Shown here piece by piece: positions 1 through 64,000 of a stretch of 64,000 nucleotides of DNA (its first letter is position 1; the number at the start of each line of letters is the position of its first letter). The notes below the pieces were generated by a model. The model made no database searches. It saw only the letters and a program-made list of their open reading frames with translations, and was not told the DNA's origin. Location of the stretch: assembly GCA_010093605.1 (NCBI GenBank), contig MU004188.1, positions 1,243,673 through 1,307,672 on the forward strand. Reading direction: 5' to 3'. The DNA is from Lophium mytilinum. Its lineage: Eukaryota. The position numbers and the translations under genes were made by a program.

Positions 1-1574
1 ATCTAGGTACTTATAAAGAATGTTATTAATAAATATCTAGAAGGTGCCGGGACCGTTGCATATACTAAATCCTAAGACTTTAGATTAGAATATTCTATAG
101 CGTGTAATAAACGCTATCTTCTACTTATTACTAGGTTTAATATATACGCGATTAAAGGCGGAAATAATATCTAATTTAGTATACTACTTAGCTTTGCAGA
201 GACAGTTAAGCGTCTTCTAGATAATTAGAATTAGGTATTAATTCTTTATAGTAATAGCGTTAAGACCGCGGTAGTTAATATAGAACTAGTAAGTTCTATC
301 TAGTTTCTTAATAAGTAGCACAGGCGCGTGCGTAGGAGAGTTGCTATTCTTAATAAAACTATTACCTAGTAGCTTCTAGAGCTTATTATAGATAATATAG
401 TTCTTTTCCTCTAATACTACTTAGGTCTTATATTTAGGTAGTAGCGCGTCTAGCTATAGAAGGATTATATAGTTATAGTTATAGTATAGAGGTAGGTTTC
501 CTACTTCTTATTATAACTATATATTAACCTAAGGATAGAAATACTTATCTAACTATTTCTAAAGTTTATTAGATAAATACGTCCTTTATTCCTTTATAAA
601 CTTATTATATTTATTAACTAATAAGGCGTGGAGCTTAAGCGTGCCGTCCCCTTCCGGGACGCTTATAATGTATCCTATCGCAGGTATATTAAATAAGGAG
701 TTATCTAGTATAGGGATAAACTCTAGCCTATAGATCTAAATAAGGTCTTTAGGCTTAGTATAGTAAATATAGTATTCTATAGAACTAATAAATATTGTAA
801 ATAGAAATATAGACTAAAGTTTAACTAGCCTAGTAGGTTATATAGCGCCCTTGCAGAAAATCTTCGCGGGTACGCTGTTACTATAGTAGTATAGATTACG
901 GCATTATAATTAATAGAAGTAGAAGCTTTTCTTAATAAAGTTAATTTCTAAATTATAGGTTTTATACTAATCTATTCTAAGAACTATAGATATATAGCCT
1001 AGATCTATAATATAGTAGACTAGTTACTCTATATAGAAGCCTATAGTAATATTAATAATTACCGCGTATATAATAGATTATAAGAAGTTAGAATTATTAA
1101 TATATATTAAGTGGCGAGGGGAATTAAAAGGGATATAATGGATTTTATGTTTACGCGTAAATAATTAATTAATAAAAGAGAATATTATACTATTATTAGA
1201 GAAAGAGTAAGTATAAATAATTTAATTACTATCTAAGGCTATAGAATAAGAAAGTAAGTACTAACTACCTTTCTTTAGCTAGAGCTTTATAATGTTATAC
1301 TAAGTATATATAACAGCCGTGGCGGAAATATAAAGTTCCGGCTAGCTCTTATTATTCTTAATATACTCCAGCACCTCTTATAGCTAGAAAGGGGTATTAA
1401 GCTAGGGTAGGGGTTCTACTACCTTCTTTATTTAGTGCTTTTTAAATATTCTATATTTAGTGCCCCTATAGCGGCTTTTATATAGTTTCTAGTCCTTCCT
1501 TTATAGTTCTAGAAGGTTATTAGTAGAAACTAAGTCGCCGCATTTAGAGGAAGTTAGTGTAGAATAGAGGGAGG

Positions 1575-1622
1575 ATAACGGGGTTAATAACGGGGTTAAT
1601 AACAGGGTGGATAATAGGGTGG
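1575..1622. repeat. 4 x 12-bp tandem repeat inside retrotransposon pol N-terminus
   Basis: ataacggggtta ataacggggtta ataacagggtgg ataatagggtgg; codon-multiple unit in the pol frame (TLLS/TPLL, consistent with RIP-altered TPSS). Confidence 0.8.
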
Positions 1623-3970
1623 GTTTATAATTAATTATAATAGGTTCTTAGGCGCAACTATACTTAAGAACTACTTATTTTCCTAGCTAGAAAATGTAGT
1701 ATTAGTGGCGCGTAGAGAAAGGCTACTAGTTATCTAGATAGAGAAGTTTTAAAGAGGATAATTATTATTAATAGCGCGGTAACTAATGTAGCGGCAGTAA
1801 TTATACGCGCCTACTACACGCGTTCTCTCTTTATTAGCTTTAGTAAGCTTACTAATGCTCTAGATATATACTAGTTTATCCGCTAGATTTATAGCGCGCA
1901 AGCGTTATTCTATACTAGCTGCGGCCATAATAGTGGGGGCGCATAGAGTACTTATAGCAGTTATTAAAGAAGTTATTATAGTTACAGTTATTATATTAGT
2001 ACCTATAGTAGGCGTAGATAAGTATCTACTATAGCCGCGGCCCCGGCCGCGAGTGGATTAAGTAGTTATTATAGTAGATAACGCCGTAGTCTAACAGGGC
2101 TAGAAGATAAGGGTATTATACTTCTTAGCCTACTAGAAGGCTATATTCTATATATCTATAGTGCAGATATATTATATAAAATTATTAAAATAATTATATA
2201 TTACGCTGTTAATAAGCTTAGATTATAGGTATAGTATAAGACATGTCTTAAACTAATAGATAAGCTTAGCGGCCCCCTAGTTAAGATTACTAGTAATGTC
2301 TAGAAAATAGTTATAAAATATAGTAAATAAATTATTACCTATATAAAGAGTTTCTAGCTGTATTAGGGCCTTAGCCTTAATATTATATTCGCTATATCTA
2401 TTATCTAGAGAATAGAGGGCGTTAATCTTATTATAGATAACCTAATTGCGGTAGTATACCTAAATATACTTAAAGGGTCTACTTAAGAGAACGCTCTTAA
2501 TATAATTAAGCTTATAGTTATCTATCTTATTAGAAAAAGTATAGTAAATCTTAGTAAGAACCTTACTGCGCTAGATTAGATATATATTAAGGTCCTCTCC
2601 GTTAAATATAACTAGGTCCGGCCAGCAGTGGGTGCACTAGTAGAACATTAATAATAGTAGCTAAGTATATAGTAGAGTATAGCTATTATAGTAGCTATTA
2701 TTATAATATTAGTTATCTAATTATTTATTATATAGAGAGGCGGAGTAGCGGGCTTAGTTACTACTACTATAGAGGTTTATATATAAAGCAGGAGGAGTAT
2801 ATATAGGCTCCGCGTAGGTATTATTATTATAGCTATTACAACTATAGTTATTAGGCCTACCTAGAGGTTATCCTCCGGCCCCGCCGTTTATCCACTAATA
2901 GTTAACGTTGTCGTCGCGCCGCTTATTATTATTAAAACGAACGGGTCCTTTAGACGTCTTAGTAGGCTTAGACTATTATTATTAAAGGTTGTACGCGTGC
3001 GCCTAGGCCGCCTAGAGATTAAGTTTAGCATTATTAAGCTGGATTTTTAAGTCTCTAATAACTTTATCTATATTATTAAACCGCTTATAGAGGTTTATTT
3101 TTATATTTTTCTATTTCTCTAGGCCAGCGCCGTAGTTGTTAATATAGATGTTAGTACTCTTAACTAGAGCGTATAGTAGTTTAAAGGCTTTAAGAGGTTT
3201 AGAATTTACCTATTAATAGAACTTAAATAAGCTCTAGAATATAGTGCCTTCTAGCTTTATAGTTAGGTTCTTAATATTATATAGGTCTAGAAGGAGGTTA
3301 AAGGTAATAGGGCTTTCTATATTCTAGTTCTAAGAGTCTATACTAATAGTATAGAAGTCCTAGGTATTAAGAGCCTCTACTATAGCTATATTAAGTAGCT
3401 TACTAACATACTTACGCTACTTAGTAAGACGGTTTTATTAATTCTTTATATATAAGGCTAAGCGGTTAAGGTTTATTTATAGTACCTTCTTATCCGCTTT
3501 TTTAAAGATGTTGCTCTAAGTATAGTTCTATATCTTATTAAAATTCTAGTAACTAACCCCCCCCTTACCTTATAGAATGTTAGAGTTATAGGGTTACCTA
3601 CCGGGCGTATTAATATAGTTAGTTATACCTAGTTATTTATAGTAAGGCCTAGGCTTTATGCAGGTATAGGAAATAAGAAGAGAGTATTAAAGTAAGTAAG
3701 TAAGAAAAGAAAATATATTAGTTTTAAGGTTAGTAATTAAGTAATTATATAGCTAAATCTTAAAGCCAGTAGTAGTACCTATATAGGTGCGCGTGTGCAC
3801 GGCGGTATAGCTATATAAAAGAAATTAAGGTTTCTATATTTCTAGGTTTTAAAGAATAACGCAACCTAGTATTAGGCTTATAGTTAAAAAGAAGTTATAT
3901 TTCTATTAATAAGGTTATATAGAGAGGAGAGAGGCTCTAGCTATAAGCCTACTATATAGTTAAGTGCGCG

Positions 3971-4024
3971 CCGGTAGAACCCCGGGCGCCGGCAGAACCT
4001 CGGGCGCTAGAAGAACCCTCGGCC
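3971..4024. repeat. 3 x 18-bp GC-rich tandem repeat in retrotransposon leader
   Basis: ccggtagaaccccgggcg / ccggcagaacctcgggcg / ctagaagaaccctcggcc, immediately internal to the putative LTR end. Confidence 0.75.
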
Positions 4025-4033
4025 TGGAGATTA

Positions 4034-4695
4034 TGTAACGTCTATGCACGTAATAACCCCTAACCTTAATAACTACTAAGAGAATACTAAGAAATAATAT
4101 AATAAAGTAGTACCTCTCTAGATATACTAGGCGCTTAGCTATAGTATATATTACTTTTTTAGGCGTAGTAGAGTATATATTAAATCTTATCTTTTTATCT
4201 ATATTAAATAATATAGGTGCTAGCTATTAGATTTTATATAGGCGGAAGCTAATAAACTATTAGCCGCGGTATTAAAATAGGCAGGCTATAATATTAAAAT
4301 AGTAAGGCTATATAGCCTTACTATATATATACTTACTAGGTCTCTTAATAGTAAACCTTCTTATCTATATTATTAAGATTCTACTTAAAATAAGGCGTTT
4401 AGAAGTGCGCACGCCTATCTAGAGCTTAAATACCACGCTAAGCCTTATAGAGTTAATCTTTCTATTAATTTAAGGCTGCCTAAAGTAGTAGAAACCTATT
4501 ATTAAACTTATTATTACTTATCCTTATAAAAAACCTTAAAAAACTAAATTTTCTATAGTAATTTCTTAGCCGCAGAACCTTAGCTGAAAATCCCTCTAAT
4601 ATTGCCCTTTTTAGCTAGCTAAATTGCAGGGACCCTCTTGCTATATTCCTTGTACACTAAATACGTGGCTAACCTTAATTTGTATAGGCGTTACG
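4034..4695 (-). repeat. Putative 5' LTR of the Gypsy element
   Basis: Bounded by an imperfect 15-bp inverted repeat, tgtaacgtctatgca (4034-4048) and tgtataggcgttacg (4681-4695), which differ only by transitions. The minus strand ends in GTTACA at 4034. AT-rich composition stops near 4690. The second LTR is outside the window, so the boundaries are unconfirmed. Confidence 0.5.
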
Positions 4696-6253
4696 CCCGT
4701 GCGAGGCCGCCAGGCCTCATCGGGCGTGTGGGCAATCTCGTGTGGGTGTGGGAGAAAAACCGCTATACTGACTTTTCGCAGCGCGACGGCTCGCTCTGAT
4801 CGGCGGGAGCTGGGGCCGCTGTAAGTCACACGGGAGGCGCCTCGACGGCAGCGCTCCAGGTTGATCTAGCTACCAGGGCGGAGAGACACGAGAGTAGCCA
4901 CAGTGGAGCGGAGACGGCGGGACGTTTCTATCCTAAACATGCAGGCGGAGTTTGCTGCGAGCAGGCCCACTGCGAGGCCCATTGCGGGCCCGGTTGCAGC
5001 GCGCGAGCACACGCAGCCTGATCTGGCGGGGACAACGCGGCTGGTAAGCGTCATTCATGCGCAGACGTTGCAAAGGAGCCGTGCTGAAGCCGCCGAGCTG
5101 GAGTTGGGGAGCACAACAACCGCATGAAGAGCCAAACAGGAGGTCCCATCGGCGGTGATCAGGCACGATCTGGTCCCACCGCGCGGTACGGGACCGACAG
5201 TTCGCAGTACAGTCCCGCGCGACTGCGTAGTCATGGCTGCCGCTGGTCTGCCGTCTGCCGCCGTGTTGGTGGCGCCTGGAGGTTGGCGATGGGCGGTTGG
5301 TGTTGAGTCGTGAAGGTCAAAAATAAGTGTCTTCAGGCTTGATATACCCCCCAAATCCTCCACCACGGCCTCCTCGCAGCGGCCCCCCAGCGACACGACG
5401 CCGCGTGCGTGCGTTGCGCCAATGATTGTGTGCAGACACGGCCCGCCGGACTGGTCCGCTTTGCTCTAAGCCGAATCCGCGCGTGACGGATGGGAGGGCT
5501 TGCATGCTCCTCTGCCCAATCGCAGCTCCAAACGCCTCTTTTTTATCAACTCCAGCCGCCTAAGCAGGCACAGTTGAGAAACCCGCCTCTGGTAGGCGTC
5601 GTGTCACCCTCATCCCGGAAAGCCTAGGTGGCCTGGCTTAATGCACCGTCTCTGATTAGCTGGGAGGAGATCAGAGGCCTGGGATTCCTCCTGCTCCAGC
5701 ATTCACCTATTTGTCCAACAGCACGCCGAGATACAGCCTCCCCGGTATCTCCCCTCGTAGTGCTCCCAGACCGTCCTTGCTGCTCCGAGCGCCCCAAGCC
5801 GCTGGCCCAGAGGCCCCGTCCTATTCTGAGCAATATCACCTCGTCCAGGTGCTGGCTAAGCGCCCTGCGCTGATTCGCACCCAAGCTACCAGGTCTCTTT
5901 CTCCTCTCTTCGCGCCTCTTCCTGCTTTTTCCTCTCTTATTCACGTCTCCAGCTGCACGTCTTGCTCCCCGTTGTACTTCCAGCACACACCTCCCAGAGC
6001 GGGCGCATGCATACCGCCATCCAGGGCAGAACATCCCAGTCACCTGTGTGGGGCATCACCATACCGCCCTCCAGACGCCTGGCACCCGCAACACTGCTGC
6101 CCTGCCTTTAGCGCGCACCTCGGGGTAGGTCAATTCTCCGGATATACATTCGAGTCCCTTCGTTGCTATTCCTGGCGCGGACCCCCTCCTGACACTCTTG
6201 ACGAGATATGCCCCTCCTCGGTCCCCAGACTGACTGAACCAGACGTGCGTGAG

Positions 6254-9200
6254 ATGTCGACCGGACAGCTGTCGCGGCAGCGCTCGCAATCGAGGAGCTC
6301 CAAGCGATCTGACACCAGAATGAAGCCGCCAACTCCCAGTATCACGCCCGGAAACGACGAGTTCGGCTTCGAGCCATGCGCGGCAACGGCCTCCTTTCTG
6401 CTGTATGCTCAGCGGAATGTCATCCTCTGCCTGCACCACGACACGCTTGCCATTGAGCGCCGTTTTACCCGCCATCGAGAGGATGTTACATGGATTTCGG
6501 TGGACAATGTGAGCGAGAGAGGTGCTGGACGGCTCGTTGTGAGCTATGATGCCGGCAGTACCGCGATTGTGTGGGATCTTTTTACCGGCGAGGAGGTTGC
6601 GCGGTTCGCTTCTTACGAGCAGATCCGGGTGGCTGCGTGGATGCGGAACGGCAATGTTGCATTTGGTCAGTGTGCCGCTTTTGTTGCTTTTATTGACCAA
6701 AGTGCTGACGCTTGCAGGCAATGCCCAAGGAAACGTCATTCTGTTTGAACCGTCGACTTCCGAGCATATTTCATCAAGAACCATTTTCGACCCAATTACT
6801 GCCTTGGCGCCCGCGGCAGACTGTAGAACGTTCGCAATTGGGTAATTAGAAACTCCATTCGAACCACGCTGCGTGGTATGACTGACCACGGGTAGTTATT
6901 TAAACGGATCTATTCTTATCACGACCCTTCAACCGACCTTCACAATCCTCCACACGCTCACAACTCCAAGAGCGCCATCGCCGCTTGTAGGATTGGCCTG
7001 GCATGGATCGTCTTCCAAGCAGAAGTCGGAAATGTTGGCGACGCAGACTTCGGATGGAGACCTGCGGGTGTGGAGTGTGCCCAAGGCACCCCATGGGGAT
7101 GCGCCCTGTGTGATAAGGATCCTGAACAAGTCAGAAAGTTATAGGGAACCAGGGCCGTGCTGGTTCGGATGGTCTAAAAACGGACGTATCGTGCAATATT
7201 CTGAGGGGTAAGTTGCTCAACGCTCATGCATATTCACCCGACTTGGCGGCGCGATAAGGCTGACCTTGTTGTTATAGCCAAACATGTGCGTGGGATGTTC
7301 GGACGAAAAGGGTATCCTATGAGCCAGTGCCTACCATTGACGGGATTGTTGCCATTGCCAATTATGGGCCGACTGCAACGCTGTTCACCTTGGGGCGAAA
7401 CCACACGGTCCAACAGTACGACATCAACCCGAATGGCACCGCTATGATGGTCGCCGATAAACAACATCCTCCTGCGAACACTCCTCCTTCTCCGCCAGTC
7501 TCCCTGGAGGAGCGAAGAAGAAAGAATGTCAGCGAGACCCCGGTCACGGCGCATCCTGCGGGCAAATTGATGGTACCAATGCTTCCCGTATATATTGAGT
7601 CCGAGTCTAGCGAAGGCGAAGGCGTGGCAATGTCTCCCCTACAGAAGATAGCGCAAGAGATGGATCAGCTAGAGGAAGAAAGACGGGATCGAGTTACTCC
7701 ACTGAGTCCAGTGTCAAGCAGAGGTTCGCAAAGCTCAAGATCGTCAGGCGGGTCTCGAGGCGGAGGCCCCAAGTACCGCTACGACAAGCCTTCAACAACA
7801 GCGTCGAGATCCTCTAAAGCGTCCATGAGCTCCGCAGGTACAGGAACGATTTTCTCCTCAGGCTCCTCTTCTGTTCCCATGTCATCTGGGGATAGCGTGT
7901 CCATTCGATCCTACTCCACCACATCTTCAAAGCCTTCATACAAATCCTCGAGCCTACGGAACCAAGTCATGAACAGCCCCGACGATGTGAAGAAGCCTAA
8001 GTTTTTTGACTTATTCCCGTACACGAAAGCTCGACTCAGCGACGTGACATTTAAAACACCGCAATATGGCCAACAACGTACTCCGGACGATCTGCGACAG
8101 CAGATGCTCAGCGTAGTGTTTGGGTGGGACGACGATATCGAGTCTCTAGTTCGCGACGAGCTTGCTCGACACGCTCCTGGTACGCCTGCTTCTGTGTTAC
8201 TCTCGAAATGGCTTGGAGACCTCGGAGCCGACATGATGGCTTCTATGGTCGGATCACAATCCATGACTTCCTCAGATTGGATGCTTTTAGCTCTCAGCTC
8301 CATGGGCCAAGATTCTCAGAAGAAGGTTGGCGAAACCTTTGTTCAACGACTGCTCGAAAAAGGTGACATCCACCCTGCGGTCGCAATTCTTCTAGGTCTC
8401 GGCGAACCGAACGAGGCGATCGAAGTCTACGTGTCTCGCAAATACTTCATGGAAGCCATCCTGCTGACCTGTTTGCTGCTACCAAACGACTGGCAGCGAC
8501 AATCTTTCCTGGTGCGTAAATGGGGCGAGGTAGCTGTCTCGCATGGCAAACCAGAGCTTGCAGTGCGCTGCTTTTCCTGCACCAGCCTCGAGTCTTCAGA
8601 GCCTTGGTTCTCCCCACGTGCCCAAGACGCAGTCTTTTCGGCACAGAAGCAGGTTCTTCTCGGATCGCAGCTCAGCCCGCCACTCTCTCCTCCTGGAGGC
8701 CAAGTACCTAGCCGCATTACGGCGAAGTTGTCGGCACTCAAATTGGTCACTAATTTCGGCGAGAAGCCCTCTCCACAGATGCTTTCAACCACTGATGAAC
8801 AGACACCAATGAACGTTGGCGTAACACCTATTGCCGAGTCTGCTCTCAGCCCAACTGGTGCAACGAACCAATGGCTACGGCCCAGCACTCGGGGTCTGCG
8901 AGAGCCTTCTTCGGCCAGGACAGCTACTCCAGGGGCCTACCGACGAAAACGCCTTCCGTCGAAATCTGACGCTGATCGTTCTGAGAGACAAGAGCGCGGA
9001 CCGACCTCGAGTCTTGCAGCGCTTGTCATCCCTGATCGTATGCCTGAACGGAGCGCACGTGTAGACACTGCCATTCCGCAAACCGCAGTAGACACGACTG
9101 GTAGAGAGGGTCAGACGATTCCTTTCTCCCATCGCCGTGCTTCGTCCTCCAGCGCACCTAAGGAGTTCACCCTGAGTGCGGCCACCTACGATCCTAGGAA

Positions 9201-11670
9201 TATTAATAGCAGTATTGCGAAACAAACGAGCGTTCCAGCTCCATCCGATGGCGTTTTTGCATCTCTGAGGCAGCAGTCTCGGTCGCGAAATGGTTCCAGG
9301 GCGAGGAAACCGGACGGACTTCATCTGGAAGTGCATGAGACCATCGACAGCGTCTCAAACGCAGGTCTCAGTGGTACCGAGCTCAGCCCACCTTTGACCG
9401 GAGCGAGCGTCAAAAGCGCAAAGGCTCGAAGCATGGACCAATATATCAGCAGTCTGGAGGAGGCCAATTTCTATGCTCGACAACATGCTGGTGGAAGTCG
9501 CAATGAGAACCGCACTCCAAAGCCAGAGGTCACACGCCCTGAAAGCCGCAACGCGCGAGCTCGTAGTCGGCCTCGCGATCTTTCTGAAAGTCGTGGCCGA
9601 TCTGGCGTTCGATACATCCGTCCTGCGAAACGCTCTCCGTCTTCTCCTGTGCCAATGTCCCCCGAAGACGCCGGGATTTACCCTCGTTCCAAGAAGGAAG
9701 CCAGCACCAACACGGAGAACTTTGATGATGAGCGCTACTATAGGATCACTTCTCCCATTGAGTCCATAGCCGAGTCTGTCGCAAGCAGCAGGCCAAGGCA
9801 TCGCAGCCGCAGCAGAGCGACCACCAAGGTTCGGTCATCTTCAAAGGCTTCTCGACGGGTAGAATCCCCAGATCGTGCGAAAGCCGGCAATAGGGCTACG
9901 AGCAGGGCTACAAGCCGTCGTCCCGCAGACGATCGAGGCCGGAGCAACACTCGAGGTGACGCACCTATTCCCCGATCGCCGTCTTCTCCACTTCCAATGA
10001 ACTCACAAGCCTTGCTCTACCGAGACGACGATGACGGCCGCGATGATGAGCCAGTACGACCACGACAACGAAGCACAAGTCGCCGACCTCAAGAACGAGG
10101 CACCAGTGCTCGTCGTGATCCTTCTCCCGACCGCCGAATGGCCCGCGACCGATCTGCGAGCCGAAGAGGCACTCCTGCTCCATCTCTGAGAGGGCAAAGC
10201 CGATCACGTCAAAATTTGCGGGAACCCTCTCCAGATAGGAGCGAGAGACCTGAAAGCTACCATTCCAACAACTCCAGTGTAAGGTCAGGCAACACGGGCA
10301 GGGAACAACCACCCCCTCAGCCTTCTCATCTCCGACTGATGTCCAGGAAAGAGCTTGCTGCTCGGGAGTTAGAGGAGAGACGCTTGTCGTTGGCTCGTCG
10401 TCCTTCGGCACCGATTATTCCTCACCCTGGTGACCTAGCTCATCGCCCAATCTTTGCAGAGCGTTCTCAGACGGATCAGGGTCACAGTCCCTCTTATCTC
10501 CAAAGCCAAGTCGACCCCATCATGCGCAGCCAGACCGCCGACCCTGAGGTGCAAAAGCGCTACTCCCCTAAGCAGATGGCTATGCCGCCGTATGCCATAG
10601 GTCTACCAGCGACTCCAAGGGCTATGCGCCACCCTAAATATATGCATGGCGACCCGAACAATGTCGAGGTTATTCCTGCGGTGCCAACTATCCCAGACAA
10701 CCTGGGTATGTTGCAGTCGCCCGAGCAAATGCTGGCCGATGATTCCCTCGGCCCTTTGCTTCCCGCTACCGTATACGGCCAAAAGATCCCCCAGCCACCA
10801 AGGTCTGCTTCAGCACCTCCAGAGAAATTCCAGGGAAACTTCCCGAGGGCTGCTCCTGTCCAACAGCAACCGCCTCCCCTACGTCGTGGTTCTCTTAGTA
10901 ACCGCGGACACTCCCGAATCAACACCTCGCCCGAAGTTGGTGTCAATTACAAGCGAGTAAGCCCGCCGCCGTTCAGAGCCAGCATCGATGAAACATTGCA
11001 CGAGAATCAGATCGTCATCATCGAACAGGACCCCAACGTCCCGCCAATGCTTGCTGAGCTTCAGCATCTCGCTGGTCCTCCACCGCCTCCACCACCGCCA
11101 CTTACATTCGGCCACAGTCCTAAGAACAGTCTTGGGGTCATCAACATTGCTATCGAGGAGAACCCTACCGCCACCAGTCAAACAACTTCTCCACAGCTTG
11201 AAAACCCTCCTCTCGTGACCAACTCTCCTCTCATGACCACCTCTCCTCTTACCCACCGTCGTGGTCGTGGAAGTGTCAGCGAGAACATCGGAGCCAAGTT
11301 CCGGTCAGTCACAGAGCGGATGCGCAGCACCAGCCGCAATAGAGTCAAGTCACCGCAGTCTGAACAAGCCCACAATCCGTCTCCTTACGAGAGCATTCCG
11401 CCGCCAATCCCGTTCCCTCGCAACGCGCGCTCGCCTACTGAACACACCGTGTCACAGTACGGCGCCATCCCTCCGCCCCCACCGCCTCCAGCCCCAGGAA
11501 GTGGCGGCCAGATGATGGAGCAGGTCATCCCGCCCGAAGACGGCAGCATGTCGAGGCGCGACACGCAGTCGCAGTTCTACCGCAATCCGAAGGAGATCAG
11601 AGCCAATATGCCACCGGAGCAGCTCCAGCAGGGCGTGTACCAACAGCCAGTTGAGGCGGGCATGATCTGA
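6254..11670 (+). CDS. Large WD40-repeat protein with Gemin5-like helical domain and long disordered S/R/P-rich C-terminus
   Basis: ATG at 6254 (MSTGQLSRQRS); GT-AG introns 6666-6717, 6842-6895 and 7208-7277 join ORFs 5711, 6546, 6993 and 7327. WD-type motifs (VVSYDAGSTAIVWD, ATQTSDGDLRVWS) are followed by LLEKGDIHPAVAILLGLGEPNEAIEVYVSRKYFMEAILL, which resembles the Gemin5 TPR-like region. Confidence 0.8.
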
Positions 11671-11712
11671 TGCATCTGATTTGCGACGTCTTTGTCTGAA
11701 CACGGGTACCTG

Positions 11713-11875
11713 CATGCTTCTCGACATACAGTCCCCCCCCTGTACGGGCGACGATGGTCAATGCTGCAACAAGGGTCAATTGCACTGTAAAAACCCTTGA
11801 CCGAGCCTTGACCATCGTCGCCCGTACAGGGGGGGGGGGACTGTAGTCGAATGAAGGCGGGTGTCTCGAAGCATG
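11713..11875. repeat. Long imperfect inverted repeat (hairpin) just 3' of the WD40 gene stop codon
   Basis: Arms 11721-11761 and 11808-11850 are reverse complements apart from homopolymer length (C8 vs G11) and a 1-nt bulge. An inner stem caagggt/acccttg and an outer stem catgcttc/gaagcatg extend it. Confidence 0.9.
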
Positions 11876-14457
11876 GGGCCGAAACATGTCTCGGGCAGTC
11901 ACGCACTTCCATGTCCCCAATTTCGGCAATCTTCCTATTTCCTATCCCATCTCTACGACTCGCTACATGCATTAATCGCCCTTGCATATCATTTATCTCC
12001 TCGCTACTCTGCGCTCTTGGCATCGTTTATTCTTGCATCTTTTCCCGCATCGAACTGTTTTCCATCAGAGATTACAGCAAAATACCACTGAGACGATTTC
12101 ACGAAGACGCATCATTCACATCCACACGTATATATAACAACACGCTTCACACCCCTCCTTCGGAAAGCCGGCAACCCCTATTTACCATCTCATCATCTTG
12201 TGCCCAATCAATTTTCACAGTCTAGCTAGCGGCATTTTGGTTGCGATTTCATCCGCTTCTTTCTCCGGTTGATACCTTATACATACTACACCTGCAGTAT
12301 ATCCCGATACATCTTTACTGATACCCTTCGATGTCGGTCTCTGCTTCCACGGCTGCTGCACTAGGGTAGGTGGGGGCTTGGGAAGCCTTTGTTCATTTCT
12401 CGTCATCTTCATTTTCGGTTCGGTTCGTCCGCAGTCATTTCGTGAACATTTAGCAAGCGTTGGATTTGGGTTTTTATTGGCATTTTTTTGGTTGGACGGG
12501 AAGGGTTCTGGAATACCTCTATTTTCTTTTCTGGTGGGGAGGGTGGGAATGAGGGATGAGAATGAATGAGGAATGAGTGCGAAGGAACTGATTTTGGCGA
12601 CGGCGGTTTGGTGCGTGCTTGGAAAACTTCATTTCTTTGGCTGTTAAGGGGGGACGGGACGGGCTACGTAGTGGTGGCAAGGGGACGATTATTTCTCTTG
12701 AAATGTACATTCTTGACTGAGGAAGTTGTTTTATCGCATATCTGTTCTCTCATCTCCGTCTCTTTCGAGTCTTCGCGCGTTTCGCTTCGCATCCGTCCTT
12801 TATCATCTTTGATTGGTTACATTAGCGTGCTTGACTTGCGTCCGTTTGTTTGTTCCTTACTACTACAGATGGCAGACACAGACATGGTTACAAGCTGGAT
12901 GAGGTTAATCCAGTGGAAGATAAGAGGAGGGATTCGGGGGAATTTGGACCCTGGGGCTTTAGACAGGATACGCCTCGCGGCAACCTAGAACCGGTTTCTT
13001 TCGAATGTTCTGGTTTGGATGAAGGGAGGATTGATGTGGTTCTATTCATATGTTGCGGAAAGTGAGAAGGGTGTGGTTGAACGAGGATGACTTAATTCAC
13101 GATTTTTTCTCCGTGTGACGTGCAAGACGCTCCCATCGTGAACGTGAATGACTATGTGGGAATGAGTGATGTTGCAAGTGAGCATTTCGCAAGCCTGCAA
13201 TTCACTGAATCTAACCTATGGCGTGCCTGCAGGTAAGCCTTAGCTTGCTCGAAGAGTGCAGATGCTGAGCACGTGAATATATACCTGCAGCTCCAGATTC
13301 CCCAATACAGCAATTCTTGGCCATTATTGAGGAAAGTGATGAGTCCAGCGTGCATTGCCCTGTACCACCGCACCTGTGACACAGCTAACACTCGGTGCCC
13401 TTGCTCGATCCCCCGCAGATAAGTGTGGCTGATATTGTGGCGTGCATGACGCAAATGTGGTTTCAAAAGAGGACTTTGTGGAATCTTGTCTTCGCTCCTT
13501 ACCTATCATGGTAAGTCTTGGCGTGTTGGAAAAGTGTGGAGTGCCTATGGAACGTAAATGATCACGTATGGACTGGGCCCCGCTCAACTTAGGTACTCTT
13601 GCACTAGTACTCTCGACCTCAATACGCAACAATAAATCGCCACCTCTTCACATGGGTCCTATTCAGTGCATCAGTCCACATATTGTAATGAGACCAGTTC
13701 AATCTCGCTCTCCTCAGCCCTGCCTGCTGGCGGAGTCTCAGGAGTTCCTCCTTCTGACAACCCTTGTCCATCTGATATCGTCTCAGACACTGTCTTAGCA
13801 ACCTGCATATTACTACACTCGTGTATATAACTCGATCTTCATCTTATGCGTTCACTTCATGTTCATACAAGTCCATCACCTGCTGCGTGCATTGCACAAC
13901 CCCCGACCTCGTCTGCAGAATTTGGGGTCAAAAGGAAGTGTTTCAGCTCGGCCAGGATCTACCACAGAAGCTTGTATTATTGGACAGATCAACTATCTTG
14001 AAACTGAGTGTAAGCGCCGCTTTCCATTTGAATTTTACAATATACTGCAGGCTGAACGTATCTTACGCCGCCCGTCAAGGGGCCAAGTTTACCCCCGGCT
14101 CCCAGGGTCGGATGCTCAGCCTCGCCGCATTGCTGCATTGTTGCCTTCTGCAGGATCTCTTTGCCCCTCTTCACATCGCTTCAATCTAAGTGCCCGCTTC
14201 ATTAATTTACATTACACATCTGTCATCCAGTTTTATGCCATAAGTCTAGACATACGGATTTCTCATTGGGCGGCTCGAACTTTGCTCACTCGACACCACT
14301 ATGAGGATAGCCTAGCCTCGGAGTAGCCATTACGTCAAGAGAGACTTTACTCTGCACTGTTTGAATCTTGCCATTGCGTCTGGACTTTCTGGATCTCGTA
14401 AATATACCCTCAAGCAGTAGCGCAAGAGTGTTCACATAAGATATCCTCAGCCTCAAC

Positions 14458-15879
14458 ATGCATACTTTTCAGCCTAACTGCACCCTACCTCCCGCCCACA
14501 CCGGCTTCGTCAAGGGCCCCAATGTGCGTAGTTCTCTCGAGATCGTGTGGAGCTGTTTATCATTGCTCTTTCTCTGCACATGGTCTATACAGCACCTCAA
14601 CGTACCGGCCCAAGCGAGGCCCTCTCTCAAACGTCAAGCCTACTTCTTTCAGCGCAAAATCGCCGGAATGCTCTTCACTTTATTTGCCCCGGAGCTTGTT
14701 CTCGGAGTAGCGCTCAACGAGCTCGCCTCGGCGTGGTCTTGCACGAAATATCTGAAAGAATTCGCAGAAGAGGACGACGTGGAGTGGACGCTAACGCATT
14801 CGTTTTTTGCTAATATGGGAGGTTTTGCTATTCGATTTCCTGTCCAGGAGGGTCCGCTTCCGGATGTTCCAAAGACCGGCAGCAGCGCACAGTTCTTGAA
14901 AGATTTAGACGTGTACTGTGAAAAAAACGAAGAAAGCCGTGGTCCGCTTAGTCCCACATATTGGCGACGACAAATTCCGCACATGCATGCCATCCAAGGT
15001 GCAGCGAATTGCTCCAGAGAAACCCCGGACGATACGTACAACCATTACGCACTCGCTGGAAACATCTGGGTACTCAACGCGCCCCAACTCGTGGAAGCCC
15101 GAAACTCTGGCATTCTGAAAAGTCTTCCCGCAGCTACTGAAGACGAAATCGCAGACAAGAACAAAGGCGACGCGATGGTGAAGCTCATCGCTCTCGTACA
15201 AGTTAGCTGGCTTATCGTCGAGCTCATCGAGCGAAAGATCCACTCCAAGCCCCCAGCCCAACTAGAAATCATGGTACTGGCTTACTGCGCTACTTCTCTG
15301 GTCACCTACCTGCTACTCTTCCGCAAGCCTCAAGACGCCAGGACGCCTGTATACACAAGTGATGTTCGTCAAGAACCTCCAACGACCGACGAGATTGTCA
15401 AGATCGCTGAAGCGGGACCGCGGTATGTTATGTCGAACAGCGGCCGGCCTGGCTTCGTGATCCCAAGCTTCAGCATCCATTCTGTCCTCGGGCCAAAGTT
15501 TGACTTCCAAAACACGTCCCGTGAAACGCCCTTCGTTGCTGGCATAGCACTCGGATCCGTCTTGTTTGGATGCCTGCACCTCATCGCTTGGGATTTAACG
15601 TTTCCCCACGAGGGAGAACGAATTGTCTGGATTACGTCTGCGGCATTCACGACTGCCTTGCCGTTCGTGCCTATGATCCTTCCGGTTATCAATTGGGCGT
15701 TTTCTCGGGATATGCAAATTGAGAGCCGCATCTCAGCAAAGATCTTAGGGGGTTTCTTGGGGTTGGCTTATATGTTCGCGAGGCTCTATTTGCTAGTTGA
15801 GGCGTTTCGGACGCTGGCTTTCCTAAGCCCGGGGGTCTATTCTGCGACGTGGACTTCGGATGTCCCGCATATTGGTTGA
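14458..15879 (+). CDS. Uncharacterised fungal multi-pass membrane protein
   Basis: 473-aa intronless ORF with several hydrophobic helices and motifs typical of a widespread fungal family of unknown function (PNxR...IVWSCL..LFLCTW...HLNVP; WTLTHSFFANMGGF; EIxDKxKGD...K...Q..W; FGxxHxxAW; ARLYLLVExF). Confidence 0.85.
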   Translation: MHTFQPNCTLPPAHTGFVKGPNVRSSLEIVWSCLSLLFLCTWSIQHLNVPAQARPSLKRQAYFFQRKIAGMLFTLFAPELVLGVALNELASAWSCTKYLKEFAEEDDVEWTLTHSFFANMGGFAIRFPVQEGPLPDVPKTGSSAQFLKDLDVYCEKNEESRGPLSPTYWRRQIPHMHAIQGAANCSRETPDDTYNHYALAGNIWVLNAPQLVEARNSGILKSLPAATEDEIADKNKGDAMVKLIALVQVSWLIVELIERKIHSKPPAQLEIMVLAYCATSLVTYLLLFRKPQDARTPVYTSDVRQEPPTTDEIVKIAEAGPRYVMSNSGRPGFVIPSFSIHSVLGPKFDFQNTSRETPFVAGIALGSVLFGCLHLIAWDLTFPHEGERIVWITSAAFTTALPFVPMILPVINWAFSRDMQIESRISAKILGGFLGLAYMFARLYLLVEAFRTLAFLSPGVYSATWTSDVPHIG

Positions 15880-16596
15880 TACAACCGGGGCTGGGCATGT
15901 GGAGGGGTGAGTATGTACACGTGTAGGACACTGCGTCCACGTGCTTCTATGCATCTCCAAAGCTTTGAGGGCGATGGAATCTCTTCCCTTTAGGCTCAAC
16001 TTCTACCGAGGAATACGCCGCGTCATCCTCTACCACCGAGGTTGCCTATGCGACCTCAAGTCTGGGGCCTAGTTCGAGCAGTGCCGGGCGCTTCGAATCA
16101 AACAGCGGCTACACATGTTACGGCCTTGGACCGGACAGCTCCCAGGGAAGAAACTAGAACACAGGGCTTCATCACGTTAAGACGACAGAGAGGCCTGGCT
16201 AAACAAGAAAGATACCGTAGCTTATAAGGCGGGGTTTCATCTGGGGGTGTTTGGACTCATACGACCAGCACAGGACGTAAAGAGGAAGTTGAGATACAGC
16301 TGTGTGTATGCATACCCACTATTTGTGATGCGCATGCTAGACAACCCTTCCACTTATTGAATCAGAGCCCCGCATCTGCGGACAGCAGAACCATGCCATC
16401 AAGCACTCTCACCCGGTACAATTACAAGCCTACCTCCATCCGTCCAGAAATACACTGCTTTTGCTGTCCGGCTTCCTAGCAATCCTACGATAGGAAGCCA
16501 AGCCGCGCTATACACCATGCACCATGCAAACCCCGTTCCAGCAGCCCAATGAAACGCAAAAACGCCAGCTTGTGCGCACGACGGGGTATTCTATTC

Positions 16597-19500
16597 CTAC
16601 ATATCGGTAATCATCCTCTGCTCTTCCTGCCGCTCGTTCACGATGCCGAGCAAGCGTGCATACGGCACTGTGATGCGCTGGAGGTCGCGGTGTTTGCCTA
16701 TTTCATTCATTAGCATCTACACGTGTAATATCAACATAGCAAGCATGTCTTACCAAGAATGAGCACAACCTCCCTCAGCAGCTCTTCCCGCTTCCACCCA
16801 CACACCAACTCTTCTGTCTCCTTCTCCTTCTCTTTCTCATCAGCCCCATTCTCTTCATCCCCATCGTGCTCCTCGCTTAGGAAATCGCCGAGCAGACTGC
16901 GGAGGAGTTCCTCGACTTTGCCTTTGAGCCCTTCAGCGCCTAGCCGCTTTGCGTACATGAATAGATAGATCCTGAACTCCTCGCGCGCGCCGAGTGCAAC
17001 AGCCGCTGCGACACGATTCTCGAGATGAGCAACGGAGACGTTAGCCTCGAAGCCCTCGAAGCCTTCCGCTGAGATGAGTGCTTTGATGAGGCGTTGCAGG
17101 TAGTACGCGCGGCCTTGCACGAGGGTGTGGTTAGTCGTGTTGCGCTCAAGCAGCGGGATGATGCCCGCGGAGATATTCTCGGGCGACACAGCGTCGTTCT
17201 GCTCCGTCGTCTTGGCCTGGTCGCTCGAGGACTTGAGATTGCCAACGGAAGAGTCGGTCGTGTTCCAGTACTGGCTACCGACGGCCCACCAAGGCTCCGA
17301 AATGCGCTGCCAGGTATACATGGTGGGAGAGTACGTGTAGCCGTCGCCGTTGGACATGGCTAGGACAATGCGGCCCTCGGTGTTGAGGCGGGCGAAGATG
17401 ATTCCGGGAGAGCGCGTGAGATGGGGTCCTTGGGCGTGCGATGCTATGTCCAGTACCGGGGCGAGTGAGACGGGGGGATGGGGGGAGGCCATTGTTTTGA
17501 GGTTCCAGACGTGGCACATGCCGACCGCTGATATGCACAGCAGCCACCAGCCTCTGCAGTCCATGATGACGGGTTGTGCTTCTAGGATGAGAGGGTTGAG
17601 AATCCGACGGCCAGCCGGTGTCCAAATGTACACCGAGCCATCCTCACATGCTGCTGCCCAGAAATTGGTATTGCCTGTGACGAGAAGTACGGCTTTGGGT
17701 AGATAGTCTTGCCAAAGTGATTGGCCACGTTTCGTACAATTGATCCTTGTAGGATCGTTGTCTTGAGGCCGTTGGGTCCTTGACGGTCCCGACGCATTGC
17801 GAGCCTCCATTATAACAGCATCTTCGTTTGCAGCCTCACTTCGGCCGCCAGTGGTAGCATCGATACCGTTCGCATGAGGGGGTTCACTGCCATCCATCGT
17901 CCGTACAATCACACTTCTGACCTTGGGTACAGCAAGTCTGACTTGGCTCACGCTCAAGGCAGGGCTGAGAATCGCAGGCCGCAGGTATTTCGGTGGCTCG
18001 TTGTCGATAGTCCTCGAAGCCGCGGCTGGTGGGACCAGCCCTTCTGCACTGTTGAGGACAATTGCAGCGCCGCCATTTTTCGCGGCACCAGCTAGACGCC
18101 TTTCCACTTGCCGGTCCTCGTCGCCCTCGATGTCGGCAAATTTTCTTTTATTGCCGATGAGTAGCGAAGCCAAGCCTCCTTTGGGGAATCCATCGAAAGG
18201 CTTCGAGAGGTCGAGAATGTTGTGTGGATTGTCACTTCGGGCGCCTGATGTGGTAGCCGAAATCATCTGTGTCTGTGGCAAAGATGATTCAGCAAGTCCG
18301 GAGGATGACGAGACGAGCATTGGCGCAATACGCTTCTTTCCATCCTTGGTCACTGTGACTCTTTGCTTCAGTTTGTCGACTCTGTTGTCCTTGGGTGGTT
18401 CTGTTGCCGCGGCGGGTGCGGATCCGTTTGTCAAGGCAGGAGTCGAGCCGTTCGTGCCATTGGTAATTGTGGGTGCTTGTGTTGAGCTGTCCCCCATCAA
18501 GGCCCCCATTCTTCCCTGAACGCCCTTCAACTCTCCGGCCTTGCTGCTTTCTTCCAGTAAAAGGGCATCAGTGCCTTCAACAACGCCAGCTCTTCTGCCC
18601 GCACCAAACTTCGATAGCGACCTGTCGTTCTCTTCCATCGATGCCGGATATCCTAACTCCCCACGTTCAAATACTACAGCCATAATACTCCCGTCGAGAC
18701 TCGTGACAAAAAGTGTTTCTCCGTTCGGATGCCAGGCTAGATCCGATATAGATTTCATCGCCAACTCTTGTGTAACCGTAAAAGGCCGTGCGAAGCTCGT
18801 ATTCCAGATACTCAGCGTCTTGTCCTGGCCAGCGCATGCTACCACGGTAACTGAAGGTAGCGTTGGGTTTCCGTTGCTATCAAGGTGTTCCTGTGACAGA
18901 GGCTCCCGATAGAACATCCTCGGAGAGAACGCGCATACTTCCACTGGACCCTCGTGTCCGATCAGGTTTATATCGCTGTCCCAGGATCCTCGCGCAATGA
19001 TCGCAACAGAGCTGACCGGACCATTCACGGCATTCGAAGCGGCGATATGGTTCCCATCTGGCGACCATGATAACCGTCGAAAGTACGTTGTAAGTGGCGA
19101 CGCGATGAATGGGCCTGAGATTGTGTGTTCGAGCATGAAATTGTTGACTTGATCCTGAGCCGTGGCATTGGGAGGGGGCGAGGTGAACCGGAAGACTTTG
19201 ATAGTTCGATCATCGCTAGCTGTAGCAAAGTACTTGTTCGCGGGATCGAAGCTGATGCCCTTGACGTGGCTCTGGTGGTTTGACAGCGTCTTTAACTTCT
19301 CGAAAGTATGCCCCGACCAGACCACTACCTTCGAGTCCAAGCCAACGGACACCAGTATTGACGAATCGTAAGACCAGCCCAGATCCTGCACGTCGTTGTC
19401 ATGGCCAATCAGGCGGCGCATCACCCTCCAGTTTTCCACGGTGGGAGGCTCGTTGGACCCTGTTAAAGAATCAGCAATTATCCCAAACTCAGAGCAGCGT

Positions 19501-19987
19501 CGCGAACCGAAAGTAGATGTATGTGTCGGTGGATTCGGGTCCAAGACATAGACACATACGATCTTGTCGTCTGCACCCGAAGCTAAGTATTTATTGTTTC
19601 CCGAGAACCGGACGGTATGAATGGTGCCCGAGTGGTGGCTAACGGCGGCGAGTTGCTTGGGCTTTGAGTAATCTGGGTCCATAGAATTGAAAATAGAATC
19701 GGTTGACCATATTCGAACGTGTCCATCTGCCAATCTCAATCAGCTTCATCTTCACAGGCTCGCGCATTGGTATTTAAGAAGTGTCGCGGTGCGGACTGAC
19801 CTCCGGCGGCGGTGACCAGGCGGCTTCCATCTGGAGAGACATGGCAGCTGTATACTTCGAAGTCTTTGAGTTCACCTGGCGGAAAGCGATTGTTAGCATA
19901 TGAAGCAGATTTTACTGAGGGTTGTTGCGATGCGCGCGCGGGAGAGCTACCTGGATGGGTCAACCATAGCGGCTTGACGAGATGCAT
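16597..19987 (-). CDS. HIR1: Histone chaperone/transcriptional corepressor HIRA
   Basis: N-terminus MHLVKPLWLTHPG...EVYSCHVSPDGSRLVTAAG; WD40 propeller (HDNDVQDLGWS, HQSHVKGISFDPANKYFATASDDRTIK); B-domain motif QRVTVTKDGKKRIAP; C-terminal Hira domain (HLENRVAAA); last exon ends with stop at 16597. Multi-exon. Confidence 0.96.
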
Positions 19988-20499
19988 GGTCGTGGAATAG
20001 GAGTGCGCAGCTCCTGCATGCTCAGCCGGCGGCGCACAGAGAAGATGAAGTCGATCGGAGCGATGGCGCTCTTGGTGGTGGGTGAAGTGTCGTGACAGCA
20101 ATGCGATTTGAAGCTCGTTACAGGTTAGCCGCGACGCGTTTGGCTCGGCTTGGCACGAGCGACGAAAGTGGAAGACTAGTATAATTTGAGCATGACTCGG
20201 TGAATTTCCAGTAACGGAGATGTTAGATACATTGAACCCTAATTTGTATGAAAGGGTGTCGAGCCACTTCAGACAGCGATAGACGACCGTACACAGGTCT
20301 CACGCGGGGGATTATAGATCACGTACACCCGACATAATCATTCAAGAGGAACAAAGAGGCCAGCCATGTGCCTCGTTGACATTTTCTATAGTCATATTTG
20401 ATATCAGGCTCAAACTTAGAGTCCTATCAATGAGAACGCCAACCAACTCCAATTCAACTCCAATCTCGGGGAGATATACCCCTGACCTTCATCAAATCT

Positions 20500-22775
20500 T
20501 CAAGTGATCAGCTTCAACAGGATCCTGGCGCCAGCGTTACCCTTCACAGCACCCTCGTCCTGGTCTCCCTTCCGCTTCTTGTCTTTCGATTCCTCTTCCT
20601 TTTTCGTTCCCTTGTTCTTCTTGTCTTTCTTCTCACTCTCGCCTGCCTTGCCCGCGGCGCTCTCTAACTTCTTCTTGCGCTCTTCGAGGGCTGCCACTAC
20701 TTCATCCCTTTTCTCAAAGCCTTGAGCTTCGACCAGCCCTACAACCACGAAGCTGCCAGGGCCTGTCGCCCAGTCCATGAGATGATCCTGTATACTGTCC
20801 CACAACTTCTCTGCGAATCCCAGGCTCGGCTCAACGGGAATGACCTTTTTCTGCTTCGGATCATACTTCCCACTCAGCACCAATCCTTTAAGCATACGAC
20901 ATCCAGCAGCTGAATTTGAGATATGGGTCTCAACACTGGGATCACCAGCTGCGAGCTGCGCAACCGCGCCAAGAGCTAGTTCCTTGTCGCCTTCAGCGTC
21001 GAAAAGCACTTCTATCATGAATTGGCATCCGAAAGAGCTGGTGGCGAAGTCTGCTGCGCGTGCTGTGATCGCTCCGAGCAGGGGTGGAGATATGGACTTT
21101 GCGAGCTCTTGAAGGCGGGTCTCAGGATTCTTCTTGGAGGTTGTAGCACGAATAGCGTGAACTTCGTTCAATAGAGCGATTGTAGGCGACTTTGGGTCTG
21201 AGAACAACCATTTTGCGTCGGCTGCGAAGGGGTATAGAAGGACCGTCCTGGCATCCAAATGTGTAACAAGCTGAAAGATCTTCTCATTCACAGCGTCGGC
21301 GTCGTTTGACTTCGGGATCAACTCCCCAAAAATAGCAGTTGATGACAACTTAGTGTCATCGATGACAGAGAGGGCAGCTAGCAGGACACGGTGTGCGTTG
21401 CGGTCGAAGACAAGAGCCTCCATGTTTTCCCTGTATGCTCGGAGAAGATTCTTGCGGTCTTTGGCGTTGGAGTGGGCGAAGGCGAGACAGACTAGACGGG
21501 AGCCAGACTCTGTGAAGGCTAAGTTCCGAAGAAGATCGATCTCTGGGGGTTGGTCGGCTTCTTTATCCTTGGTCGCCTCTGGTTTCAGATGATCGAGAAA
21601 CTCTGAAGCTTCCGTGCTTCCAGGTTTGCAAGCAAGAAAATACTGTAGCATAGCATCGTGCAGCATCGTAAAGCCTGTCAACTTCTTCTGGACTAGCTGA
21701 TTGATCAACTGGTTCAAGTAATTGAGGATCGGCTGCCGCTTTTCTGGTGATTCGTCGAGAATCGTGGAAAGATCAGAGGTGACTTTCGCTCCGCTTTTCG
21801 ACTTGAAGATTGCAAATTCAGGGCCGTACCATTCTCTTAGCATGGTGGCTTTTTGTTCAGAAGTTGCCACGCTTCTGTAAGTGTCGTCCATAATCCAGGC
21901 AGCCTCGGGATGATTGATTAAGCGTCGAACATGTCCGTAGAACTCGGAGACGATCATCTCTTGGATTCCGGCGTCTCTGTAGATGTATTAGCATCTTGCA
22001 TAGCACAATTATCTGCGATAATTAAATGAACGTACCCTGTAACCAGCAATTTCGCAATCAAGAATTTGGCGTATTTGCTCTCCGCCAGCGCTCGGTATTC
22101 CCCCCGCAACTCCTCAGCAATCATCTTCTTCTGCTCCTTGTTTGCATACTTCAGCGCACACTGAACCACGCGCACAGAGTCATGCTTGAACACAAAATCC
22201 TTGACTCGCCCTGTCACAATGTCGAAAAGCTCAGCAACTAGCCTTTTCCTCTCCTCCAGGTCAACATGCGATTTCAGCCGTAGCCTTTCCCAGAGCTTCT
22301 TGGAACGAGCGATTTCGTCGGCATTAGGCTTCGCAGCTTTTCGCTCTTTCGAGAGAGCCTTTTGCTTCGCATGAGCTTCGCGGGAGGAGGAGGCTGGGAT
22401 CGCAACGTTAGCTCTAGATATACATTACAGAAAAGAACTTGACCTACAACTAAAGGCATCTTGTTGCGGCTTCATGGCCGCCTTCTTCTCGGTCTTGACC
22501 TTCTTAACAGCTTCTGCCCTCCTCCCGGCATCCTCCTCATCCTCGCTCTCCGCAGAGCTGTTGCTGTCGTCCTCTTTGGCCGAGAATCCAGAGAAGCCGT
22601 TCTCGACTTCGCTCGTGTCCGACTCCATTGATACATCTGACTCCACTACTGGCTTGGCCTTGCTCTTCGACTTTTTCGCAGACTTTTGCTCCGCAACCTT
22701 GACCTTCTTCACCTTGAATCCGTTCGCCGACTTGGTGCTCTCGCTGACCTGCTTGCGCTTGATTCCGGCAGCCAT
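20500..22775 (-). CDS. PUF6: Pumilio-homology RNA-binding protein Puf6 (Puf-A family)
   Basis: K/E-rich N-terminus MAAGIKRK; GRVKDFVFKHDSVRVVQCALKY; ESKYAKFLIAKLL; EFYGHVRRLINHPEAAWI; CPL-like C-terminus. Two introns. Confidence 0.93.
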
Positions 22776-22997
22776 TGTTGCTGTGTTCGTGGTATCGGGC
22801 GACTGAGGATGGCGGGGTTGGTGTTGCAAACGCGGTGAAGCTTCTCAAGGTTTTTATCCCATGCGGGCAGGAACTTTTATTCCACGCTAGCCGGGGATGA
22901 ATTGCGGGAGAGAGGCACGCTAGTCAGAAAACAAGTGGCACACTCCAGCAGTTCAACACCGTCTGAGGTGGCCCGGAGTGCTATTATGCTTGCCAAA

Positions 22998-23259
22998 GCT
23001 GCCATTTTATAATAATGATAATAGGATACTAGAGGACCTTAGACGGTACTATACCAGTCTTACATTTATAGAAAAATTAGGTAAGCCTAGTAGATTTATA
23101 GAATGTTGATTCCCGCTCCTACTCTATCTTACTATATAAGTTAGTGCATCTATTTACTACTGTATAGAGTGCCTGGGCAAGATTCTATAGAGCCTAAGAC
23201 TAAGGGTTTCTATCTTGTTTATAGTTAACATAATGTATTTAAGCACCATAAACGGCGGC
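22998..23259. mobile_element. Short AT/TpA-rich, probably RIP-mutated repeat relic between PUF6 and TIM54
   Basis: Abrupt ~260-bp TA-rich patch within GC-balanced DNA. Ends gctgccattttataat and accataaacggcggc form a possible imperfect TIR differing mainly by transitions. Confidence 0.4.
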
Positions 23260-23381
23260 AGACAGGTGTAAAGGTAGAATGCTTGCTAGGTGTGCCACTT
23301 TTTTCATGCCCCACGTGAGAGACAGGCCTCACTCAAAATTTTGGACATCCAACACCACAACCCCATCGCGACCTCCCCCAG

Positions 23382-24897
23382 ATGGCCGACAAAATTGCCG
23401 CCGCCGCGCAGGCCCAACCTGCAGGCGCTGCAGGCGCTGCGCCTTCAAAGCCCCCGCGGCCGCCGAATCCCTTCTTCAAAATGATGGGTATAGCACACTG
23501 CCTTCACACTGCAGACACCGCGCTCACTCGAAATAGGGCTCCCCACTATCCGCATGAAACTCCCCTCTAGGAACTGGATGATATTCCTCAGCATCACAGG
23601 CTCGTGGACCGCCGCCCTATTGTACGACCGCAGCCAGAAGAAGCGCATCCAGAGGAAGTGGACGAAGCTGGTCGAGCACATTGCCCAGGAATCTATGGAC
23701 GCCTCTTCCCTCCCCCGGAAACTTACCGTCTTTATCTCTGCGCCGCCGGCTGATGGGTTGATGACTGCGCGCGATCATTTCCAGGAGTATGTGAAACCGA
23801 TATTGGTGGCCGGAGCCGTGGATTGGGATGCGGTCGAGGGGAGGATGCAAGGCGATGTCAGGGCTGGATTGGCGGAGAAAATAAGGAGGCTAAGGAAGAG
23901 GAGGGGAGAGGCGTCAATAGAGCCGCTGGAAGATGATCTCGAGGAGGTGCTGGAGCAAACGCGGAAGAGGTCTGGGGTGAAGCCATACGACGGACCCGCT
24001 GGTGATATAGTAATTGGCCGCAATACGTGGAAAGAGTATATCAGGGGACTACACGAGGGGTGGCTAGGGCCTTTAGATCCGCCAACTACTCCACTGGAAG
24101 ATGTCCGAGAAGCTGCTGAGATTGTGGAGAGCTCTACCAGCCGTCCGAAAGTACCTCTAGCTCCTGAAGTAGCTGCTGAAGGCGCTCCAACTCCCGAACA
24201 GCCCTCCCCCTCGGAATTTGTGGCAGAAACGCCGTCCACGCCGACAGACGATGCCTCACCAACCGCTCCCATACCGGCTACGACACCAGAACCCGAAAAG
24301 CCAGCAGAAGAGAAGCCAGAGGAAAAGAAACCGACTAAGAAAAAGCAACCACCCCCATTCAACACCACCGCCGACTACCCATCCGCCGTCCCATCTCCAA
24401 TCTGCCCATCAGAACTCCCGCCCACAACTACAATACAATTTCCGCATCTTCTCGGCATCCGACACACCCCCGTCCGCATGTACCGCTTCCTTACCCGCCG
24501 ATACCTAGCCGACGATGTTGGCCGGCAGACCGCAGCCGCCGTTCTCGCTGCATACCGACCATTCGAAGCGCCTGGAGAGTCACATCATCTAACCGAGGGC
24601 AGCACAGCGTCGAATGAGAGTGAGGATTCTGGGAGTTCGCAATGGGAACAGCAGGGAGTACTGAAGCACGAGGAGAAACAGTGGCACAAGTCTGTGCACG
24701 AACCCAGCGAGGAGGGGAAAGAGAGAGTGTGGATGAACGACATGGTGCTAGATACCCGGATCGCGGAGCGTATGCGAAAGTTTGAGCTCGACATGGAGCA
24801 GGAGGAAAGAGCCAAGAGGATTGCGGCTGAGAAAGTAGAGCCGTGGTGGAAAAGCACGTGGGCTAAGATGAGGGCGAAGGATGAGGATCTGGATTGA
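23382..24897 (+). CDS. TIM54: Mitochondrial inner membrane translocase subunit Tim54
   Basis: PNPFFKMMG|LP...KLPSRNWMIF, PRKLTVFISAPPADGL, FQEYVKPILVAGAVDWD, IGRNTWKEYIRGLHEGWLGPL; one intron near 23488-23537. Confidence 0.95.
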
Positions 24898-25655
24898 AAT
24901 ACCAGGGCGTCGCATCTTCCGATTTTGCGTATCTAGGGTGTAGGATATGGTCTGTAATATATTGGCCCTAGGGACTGGGTCGGACGTGCTGGTTAGGCAC
25001 GGTTGTATTATAGTGCTAGACAAGAGTCGAATAACATTGCTCTAACGCCACCTGGAGTGTTCTCGAAAATGGAACTTCGTCTGATTCTTGTTTCCGAGGT
25101 TCGCCGCTGCTTAAGGCACCCCCAAGGATTTTGAAGATTCTAAGGCGATGTCGAGTTTCAGGCAGTGTAGATTGAACGGTCTTTTGACTAAGAACCTCTT
25201 TAGCAGCCAGGCCCCCCCTACAGTGGTGTTGGCTTGACAAGACTAAGAATATGCGACATCAAATGTAATAGTCGACGCAATGAGAATCAGACTACCTCTT
25301 GAGACGGTGGTCACCGACTAGCGGGGCCACCTTACAGTGCCCAGTGTCAAGTGAACAACGTTGAAGCTAAGCAGTGACAGATCTGTGTGCCTAAATACAT
25401 GGCTCAGTACTGTAGCCGTCCACCTGAGTGACGCTGCTGAGGCGGCGAATGCACTTTAATATACGTACACTATGCTGACACTGTCTGGAGTGGCCTCGTA
25501 AGTTGCCAGTCGTCCAAAATGCCAGATTTCTCTCTTACTCGGAACGCTGATAATACTACAAGGCTCTTCAAGCAGCGGCAAACGATTGTACAAACCTGAT
25601 TTCCATGACTAGGCATTGTACTTAAGCACTCATCCAGTGCTATAACCTCCCCATC

Positions 25656-26729
25656 TTACTCCATCTTGATCAACGGTGCCTGCAAGAACCCCAGCCGCGA
25701 AAAAACCTCCTGGACCAAACCCGCAATCTGCCCCTTATTACTCTGCCACACCTCATCATGGCCCCCCTCCAGCTGCCTCACCCACAGCTTCCTCCTGCGC
25801 CCCCTTCCCCCATCCTCCTCCCCCTCCCCAACCCACCCCTGCTGCCTCAACACCGCCTCAATCTCCGCATCCTGCTCCTCCTCCACCAACTGATCCCCCT
25901 TACTCCTTGCCAGCACAACCAACCCCAACGCCGGCCACTCCTCCCCCACATACCTCGCATTCGCCGGACTCGCCACCGCCCACCCCACCGGATCCTCCCC
26001 AAACGCGCCTGTCACGATCTGCTCATAGATCCGCTGCGTCTTGGCATCCACCAGCGGCGCACGATGCAACTCCAGAAACAGCGGCAGGTCATAAATCCCC
26101 GCCAGCAGCACCAAACCGCTTAGACTCCCGCGAACCGCCGCACTCGGCCGCGGCACCGTGCCGACATCGACGTCGGACAGCAGCTGCGTCCACAGCGTCG
26201 CGCCGGCCGAGTGCCCGATGCCGACCCAGCCGTAGTCCTCGATGCGGAAGCGGGCGCTGAGGTAGGCGAGGGCGACGCAGACGTCGTTGAGGTGGGTGGG
26301 GTGCTGCACGTTGCGGTACGGGTCCGAGGGGTCAGAGGGGTGGGCGGCGGGGGGTGGGTAGGGGCTGAGGCGGTAGTTGATGCTGGCGAAGCCGGCGATG
26401 GCGGACATGGTGGCGGGGTCGGAGAGTTGGTCGAGGTAGTTGACGGTGGGGATGAATTGTTTGGAGCTGCATTCCGGGTCGCGCCAGGCGCCGCCGTGGA
26501 GGTAGATGAGCCATTTTGTGGAGTTGGGGTCGGAGTCCTCGAGCGGTCGGGGGAGCCAGATGGTTACGGTTTGGAGGATGTGGATGGGGGGATTGGTGTA
26601 GGGGTACGAGTGGAATTGCTTGAGGGGGGTGTTCGTGATAGGGGAAACTGGTGTGGTGAGGGCAGATTCTCCGAAACCACCACCTCTGCTGGTCGGCGTA
26701 GTCGGCGAGGTCGGCGTCGAGGAAGTCAT
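25656..26729 (-). CDS. Alpha/beta hydrolase, kynurenine formamidase (Bna7)-like
   Basis: WLIYLHGGAWRDP, FASINYRLSPYP, HPTHLNDV, nucleophile elbow GHSAGA, GIYDL, C-terminal GGHDEVW. Confidence 0.85.
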   Translation of the reverse strand: MTSSTPTSPTTPTSRGGGFGESALTTPVSPITNTPLKQFHSYPYTNPPIHILQTVTIWLPRPLEDSDPNSTKWLIYLHGGAWRDPECSSKQFIPTVNYLDQLSDPATMSAIAGFASINYRLSPYPPPAAHPSDPSDPYRNVQHPTHLNDVCVALAYLSARFRIEDYGWVGIGHSAGATLWTQLLSDVDVGTVPRPSAAVRGSLSGLVLLAGIYDLPLFLELHRAPLVDAKTQRIYEQIVTGAFGEDPVGWAVASPANARYVGEEWPALGLVVLARSKGDQLVEEEQDAEIEAVLRQQGWVGEGEEDGGRGRRRKLWVRQLEGGHDEVWQSNKGQIAGLVQEVFSRLGFLQAPLIKME

Positions 26730-26939
26730 GGCCGTTTGATAAGTATGACGATGTGACTAGATGACGCTGTCGTGGTCGTTTCAGAATACTGAAATAGATG
26801 AAGATTAGCATCTTGAACAATAAGTAAACTCGTGACGCCACCCTGGACAGCGGTAGAGAGTGTACATGTTTGAGCGTTGTTGATAGCCAGCTGATTGATG
26901 ATGTAGAGCTGTTGTAAAGAGACTGGACACAAGAATCGG

Positions 26940-27420
26940 AAGCGGTGCATGTAGAATAGCACTTCAGGTGGGTAGTTCTTCCCAGTCTTGTAAGCTTTAG
27001 AATGCGACCTATGACGCAACTTCCTCACACATTTCTGACACTGCTCGTGGTGCTTCAACGTACTAACAGAAGCCGAGAACAATGGGCTGTAGGTCTGAAC
27101 GTTGAAGCCTTTGTAAGCGCAAAAGTTTCTGCCGACGCCTGGGGTTGTTATTTATAAGGTTTCAGGCGTGCCACAACTAGAACATAAATGATAATCACAA
27201 TTCTGTAATCCTCCAACATAGCCCCTTGCCAGAGATATCCGAACACTCTTCTGCCACTGTTTGTAGGGTTCCAACGTACTAATAGACACTGGGGACAGCG
27301 GATTCACTTCCAATGTATCTGTGTACACGCCGTTGACGCTGATTAGAATAGCCTCGCGAGTATGATAGTTGTCCAAGATGCCGGATGCCTCTTTCGTTCG
27401 AATGTCAATGACGAGACATT
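26940..27420 (-). pseudogene. Possible decayed gene with two Cys-containing repeat units (PAN/apple-like guess)
   Basis: Direct repeat with 216-bp period (caacgtactaa at 27056 and 27272) translating as PVSISTLEPYKQWQKSVR and ASVSTLKHHEQCQKCVR; interrupted by stops. Confidence 0.3.
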
Positions 27421-27650
27421 GTAGTATGCTGAACTAGCTGTAATGGTGGCAAATAAGACAGTGTGCATTCTGCGATTATAATCGTACTATTAAGCTATTC
27501 ACTACGCGCTTTCAGTGGTATAAAATTGCACTCCAACTCCCCAACTCAACCAAGTCCATTCGGTAATCCAACGTGCACAATCGCCAGCAAATTGCGCCTT
27601 TTGATATCCCATAATCAACGCCAAATCCAAGAAATCAACTTGCTACATGC

Positions 27651-29896
27651 CTACTCAGAAACTCCGATCAGCTTCGGTGTGGGCGCAAACTGCGATTTCT
27701 CCCTAATCTTCGCGCCGCGGTAGTAGAACCAGATCGGCACGGGCACTAAGAGGGCAGCGATGCAACCGAGGAGTGTGGCAGCCCATTCGACGCCCATGCC
27801 GTCGAACATGTAGGTTGCGAAAAGGGGGAACACGCAACCGCAGAGAGACCGGAGGAAGGTGTTCGCAGCAATCGCAGATGCAGCGAACTAGGGAGAGTTA
27901 GCGGCCGATTTGAAATGGTATACAAGGAGGGAACTGTTAGGTGTTTGAAACTCACCATCAGATAGGCATCTACGAGGTAATTCAGCGCCTGCAAGAAAAT
28001 CGACAACAACCCGAATCCCGTCAGGATGCCACTCAGCGTTGGCACGATCCAGTGGATGTCTTCTCGGTACCCCGTCCACCCAAACCAGAATAGCCCGACT
28101 GCAAAGGCGGCTCCGCCAATAATGACTTCTGGCAGCCGCCACTCTGGAATCGGCACGTCGTTGTTTGCAGCGAGTTTCTTCTGGTAACCGGGCTGGCGCA
28201 GGACAATGAAGAGCCCAGCGAGTAGCTGGCCAGTAATCATGCCGAAGAAAGGGAGACCGCCAACACCAAGGTTCATACCGTGTATGCGCTGGAAGACGAT
28301 CGGGTAAGCTGTGAGGAAGAGGTACAAGAGCCCATAAATAAATGCCATATATAGGGAAAGGAGGAGCACAATGGGCTCAGTGACCAGCATCCTGAGCGGG
28401 CGGGAGAAATTCTTCTCCATCAATTCGCGTATGTCGACTTCGATTTCTTCTTGTTTGGCGTGGATGCCCCAGTTCTTGGTGCGTCGGCGGAGTTCTTCAG
28501 CTTTCTCCACGAGGATAATGGGGGGGTAGGTTTCTTGTAGGAAGAGGATATTGAGGGTAAAGGCGAGGAATCCCATTATGGAGACGATGTATTCAGTCCA
28601 GCGCCAGCCGAGGTGGGACATTGTAATGAACCCGCCGACGAAGGGGGCTAAGAGCGGGCCGGTGAATACGGTCATAGAGAAGACCGTTATAGCGATGCCG
28701 CGGGTGCGGTTGTTGAACATGTCTGAGAAGACGGCCGCGACGCAAGTCAACGGACACGCGCCGAAGAAGCCACTCCAAAATCGGCATATTAATACTGTCT
28801 GCAGGTCCTTTGCGACAGCCACGGCCACTGAAAAGACGGCGAATCCAAACGAGGCCAGGACCAGAGGTAAACGACGTCCTTTCAGCTCAGAGAATGGTGC
28901 CCACATTATGGGGCCAGTTGCGAAACCTAAAACATAAAGCGATACTCCTAGTACACCGACTTCCGTGGAGACTCCGAATTTCCCTGCTACTGTTCGAGTC
29001 GCGGCGCTGAAAATAGAACTTCCAAATGCTGCAGTCTGGGATGATTTAGCAAAAGTCCAGTTTCGCAGATTACAGTAAAACCTGAGTATAGTAATACGAG
29101 GTTATAGTAATATCCTCTATAGAGTAATATATTTTGGCTGACCGTACAAATTTGTATGAGGCGTAGTAATATCCTGCTTACTAGAATATTACAAGGTCCC
29201 ACCCACCAATATCACTCTAACCAGGGGTGATTTTTGTATGCGCGGGTGGTCTGTGGCCCCTCTGACCCCCCTTAAACACCCCCTAATTTCGCTGTTTTGG
29301 GGGCTGGGGCTTACAAATCACCCACACGTGACTTTTGGATACTGTAATACCCTCTGTATAGTAATATGACCCCTGCCAACCAAGCGTATTACTATACTCA
29401 GGTTTTACTGTACGACACTACCCACCAGAGTTGTATATCCAAGTATCACGGCCGTGAAAAGCTTCTTTTTCAAAGGCCAATTCTGCGCATGCAAAGGGTC
29501 ATCCACGCCATCAAACTCCACCACATATTCCTCCCGCGCTGGCAGTGGAGGCGGAAACGGTTTCCCACCTCCAAACTCCGGCAGCGGTTTCCTAGACTGT
29601 CGCGACTTGAGGCTTGCGCCGACGGTTGCACTGTGTTGACTGCGCGCAGTTTGTATGCGACTCAGCGCAGTCGCGTGTCTCTCGAGATCTGTGTTATCGT
29701 CAGGTTGGGTCCGCAACCTCGACATGCCAATTTCTTCCCGTGCGACTGATGAGCCATCGGAGCTGGAGGAGGAACTCGAGGACGCGGTAACGGTGCGTGC
29801 GAGAGCTTCGCGCTGGTCTGGCGATTGCTCTGGGAAGCGACTTGGGCTGGCATCGCGCTCGGCCTTTTCGAGGTCTTTGTCCACGATGTTGGGCAT
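27651..29896 (-). CDS. MFS drug:H+ antiporter (DHA1 family, Tpo1/Flu1-like)
   Basis: VVEFDGVDDPLHAQNWPLKKK, AAFGSSIFS, WAPFSELKGRR, GPLLAPFVGGFI, GWRWT, ETYPPIIL, PEWRLP, NYLVDAYL. Introns 29036-29425 and ~27888-27955. Confidence 0.93.
29073..29410. mobile_element. 338-bp non-autonomous Tc1/mariner-superfamily MITE in MFS intron 1
   Basis: Perfect 26-bp TIRs cagtaaaacctgagtatagtaatacg (29073-29098) and cgtattactatactcaggttttactg (29385-29410); TA on both sides (29071-72, 29411-12); repeated subterminal tatagtaata-like motifs; no transposase ORF. Confidence 0.93.
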
Positions 29897-31689
29897 GGTT
29901 GCTGGTATCCAAGGCTCGAATTGAGGTAGAAAATGAGAGCAATCACCTGTTTTAAGGTGGGGTGGAGCTTATAAAGATTGTTGCGCAGGTCCGAGAAAAT
30001 GTTTAAATCCGTCACCGTTGAGTGTCTGAGCGCGCTTGGAAACGGCTATCACGGCGTTAGGATCCACTAGAAGAATATTCTGGTAGCGTAACGTGGCGAG
30101 GGCGTCGGCGACAGGGTGATGGTGAAAATTTGTCTGCAATGCCTCGGTGGAGAGCGGCGGGACTCAGAGCTACGCGCGAACGGCGAAGGTGCTCGAAATC
30201 TTGCTGAGAGCGGGACTGTCTTCGATTGTTGTTTTACGTCCCGAAGCTGTGACGTCTGTGCCACATTGAAAGCGACGGGACTGTGCGTTCGTAGGATTCT
30301 GGTCCTGCCACGCTTCAAGGGACCTCGAATCTCGAGTTCGAAATGAAGAAAGCAGCAGATTAACGATGACTTTAACGCAGCGGCGGGGTGACGATCTTCC
30401 CCTCTCGAGCATATTTCAAGCTAGTGAGGGATTGAAGACATTGTGTCCAATTACGGCGCATCTGTAACCACTCTGCATGCTGACGCAGCATTTCAATCGG
30501 CCTATCGTCGGACCATGGCTTTGCGCCTTGCCCAAAAAAGATAATTATTGAAGATAATCAGAAAAATGAGAGATTGCGTTTATTACTTCTACGGTCCCAA
30601 GAGGCACGGAAGACGCCGGTAAAGATGAGTCGAGACACAACCGTGACCTTGCGTAAGTTTGGGTAATTAGGTGTTGATAGTTGTAAACAGGGTACTCGTT
30701 CTTGGGATTGTCTTGCTTATATGCTTTCTCCAGGTTAGTATATCTTGTTCGTTAGTAGTGTTGTACTGTGCAATACTCGCCAGGTTAGTGACGGGAAGCT
30801 GTCGGAAGCGAGGGAACTCTTAGTAAATAAGTATAGTGAGATGTTGATATCTTCTTACTGGATATACACACAAACAGCTGTGATCGTAATTTTAATTCAT
30901 GTCGACTGAGGGAGGTTGGCGCCGTAGGCACGACACGGTTGGCACGATAAGGTTAGCAAAAGTTGCAAAATTAAATTCCTCAACATAGGAAGCACACATT
31001 CCGAGTGCTAAAATAGACAAATGGGGATGAAATGAACGTTGTGGTGATCGTCGTCGCCCAACACCACAGCTGGTGCAAAAAAGGGCAAAAAGACAAAAAG
31101 AAGATTTGGTGTCGGTTGATACATCACCCGCACCACCCATCCCAGCCCGGGCGAGAGTAATCCAGTGCCGCCATCCCACGGTGAGAACGCGTCTGCAGAA
31201 TTGCTTCCCTCGACAGTAGATCTCATTGCTTAGGTTCGACCAGCATCGCGTGTTACCAACGCGAGTGGAACGGACACCGCAGGATTCGAACTGGGCCCTT
31301 GACCGAGCATTTGCAGGGAGGGGCGGTGCGGTTGGTCGATGCACCTTCCGACCGCGACCCGCTACAGGTTGGAGTGCCAAGAAATAAGACCATCTAAGAA
31401 CCTGCACACCCGAACATCGATATCCACGCCGCAGTTTTCACCACATCACAATCAATTTTCAGCAGCATAAAGAACGCAGAAGCACCCAGATGGACCCGCA
31501 TTATATCGTACACGCAGCCTACTACTGTACAGGTCGTGACCCACGGCGCCGAAAGACTCAGTATGCTGTACCCTACCCGCCACGCTTACTGCGCTCTCCA
31601 AAATCGACACCCCGACACCCAGCAACGCCTCTATCACCACAAGGACAGCCATTCAAGATTCACAGCGCTAGTTACGTATGCTATGCACA

Positions 31690-33228
31690 TTATAGGAAGT
31701 ATTCGCCCCGCGTACCCCGCCCGGCTGGCACCGCACGCCGGTGGTCAGGCACGGCGCTGAAGATGGTGAACTTCGGGCTCAGGTCCTCCTGCAGACTCAT
31801 GATTGACGCCACATTGCCGCAGCGGTAGCAATAATTGGGCGCGGACCACACAGTGACGACGTCCTTGTCTTTGAAGTGGTACTACCTGGTGTCAGTGCTG
31901 GTTGCTCGAAGGATTCTGCCCAGACATACCTTGTAGCCTTCGTTGACTAGCTGATGCGCTCTGGCGATCAGCGAGAGCCCGTTGACGTGATTGAACTAGA
32001 GCATGTCAGCTTCTTCGCTTCGACTCTTACATGCGGTCCACTCACCTCCGACGACACCTTGTCGCCAAACAGCCAGCCCGCCCCTCGAGGAGACACAGCC
32101 CATGTATCGACATCTTCCGGATCGCTCCAAACAAGATCGCAGAACGCGCCTTCGTGAGGGATCTCTTGCGCCCTTGCGACAACCCGGATCTGGTCCAATG
32201 TCCTAATCTCTGGGCTTAACCCGCCGTGCACGCAGAGCACTTTGCCGTCAATGATAGCCGCCAGGGCCAGGAAATCAAATACTTGACAGCACGCTTTCCA
32301 CACCGACGCGTTCCCGTATTTCGTCTGGCACTCTTCGTAGAAACCATACACTTGTGTAATCTGCCGTGACTCGTGATTTCCACGGACTAACGTGACTCGA
32401 TCGGGGTATCTGGGGAGTTCAGTATGACTGCAGAAAGTATCCCTCGCAAACCCTACTCACTTCGCCTTCAAGCACATCAACAGCGTAAACGTCTCCAAGC
32501 TGAAGTATCCTCTGTCCACAAAATCTCCTAGGAATACGTAATTCTGCTGGCCGTTCCCTCCTGACCCAGACACGTTCCTTCTGCTCCCTCCGTCGGAATC
32601 GTCATCTGTGCTCCGTCTGCCCGTGACACTCCGACTCCGGCCTCGTTCTTCCTCTTCCTCCTCATCGCCTTCCTCGTCGCCTTCGCCGGGGCTGGTGGCG
32701 GTGTAATTGGCGTCAGCTTGGAATCGGCGCTTCATTTTCCGCTTTGCCTTCGGGTCCGTGATGGTCGTCGGGGGTTCAATATCTGCTGCGCTAATAGTCT
32801 TGGTCGGCACGGTTGGGCGGACGGCGAGGGTATCGTTGGGCATGCCGCCGGCGACCTTAAAGAGCTCGAGGAGGTCGTAGAACTGGCCGTGGATGTCGCC
32901 ACACACGGTGACGGGTGTCCGAACCGGTTGGATGTTTGATTCTGCATATCTACGAGTCAAAAAGTGTCATAAAGTAGCGCTCCGACTATTAGATCGACGT
33001 AACTGCGCCGTCGACCCCACCTGCGGCGCAATTCGAGGCAAAGCGCGGAGCAAGGAGCCGGGGATTACTACCTTCCATTAAGCACTCCTTGACTATCTCA
33101 CAAAGCCTCTTCATGTCGGCCTCTGGGAGGTACTTGCACTGCTTCGCCGATTCGAGCCATTCGTCGGGCCCCGCGCCTTTGGAGAGTCGTGCCGCGCCTG
33201 GCTGCGGCACATCGCTGTCCTTTGCCAT
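31690..33228 (-). CDS. SIT4: Ser/Thr protein phosphatase PP6/Sit4 (ppe1) catalytic subunit
   Basis: [103 protein letters not shown]-terminal YFL. Multi-exon. Confidence 0.93.
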
Positions 33229-33694
33229 ACTGGAGTGAGGGTTTCACGTAGGTATGCGTTCCACAGTGGTGGATATGTCGAGGCTATCGCTGGGAAAGCG
33301 GCGAGTGATTATAAATGAGAGTCTGTCGTGTGACTGTGAGGTGGAGGAGGCGTAGTGAGCGGAGGCGACGGCTACGATGGAATCTGTTGTGTGGCAGGAT
33401 GAGACGGGGTGGGCAGGCGTAAAGGGTTCAACGGGCGTGGCGCATGACGGTGAGGTCCAGTTCACGGGTTGCAGTTGGTGAGGTGGGATGCACCTGAGGT
33501 GTTGGCAGTCCACGGGCACGTAGCAGCTCCCAGCGACCCAATCGCCGGCCAAATAATAGCACCTTCCTGCTCTGGGCCGTGGGGCTTTCTATGCCAGTGT
33601 GAGGGCCGCGTCTCCAACATTTTGTCACGACTCACCAATACACTACCACCACACCCAGATCTACGAGACCGCCTGCATACCCTCAACACCGGCC

Positions 33695-35650
33695 ATGGGT
33701 CCGCCTGCAGCTCCACCTGCGCCCGTGAACGGCGTGCTGCCAATCTCCGTGCTGCAGAAGAATGCTCCCGCCGCTGCACCCCGCGGACCTTCAGCAAAGG
33801 CCGCTGCACCCCGTCTGAAGCTTGTGCTACGCCGACTGCCCCCGGGATTGACCAAGATCGAGTTTGAGGCAGCTCTGGGAGACGACTGGAAGCTCGGCGC
33901 TGGCAAGGTGGACTGGCTGCTCTACAAGGCGGGGAAGATATCCAAGGAGTGAGTCTGTTCTCTCCCAAGCAATTTCACCTGCTGACAAGCCTATAGCCTA
34001 GCCAAACCATCCCGACCTTCTCGAGCCTACCTAAAAGTCACCTCACAAGAGAATGCCACGGCACTGTCTGACCTCGTCCGACACACCTCCTTCAACGATG
34101 CCGCAAACTCGGCCAGAGACGCTGCGCTCATCGGGCCACCAGCCCTTGAATTTGCTCCCTACTCCCGGACTCCAGGTGGCAGACGCCGCAACGATGCTCG
34201 TCAAGGCCTCATCGACCAGGACCCAGAGTTCAAGGACTTCCTCGAGAGCCTCACAAATCCCGTCACCAAACCTGTTCCAGAAACTAATGGAGAAGGAGCT
34301 TCCGAGAAACCGGAAAAAGTCACAACAACTCCCCTCATCGAGCACATCAGGGAGAAGAAGGCCAACAAGGACAAGCCCCAGGCCAAGCTTGCTGGTAAGC
34401 ACGCTCGCGGTGAGTCGCGAGACGACAAGACCGACAAAGCGGGGGATAAGAAGATCATCAGCAAGGCGGGCAAGGAAAATGCTCCGGCCTCCTCAGAGAA
34501 GGGCAGAAAGATGAGCAGGGCAGAGCGGGCTGCCAAAGAAGCTGTCAAGGTTCTAAATAAGGAAGCATCAGCTAAAGTAGCTGAGACAGCATCTCCTGCG
34601 GCAACAGCTCCTCCGGAAAGGAAACGAGAGCGCGGGAGTGGCATCGCGGCAGCCAAGATACTTCAGCGAGATTTGGGTATAGGCCCAGCTCCCGCCCGCA
34701 GACGGGGCGCGAAGCGTGAAAGCAGTACAGCACCACCTGATTCTGCGAACAAACTTGAAGAGACGCCACCAGTCCAAGAGAGCCAGGCGGAGGCTAGTGC
34801 AACTACGACCCCAGACAAACAAGCCAAAGCACCAGCTGCTCCCAAGCCCGCAAAAGAGTCCACGCGACCAACTCGTGCAGAGCGACGTGCCCATAAGGCC
34901 GCTCGAGAAGAAAAGAACAGCCAGCCAAACGCTGAAGGATCCAAACCGCAACCCAAGACTCCGGCTGCACCTGTCATACTCAAGAAGCCACCAACAGCAC
35001 CACAGTCGCCCGCGAAAGGCCCTACTCAACCACCGAAGGGGCCTGCTGCCTCGCGTGCTCCACCTACTGAGCCGGCAGCCGCCAAAGCTGTTCCACCGAC
35101 CGCCCCAGCGGCAGCTCAGAAGGCTGCACAGATCCCCACGCCGTCGACAGCAGCCCCGACCTCCACATCTACCGGCCGCCAAGCCTTCTTGAAGCACGCC
35201 AACCCATCTCAGGGCATCACAGAACCCCTGATCGAAGCTGCTCTTGCCGTCTTCGGTGCCATCGAAAAGGTGGAAATCGACAAGCGTAAGGGGTTCGCAT
35301 ACGTCGATTTTGCGGATCCGGATGGCTTGCAAAAGGCCATCGCAGGCAGCCCGGTCAAGATCGCGCAGGGTGCAGTGCAGGTGCTTGAGCGGAAGGAGAA
35401 GCCCGTTCGGCGACCGCCTGGGCCTGCTGGCCCGCCTACTGGACCCGCGCGTGCTGGCCGTGCTGGCGGCTTTGCTGGTAGAGGTGGAAGGGGAAGGGGT
35501 GGCGGAAGAGGGGGCGCGGTTGCGGCGAGTGAGGGCGCTCCGAACTCGACCCCGAGTGTCCCTGTTACTGCAAGTGCAGTGAGTACGCTAGCTGCTGCTA
35601 CAGCTCCGGGCCCGGCTCCGACCCCAGCGGCTGTTGAGGTTGGGACTTGA
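33695..35650 (+). CDS. UPF3: Nonsense-mediated decay factor Upf3 (Smg-4/UPF3 domain) with C-terminal RRM and RGG
   Basis: RLKLVLRRLPPGLT...GKISK|PAKPSRPSRAYL...IGPPALEFAPY...DARQGLIDQDPEFKDFLESL; intron ~33949-33996; C-terminal FLKHANPSQGITE...KGFAYVDF. Confidence 0.9.
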
Positions 35651-36644
35651 TTATGCTGTTCTGGGAAAGGAGAAGACTATCACAGACGGCACACTTCAAC
35701 ATAGCTTGAGTATATGTCTACCATGCCGATACAGCTACGACGACGACGAGTCGCCATGAACCCTATCGAGACTGCATTACGGAGCCATATTTACCACGAT
35801 ATCATCTTTGCCAGGCCAAAAACCGGTCTTTCAACCTTCACTAGGTAGATTACCCCTCCTACTCGAGCGACCTACGACGGGTCTTCCTTTTGGACATCTT
35901 ACTGGAGATCACTCGTTGAATGCACACCTCACTACTAAACCCAGGAAGCTATCAAGAGCAGAACATCTATCTTACAGGTATCACCTCATGATAAGGATGG
36001 TTCACTGAACATGGATATCGAGCATGGATTTCAGGAGATAGCCTAAACGGCAGTATTGGGTTGGCAGTGGGCCCAGCATGTGGATAGTTGAAATAAGAAC
36101 AGTGTTTTGAACATGGCAAAATGTCTTGTTTTGTGAAGTGGGGGTAAAGCGAGGATTATGGCTGAATAGTCACAACCGTGCTTTGCCCTAGTTTGCACAT
36201 ACCTAGTCATCTGTCTGGAGGGCTTCAAGATATTTTTGGGAAACCGAGCCCGCCGAAAGTTTGGTATTGTGATTAGTCACTAAACTGGCTGTGCCGCTCT
36301 TACACCTGTCTACTAGTGCTTAGAATGCTTCAACGACTATCCACACAGGCTTCGTTATATGCTTCCCAGCCGCAAGCAAGGACGCGCAGTGGAGAGTCTC
36401 TTTCCCAGGACTATTGCGTCTGCGAGTTGCTCCCACTACCGCCAGGAGAAGCTTGTGCAAGGGTTTTAGTCCTGGAAGACTTGTTTGTATCTAGAGAAGT
36501 TAGCACAGCCACCCCTTGATGTTCGGTTTCGGCTTGGTAACGGCCCTCAAGATAGCTCAACGCCAGTATCCTCGCTGTGATCATGGCGTTGGGCAGTGTG
36601 GTTAGTAAGGGGGGGTCCACTTCTTTGATTGCCCCTTCCTGTTG

Positions 36645-37108
36645 CAAGGAGTCACGAGATTGACTGCGTGAACCCTTTTGTGTGGACGCGATGGGGACGC
36701 TTAGTAGCCCATCTCGTCCTCGATTCCTCAGCCCCTTTTGGCCGATCTTCTACAAGAAGTCATGGAATTGACCGCGCAAAAATGAGATTTGCTAGACGCG
36801 GTGCAGACCATCTCGTCCTTAAATCTCGACCCCTTTCGGTTTTGTTATCTGCAAGAAGTCACCGGATTGACTGCGTGAGAAAACAAATTGATAGACGCGG
36901 CGTAGTACCTGTCGTAGTCTTATGTAAAAACGCGAAAGACAGATCTACAACTAGAGCTCCATCACAAGCGTCGTGAGAAGAGGCTGGGGGTCTTTAGCAA
37001 GGCATTGGGAAATAATGTTGCAAGAAGGTACGTAATTAGCCGTGTGGGATGTTGTTTTGGGAGACGCGGCGTAGACACTGCGTCCGAAGTATTATCTACG
37101 CCGCGTCT
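36645..37108. repeat. Degenerate ~100-bp tandem repeat array plus 14-bp perfect inverted repeat
   Basis: caagRagtca...attgacYgcgY units start at 36645, 36753 and 36852 (periods 108 and 99), with ccatctcgtcct shared by units 1 and 2. agacgcggcgtaga (37062-37075) and tctacgccgcgtct (37095-37108) form a palindrome that reuses the unit motif. Confidence 0.7.
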
Positions 37109-37353
37109 AAGAAAAAGTGATTCGTGCGGTTCGATCGGGAAGTTTTGGTAATAAAAAGGGACAAAGAGGTGCCTCAGCGTGAAAAGGCGTGAAAAGTTGC
37201 ATGCCCGACGGAGAGACTAGAAGGCCGAGGTTCAACATTCGCGAAACCCCATGAAACTAAAATAGTATAGCAATAGGTCATAGGTCGTGGATTGAAGCAA
37301 TCCTATGAATAGGGCATATCGTCGACAGCACCCTTTACCCCCTGATAATGCCC

Positions 37354-40300
37354 CTACGCAAACACATCAGTAGCATACCGCTCATTCCTAATCCCCTCGA
37401 ACCACCTCTCCGCATCCGCCTCCCCCCTCTCCTTCCCCAGCTCCCTTGCTCGCTCCAACCACATCTTCCGCGCCGCGACCCCCACCGCCTCGCCCACCTC
37501 CCGACTGCCGCACACAAACACCTTCGCACCCTGATCGAACAGCGCAACCACTTCTCTGCGGTCCGCCCACAGCCGATCCTGCACGTACTTGCAATTCTCA
37601 GTTTCCGCGGGCGCGCGCGAGTAAGCGCGACGCACAGAAACGGCGCCCATAGCCTCCCAGCGCGCGAACTCGGCCGGGTACAGGTCGTCGGTGGTGGCGG
37701 AGTGGCAGCCGTAGAAGAGGAGCGCAGGGGCGAGAGGGCGGCCAGCGCCGATTTGGGCGGCGCGTTCTTGGATGAAGCCGCGGAAGGGTGCTATGCCTGT
37801 GAATCATTAGTACTGTTGTGCTTTTGAGAGAACGAGGGGAAAGGGGTGGTGCACCTGTTCCAGCAGCGATGCAGATCACGGGCACGTTTTCTGCGTCTTT
37901 GGGGAGGTGGAAGGCTTGGTGCGATGGCCGGATTGAGACATGTAGTGTGTCGCCTGTCTCGAGTTGGGAGAGGTAGCTGGATGCAACGCCGACGTGGCGG
38001 CCTTGGCCGCTGAGTGCAGGTTGATCGAGAACCGCGTAGGTAAGGGTGACGTGGGAAGGGTTCCAGAGGGGAGAGGAGGAGATAGAGTATTGGCGGACTC
38101 GCATTGGGGGGAGCATCTGCAAGAAGGGTCCGAGTGGGAGCGTCACGGACGGGAAACGTTCCAAGAGGTCGAGGAGGGATACACGCTTTGTGCTAATTTC
38201 GGTTGCGAATTCAGGGCCGCTTAGGCGCTTGAGTTCAGACTTGGCTGCTTCGTCGGTAGTGAGCTCCGCAAGTGCGAGGAGGTTGCGCTTGCTAGCTGGT
38301 TGAGCAAGCTCAATGTATGCTCCGAATACGTCTGCAGCGGAGACAGGTAGATCAGTTGGTAGAGTCGTAGGATGGGCGGTTGAGATCGTCAGCGTCGAGT
38401 CCAGGGCCAGCCCAAAGTACCGCATAGCACGATGAACGTTCTCCTTCGGGTTCAGGGGAAGTATGGCTAAGTAGTCGCCCGACGAGTAGGTCTGGTCTGA
38501 GGGCAGACTAATTTCGATATGCCTCTTCTCAAAAACCTCGGGTGTCGATAAAACCTTCGTGTCCACCACACGGGCCTCCATGACGTCCTGTCGAAGCGTG
38601 GATGCGCGAGGTGCGGATACTTCTATGTTAAGGCTAGCATCGAAGGACTCTCCTTCGGGTAGATCTGACGCTCCGTATTTCTTCGTCATGGCTGGCCAAA
38701 AGACTTGGTCTTCCCAGGTTTCAAAATCGGTGAACATGTCGCCCGCTGCAGCATTTGCTTTCCCCATTTCCACGATACGCTGGCCACCGCGCTGTTCTAG
38801 TATGTTGTCGATAGCCGTGGGAATCTTGTGGAATGTTTGAGCCCAATCTTGGTGACCACATCCGAAGACCGCATAGGAAACGTTTTCCATCTCGGAGCCC
38901 TTGAGAGACTCGAGCCACGAGAAGAAATGGCCAGCATTGTCGGGGGGCTGACCTTCGTACGATGCTGTGATGATTACAACGGGTTTATCGCGAGACAGAT
39001 TCTCCTTTGCAGAATCCAAAGTATTGACGACTTGTGCTTGGAACCCGTAGCTTGGTGCATCGCCCGCGAGTCTTTGCGCAAGAGCCTCGCAGGTGCCTGT
39101 GTTAGATCCATAGTAGATGGCTAGAGGCTTTCCAGTTTTCAAGGGCTTTTTAGCGGCTCCGTTGGTTTTCCCTTTCGATGGCGGCGCAGCTGACGGATTG
39201 AGCGATACCGAAGCTAATGATCGTTCTAGCGATGTTGGAGTGGCTTGATTCCTCAACTGTGCGCGCATATTGAATCCTTTCGGCTTAATCGTCAAGGTCT
39301 GTTTCATTTGAAGCTGATACGACGCAGAGTCCATTGAGAAGTTGAAATGTTGGAGCAGCATAGCAACGACAAGCAACGCCTCCTGCCATGCAAACGGGCG
39401 ACCAATACACCCGCGCATGCCGTTCCCGAACGGTTTCCAACAGTTTGGATGCTCGTTCTGAACGCGTTCGAACTCGGCGTCGAGCATTCTCTCGGGTTTC
39501 CATTCTGCGGCGTCTTCGCCCCAGACTAGAGGATCTTGTTGGATGGTTGGGAGTACCGCTACTATAGCTTCGCCCTTTGGGATTTCATATTTACCAGCGA
39601 GTACATCGTCTTCCTTTGCTGTAAACACTATCATAGGAGCGGTTGGCCATAGCCGAAGAGTCTCTCTCAGGATCGCGTTGATGAAGGGGAGTTTTGAAAG
39701 ATGATCAACGTTGATCGGGCCCTTTCCAATGACCGAATCAACTTCTTGTTGAGCTTTCTGATATGCAGCGGGATTCTTGAGAAGGTAGTAGAAAGCGAAA
39801 CTCAACATGCCCGAAGTTGTTTCGTGTCCTGCGATGAGAAACGTTATCATGTTGTCAGTGATGCTGTCGTCGGTCATGCCCTCCCCCGTTTTTGGGTCTC
39901 TTCCATTCAGCATGGCATTGAGGCTGCATCAATTAGTCTCATTGCTCATTGATCAAGACAGTTCTACATGCTTACAGGTCTTTTCGGTCAGAAGGATGAC
40001 TGCGCCTTGTCTTGATCACATCATCGCTTGTCTTTCGTAGAAGAGCGATGTCCTCTTCATACTTGCGTTGCGCCTCACGATAGAAAATTTGCGTGACTGC
40101 TGGGCGTCTACTCCGGTCTCCGGATTCTCGGAGAAAAGCGCCCATAGCGTCAATGAAAGGGTGCAATTCTTCATGGTAGTATGAATTGAAGCGGAAGTCC
40201 ATGGCACACAGCGCCAACGTGTCCAAGGTAAGTCTCGTAAAGTCGTCCGATGCGGGGATCACATGGTCTGGTCCATGTCTGGCCCACTTCATCACCAGTT

Positions 40301-40849
40301 GCGACGCAATGTCATGCATTTCGTCAAACATTCCCCTGATGGACAGCGGGCCAAAAGCGGGTATCAGAATACGATGCGCAATGCCCCAATTTCTTTCCTC
40401 AGGGCCATGCGCCGTGAAAAGGCCGTCTTTGTTATATATTAGTAGAGTAAGGTGTAGCATTTCGGGCAATGCGCTTATTTACCATGCACGCCATTCCGTA
40501 CCTCCTTTAAAGCAGAGGCAATGTGTTTACTGAATCTCTTCTCGTCACAGACCTCGTTCATCAACTCATGCGAGCCAATGAAGTATCTGGGCACTCCAGC
40601 AAAAGACAGTTTGAATATGGGGCCTAGACGTAGGACGAGTCAGTACGATAATTGCCAAAAAGGGAGAGATCGACAATTCCTGGACTCGGCTTGAAACCCG
40701 AAGTCTGTCCAGAAAACTAAAAGCAAAGACTAACCGTGGAGCTCATGGAGATGCATAAACGAGCGAATTGGGAGCTCGGGATCGATTTCGCGGATGTTGC
40801 CAAAGATTGGGACACCAGGCGGACTCGGAATAGGAATCATTTCAGGCAT
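37354..40849 (-). CDS. CYP505: Self-sufficient cytochrome P450/NADPH-P450 reductase fusion, CYP505 family (P450foxy-like fatty acid hydroxylase)
   Basis: AGHETT, ExLR, heme motif PFGNGMRGCIG, flavodoxin YYGSNTGTCE and TASYEGQPPDNA, FAD/NADPH motifs RQYSISSSP and AAGTGIAPFRGF, C-terminal RYATDVF. Multi-exon. Confidence 0.96.
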
Positions 40850-41068
40850 AGTTGGGTACCCCTTGGAAAGATTAGCCAGAAGATCCCAGGGAGGAGATTC
40901 AATATAATAGAATTGAGCACCGGACATGGAAAAGAAAGAATATAAATACCTTTGAGAATGTCTCGTACAGTGTCTGCACCGACATTATACCCCCACACTC
41001 CCTGATATTCTAGTGATGACGCGTTGTGTAGAGACCTTCGGCCGACTGTTTCGTACGCAGTAAAGATG

Positions 41069-41386
41069 CCTCGGTGTAGTCGTTGGATAGGAGGTGTAAG
41101 AATGCATCGGAGGAGGCGACGGAGAGGTGCTGCCTGCAGCGTAAATTTATTATCCCCACCGCGGCACTCAGGATGTTGTATCGTGTCGGCAGCTCCGCGC
41201 ATGGAGCGACCATGCAGCCAAAACTCCGCTACCTTGCCTACATGGGAAGCGACCGGAGAGGAGCTGGGAAACCACCCAGTCGGCGTCCGTTTTCTCAGTG
41301 GCCGTGCGTGCATGTGATTTCCGCAACATTCTTCTCCAAGGTGAGTCGTATCCCCAGACCGCTTCCTTGGCACACTCGCACCGAGG
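41069..41386. promoter_or_regulatory. Two CCTCGG/CCGAGG elements upstream of CYP505 (candidate FarA/CTF1 sites)
   Basis: CCTCGG at 41069-41074 and CCGAGG at 41381-41386, 220 and 530 bp upstream of the ATG. This is the known fatty-acid-response motif, but hexamers also occur by chance. Confidence 0.35.
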
Positions 41387-42696
41387 TGCGTGAATTTACG
41401 ATTTCTCCTAAAAAATACACACGTCTTTCTTCCCAAGTTTCATGCGTCTTGTTGAGGAGCTAGATAGGCGACGGTCCTCGATGTCGCTCATTTCAGCAGG
41501 GGCGGGAGTGATAGGAAGCGGTTGCTTCAAAGTGCGTCGCGCGAGGGATTCCAGTGCCACCGAAGGACTCTAGAAAGCAACAACATAACAGGAGGGTGCA
41601 ACTTCATGAAAAGTTGACACGTGAGACTTCTAATTCTGCGAAGACTCTGACTCCGTAAGCGAACACCACTGCGAGAGCTATTAATACAATCTTGCTTAGA
41701 CATCAGTGGAAGTGGTGCATGCCCTGGATAGACGACGATATTCGCGTTTCTGGTCTGAAGGGCGCATCTCGAGGTTCGGCTGTCTCACTAAAAAAGCTGA
41801 TTCATGAAAGTGACGGGAGCAAATGACGTAGCTTTCTATGCGGCTGCATTGTGGATATTTGCAAAAGTACGATGAGCTTCTTCTCTCCAAAGGATGAACA
41901 CTCCGAACAGATTGGCGCTTCAACTTGAGGCTGTTATGCTAGAAACAAACCGTGTCGAGCGCATGAATATGCGGAACTGCCAAGTGACTAACTCAAGGGC
42001 AGCGGCATTGTTATTAATGCGCAACCGGCATCCCGAGGTCTGATCGGCAAATTTGTCGTCTATGTCAAGCCACAGGGCGTAAGGCGAGCGTGTTGGATTA
42101 CAAAAGCTTGGCTGCGCTGCTCTGCTTGAGAATTCAGCCGCGCGCCGTGATTGGCTACATCTTGACATACACGCCTTTCTTTGATGCAAGCGAATGTCAT
42201 CGCTTGCTGTGATTGGCTGCTTTGAGAGCCAGGACACATTTTGCGCGGCGCCTGAGGGTGTCATACCGACAATTTTGGACGGTGCAGGGCGTATGTGGGA
42301 GTCAGCTTGTCAATAATTCGGCGCTGAAGGCGTGCTAGTAGATGGTTATGGAAGCATATTGGAAATGTGGTTGTAGAATTGTGGCTTGGAATTGCGAAGG
42401 GCGTGAGGAATGACTCGAAAGGATGAGTGTATATAAGGAGGGTGAGTTGACGGCTTTGAAGAGAATCATCAGAAAGCAAATCAACCAGCAATCAGTGTAC
42501 AGTCAACACTCCAGCTTCTTATATCAACTTCGATCAACTTCTTCGAACAAAATCTACTCCACCAACTTTCTACCAATACCACAACCTATCTTACCACTCC
42601 AAGAAGATCCAGCTTCGCATCTCAAGCCAGTCGAACACTCAACTACAAGTGCTTCCGCATAACCAAACTCACAACACCACCAAACCCAAAACCAAA

Positions 42697-42936
42697 ATGT
42701 CCTCCCAGAACATGTCGGCTCCCAAGAACTCCTTCGACTCCGCCTCCACCACTAGCCTTCTCTCAGCCTCTTCATCAGAGAAACCCACCAAATCCACATC
42801 ATCAGCGAAGAAGATCTACAAAGCTGTGGTTCAACACGCAAAGGAACATCACCAGAGCGTCAACGCCGCATTCGATACCTACTACGGTCCCGGACTCCGC
42901 AATGGCAGGTACGCCCCGACTACGAAGCGGGCGTGA
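42697..42936 (+). CDS. Small (79 aa) uncharacterised Ser-rich fungal protein
   Basis: ATG in caaaATG context after an A/C-rich leader and TATAA at ~42430. The motif HAKEHHQSVNAAFDTYYG looks like a conserved small fungal family. Confidence 0.7.
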   Translation: MSSQNMSAPKNSFDSASTTSLLSASSSEKPTKSTSSAKKIYKAVVQHAKEHHQSVNAAFDTYYGPGLRNGRYAPTTKRA

Positions 42937-43222
42937 GGGATGAGAGCAGCGAGGATTTGATGATGATGTTTGCTTTCAGCAGCGGTATTTCTTCAGCATT
43001 TGGATGGGCGTTTGATTAGGGTTCGGCAGGGTTGCATTCGCTTGCGGGTATGGGGAAGAGTGAAAGCCTTGGTGATATCATAGATTTGCGGGGGAATTAC
43101 TTAGAGACTAATATATCTAAATCTTGCTATTACTGTGCGACGAAATGGAAAAGTGGTCTTGTTCTATCGAAAAACCATGCCTGATGTATGAAAATAGCCC
43201 AAGGACCCAAAACTTACCAAAA

Positions 43223-45063
43223 TTACCACTCAATGTCCGCCTCGTCCGCCTCTACCCCTTTGGGGACTTCCTCTCCTTTCAGCGGCTCAATCTCGACTTC
43301 GAAAAGCATAGGCTTGCTGTTGCCGGCATGGCTAGCAACACAAGCCCTTATCTGCTTATTAAACATTCTCTTCAAGCTCTCGAAGCTCATCTCGTCATCC
43401 CGATCGATCGGGTCACCCTCACGACGACAGCCCGGTCCTTCCAGAGTGAAGACTATCCCATGGACATTCTCATCAAGTAGTAGCTCAAGAAATACCTCGG
43501 CTAAGGTCTTGTCCTGAAACTTGCCTTTTGGCTGCCACCCCTTTGTCTGGTATATAGGAACGCGGGATGAGATGACGCTGTAGACGAAGCTGACGGTCGA
43601 TTTAAGGCCCGGGGAGGGGCTCGGAAGAGCCGTTTGATTGGCTGCTAATTGCATGCTCTCTTCCATGGAAGCTGGCGTACGTATAACACTCAATTGCGGG
43701 ACGCCTCCAACTGTTTTCGAAAGGGTTGCTGCTGGTGTCGTGGTAATTTCGGGATCGATCACAGTTTTTGAACCGGACTCCGTGGACGCGTGTCCCGCTT
43801 GATCTCCTAATTCTGGCAAGACATTCCCCCCCTGAGTGTCTGTCGATGTATTTGATAGTTGGGCTTGTGCTTCATCTTGTTCGCAAGTCACCTGTATTTC
43901 GGTGTCCGTCGGAGACCCGATAGCCTCTCGTACCTGCTCATCCGTCGCACGGCCTGGCTTCTGGAGTACCTTCCTCCCTCTTGGCGAATTACGAGGCATA
44001 TAGCCCAGTGCACTCTTTCTAGCTGGGTATGTAGGGGGAAAGTACAAGCCATCATCCTTGGGCTTGGATGCCGTTGGTTTGGTTTTCTTCGACGAGGTCG
44101 CTCTCTGGGTGTGGTCTATGGGTTCTGCAGCACGTTTGAGACTCGGCATCGTTGCGTCGCTTGTTTCCGCACCTCGAGACGGGAAGTGTAATGTCGTGAT
44201 GCGGCGTTGCTTCTTCGCGATGTCAGCTGAACGGTCGAATTCGGCGACCAGACACATGGTGTGTTGAAGACATACTGTAGATGGTAATGGCTTTGGGCTA
44301 TGAGGCACAGTATAAACATCATCTTCGTCGGCGTCCTTCGTGTTAGCAATATTCACGTGTAGTCCGACCGATGTTGAGCTCGCGTGAGCAGTGGCACGTA
44401 TCGCGCGATTCTCTTCGGAAGAGCTGCTCTTTCCAACAGTGTCATATCTATTCATCGGATTAAAGTGGGTTCCGGTAGAATAAGGATTTCATTCTTTCGG
44501 GTACCTACTTGATCCCAACGCCAGGATGACTTCCGAATGGATTGTTTGGCTTTGTGTTGGAACCATCTACGTGGATGGGGTCTGTGGCGCTCCGGCCACG
44601 TTCGTGTGTTTCGTCTGCGCCAGACCTCTCTTTGCCCTTGTATTTATGATTGCGATACTGCTGTTGGTTGAGGCGGAACATCAGCTGTTTAACAAGGGTT
44701 TTGATCCTAGGAAAATCAGCGAATAGACCATAAGGTGAGTCTACATGCTTACTTCGAACGGTCTCTCGAATATTGTAGAACGTTGAGATTGGTGGAAGTC
44801 TCGTCGTCTGGCCAATACAGGTTTCCACGGCCCTCTTTCTCGAGATACGTTTCGGTCATCTCGTCAAGAGCAGTCTGTTGCTGCTGAGAGCTCCACTCGT
44901 AAAGGTCCATACCTACGAGCCCGGATGGTGATCGATAATTCTTTCTGAACATTTTGACATCGTCACTGAATGTTGGATGGCCGTTGCCGTACTGAAGCTG
45001 CCTACGTAGTTCAGTGATGTTTGGTACACTTGACGCAGAGCCTATAGTCTTCGTCGGAGACAT
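43223..45063 (-). CDS. Uncharacterised two-domain protein, paralogue A
   Basis: ORFs 44749-45063, 44505-44828 and 43223-44455 are joined by intron 44707-44752 and a second intron near 44450-44508. N- and C-terminal domains align with the gene at 50687-52715. Confidence 0.8.
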
Positions 45064-45615
45064 TTTGTAAAGGAGATATGTGTTACACAGATGAGAAAGG
45101 TGAGAGCGCGATGTGATAGTACTGGAAGACAGAGAAGAACCTGGGGGATGAGCTTACCCCTTCTTTCTACCCTCCATTACAAGTGCAATTGCGGCGAAGC
45201 ACTAGGCAGATGCAGAGACTTGCGCCCGAAACTCACCCTTGCGGGCTAGACCACCTTCGGCACTAACTGGAGGCCTCCTCGCCTCCTATGCCAACATCTA
45301 TTGGACAGAGATAAGGAGCTGATGGTCGATCGGTGAATGAAAGGCGGACTAGCTAGTTCTTAGTAAAGGAAGACAGGTGAGTTAGGCACTCACTGCACCG
45401 TGGGGTCCACCGACAGTCGATTAGGACCAGAAAAAGCAACAAAGTTTGCCTTGAGTGAATGCATTGTTGCCTGGCTCAAACAACCTTGGTCTCTGCAGTC
45501 AAGCCCGTCCTCTCGAGGAAAGGGGTTGTCGCGCGCGTATGAAGTCCTTCGTTTTGTTTCCTTCATCTTTCACACCCAATCAAGCAACCCAAGGTCTTCA
45601 AAAATCTTTCTCGAG

Positions 45616-46086
45616 ATGGACGTTTCAACGATTCTTGGAAGCTCTGTTGCCTCTGTATCTACTTCTGTCATTACCGTAGCCTTGACCGCCGTAACCACCA
45701 CGGTCGCCGTGGCCATCGACCGTAAGATTTTCAGGTCATCTCAGGTGACAACTGAAGTTCATAGGCCAGGTAGCCACACTATTTCTACGGTTGATATCAG
45801 CATTACTGACCGAGCAATATAGAAGCATACGGCCGTAATGCAACGCCGCACGACACATTTAATCGTTCAATCGCCGAGATGCGTTATACGGATGGGCAAG
45901 GCAACGTGCATATGGTACCCTACCCGTATGAGTTACACCTGTACCAAAAGGTGGGCACTGCCTGACGCAGTTCTTTGTGAGCCAAAACGCTGATACTCTA
46001 TCTCACAGTCCACACGTTTGCAACTTCCGAAAGGGCTGGACGTCCAGCAAGCCGCAAGGGCTATTCGAACGCTCGTAGGGCTCTGA
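45616..46086 (+). CDS. Small spliced orphan protein (119 aa) with hydrophobic N-terminus
   Basis: Exons 45616-45769, 45823-45950 and 46009-46086. Introns of 53 and 58 bp have GT-AG ends and ctgac/ctgat branch sites and keep the frame open: MDVSTILGSSVASVSTSVITVALTAVTTTVAVAIDRKIF...AIRTLVGL*. Confidence 0.6.
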
Positions 46087-46682
46087 CGCAATCAGACGTG
46101 GCAATACTTGGTCCATGATCGATGAATCCGAAACACTGCCACAGACCAGGGCTCAGCGGCTACATGAAGCTTTAGCTGTGAGGACTTGAGGGAGCCCCTG
46201 CACTTTTCCCTATGTTGTTTCATTTAGCCAATGACCTGTCTACTCCCATTGCTGCAAATTAGATTTCTTTAGATATTTCGAAGGAGCATTGCCTTTCATT
46301 GAGTCGTTTTTCCAATCGTATCGTGGTTAGGCCAGCTTTTCGTTCCTCGTAGGCATAGGCGTTTAGGCTGCGATGCAGTGTTGTGGCGACCGTTACATGT
46401 AACTGCAATCACTGCGCCGTAGCCCAGCCACAACGGCGACAAACATGGTGACAGGTTACACAATTAATTTTAGCGCCAGAGATCGTTTCCCGGCCTGCGA
46501 CTGAGACATTGAAAAAGACGAATTTTGCAAGGTGTCTGGCCTATAAGAAAAACGAGAGATAGTTAGAGAACACTTGCCGGCTCAATTGAGACAGCCGTGA
46601 TGGTTTGATCATGCGTCGACGCCGTAAATACCTGTTCAGGGGCTTGCAAAGCCCTTGCGCTCAGCTCGAGGCGGATGCTTCA

Positions 46683-47260
46683 TCAATGCAACGCAAGCGC
46701 CAGGGGTACATCAATAGGCTTGAATTTCACAATAGGGTCTCCCTTCAGCGCGTAAATCCGACAGAGGGCTGATATGGCCCATTCAAGACAGCGAACTGTC
46801 CAATTCAACGGGCGTCGTTCATGCCCATGCTGATCTCTAGCAAACTCCGTTAACGATACTCTTTTGGTGATGACATCAGTCAATATCGCATTGAAACAAG
46901 AGGAGATTTCAGGCGGCTGTGCCGCTTTCGTGGCTGCGGCGTGGTTGTTGAAAAGCTGGAGCATGAGTTGTCGTTGTGGCTGGTGCGGCACAGTTGGAAA
47001 GGAAGATAATTGCCAAGACTCGTAGCACATTCTCCAGGGCTTTCTATCTACGCCAATTATTTTTGGATCTTCTTTATCAATTTCTAAGCCTATAGGAAGT
47101 TTAGTATACACGACGTTCTGCTCTATAACTTTTTTTTCAAAGCTCTTTAACGTTCATTAATCCTATAACTATTGTATAAGTGCCACTACTATAACTATAA
47201 TATATATTCTCTTCGCATTTATAGAATGTACATATGTACATATGAGCGTAGGATAGAGAG
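46683..47260 (-). pseudogene. Probable gene fragment whose 5' part runs into an AT/TpA-rich patch
   Basis: 142-aa ORF (46683-47111) with protein-like composition and no ATG start (GTG in track); upstream ~47040-47260 is TA-rich. Confidence 0.35.
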
Positions 47261-47670
47261 ATGTGCAATTGTGATACGCCTAAATCATGGCGTATGCTCT
47301 TCTACTGTGTACCTAAAAGAGATCGTATCACGTGATGACGACTCATCAGACATTATTGTCCGCGAACTCGTCGTCGGCTGATTATTTTTTCGCTGTGATA
47401 AGTTGAATTGGCCGCGCTCTTTGGAAAACTAAGGGCTTTGGCGAATCATACATCATACCTCTGCGAATCGTCTCTCCTTGCCAGCGAAGATTCTCGACGA
47501 GCTAAGCTGAGCTGTGACGATCGCCTAGTGGGGAAACCCTGTAGACACCCTCCGAGGCTCCTTGCACAGCCCACCCTCGAGACGGCTGCCTTGGTGTCAG
47601 AATTCATGCTCTAAAATACTATTCTCCCAGTATGAGTTAGTTTTATACCCTTTCCATCTGGTCTGTCACC

Positions 47671-50535
47671 ATGGATCCCCTCACGATAACCACAACAGTG
47701 GTGAGTAACTCAGTATAGACGCCGAGCACTGTTGAGCTGATACCAGGCAGGTCAAAGTCTCATCAACATGCCTATCAACCGCGAAAACGTTGTACGAGGT
47801 TCGAGCACAATACAAGGATGCTCCCATGTACATTGTTTCGATAACGTCCGAGATCAGTGTGATCAGTGCATCATTATCAAACGTCCAGAGCCTTCTCCTC
47901 CGCGACCCTGATCTACCGAATCTCCTTGCGTTGAGACCAGAACTCATCGCGGCGTTAGATGCCTCTCTAACAGGATGCATGGTATTGTTCAGCTGTCTAG
48001 ATGATGAGATGAGCCGCATCACCGCATCTTCACAACCTGGAGCCATTTCGTGGAGGAGCAAGGCGCGAATGGTCTGGAATAGAGACAAGCTAAGAGAGCT
48101 GCTAGAAGCCTTGCGCGGATTGCAGATGTCGATGAATATGCTTATACAGCTTCTACAGGTGTTCGTCCTCCAGTATGTCATTGGCGAAGTGATCAAGACT
48201 GACTTTGTGTTACAGAGATTCGCTTGCGGAGATCAAGAGAATAGTCGAAGAAGGCAGACCTGCACTTGCAGCCACCGTCCAAAGAACGCAATCTCTTCGC
48301 TCCTCGTATCCGCAAATTGGCGTTGCTGAGTCGGTATACTCCCAAGACGATCGAGTGGGTGGCGGTGAGGTCGAGGAGTATGCGACCAGCATTTGGTCCG
48401 ATCGAGAATTCGACTTTGACGATCTTATAGTGAGTAGTAAGGTCTATCGTCGCGCACTTGCAGCTGCCAGAGCGGGCAAACAACCCTCAGATGGAACGAC
48501 AAATGAGCAAAATACGGATGAATCGAATGAGCAAGCTGTGTTCGGGGGTGATCTGATTGATTTCTCAGACACTGCTACCATAACTCAGAAGGTAGTCGAT
48601 CAACCTTCGATATATGGCGCCACTAGAGAGCTTGCTGGCTTGACCCTCTCAGACTCGGATCCGGCAGGCTCGGATCCAAAAGTCCTGGCCCAGTCCGTCA
48701 ACGAGCAGACCAGACTAGCACCAGGTCTTACAAGAATCCCTCACGAAGTCAGAACAAAGCATCAGCAAAGCTACCAAAAGGAAGAAGCGGAACCCGATAC
48801 TGCACTGCCACGGCAAGAAGCTGAGCAGGTTGGATTTACCAGCTTACAGAAAAGGACTCAACCGATCGGCACCCGCGTATGTAGTAAGTGCGCGGAACCT
48901 GTGACTGGTCAATTCGTGCGCGCTTTAGGTGGCGAGTACCATCTCGAGTGTTTCAAATGCGCTGTGAGTAATTGATCTGGAATTTAAAGCTCAACTTCTC
49001 AACCCGTCGCAGGATTGCGGCTTGTTCGTCGCCAACAAATTTTTTCCTGTTCCCGAAGAAGGTCCTAATCAGTACCCCCTCTGCGAAACTGACTATTTCC
49101 GCCGCCTTGATCTCCTCTGTTTTACCTGCGGTTGCGCTCTCCGAGGATCCTATATCACAGCACTTGAACGCAAGTACCACGTCGGACACTTCACATGCTC
49201 GGTCTGTCCACACGTCTTTGGAGCGGAAGAATCCTATTACGAACACGATGGCAAACTTTACTGCCATTACCATTACACCACTGCGTATGCACAAGACTGT
49301 TCAGGCTGCCAGACCGGCATCCTTAAACAATTCGTTGAAATTTTCAGGACTGGTCAGAGTGAGCATTGGCATCCTGAATGTTACATGATACACAAATATT
49401 GGAATGTGCGGCTTGAGTTGTATGGCCTGGTGACAAAAAGGGACTATGCACCGGGAAGCGAGGTTGATGATGAGAGCCGGAATCTCTTGCAAAGAGAAGC
49501 GGAGGAAATGGAGGAGAGAGTCTACAGAATATGGAAAGTCCTCTCGGCTTTTGAGGAGTATTCTGCCACACTGCTATCAGACGTTCTACTCCACGTTGCG
49601 AACGGCAATGCTCTTCTTGCCGTCCCCCCAATGGCTAGATTAATCGAAAACATCAGCGGCTACATCGAATGCTTGCTAGCCGTAGATATTGTTAGGATGT
49701 CAAAGGGATTCGAGAGTACGTATCTAAAGACGCTGTTGATGCCATGTCTAACGCAGTTCTAATTAGGGCTTTCGATAACGCGCGAGTTCAAGCTACTCTG
49801 CAAAAAGATTGTAACGATGCTCTCAGTCATGACGGTACCCAAAGGGGGCGTCACACAAGAACTCTTATCTGTCACCACCGGGATGGCGCATTACAATAAG
49901 CTCCTCATCCGGATTGGCTTACAAGGTGCCCTTCAGTCAAGTGCTCTTAGTACTTTCCTCGATCTTATTCCTACCAAAGGGCAACAAGAGCCTCTCGCCA
50001 CTGGAGTCAAGACAGAGAGATTGGCACAACTAGCACAGAAATCAGCGGACGAGTGTGACTGCTGCGGAGAAAAGGTCGAGGGGGCTTGTTATTTGATTTC
50101 AGATCTCCTGTACCACATGAACTGCATTTCTTGTCCTCAGTGCAAGAAGACTGACGCATATACCTCGGAGGATGATCGAGAAGAGCGCGAGCGCGGTAGC
50201 TGCAGATTCTGTGGTTGTCTTCGCGATGAGAATACCACCTTCCTTGGCAAAAGGAGACAGTACATACACCTCCTCTGGGTTGCCTTCGCAAGGTTTTTGG
50301 TATCAAGCAAAATCGACTGGACGGTGGCACTGAAAGCCGAAAGGTAACATTTATGACGCATCTTCAGAGCGTAGGCCCGACTATAGCCAACAGCTGCTAA
50401 CCAACAAATAGCGATATGCCTGAGGAGCCTGAGGAACCTACCAGGAACCAAGCATCTAAGCCTGATGGGTCAACTGATTCACTGCATGTTCATGATATAC
50501 GACGTATTGTTGCTACACAGCAAAGCTCTCATTAG
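47671..50535 (+). CDS. HeLo-like N-terminal domain fused to Lrg1-type LIM zinc-finger module, lacking RhoGAP domain
   Basis: MDPLTITTTV|VKVSSTCLSTAKTLYEVRAQYKDAP...ITSEISVISASLSNVQ...WRSKARMVWNRDKLRELLEALRGLQMSMNMLIQLLQ and FDFDDLIVSSKVYRRA. Then CSKCAEPVTGQFVRALGGEYHLECFKC|DC, PLCETDYFRRLDLLCFTCGCALRGSYITALERKYHVGHFTCSVC, ILKQFVEIFRTGQSEHWHPECYMIHKYWNVRL and QYIHLLWVAFARFL. Five introns; stop at 50533-50535. Confidence 0.85.
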
Positions 50536-50686
50536 CCGACAGCCTCTAGCTTCAAGGGCGCATATGAGCACCTCAAAGCGGTCTAGTTTCTGAGTCTAAA
50601 ACCGAAGTACATATCCATGAAATAGGAAACCCACAGCTCTAGGAAAGAAGAACTAAATCGACGACTCTCAGCGCGCATACTCCTCC

Positions 50687-52715
50687 TCACCAAATCTCCT
50701 CATCCTCATCCTCCGTCTCCTCATCCAGCCCCTCCTCTTCATCCCTCACAATCTCAATATCAACATACAGATCCAGCGGCTCGCCACTCCCCCTATGATT
50801 ATCACTACACACATTCACCCACCTATTCAGATTCCGCTTCATAACCTGGAACTTCGCCTCGTCACCTCGGTCAATCAAACCCCCCTTGTGGCGCAGATTA
50901 GGCCCTTCGAGCGAGAAAACTAGCCCACAAACATTCGCGTCGAGCTCTAGCTCAAGGAACAACTGGGCGAGGGTCATGTCTTGGAAATTGCCCTCCGGAT
51001 ACCAGTTCTTGGTCGACAGCACTGGAGTGCGGGATAGGATGATGCTGTAGGAGTAGTCGAGCTTTGGTCGCGGGAGGCGGGGTGTTGTGGGCGTGACGCG
51101 GTGGCTTGGGGGGCCGGTGCTTTGCCGTTTTTCTGCGGGTGCGAGAGTGGTGGAGCGTGGTGCTGCGGGCGGGCGAGTGGTGGGCTGCCCGTCCTCTGTG
51201 AAGGATGCAGCCGCAAAGGACGTGGCCGCAAAAGATGTAGCCGCAAAGGACGTCGCCGCATTGGAGAAGGGCGTAGGCGCCGCGGGCGGGCGAGTAGTCG
51301 TCATCAGCGCGTCCTCCATATTGGATATAGCCGCGTTGGATAAGGGCGTAGGTGCCGCGGGCGGGTGAGGAGCAGGTATTCGCTCGTCCTCCATATTGAA
51401 CATAGCCGCCCTGGATAAGGGAGTCGGCTGGGCCCTTACGAATGTTCTACGGGCTGGTATCTCTCGCTCTATCACTGAGTCCTGTGACTGAGTGTCCATA
51501 GTGTGGGCCGACAATATTACCAGCGATTCCTCTTGACTTTGAACCACATCATTCTCGAGTGCGCCGGTAGACCTCTGAGACTCGATGGCCTCGAGTATTC
51601 GCTTTTCTGCTTCCGTGTCATAATAATTCTTCGGGCCTTTCCTGTCGCGGCCCGTTGTGCGAGCTTCGTAAATCGATACACTTGGCGCCGCAGCTGCTGA
51701 ATGATCCGAATCCTCTGAATACAGCTCGTCGTCGTCGGACTCGAACCGGGAGATTTTGCGTCGCTGCGCTGTTTTGTGCGGAGAGATATCTTCGGCGGAT
51801 GCGGGACGTTTCGAGCCTACTGTCCTCGTAGCGCTGTCTTTTTCTTTTTGGATGTAATATGGATTGCGGCTTTTCTTCTACGTTGCATCAGCCTTGCACT
51901 GCCGTTTTCGGCCATCTATGTCGTGTTTGGCTGCTCTCTTGAAAACGTACCGCAAAACTCCGCGCCTGCAAACCAGGATGTTGATCTTGCTCGTTACCCA
52001 CTGGGTCGGGTGGAGCAGGAGATCCTTCTTCCGCGGCCAAGTCTACTGGATCTGCGGCGCTCGGAGAAGCGCTTCTTTCGCCCTCAAGTCGCGTAGGGTT
52101 AAAGCTTTTGACGAGGTTAGAGATGAGATAGTATATATACAGGTTGTTAGTTGAGATCTCACTTAGGTAACATGCCGGAATGGCTCTCGAGTGGGGTTTC
52201 CGGGCTCGTGTCCCTCGCATCGGTGGAATTATCCACTATTTCGTCTATTTCGGCAGTGATCTTGTCTTTGTTATTGCGTTGTTCATGTTGCTTTATATAC
52301 TCTAATTTGTTAAAGCGAGATATAAGCTTTTTCAAAAGATCAGTGATTCTATTTGAGGTTAGCATTTATAAACTTAGGCTACGAATGAGCATTGGGCATA
52401 CTTTAAATGGTCCCTAGAAAGTCGGAGAGCATTATATTTGTCTGAAGTACTGTTGTCTGGCCAATAAAAGCTTCCCCTCCTCCTCAAGAATGCGGCCGTC
52501 ATTTCTTCAAGGCCAGTCTGGTGCTCGGGCGAGGGGTTCCAAATATACAGCTCCGCACCTGAGAGATCAGATCTTGTCCGATAGTTCGCAATAAATGATC
52601 TGACATCGTTGCAAAAGGAAGCGCCAGCAGTCCCAGGTCCATACCCCAGTTGCTTACGGAGCTCAGTGGCTTTGGGTGTAGCTGCCATGGTAATACTGGA
52701 TTTCGCTGGACCCAT
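50687..52715 (-). CDS. Uncharacterised two-domain protein, paralogue B
   Basis: ATG at 52715 (MGPAKSS). ORFs 52374, 52159, 51888 and 50687 are joined by three introns, including 51878-51950 (gtacgt...gctgat...tag). Aligns with paralogue A at both ends. Confidence 0.8.
51160..51430 (-). repeat. Coding tandem repeats in paralogue B
   Basis: 15-bp units gccgcaaaggacgtg/gccgcaaaagatgta/gccgcaaaggacgtc (TSFAA repeats) nested in ~75-bp units (PPAAPTPLSNAAISNMED-like). Confidence 0.85.
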
Positions 52716-54234
52716 TCTAATCGGAGCACAAGAGAAGAAAAAAGGAGAGGCTGAAGAAAAGGCAGAAATGGAGACCAAACCAGCGCATTGATATGTACGC
52801 ACCAGGCAATGAGGCGAAGCAGTTGCTTTCTGTAGAGAACTTGTCGCCTAGCACGCGAAACTCACGCGCCCATCCTACTTCGGTATGGGATGCGCTGCGC
52901 CACTCGCTATAGCTGGTCGAGAATTATGCATTGGATAGGGTGAGCCACCCGACGTATGCGGCATTGTTGGGGGTCAAAAGCCACAATTAATGCTTGGATG
53001 AATATCGTCAGGCGTCGTGGTACGATAAGAGAAAAGCGTGCGAAACCATCAGTAGGGATGAAATATCCGACCAGAAAGCAAGACTCGACTCTTTCTAGGT
53101 CTGGGACGTGAGATTGCTGCTTGCAATCTAGACTGCTGGTTCTGCTGAAAGAATAAGATAACGAAACTCCTGTAGGCGCAGTGCTGATTTTCAGTCGCGC
53201 GCACGACTTCTCAGAAATGAAGAGGCTGCATGAATTGGGGCTGTGGGCTGAGGACTCGAGGTCTCCAGGGGCGGGCGGCTACAGTGCGCCAGGATCGGAA
53301 GACAATCTACCAATGATAATACATGAATTGCGCCACCCACCTTGGAACCCCCGTACAAATACCGATCGAGCATTCGGGAGCTCTTTTAAGAATTATCGCA
53401 CTTGACGTGGTGAACATCTTGCTGGACTGAACGACTTTGAAAACGTAAGGGAACAGAATGAGCGCTTAAAGCAGCGACCTAGAGAGCTAGCACTCACGCT
53501 AGACAACAGAGACAGGACTTCTACTCTTTGCACTGGAGGAACAGACACATTTTATGGGCAGAATGAGGCGTCGTTAGAATCTCGGAGTGTTGCCTATCTC
53601 TGTTTTGAAATTCAGCACCAACGAGACAAGAGCCTCAGCGGAGTGCTGAAAACGCAATTTTCAGCAGACAGCTTCGAGTGCGTACGAAATGCTAAATGCT
53701 GACAGTATAAAAATATACACTTCCTTATGGATCTTGTTTCAGGCTGCGTATCTAGAGTTAGTGCTGGAATGGAACTTTAGCGTGTCGGAGCTGGAGGACC
53801 TAGAGCGACCTTTCTAAGCATTTGGAGGACTATGGGTTGACCTCAAGAAGCCTGGGGCCCCAGAAACTCCAATAGGCCGTGCGAGGTGAAATACGCGATC
53901 TTATGCGGTACTTTGGGAATATTGCGTAAAGACAAGGACGGGGTTGGGTATGACGCAGAAAAGGGGCATGTAGTGCTGAAAAGGATACTATTGTTTGATG
54001 CAAGCCCAAGTGTTACTTGGTAACACAAGTTCGGTTGTCTGCTGGAAAAGCGAGACGTAAAGTCCTCAATTACCCTGAAGATCGCCAACAATATGCAGTC
54101 GCTAATTGACAAACATGTCCCCAAAACGCCGCGCAATGGTCCAAATATCAAGAAGATAGGTATGAAAATCGTCTCGCGTCCTCTGAACCCTTCACCCAAG
54201 GGGTGACCACGAGTGCGGATAATTGTCGCAAATA

Positions 54235-56049
54235 CTAAACGGCTATCCCCCTCTTCATCCAGCCACCCGGTCCCCTCCACGCCCAGATCCAGAGCCCACA
54301 CGCAACCCATACACTGACCGCCATAGCCCAGAAGGTAGGCGCATAGCAGCTAGCCCCGTAGCACAAGACCTCCTTGGCAGCCTCACTCCCGGCATCACCT
54401 GCCTCAGCAGCGTGCTGGTAAACGGCGGCGTAAACAGCGCCCCAAACTGTGGCGCCGAGGGCAGGGGCGGTGGCTAAAATGCCCCAGTTCGTGCCGAAGT
54501 TCTCAACACCCCACACAACCGAGACAACAATTGGGAGGAGCGAGAAGACGGCGCCGTAGCCGGCGCCTATGAAGGCTGAGACCCAGATGAAGCGGCCGGC
54601 ATGGTTCTGGATCACGCCGGATGCAAGCAAGAGCTGGCCGAGGGAGAGGATGAGGGAGAAGGTGAGCAGGAAAGAGACGCGGGAGACGGTGAAGCGCTTG
54701 GCTGGAGGGAGAGATTCGAGAGAATTAGCGAGAGAGTCCGGGCCGCGGCGGTGTTGGTGGGTGGGGGCTATAGGGGCGAGAATGTCGGAGAGGGTGCCGG
54801 TTAGGAGGCGGGCGGCGGTCGAGGTGATGGCGACGATGGAGACGTGGGTAGCGGGGGAGGTCGGCGGAGGGGAGGATGTATGGTGAGGGGGGGATAGTGT
54901 GCCTATTATCGTCCCTAGGTTGTTGATAAAGGCTTCGCCGGGGCCGGTAACGAGGAAGACGCCGGCTGCTAGCCACCACATGGTGTGATCGGCGAGGAAG
55001 CGTCGAGTCTCTTCGTTCAAAAGCCAGGTCTTTTTCCGTGCTTCTTCCTCTGCACGCTCTTTGAGTCGCTCCGCCTCGGTTTGTAAGAAGTCGTACTGCG
55101 AGTCTGAGAGGTCCCGGGCGTCCATGGTGCCGTATCCGTGTATATCTGCGGCGCGATCGAAGAACTCGTCCCGTGCAAGGAGCCCACTCCGCTCAAGTTC
55201 GTCAACGGCATCATCTATCATTCCCTCCTCGTCTACAATCTTGAGAGTAAAAGTGCCCACGATGCCGACTGCAAGAAGCGTAAGTCCAAGGAAAAGGAAA
55301 AAGCGGAAGACATCCACGTCCCCTCGGCTTCCATCCGGGTTCTTCTCATACAGCAGCCGACTCCCGACCTGGCTCTGCCACATTCCACTGAGGCCGAATG
55401 CCGCAATCGGAACTGCAAGGGCGACACCTTTGGCGTTTCCTCTCCCAAAGTTCTTCGCACATGTTGTAACCGCAGAAAGGTACATGCAGCTGGTGCCCAT
55501 GCCAATACCAATGAATGCCACTACCATGACTCCGAATGGCCAGCCGTCCCCTCCAGCAGACGGTGGCGGCCCACTTCGATATGCAAAGGCGGCGAGGAGG
55601 TATCCGAGGCCAAAGAAGCCGCCAGACAGCAACGAGGGTATGCCAGGACCGAGGCGATCACAAAGGTAGCCAAACGCGGGGACGGGGAGGTACATGGCCA
55701 GCTCGGCCGTGATAGAGACGATGTTGACCTGAAACTGGGTGTAATGGAGCCGGGACTGGAACAGATGGCCGTAGAGACTGTATGCCGTGATGCTGCCTGC
55801 GCAGAGGCAGTTGACGATGGCCCACACGAAGGTGAGCCACCGGACGACGTGGCGCTGCATCAGGCGGCGGTCGCGTTCCACGATGCCCTCTGCTACCTGC
55901 TCGAAGAAGCTGCCGGAACAGCTGGTGTCTTGACTGAGACGGTTGGAGTCGCTTTCGTTGTCGGGCTGGAGGAGAGGCCGGCGCGCGTCGGCAGGAGGGC
56001 GGTAGTCGAGCTTGTTAATGCCATTAGACGAACTGGGCGCGTGAGGCAT
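54235..56049 (-). CDS. MCH1: MFS transporter, Mch1/nodulin-like family
   Basis: CLCAGSITAYSLYG, ELAMYLPVPAFGYLCDR, MYLSAVTTCAKNF, GPGEAFINNLG, VWGVENFGTNWG, CYGASCY. ATG MPHAPSS at 56049; intronless. Confidence 0.88.
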   Translation of the reverse strand: MPHAPSSSNGINKLDYRPPADARRPLLQPDNESDSNRLSQDTSCSGSFFEQVAEGIVERDRRLMQRHVVRWLTFVWAIVNCLCAGSITAYSLYGHLFQSRLHYTQFQVNIVSITAELAMYLPVPAFGYLCDRLGPGIPSLLSGGFFGLGYLLAAFAYRSGPPPSAGGDGWPFGVMVVAFIGIGMGTSCMYLSAVTTCAKNFGRGNAKGVALAVPIAAFGLSGMWQSQVGSRLLYEKNPDGSRGDVDVFRFFLFLGLTLLAVGIVGTFTLKIVDEEGMIDDAVDELERSGLLARDEFFDRAADIHGYGTMDARDLSDSQYDFLQTEAERLKERAEEEARKKTWLLNEETRRFLADHTMWWLAAGVFLVTGPGEAFINNLGTIIGTLSPPHHTSSPPPTSPATHVSIVAITSTAARLLTGTLSDILAPIAPTHQHRRGPDSLANSLESLPPAKRFTVSRVSFLLTFSLILSLGQLLLASGVIQNHAGRFIWVSAFIGAGYGAVFSLLPIVVSVVWGVENFGTNWGILATAPALGATVWGAVYAAVYQHAAEAGDAGSEAAKEVLCYGASCYAPTFWAMAVSVWVACGLWIWAWRGPGGWMKRGIAV

Positions 56050-56505
56050 GGCGGGTGTAACAGCGGGCGGTGGGGGTCTAAGAATGCATTGGATGAGGAT
56101 AGCTATAGGGGGGAAGGAGTACAGAAGCACAGCGAGAGTCTTGGTGTTGATGGCGGTTCAAGGCAACGAGTCGTGGTGCTGTCACCGCGCTGGCAGCTAG
56201 GATAATTGAACGTCATCACGGCCGTTTGCTATTGGACGAGACTTCATCATCTTGGCATCTGATCCATTCCTTGAGACAAACCTCCAGATGACACGGTCAG
56301 AGGACCCCACATGACTATCTAAGTGGACAAATATTCAGATAGAACTGCAGCTCTGTGTACTTATGCATGCAGAAGACCACCGACGTGCTGAAGGTTTCGC
56401 CAAGCACTAAATATTAAACATCTCAAGCTCCCATTGGTCCACTTTTCTGCATTTTCGCGACTCCAACGACGGCGCTCCAGCACTTCCCACCAACACTGAG
56501 ACAAC

Positions 56506-57641
56506 ATGGCCCCCGTACAGGCACAGGTACTGCTCTCACCTGCAGAGCTCTCGTATCTACACTCATCGCTGTCTCTTAATCCGCCTATCCGCCCCGATGG
56601 CCGCTCACCGACGCAATTCCGCCCTCTGGTAGCTGAAAGCGATATTCTCCCCGGCGCAAACGGAAGTGCCCGAGTGTGTTTCGCAGACGGGACAGAAGCA
56701 ATAGTGGGGGTCAAGGCTGAGGTAGAGAAGTCACAATGGCGACCTACTCCGCAGAAAGAGTCGGCAGATGTGGAGATGGATGACGAGCAAGAGGAAGAAC
56801 CAGGCGTTGGCGAGAACTCGTGGGTGGAGATGAGCATCGAGATCCCAGGCTTCCGAGACGATGATCCATTGCCTGTGTTCCTCTCAGCTATGCTCACAGA
56901 AGCTTTGCTCGCTAGCGGAGACCTCAAAGACCGCCTTTACATCAACCGACGATTCCACTGGAAGCTCTACGTCGATGTAAGTATTCTACATAATAGCAAT
57001 TAGGCACTCGAAGCTAACACAGAACATAGATTCTCCTCATCTCACCCCCACTTGCATACCCGCTGCCACTACTATCATTGACCACCCACCTCGCCCTCCT
57101 CTCCGCCCGCCTCCCCGCATTGAAGTCGGAAAGAGACGAAGACCCCCTCTTCGACGACGATTGGGAGGCATCTACGCCTATATACCCCCGGTCAGGCCGT
57201 CAGAAGCCCTACAGCGCATACCTCGACAAACCTCCCGTGACTCTACTCGTCATGGCAGTCGGCCAAAACATCATATTCGATCCCAGCAAAGAGGAGCTAG
57301 CGGTAGCCGAAGCTGTGATGGCAATATCTTGCGCAGCATCACAATCGCAGACGGCCGAAGCTGTCCGCCTGCTCTCCATCCGGACCATTGACCCTCCGTC
57401 CCGTCTAACACCTCCGGGTATTCCCAACTTGCTCAACTCGGCTACTGGAGGCGTTGCCCCGGTATCAAGTACGGATGCTATGGCTCAGCGAGAAGCAATG
57501 AGTTTGCTAGGCGTGTGGACGCCGCCAAGAGGTGGCATCAAGAGGAACTTGGTTGGACGAGTCCTGAAGATGGTAGTTGAAAAAGGAGGCGTAGCTGAGG
57601 AAGTGTTAGAAGCGCTAGAGAAAATTGAGGTGGAAAGCTGA
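56506..57641 (+). CDS. RRP42: Exosome core subunit Rrp42 (RNase PH-like)
   Basis: LSPAELSYLHSSL...PIRPDGRSPTQFRP...LPGANGSARV...DGTEAIVGVKAEV; WKLYVD|ILLISPPLAYPLPLLSLTTHLAL..ARLP; FDDDW. Intron 56977-57029. Confidence 0.92.
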
Positions 57642-58153
57642 GTCAATGCTTGAGAACGGCAGTATCACATCCTTCGATCGTCAACACACGGCAGAAGTAC
57701 CGTTCACTAAGTACGCAACACGCTACGCTCAGGAAGCATGTAGACACTTCGCCATCGCCAAGGCCTACAGCCTAGTCCGTGTGCGTAGACGGTGAGTAAT
57801 TTCAACATCATCGAATGTTGATTTGAAAAAAAAGGCTGAATCGTGTTGTGCACGACGAATCCCAGCGTTCTCTTCAAAGCCTGTTTAGATCCCATAAAAA
57901 ATGGGAGCTCCGTACAACTTATATACCCCCAAGTTGCTGCAATGCAACCTCACAGTTTCAAGTGGCCTCGATAGATACAATTCAATTTCACATTTCAAGA
58001 TGGCATGCACCTTTACCATTGGATTTCAAGCTGACCACCCAGAAAACTCCTCAATCAAAACTTCTCAGTTAATATCGTCTCTGTTATTAAACAACGTATG
58101 TGCAACCCCCAACACTCAAACTCTCTTTCGATAAACACCAGCCCCAAATAGAT

Positions 58154-58788
58154 CTACTCCGTATCATCTTCACAGTCACTATTAACCTCCTTACACATCT
58201 CCAACCACAGTTTCCTGTCCTGCTTCACCCTCTCCTCAACACTTATCCCATACACGAACTCATACATACGCGCCCACTTCCCATAGTGCCCCATCTCCCG
58301 CCAATACTCCTTATCCAGCAGTTCCGCCAACCACCCACTCTTACAATGCGCCGGCGCAGCAACCAAATGCAGCTTATACAACACCTCAGAACGGTCCCTC
58401 GACCGCTCCTCCGCTAGGCCACCATGTTCCGCGTTGATGCGCAATCCGTCCGCAACTCCCAGCGAATTCGACCTCCATTTTTCCGTCGTGGCCGTCGAGC
58501 TAGTCGCTTGACTTTCCATCCGCGACGCAAATTTCTGTCGATACTCCTCCATCTCGGCCGGTATCTCGGCGCCCGCAGCCACCTTGCTGCGGAATGCGTC
58601 GATCATGTCGCTGGTGTAGGTTTTCAGTTCCCAGCGTTCTCGGGAGAGTCTGGTGCCGTCTATCGTGTCCTGGTGGGTGGTTTTAGACAGCGGAGGGAAA
58701 CGTGTTCGTTTAGACTTACCGATGTTTTGTGATCAGACGGGGGAAGAGAGGGTATCCCCTCGTCGGGTTGAGATGTTGAGGGGGGCAT
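58154..58788 (-). CDS. Hypothetical protein (~195 aa)
   Basis: ATG at 58788 (MPPSTSQPDEG...KTS) splices through a gtaagt...ccag intron (~58670-58719) in phase into ORF 58154-58606. No recognisable domain. Confidence 0.55.
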
Positions 58789-59258
58789 GGCGAGGTCTCG
58801 GGGCATAGAATAGCAGGTTCATGCGGCGTACGATGCGGAGTATCCTCACACGACGGCTTGTGGAAGACGTCCGAAGCTGGGTGGGAATAAGATGGCGAAA
58901 TTGAGTGTCGACGTTGCATGAGCTAAGAATAAATCGGTATGAATGAACAGAAGACTAGACCATTTCTTAAGTGGCAGCTGGTTCGATACCGCCTCTCGTC
59001 CATGGTACTCCTCTACCAAAATAGCAATCGGTCCCACGGTCAATTCTCGGTATGCAGCCAATCCCAACTCGAAACTCGATTGCTTCTGTAACCGATCAAT
59101 GCGATGACCATTGCCTCCTCCGTGTCGCCCCTTCATAAACTTTTGGAGAACACGTTGACTCTTCTTCGCTTCCACATCCAGCAATCCCGCTTCTCCACCT
59201 TCCACCTCGCACCCTTTCATATCCACACATCCCATACCTCCATACCCTCACTTCTCCC

Positions 59259-59474
59259 CTACTGCTCCAACTCCAACGCCAACCCCACCTGATGCCCGCC
59301 CGCCTTCACTTGCGGCACCACCCTGTCCCCAGCCTCGCCCTCCGTCCCCGTCGGTATGATCGTAGGCTCCGAGGCAGCAGATTCCGGCGGAGAGGCCTCG
59401 CCCGTCGCAGAGGCAATGGGATGCCGCACCCAGCGCCAGGCCCACGCGAGCCAGGTCTCCGGTTCATTCGTCAT
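59259..59474 (-). CDS. Possible 71-aa small protein preceded by a 5'-UTR intron
   Basis: A gtaagt donor (~59558) and gctgat...ttag acceptor (~59480) lie just upstream of the ATG of MTNEPETWLAWAWRW; no homology recognised. Confidence 0.3.
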   Translation of the reverse strand: MTNEPETWLAWAWRWVRHPIASATGEASPPESAASEPTIIPTGTEGEAGDRVVPQVKAGGHQVGLALELEQ

Positions 59475-61173
59475 GCTACCTAACACATCAGCCGCAGCCC
59501 AAAAGCGAGAGAGAGATCAGAAGAAACCCTGGAAGGCCGACAAGGGAAAGATACTTACCTCACGAGCGTTGATAGAACTTAGAACAAGTTAAATAAGTAA
59601 TCAATCCAGTGAACAGATCTCGGTTCGCAACAGCCTGTTCCCGAACCGTGAAATTGAGCGGGAAAGAGGAAATGTACGCACTCTACACCTTCCAACAACA
59701 GTCGACAGGCTGCCTGCGTATGGATTTGAGAAATCCGTCCCAGATGCCCTATCTACCTACCCACCCCACCCAACCCATCCCCATGCAGCTCCTCCTCTTC
59801 CCTTCCTTTTTCCTTCCCTTTTCCACCACACCCGCCCTATCACACCCACTCCCTACGCGACCTTGCATGCCTCCAGCACGCCTCTCGCGCCGGCACCCGA
59901 TCCAGATCTAGATATCCCCACCCACCACCTCCTTAGCAATCTCAGCTCGCATGCCACCATGCCGAAAGAGTCGAGTTGGGCAGACGTGGTAGGGTCCTAT
60001 TCGCCAGGTCCCATATTATGGATCCGATCGATCTGTATGTAGATCAAGGAATGGTGAGAAAAGCGTTCGGATTTCATCACATCACCACGTCATACGTAAA
60101 GAAGCAAAGTATAGGAAGTATGTCCATTCGACGTTCTCCAGAAAGAAAGAACACGCTCACAACGCTATCTGGGCACGGCCTATAAAAACCGGAATGGGGG
60201 GGGTATGTAAACTGCACACGCAAAACCGCATCCGTCAAAGCAGCAGCTTGGTAGAAAAGTGGGTCTTTACTTCTCTTTTCCTAGGCTAGAAAAGCGCACA
60301 TGGAACAACAAGCAAGAAATCTGGGGGGAAATATGTCCCCCTCCGCCCTCCGTCCTCCTTCCTTCCAGTCATCCCACCCGCCCCTCATTTCAATCTTTCT
60401 TTCCCGTAATTAGACTCGGTATTCTCATATTTCCCCGCTGTATTCCTCTCCTTCTCTCACCGAGTGAAGAAAGAAAGACAATTTGTGTTCCCCGTCCTTT
60501 GCATCAAGAGACAGTCTTTCAATGGGTGAGACCTCAAATTATGTCGTCGAAGAAAGGAAAGTGGAAGCCCAGGGTCGGGGGTCCGCCCCCAGAAAAAAGA
60601 AGATCCCACGAAAAGCCGCTTGTGTAATAAAAAGTTGTAAAAGCCGCACCCAGACACCACGCCCAAAATATGGAGGGCGAGTGTGCGAGAGAGAAGGCCA
60701 GATTCCGGCAAAGCAAAAGACATTGTGTGAACTGTATTCAGAAGAGTTTGTGCTGGGGTGGAAAAAAAGGGTGGGCAAAATAGTACAGAAAGACATCGAG
60801 AAAGGGAGGAAGAGAGATGCCGATATCGCTGTTCTTTGTGCGAAGGGCTTTTCCGTTTCGATTTGACCATATTTTTTTCCTCGCCAGCATTGGAAAAAAA
60901 GTGGTGGGAGGGGGGGTATGAACTGGTCCAAAAGCATCGTTTCAGATCGTCTACGTAACGACATGTTTGCAACCGGAAGATGTGCAAAGAAGGCAAGAAA
61001 GCAAAGAAGTTTGTTGTATGGGGGTATGAAGCTGGGTCCGTCGTCCGAATAGCGCCAAAAAATCCGAAAAAAAGGTCGGTGTCGTGAATGTGTGGAAACG
61101 GGATGAGATTTATCGTTTGAAGATCTAGTTTGCTCCGCCTCACGAAGCCATCAACTTTGTGGTGCAAATCCAA

Positions 61174-64000
61174 CTAGAAGCAGTTGAAGTTGCTCTTGCT
61201 CTTCTTGTTTTGGTTCTTGCTTAGGATCGCCATTCGAGCCTCAAGGTGGGCACGTTCGGCCTCGACACGCATCCTGGCGCTTCGTTCTTCCTCAACAGCT
61301 TGCAGCGAGTGACGGGCGAGGCTACGCTCTTTCCTCATGGAAACAACCTCTTCCTCTAGTGTGTTGCACTTCTTCTTCCATGACTCCATCTCCGCCTTCG
61401 TCTTGGTGCTCGACGACTCGAGATCGGTCAACGCATCTTCGAGGGTAGCAGTAAGCTGCTTCTCCGCGAACAGATGTTTCTCGATGGTTCGAATGCGGGC
61501 TTCCTGATCTTCTACTAGCTGCGCATGTGCGATGTCCTTGCTCTGATGACGAGAGGTAGGCGGTGAAGGAGCGTTGACACCAGTTGGCGGAGGGCTTCCT
61601 GGAAGTGGTGGCAGAGGAATGGCTGGTGGAGGTGACGGCAAAGAAGTGTGCGACGCGCTCTTTCGGAGGTTAGAGTTTGCGGAATTCGACCGCTGGAGAG
61701 AGGCATCCCTGGGATCTAGAGACTCGCGGTGCGAATTGCGCTTTGTATCTCCAAGTTGAGACTCGAGCAGTGCGATTCTCGCCTGGGCTTCATCCAATTG
61801 TCGCTCCAGTTCATGCTTTGCTTGATTGATTCCTTCGTACTGAACTTGACGTTCGGTTTGGAGTGCAGAAAGCCTATTATTGGCCATCTCATGCTGATCC
61901 CAGTTCTGGCTGAGCTGGTCTTCCAGCTCTTGTACCAAGTTAGAGCTCTTCTTCTCCTTCTCACTGACCTTCTCAAGTTCCTTCAGAGTTTCTGCGTTGA
62001 TAGTCTTGAGTTCACCGACAGTGCTCTCTAGAGCAGTGACATTAGCCGCCGCGGTCGAGAGTTCCGCCCTGGCAGCCTCCAAGTCTTTAGAGGCTTGCTC
62101 GTGTTGAGTCATGAGTGTCTTCCTACTTTCAACCAGGGATTCAAGGTGAGACTGGAGCCTGTCCGCATCTGTGTCCTCGTTCAATATCTTGGAGGCAGCC
62201 GCTAGAAGGTTCGTCAGCGTTCCCTGAGCCTTCTCGAGCTCTGTCTGAATGACGAGTGTGCTGTCCTGGTGCTGGGACTGCGCCTTCACCAACTCCTCCT
62301 TGAGCGCAGCAGTGGCGGCAGCATGCTCGCTCAATTGGGCTGCAAGCTTCTCATTGGACTCATTCTGAGCAGCGATTAGCTGGCTCGCATGAGATTCCTT
62401 CATGGACTCAAGGCTTTGCTGGTTGATAGCCATAGCAGATTTGTGCTCCTCAAGCTGGTTCTCTAGGTTCGACACTAAAGACCGGTGTGTTCGCAATTCT
62501 TTCTCGGTGAGTTCCCTTGAATTAGAGTCCTCCTCAACCTGCTTGATGATATTGGCGTGGGACAGCTCAAGTTCGGCAAGACGAGCGGCGTTGTTAGCAG
62601 CCGTAGACTTGTGGTGATCGATCTCCTGTTGCAGGGTGGCCACAACTTCTTCATGCCGCGCTCCCGAATCTGCATTGGCGCTGTCAAGCCCTCTGGTCTG
62701 CTCCTCCAATGCCGCGCTGTGAGCATGTATGTTACGCATCTCGGTCTCCAAGTTGCTAATAGTTTCTTGTAGGTCCCTTTCAGACTGCTTCATGGATTGC
62801 ATGCTAGCGTCGTGCTTGGATTGCCACTTCTGAACCTCGTGCTGGAGTTCGATGATTTGCTTTTGATGGCTCTCGGCGTTGCCAGGTGCAAGTCCCAATT
62901 CTCGGGATGCCTCTGGGGCAGGCGTCTCGACAAACTGGCCAGGCATCGGAGATGCAGGTTCTTCCGGCAAGTTGTGGGCACGCAAAGAAGACCTGAGGCT
63001 CTCAACTTGGTTCTGCAGTTCCTGTTCCCGGCTAGAGTGGCTTTCCTTGAGCGCCTCGATCTGACCCTCGCTTTGCAATAGCTGATCGCGCATGGAAGAC
63101 ACAACAGAGATATCTAGCGGTGACGACGCTTTCAGGCTTGACCGTTCCTTTTGAAGGCCACTGATGAACTTCATCTTGGTCTCCATCTCTTTGCGCACTG
63201 ATGCAACCTCGTTTTCTAGTGCTGTGACACGCTCTGAGCGTGAGTGTAGTTCCGTCATAATGGCGTTGAGGTTCACCTCGAAATTTTGGATAACGTCGGG
63301 CTGATTTTCGAAGTTGTCGAGGGCCAGATTACGAAGCGACGCAAACGAACGATTCGCCCGATCAGTAGCAACGACGTTCTGACTTGATTTGCGACGGATG
63401 ATCTGTACTGTGGGCGAAGACGGGCGAGCCATCTGGGCCTTCTGAACTTCCGATTTCAACTCCTCGACGTAGTCAAGGGTGTCTTGGTGTTTCTCGTGTA
63501 GCTCCTCGTAACTCCGGTTGAGCTCTGCAACACGTTGCTCTTCCTCTGCATGCAGTCTCTTCAACATCTCCATCTCCTGAGCCAGTGTGGCCTCGTTCTG
63601 CGCCTCCGAGTGGTCCTCAAAACCGGTGTTAGATTGTGCTGTCTCAGCATCAGATGTGTCGGCTGTATTGAATGAGTCGTCCTCCAAATTGGAGGCACCA
63701 GTAGACTCCCCAAGCAAGGACAATTCCGATGACAAGGTCCGCGAGGATGATGGTTGTCCGTCCGCTTCTTTTAGCCCGTTCACCCCCGCGTCCGCTAAAA
63801 AAGATGTTGGTCGAGATGACGCAGAGGAAGGCGTGCGATGGCGCGCTTCATCCACGGTATCCTGTAGAGCAGCCAATGTTCGCAGCGCTTCCTGGTACTT
63901 ATTGGCGAGCTTGTCGTAATCCACGACGGTGGTTTCGTGCTCCACGCGTAGATCGAAAAGCTCCTGGGTGACATTTTCAAGCTTGTCGGCCACATACTTC
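61174..64000 (-). CDS. C-terminal coiled-coil part of a kinesin-4-like (chromokinesin) protein; 5' end outside window
   Basis: >939-aa coiled coil ending EDQEARIRTIEKHLFAEKQLTATLEDALTDLE...KKSKSNFNCF, a tail I recognise from filamentous-fungal kinesin-4 proteins. The motor domain is not in the window. Confidence 0.72.
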   Translation of the reverse strand, partial: KYVADKLENVTQELFDLRVEHETTVVDYDKLANKYQEALRTLAALQDTVDEARHRTPSSASSRPTSFLADAGVNGLKEADGQPSSSRTLSSELSLLGESTGASNLEDDSFNTADTSDAETAQSNTGFEDHSEAQNEATLAQEMEMLKRLHAEEEQRVAELNRSYEELHEKHQDTLDYVEELKSEVQKAQMARPSSPTVQIIRRKSSQNVVATDRANRSFASLRNLALDNFENQPDVIQNFEVNLNAIMTELHSRSERVTALENEVASVRKEMETKMKFISGLQKERSSLKASSPLDISVVSSMRDQLLQSEGQIEALKESHSSREQELQNQVESLRSSLRAHNLPEEPASPMPGQFVETPAPEASRELGLAPGNAESHQKQIIELQHEVQKWQSKHDASMQSMKQSERDLQETISNLETEMRNIHAHSAALEEQTRGLDSANADSGARHEEVVATLQQEIDHHKSTAANNAARLAELELSHANIIKQVEEDSNSRELTEKELRTHRSLVSNLENQLEEHKSAMAINQQSLESMKESHASQLIAAQNESNEKLAAQLSEHAAATAALKEELVKAQSQHQDSTLVIQTELEKAQGTLTNLLAAASKILNEDTDADRLQSHLESLVESRKTLMTQHEQASKDLEAARAELSTAAANVTALESTVGELKTINAETLKELEKVSEKEKKSSNLVQELEDQLSQNWDQHEMANNRLSALQTERQVQYEGINQAKHELERQLDEAQARIALLESQLGDTKRNSHRESLDPRDASLQRSNSANSNLRKSASHTSLPSPPPAIPLPPLPGSPPPTGVNAPSPPTSRHQSKDIAHAQLVEDQEARIRTIEKHLFAEKQLTATLEDALTDLESSSTKTKAEMESWKKKCNTLEEEVVSMRKERSLARHSLQAVEEERSARMRVEAERAHLEARMAILSKNQNKKSKSNFNCF

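Follow-up and report, generated by a model that had tools for sequence, protein, structure and literature searches.

A spliced, expressed gene of Lophium mytilinum joins a borderline HeLo-like helical bundle to an Lrg1-derived LIM module without a RhoGAP domain

HeLo-like domains are considered the most common death-effector domains in fungal immune receptors, and to our knowledge their control is known only in amyloid- or NLR-linked cases. The corresponding Pfam family, PF17111, is Helo_like_N (HeLo-like, HELL), which currently carries the Pfam name PigL_N. In the available portions of three papers, PF17111/HELL is treated as membrane-targeting and as related to the MLKL four-helix bundle (PMC9815663, PMC12881547, PMC10197012). 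Excerpts of one of these place the family among the pore-forming effector domains of NLR systems, and describe a short helix between long helices 3 and 4 of MLKL and HeLo-like domains (PMC9815663). Proteins that combine HELL with a kinase or pseudokinase are described as MLKL-like in an excerpt of another (PMC12881547).

The second described system of relevance is Lrg1 (LRG-1), the LIM-domain Rho1-specific RhoGAP of fungi, whose LIM domains direct it to septal pores and tips, according to the portion available of a study that also covers Magnaporthe oryzae (PMC3914944). The same excerpted source presents Ldp1 as the fourth LIM protein of M. oryzae, with orthologues named in Neurospora and Chaetomium, and places it outside the paxillin, Lrg1 and Rga1 clades; Ldp1 is not named as a RhoGAP in the available text, which attributes no growth, conidiation or infection phenotype to the deletion mutant (PMC3914944).

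Here we report a gene in which these two kinds of protein meet. It lies in the window, by which we mean the whole 64-kb stretch of DNA analysed, where an earlier note had proposed a HeLo-like domain fused to the LIM region of an Lrg1-type protein at 47671-50535 on the plus strand. Those coordinates proved exact, with the ATG at 47671 and a TAG stop at 50533-50535, and the motifs that the note had cited (HPECYMIHKYWNVRL, QYIHLLWVAFARFL and the W..KA..VW ending) are all present in the gene model. The gene has six exons and a CDS of 2592 nt encoding 863 aa, and its five introns, of 50, 55, 49, 51 and 68 nt, are all GT..AG. Two of them had been placed at 48160-48215 and 48965-49012; these are real, each was off by one base (corrected to 48161-48215 and 48964-49012), and three more are present.

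A contig from the public run X1 (3887 nt, 0 mismatches) spans 47769 to past 50900, its coverage beginning 98 nt into the CDS region and downstream of intron 1; it skips exactly 48161-48215, 48964-49012, 49716-49766 and 50344-50411. The label of the run, 'RNA?', is a guess, and the run was treated as cDNA-derived solely because the contig is without exactly these four introns. In the contig, exons 2 to 6 follow one another with joints at the predicted GT..AG sites, so the bundle exon and the LIM exons share one spliced molecule. The fusion of bundle and LIM module is confirmed, and the gene is expressed. Its exons and introns are as follows.

47671..47700, plus strand: exon 1 (aa 1-10, MDPLTITTTV), start of bundle helix 1; same start as in the orthologue P0001, outside the X1 contig
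47701..47750, plus strand: intron 1, 50 nt, GTGAGT..CAG; placed from the reading frame and the orthologues, without read support
47751..48160, plus strand: exon 2 (aa 11-147), remainder of the HeLo-like/PF17111-like helical bundle; PF17111 match and AF2 model
48161..48215, plus strand: intron 2, 55 nt, GTTCGT..CAG; contig joint 48160->48216, yielding LLQ-V-DSLAEIK as in the orthologues
48216..48963, plus strand: exon 3 (aa 147-396), post-bundle helix, conserved motifs, disordered linker and first half of LIM1; contig, and a LIM match at the exon end (24.6 bits)
49013..49715, plus strand: exon 4 (aa 397-630), end of LIM1, LIM2, half-LIM3 and start of the helical domain; Pfam LIM, 54.7 bits, in two stretches
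49716..49766, plus strand: intron 4, 51 nt, GTACGT..TAG; contig joint 49715->49767
49767..50343, plus strand: exon 5 (aa 631-822), remainder of the helical domain, LIM4 (50054-50212) and the terminal QYIHLLWVAFARFL helix (50252-50305); Lrg1 alignment
50344..50411, plus strand: intron 5, 68 nt, GTAACA..TAG; contig joint, listed as 50341->50410 with 'cut +2'
50412..50535, plus strand: exon 6 (aa 823-863) and TAG stop, an acidic, polar tail; gene model and contig

An alternative intron-2 donor, GTATGT at 48173, which would add 4 aa, is ruled out by the contig joint 48160->48216. The 41-aa tail encoded by exon 6 matched no Pfam family; MAFFT sets VHDIRRIVATQQ within it against IGDIRRLRSQR of canonical Lrg1, which is weak evidence that a trace of the post-LIM4 segment of Lrg1 survives there.

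The N-terminal domain comprises aa 1-146; in the window protein, as in its orthologues, Met1 is its first residue. It also holds an N-terminal position in its relatives, as query residues 1-4 mostly fall at residue ~11-14 of the matched protein among the 150 phmmer matches listed. Against PF17111, whose gathering score is 27.2 bits, exon 2 alone (without aa 1-10) scored 15.9 bits (E=0.009), and the complete N-terminus of P0001 reached 22.9 bits (E=6e-5, residues 1-151 on profile positions 1-142), still under the threshold; the orthologues, at 22.9, 21.7 and 20.4 bits, all lie below it. Relatives of the exon-2 bundle numbered 455 at E<=1e-3 in phmmer. Seven of the 69 long homologues pass the PF17111 cut-off (27.5-34.0 bits), themselves retrieved at phmmer E values of about 1e-19 to 1e-25, and 23 of the 69 reach E<=0.001. 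Among homologues consisting of the domain only, 29 of 64 match PF17111 at E<=0.01, and the one other recurrent family is SesA, found in 2; PF17111 clusters also account for 20 of the 30 ESM-Atlas neighbours of the bundle. The kinship that had been claimed with HeLo-like domains thus stands in a qualified form, with the domain itself under the cut-off and some of its homologues above it, and these matches suggest a borderline, transitive relative of PF17111.

The AF2 model of the exon-2 piece (pLDDT 92, pTM 0.82) contains helices at 2-20, 26-51, 55-61, 63-91, 101-109 and 111-135. Comparison in VIA-align gave Z scores, which below ~13 are not diagnostic for helical bundles, of 10.8 for the MLA13 CC domain (rmsd 2.5, 111 aligned), 10.6-11.3 for Rx CC, 9.7-10.5 for NRG1.1 CC-R and 8.8-9.5 for MLKL, each of these matches lying at the N-terminus of the matched protein; the unrelated generic bundles of IncA (12.8) and Cbl TKB (12.1) score equally or higher. 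HET-s HeLo is not among the structural neighbours listed, which weighs neither for nor against the kinship. A Foldseek search of the bundle model against the PDB gave no match at E<=0.001, and phmmer of P0001 against PDB sequences returned LIM proteins only, leaving the bundle without a match. Helix 1 (aa 4-22) is weakly hydrophobic, with a Kyte-Doolittle mean of 0.77, and does not stand out as a membrane-spanning segment. Conservation within the protein is highest in the bundle, which is 92% identical to its Mytilinidion counterpart, compared with 68-78% in the Lrg1-derived regions (72% in LIM1-3), and 48-56% identical to Leotiomycete proteins.

Between the bundle and the LIM module lie three further features.

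48223..48306, plus strand: long 'brace'-like helix directly after the bundle, aa ~150-177; helix 150-177 in the AF2 model of P0001, block pLDDT 86-95
48409..48453, plus strand: FDFDDLIVSSKVYRR motif (FxFDD..S..YRR), aa 212-226; pattern present in 65 of 85 long family members
48478..48870, plus strand: variable linker, aa ~235-365 (~130 aa), probably disordered; pLDDT <50 at residues 235-408 of the P0001 model

An RTQSLR (RxxS) motif at 48283-48300 closes the helix, over which the window protein shares 85% identity with P0001. The FxFDD..YRR motif falls in a helix (213-233) of middling confidence in the P0001 model, and the linker beyond it is 56% identical to that of P0001 with 55 gap columns. 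We refer to the bundle, the following helix and the FxFDD..YRR motif together as the N-module. Counted by C-terminal partner, the pattern occurs in 22 of 24 LIM, 15 of 18 RhoGEF, 2 of 4 kinase and 6 of 10 other fusions and in 20 of 29 proteins with no partner, and by this count it appears to be a hallmark of the N-module regardless of what follows it.

The C-terminal part was proposed to derive from Lrg1 without its GAP domain, and this is supported. Residues 362-827 align with 39-521 of the 1140-aa canonical Lrg1 P0093 (48.9% identity, E=2e-148), and the module retains the canonical order of LIM1, LIM2, half-LIM3, helical domain, LIM4 and terminal helix. The Pfam LIM matches comprise one closing exon 3, two in exon 4 and one, below the cut-off (17.9 bits), in exon 5.

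48880..49093, plus strand: LIM1, aa 369-423, split by intron 3 (48964-49012); Pfam LIM, with ligands C369, C372, H389, C392, C395, C398 and C420 kept
49118..49282, plus strand: LIM2, aa 432-486; ligands C432, C435, H452, H455, C458, C461, C480 and H483 kept
49298..49414, plus strand: half-LIM3 with the HPECYMIHKYWNVRL segment, aa 492-530; C492, C495, H516 and C519 kept in 16 of 16 fusions

With C727, C730, C753, C756 and C776 of LIM4 (50054-50212) also kept, the window protein retains, across LIM1, LIM2, half-LIM3 and LIM4, every zinc ligand that is invariant in 24 canonical Lrg1 proteins. The LIM2 ligands are kept in 13 to 16 of the 16 fusions, the least constant being H483 (kept in 13 of 16 and replaced by Asp in 3). 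Exon 4 is 58-71% identical to canonical LIM+RhoGAP Lrg1 proteins, LIM1-3 are identical at 120-125 of 160 residues (75-78%), similarly for every class sampled, and the region of the P0001 model matching the Lrg1 module of exon 5 has pLDDT >90. No Pfam match to RhoGAP (PF00620) was obtained in any exon, or in the orthologues P0001, P0002 and P0007, and when two full canonical Lrg1 proteins were compared with the whole 64-kb window by tblastn only the LIM regions matched, the RhoGAP halves (beyond ~520) giving nothing at E<1. The transcript runs into its stop after the 41-codon last exon without a RhoGAP domain.

The fusion is found in two classes, Dothideomycetes and Sordariomycetes, where seven genera contribute at least nine named proteins that carry it; Sordariomycete members include Podospora P0277 and Ilyonectria P0137. 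Mytilinidion has the fusion P0001 and a separate full-length Lrg1, P0093, and Clohesyomyces likewise has the fusion P0002 and a separate full-length Lrg1, P0126. In the tree, the 16 fusions lie together on one side of a branch (SH-aLRT 99) and the 24 canonical Lrg1 proteins sampled all lie on the other; the canonical set follows the class phylogeny and the fusions have longer branches. Identity over LIM1-3 is 72% between fusions and 93% between canonical Lrg1 proteins for species pairs that are only roughly comparable and whose divergence times may differ, which suggests that the LIM module of the fusions evolves several-fold faster. The LIM module of the window protein is, on these alignments and trees, an ancient, faster-evolving paralogue of Lrg1 and not its orthologue. 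A recent date for the capture of an Lrg1 piece is not supported: the family is old, spans two classes and sits on a well-supported branch of its own. Recent gene conversion from the resident LRG1 finds no support either, as LIM1-3 are equally similar to canonical Lrg1 of all classes and the tree of LIM1-3 alone gave no resolution. The fusion belongs to an old, undescribed family: a full-text search of the literature found no paper on a HeLo-like domain with a LIM domain or with a RhoGEF.

Other partners of the N-module were found among the 69 long homologues, namely RhoGEF (15), PX (2), MSP (2), MIT (1) and, by weak matches, SH3 (2); for the RhoGEF partner the ESM Atlas gave generic DH/PH clusters only. 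In the N-domain tree, four kinase fusions (P0005, P0006, P0275 and P0129) form one clade (support 99) inside a clade that holds all 24 LIM fusions (support 96). Three of the kinase fusions have HRN, HRG or HRA in place of the catalytic HRD, P0129 showed no HRD-like motif, and at the DFG position all four are non-DFG (GFS, GFG or none). The window protein itself has no Pfam match to a kinase domain, pseudokinases being confined to the nested sister clade. The closest relatives of the N-module carry a pseudokinase where the window protein has its LIM module.

No NACHT or NB-ARC domain was found in the 25 long ORFs of the window, in the window protein, in the orthologues that were profile-searched or in the 69 long homologues, and the NLR-type 'integrated decoy' frame in which the gene was originally cast therefore receives no direct support.

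The 863-aa protein consists of two folded modules joined by the disordered linker of ~130 aa. We tentatively prefer, as an unproven reading, that it is a self-contained, MLKL-like membrane effector aimed by its Lrg1 module, following MLKL-like and not NLR logic. The Lrg1-derived module would still bind whatever partners recruit Lrg1 to septal pores and hyphal tips and would serve as an address or a switch; the bundle would be a latent membrane-acting effector that the following helix and motifs restrain, perhaps via the RxxS site. A changed state of the Lrg1 docking site, for example upon damage, cell-wall or Rho1 disturbance or non-self contact, might then release the effector locally. Several observations weigh against this reading: the sub-threshold PF17111 scores of the window protein and its closest orthologues, generic bundles (IncA, Cbl TKB) that score at least as well as the immune ones, and the weak hydrophobicity of helix 1. 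The strong conservation of the bundle resembles a housekeeping interaction domain more than a fast-evolving immune effector, and the RhoGEF, PX, MSP, MIT and SH3 partners would suit a plain membrane or polarity scaffold equally. A broader proposal, which we consider unlikely, is that the N-module defines a Pezizomycotina family of NLR-independent, MLKL-style executioners, each guarding one hub and killing or sealing the compartment upon disturbance of that hub, the window gene being the Rho1-GAP guard. The C-terminal switch domains (the Lrg1 LIM region, DH-type RhoGEF, pseudokinase, PX, VAP-type MSP, MIT and SH3) would then be copied parts of polarity and trafficking hubs, either non-catalytic or degenerate, and the family, if real, would amount to a fungal form of the integrated-decoy principle contained in a single protein.

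It is possible, if somewhat doubtful, that the protein is instead a non-lethal regulator of polarity or cell-wall integrity, whose bundle anchors it to a membrane or protein and whose GAP-less module competes with Lrg1 or scaffolds beside it at septal pores and hyphal tips, tuning Rho1 output as a paralogue that is dominant-negative or an adaptor and takes no part in cell death. The closeness of LIM1-3 to canonical Lrg1 and the retention of all zinc ligands make shared Lrg1 docking partners plausible, and fusion of the N-module to other polarity and trafficking domains, the high conservation of the bundle, the age and cross-class spread of the family and its want of an NLR context all agree with such a role. 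Against it, the sole recurrent sequence kinship of the N-domain is with PF17111/SesA, a pore-forming effector class in the available part of the source (PMC9815663), sister proteins carry pseudokinases in an MLKL arrangement, and the LIM module evolves faster than canonical Lrg1 by the identities given above, with the same reservation on divergence times.

The decoy originally suggested, taken here as an Lrg1 mimic struck by microbial effectors or toxins that attack Rho1 or cell-wall signalling and thereby trigger a death domain, seems to us very unlikely. Its bait-like part is indeed a non-catalytic copy of a conserved hub protein, near canonical in LIM1-3 and faster-evolving overall, related N-modules bear other non-catalytic or degenerate copies in the form of pseudokinases, and relatives retain a separate full-length Lrg1. 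Known integrated decoys, however, sit in NLR receptors, whereas no NOD domain occurs here or in the 69 homologues, and we know of no fungal antagonist effector directed against Lrg1. Hints of an arms race, such as copy-number expansion or presence/absence variation, are not apparent in the data examined. That the locus is an artefact or a dead gene (a chimeric annotation, a decaying LRG1 duplicate or two genes) is extremely improbable and already contradicted, for although public orthologue gene models disagree at the 3' end and at intron 2, which leaves the family annotation shaky, the spliced contig links exons 2 to 6 in frame, the 863-aa frame is open with canonical introns, the same architecture recurs in at least nine named proteins of the two classes and the zinc ligands are conserved across 16 fusions.

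The family described here is a subfamily apparently without an amyloid or NLR link, its bundle being coupled instead to parts of Rho, polarity and trafficking proteins. Should the bundle prove to be a regulated membrane effector, as in the MLKL-like reading that we prefer, these proteins would give genetics an easy way into a necroptosis-like switch of fungi and would link cell-wall integrity signalling with regulated cell death. If it is not, bundles of the PF17111 type also have an ordinary anchoring role, and caution would be due in equating a 'HeLo-like' annotation with immunity.

Set beside effectors of the HELLP/HET-S type, which carry HeLo and HELL domains, the window protein is alike in having its bundle at the N-terminus from Met1 and in having PF17111 as its only recurrent Pfam kinship. 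It is unlike them in that the Lrg1 module stands where the C-terminal amyloid motif region would be, followed by a polar tail of 41 aa, and in that no NLR is fused or adjacent to it (64-kb window; 69 homologues). Its PF17111 score is under the family cut-off, and its conserved following helix and FxFDD..YRR motif set it apart from the HELL domain as described in the available portions of the literature. As in MLKL and HeLo-like domains, a short helix is predicted between the third and fourth long helices of its bundle. Like MLKL, with its four-helix bundle, brace and pseudokinase, and like the fungal HELL-kinase/pseudokinase proteins, it is built of an N-terminal bundle, a long helix and a non-catalytic regulatory domain, and in the N-domain tree the pseudokinase fusions are nested among the LIM fusions. 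It differs from MLKL in that its C-terminus is a LIM/helical module from a RhoGAP and not a pseudokinase, and in the disordered linker of ~130 aa that parts the modules; we know of no RIPK-like activator for it. The likeness to Lrg1 extends over residues 362-827 (49% identity, 76% in LIM1-3, with ligands kept), and the differences are the missing RhoGAP domain, the other N-terminus, the well-supported branch (99) that stands between them and the longer branches of the fusions. Like Ldp1, the fusion family has Sordariomycete members, a comparison made with the description of Ldp1 in the available part of its source. As a lead, Ldp1 may belong to the bundle-LIM fusion family, in which case the missing phenotype of its mutant would argue for a conditional role.

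The gene runs from an ATG at 47671 to a TAG ending at 50535 on the + strand and has six exons:

47671-47700, + strand, exon 1
47751-48160, + strand, exon 2
48216-48963, + strand, exon 3
49013-49715, + strand, exon 4
49767-50343, + strand, exon 5
50412-50535, + strand, exon 6

Joined by script, the exons form a 2592-nt frame of 863 codons whose sole stop is terminal, and the five introns (50, 55, 49, 51 and 68 nt) are all of the GT..AG type. Transcript evidence was taken from Logan contigs of the single public sequencing run with the locus (X1), the kind of which was only guessed as RNA. A 3887-nt X1 contig matches with 0 mismatches from 47769 to beyond 50900 and omits exactly 48161-48215, 48964-49012, 49716-49766 and 50344-50411, each GT..AG-ended. 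Because it skips exactly these four introns, the exon of the N-terminal helical bundle (residues 1-146) is joined on one spliced molecule to the LIM exons and to the short exon 6, as the earlier note had proposed across two of the introns. Intron 1 lies outside the contig and is placed by the reading frame and by the closest orthologue, which likewise begins with MDPLTITTTV. An alternative intron 2 donor, GTATGT at 48173, is unused in the X1 contig. From their sequences, two public orthologue models appear to be misannotated. That of the Mytilinidion orthologue, P0001, ends in ..LKAER and seems to lack the last exon: at this point intron 5 is spliced out of the window transcript and 41 more codons follow. 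That of the Clohesyomyces orthologue, P0002, carries 17 extra residues precisely at the intron 2 position, starting like intron read-through, and seems to have retained that intron.

By sequence, the C-terminal two thirds of the protein is a GAP-less Lrg1 paralogue. Pfam detects LIM where exon 3 ends (24.6 bits) and in two stretches of exon 4 (54.7 bits); a weak match in exon 5 (17.9 bits) falls short of the 22.9 cut-off, and no Pfam RhoGAP domain was found in the gene. With exon 4 as query, 1184 proteins were retrieved at E<=0.001 among 2275 candidates; orthologue aside, the best 120 matches (58-71% identity, many named Lrg1 or Rho-type GAP) are LIM+RhoGAP proteins of ~1000-1230 aa or shorter LIM-only entries taken to be fragments. 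Residues 362-827 of the spliced protein align with residues 39-521 of P0093, the canonical Mytilinidion Lrg1 (1140 aa), at 48.9% identity (E=2e-148), and the parts follow in the same order as in Lrg1: LIM1, LIM2, a half-LIM3 with HPECYMIHKYWNVRL, a helical domain, LIM4 and a terminal helix. Every Cys/His zinc ligand invariant in 24 canonical Lrg1 proteins is present in the window protein; among 16 fusions of bundle and LIM region, 13-16 keep the LIM1-3 ligands and 10-12 those of LIM4, the remainder being gaps or truncated models. When two full canonical Lrg1 proteins were compared with the 64-kb window by tblastn, their LIM regions matched and their RhoGAP halves had no match at E<1. Since the matches are confined to the LIM regions, the window contains no hidden GAP exon and no canonical LRG1, and the GAP-less LIM region described in the earlier note is upheld. 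In exon 6, MAFFT aligned VHDIRRIVATQQ with the post-LIM4 Lrg1 segment IGDIRRLRSQR, weak evidence which hints that the break with Lrg1 may lie slightly further downstream than the LIM4 helix.

The bundle appears to be a genuine, if borderline, relative of the HeLo-like family PF17111 (HELL; currently PigL_N, earlier Helo_like_N), a kinship that runs through its homologues. Exon 2 alone scored 15.9 bits (E=0.009) against a cut-off of 27.2, so the HeLo-like N-terminus that had been read from the sequence stands as a relationship through homologues and falls short on its own score. Full N-termini of orthologues reached 22.9, 21.7 and 20.4 bits, with residue 1 on profile position 1. A phmmer search of 1.84 billion representatives with exon 2 gave 455 matches at E<=1e-3, 233 at <=1e-10 and 13 at <=1e-30, the match being at the extreme N-terminus in most of the 150 listed. 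Among 69 homologues of at least 300 aa, scanned for domains out of the 148 new proteins in those 150, PF17111 was found at E<=0.001 in 23 and above the cut-off in seven (27.5-34.0 bits). Of 64 domain-only sequences, 29 matched PF17111 at E<=0.01 and two matched SesA; they showed no further recurrent family, Harmonin_N matching once in one sequence. PF17111 clusters also made up 20 of 30 ESM-Atlas neighbours (best score 0.94). The AlphaFold2 model of the bundle (64-row alignment, pLDDT 92, pTM 0.82) has four long and two short helices, a compatible fold. Foldseek found no match to it in the PDB at E<=0.001. Top VIA-align rows, whose values are not diagnostic for helical bundles, include MLA13 (10.8), Rx (10.6-11.3), NRG1.1 (9.7-10.5) and MLKL (8.8-9.5), with unrelated bundles equal or higher (IncA 12.8, Cbl TKB 12.1); the matches to plant CC and CC-R domains and to MLKL each fall at the N-terminus of the matched protein.

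The conserved N-terminal module exceeds the bundle and is promiscuous in its partners. P0001 (877 aa) was modelled with AlphaFold2 from a 61-row alignment, at a mean pLDDT of 77.7. After the bundle, this model has a long, confidently predicted helix (150-177), then one of middling confidence that carries FDFDD..YRR (213-233), a stretch below pLDDT 50 (235-408) and, from ~410 to the C-terminus, a LIM/helical block that is again confident. Of 85 long family members, 65 show the pattern FxFDD..S..YRR, regardless of downstream partner. Two other short conserved motifs in the linker, RTQSLR (RxxS) at the end of the post-bundle helix (48283-48300) and the acidic-hydrophobic GDLIDFSD (48538-48570), are matched by loose patterns in 39/85 and 24/85 long members, respectively; speculatively, a phosphorylation site and a docking motif could lie here.

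Partners of the N-terminal module among 69 scanned homologues
RhoGEF: 15/69
LIM: 9/69
PX: 2/69
MSP: 2/69
SH3: 2/69 (below cut-offs)
Protein kinase: 1/69
MIT: 1/69
Vts1: 1/69
Ankyrin: 1/69
Kelch: 1/69 (below cut-off)
No other family: 34/69 (11 PF17111 alone, 23 nothing)

By BLASTP against Lrg1, the Lrg1-like set rises to 20 of 155 proteins with the N-domain. DH-type RhoGEF is the commonest partner (15/69 plus three named proteins), and its fusions (P0142-P0147, P0159, P0176, P0181, P0184, P0189, P0193, P0210, P0250, P0255, P0273, P0279, P0280 and P0282) are spread over several separate N-domain clades. The PX, VAP-type MSP, MIT, Vts1 and ankyrin partners (P0151, P0185, P0173, P0202, P0162, P0174, P0264) are all membrane, trafficking or RNA-regulation modules.

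Named carriers of bundle and LIM region are Mytilinidion, Clohesyomyces, Microthyrium, Baudoinia and three Elasticomyces entries in the Dothideomycetes, and Podospora aff. communis and Ilyonectria in the Sordariomycetes. RhoGEF versions among named proteins are from Lasiodiplodia and Coniochaeta, and pseudokinase versions are found in the Leotiomycetes Rutstroemia, Phialocephala and a Mollisiaceae species. In Mytilinidion and in Clohesyomyces, a separate full-length Lrg1 exists beside the fusion. When 16 fusions and 24 canonical proteins were compared over the Lrg1-like region in a quick IQ-TREE tree, a single branch (SH-aLRT 99) parted all fusions from all canonical proteins; the latter follow the class phylogeny, and end branches are 0.03-7.2 (median ~2.2) in fusions versus 0.02-0.32 in canonical proteins. 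An 83-row tree of the bundle places the 24 LIM fusions without exception in one clade of 35 (support 96), which they share with four kinase fusions nested as one clade (99), one MIT fusion, one PX fusion and five proteins without partner. Given the carrier classes and the trees, the fusion looks old, from before the Dothideomycetes/Sordariomycetes split, which argues against a recent capture of a piece of Lrg1. The trees are compatible with a single origin of the fusion, and the Lrg1 module seems to have been swapped for a pseudokinase in one lineage.

Identity of the window protein with its Mytilinidion orthologue and, second, of canonical Lrg1 between Mytilinidion and Cenococcum (divergence times of the two pairs perhaps unequal)
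Bundle: 92%; n/a
Following helix and motifs: 85%; n/a
Linker: 56%; n/a
LIM1-3: 72%; 93%
Helical domain: 68%; 84%
LIM4 and terminal helix: 78%; 76%

With 120-125 of 160 residues shared, the window LIM1-3 is no further from canonical Lrg1 of any class than from its own orthologue (113 of 159). Being equally near canonical Lrg1 of all classes, it gives no sign of recent gene conversion, and its sequence indicates that a canonical-like surface has been retained.

The X1 contig continues into a convergent ORF, 50687-51877 (-), and the two genes probably give transcripts with overlapping 3' ends. This ORF encodes 396 aa without a Pfam family; its C-terminus is acidic, and short AATSF-like peptide repeats occur in tandem. 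A self-sufficient P450, in which a cytochrome P450 is fused to flavodoxin and FAD-binding reductase domains, lies at 37598-40478 (-), intron-split over at least two ORFs.

Family proteins are listed in the public database records found here only as hypothetical or 'LIM zinc-binding domain-containing'. Full-text searches returned no literature on a HeLo-like domain with a fungal LIM domain or RhoGEF, and among six listed of the seven papers mentioning PF17111, no title or abstract concerned the bundle+Lrg1 architecture. Ldp1 of Magnaporthe oryzae, dispensable according to an excerpt of PMC3914944, its knockout showing no developmental phenotype, may be a member of the family.

These data demonstrate the architecture, expression and ancestry of the fusion gene. 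For its function we tentatively favor an MLKL-like self-contained effector. The Lrg1-derived module would provide an address, through the partners that direct Lrg1 to its sites at septal pores and tips (PMC3914944, in excerpt), and perhaps also a switch; the bundle, once released, would act on the membrane. Nearly as likely is a non-lethal anchor, competitor or scaffold in Rho1/polarity control, favored by the fact that the bundle is very highly conserved and by the polarity/trafficking nature of the other partner domains. That the Lrg1 module is a decoy, the bait idea of the earlier note, is possible and rather improbable: it has no direct support, and an NLR-type integrated decoy does not fit here, as NACHT and NB-ARC are absent from all 69 scanned homologues and no NLR is present among 25 long ORFs scanned across the 64-kb window (these include the P450-reductase fusion, MFS transporters, HIRA, Tim54, a CPL-domain protein, UPF3, a GEMI5-like TPR protein and several of unknown family). 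An artefact or a dead gene is essentially excluded.

Kinase fusions of the N-terminal module occur in the Leotiomycetes (P0005, P0006, P0275 and P0129). HRD reads HRN, HRG or HRA in three of them, and P0129 showed nothing resembling HRD. The DFG position in all four is GFS, GFG or nothing recognizable; judged by these motifs, the four partners are pseudokinases. Excerpts of PMC9815663, PMC12881547 and PMC10197012 describe PF17111/HELL as homologous to the four-helix bundle of MLKL and as targeting membranes. The joining of bundle and pseudokinase gives an architecture like that of MLKL, and HELL on kinase or pseudokinase proteins is likewise termed MLKL-like in an excerpt of a 2025 review (PMC12881547).
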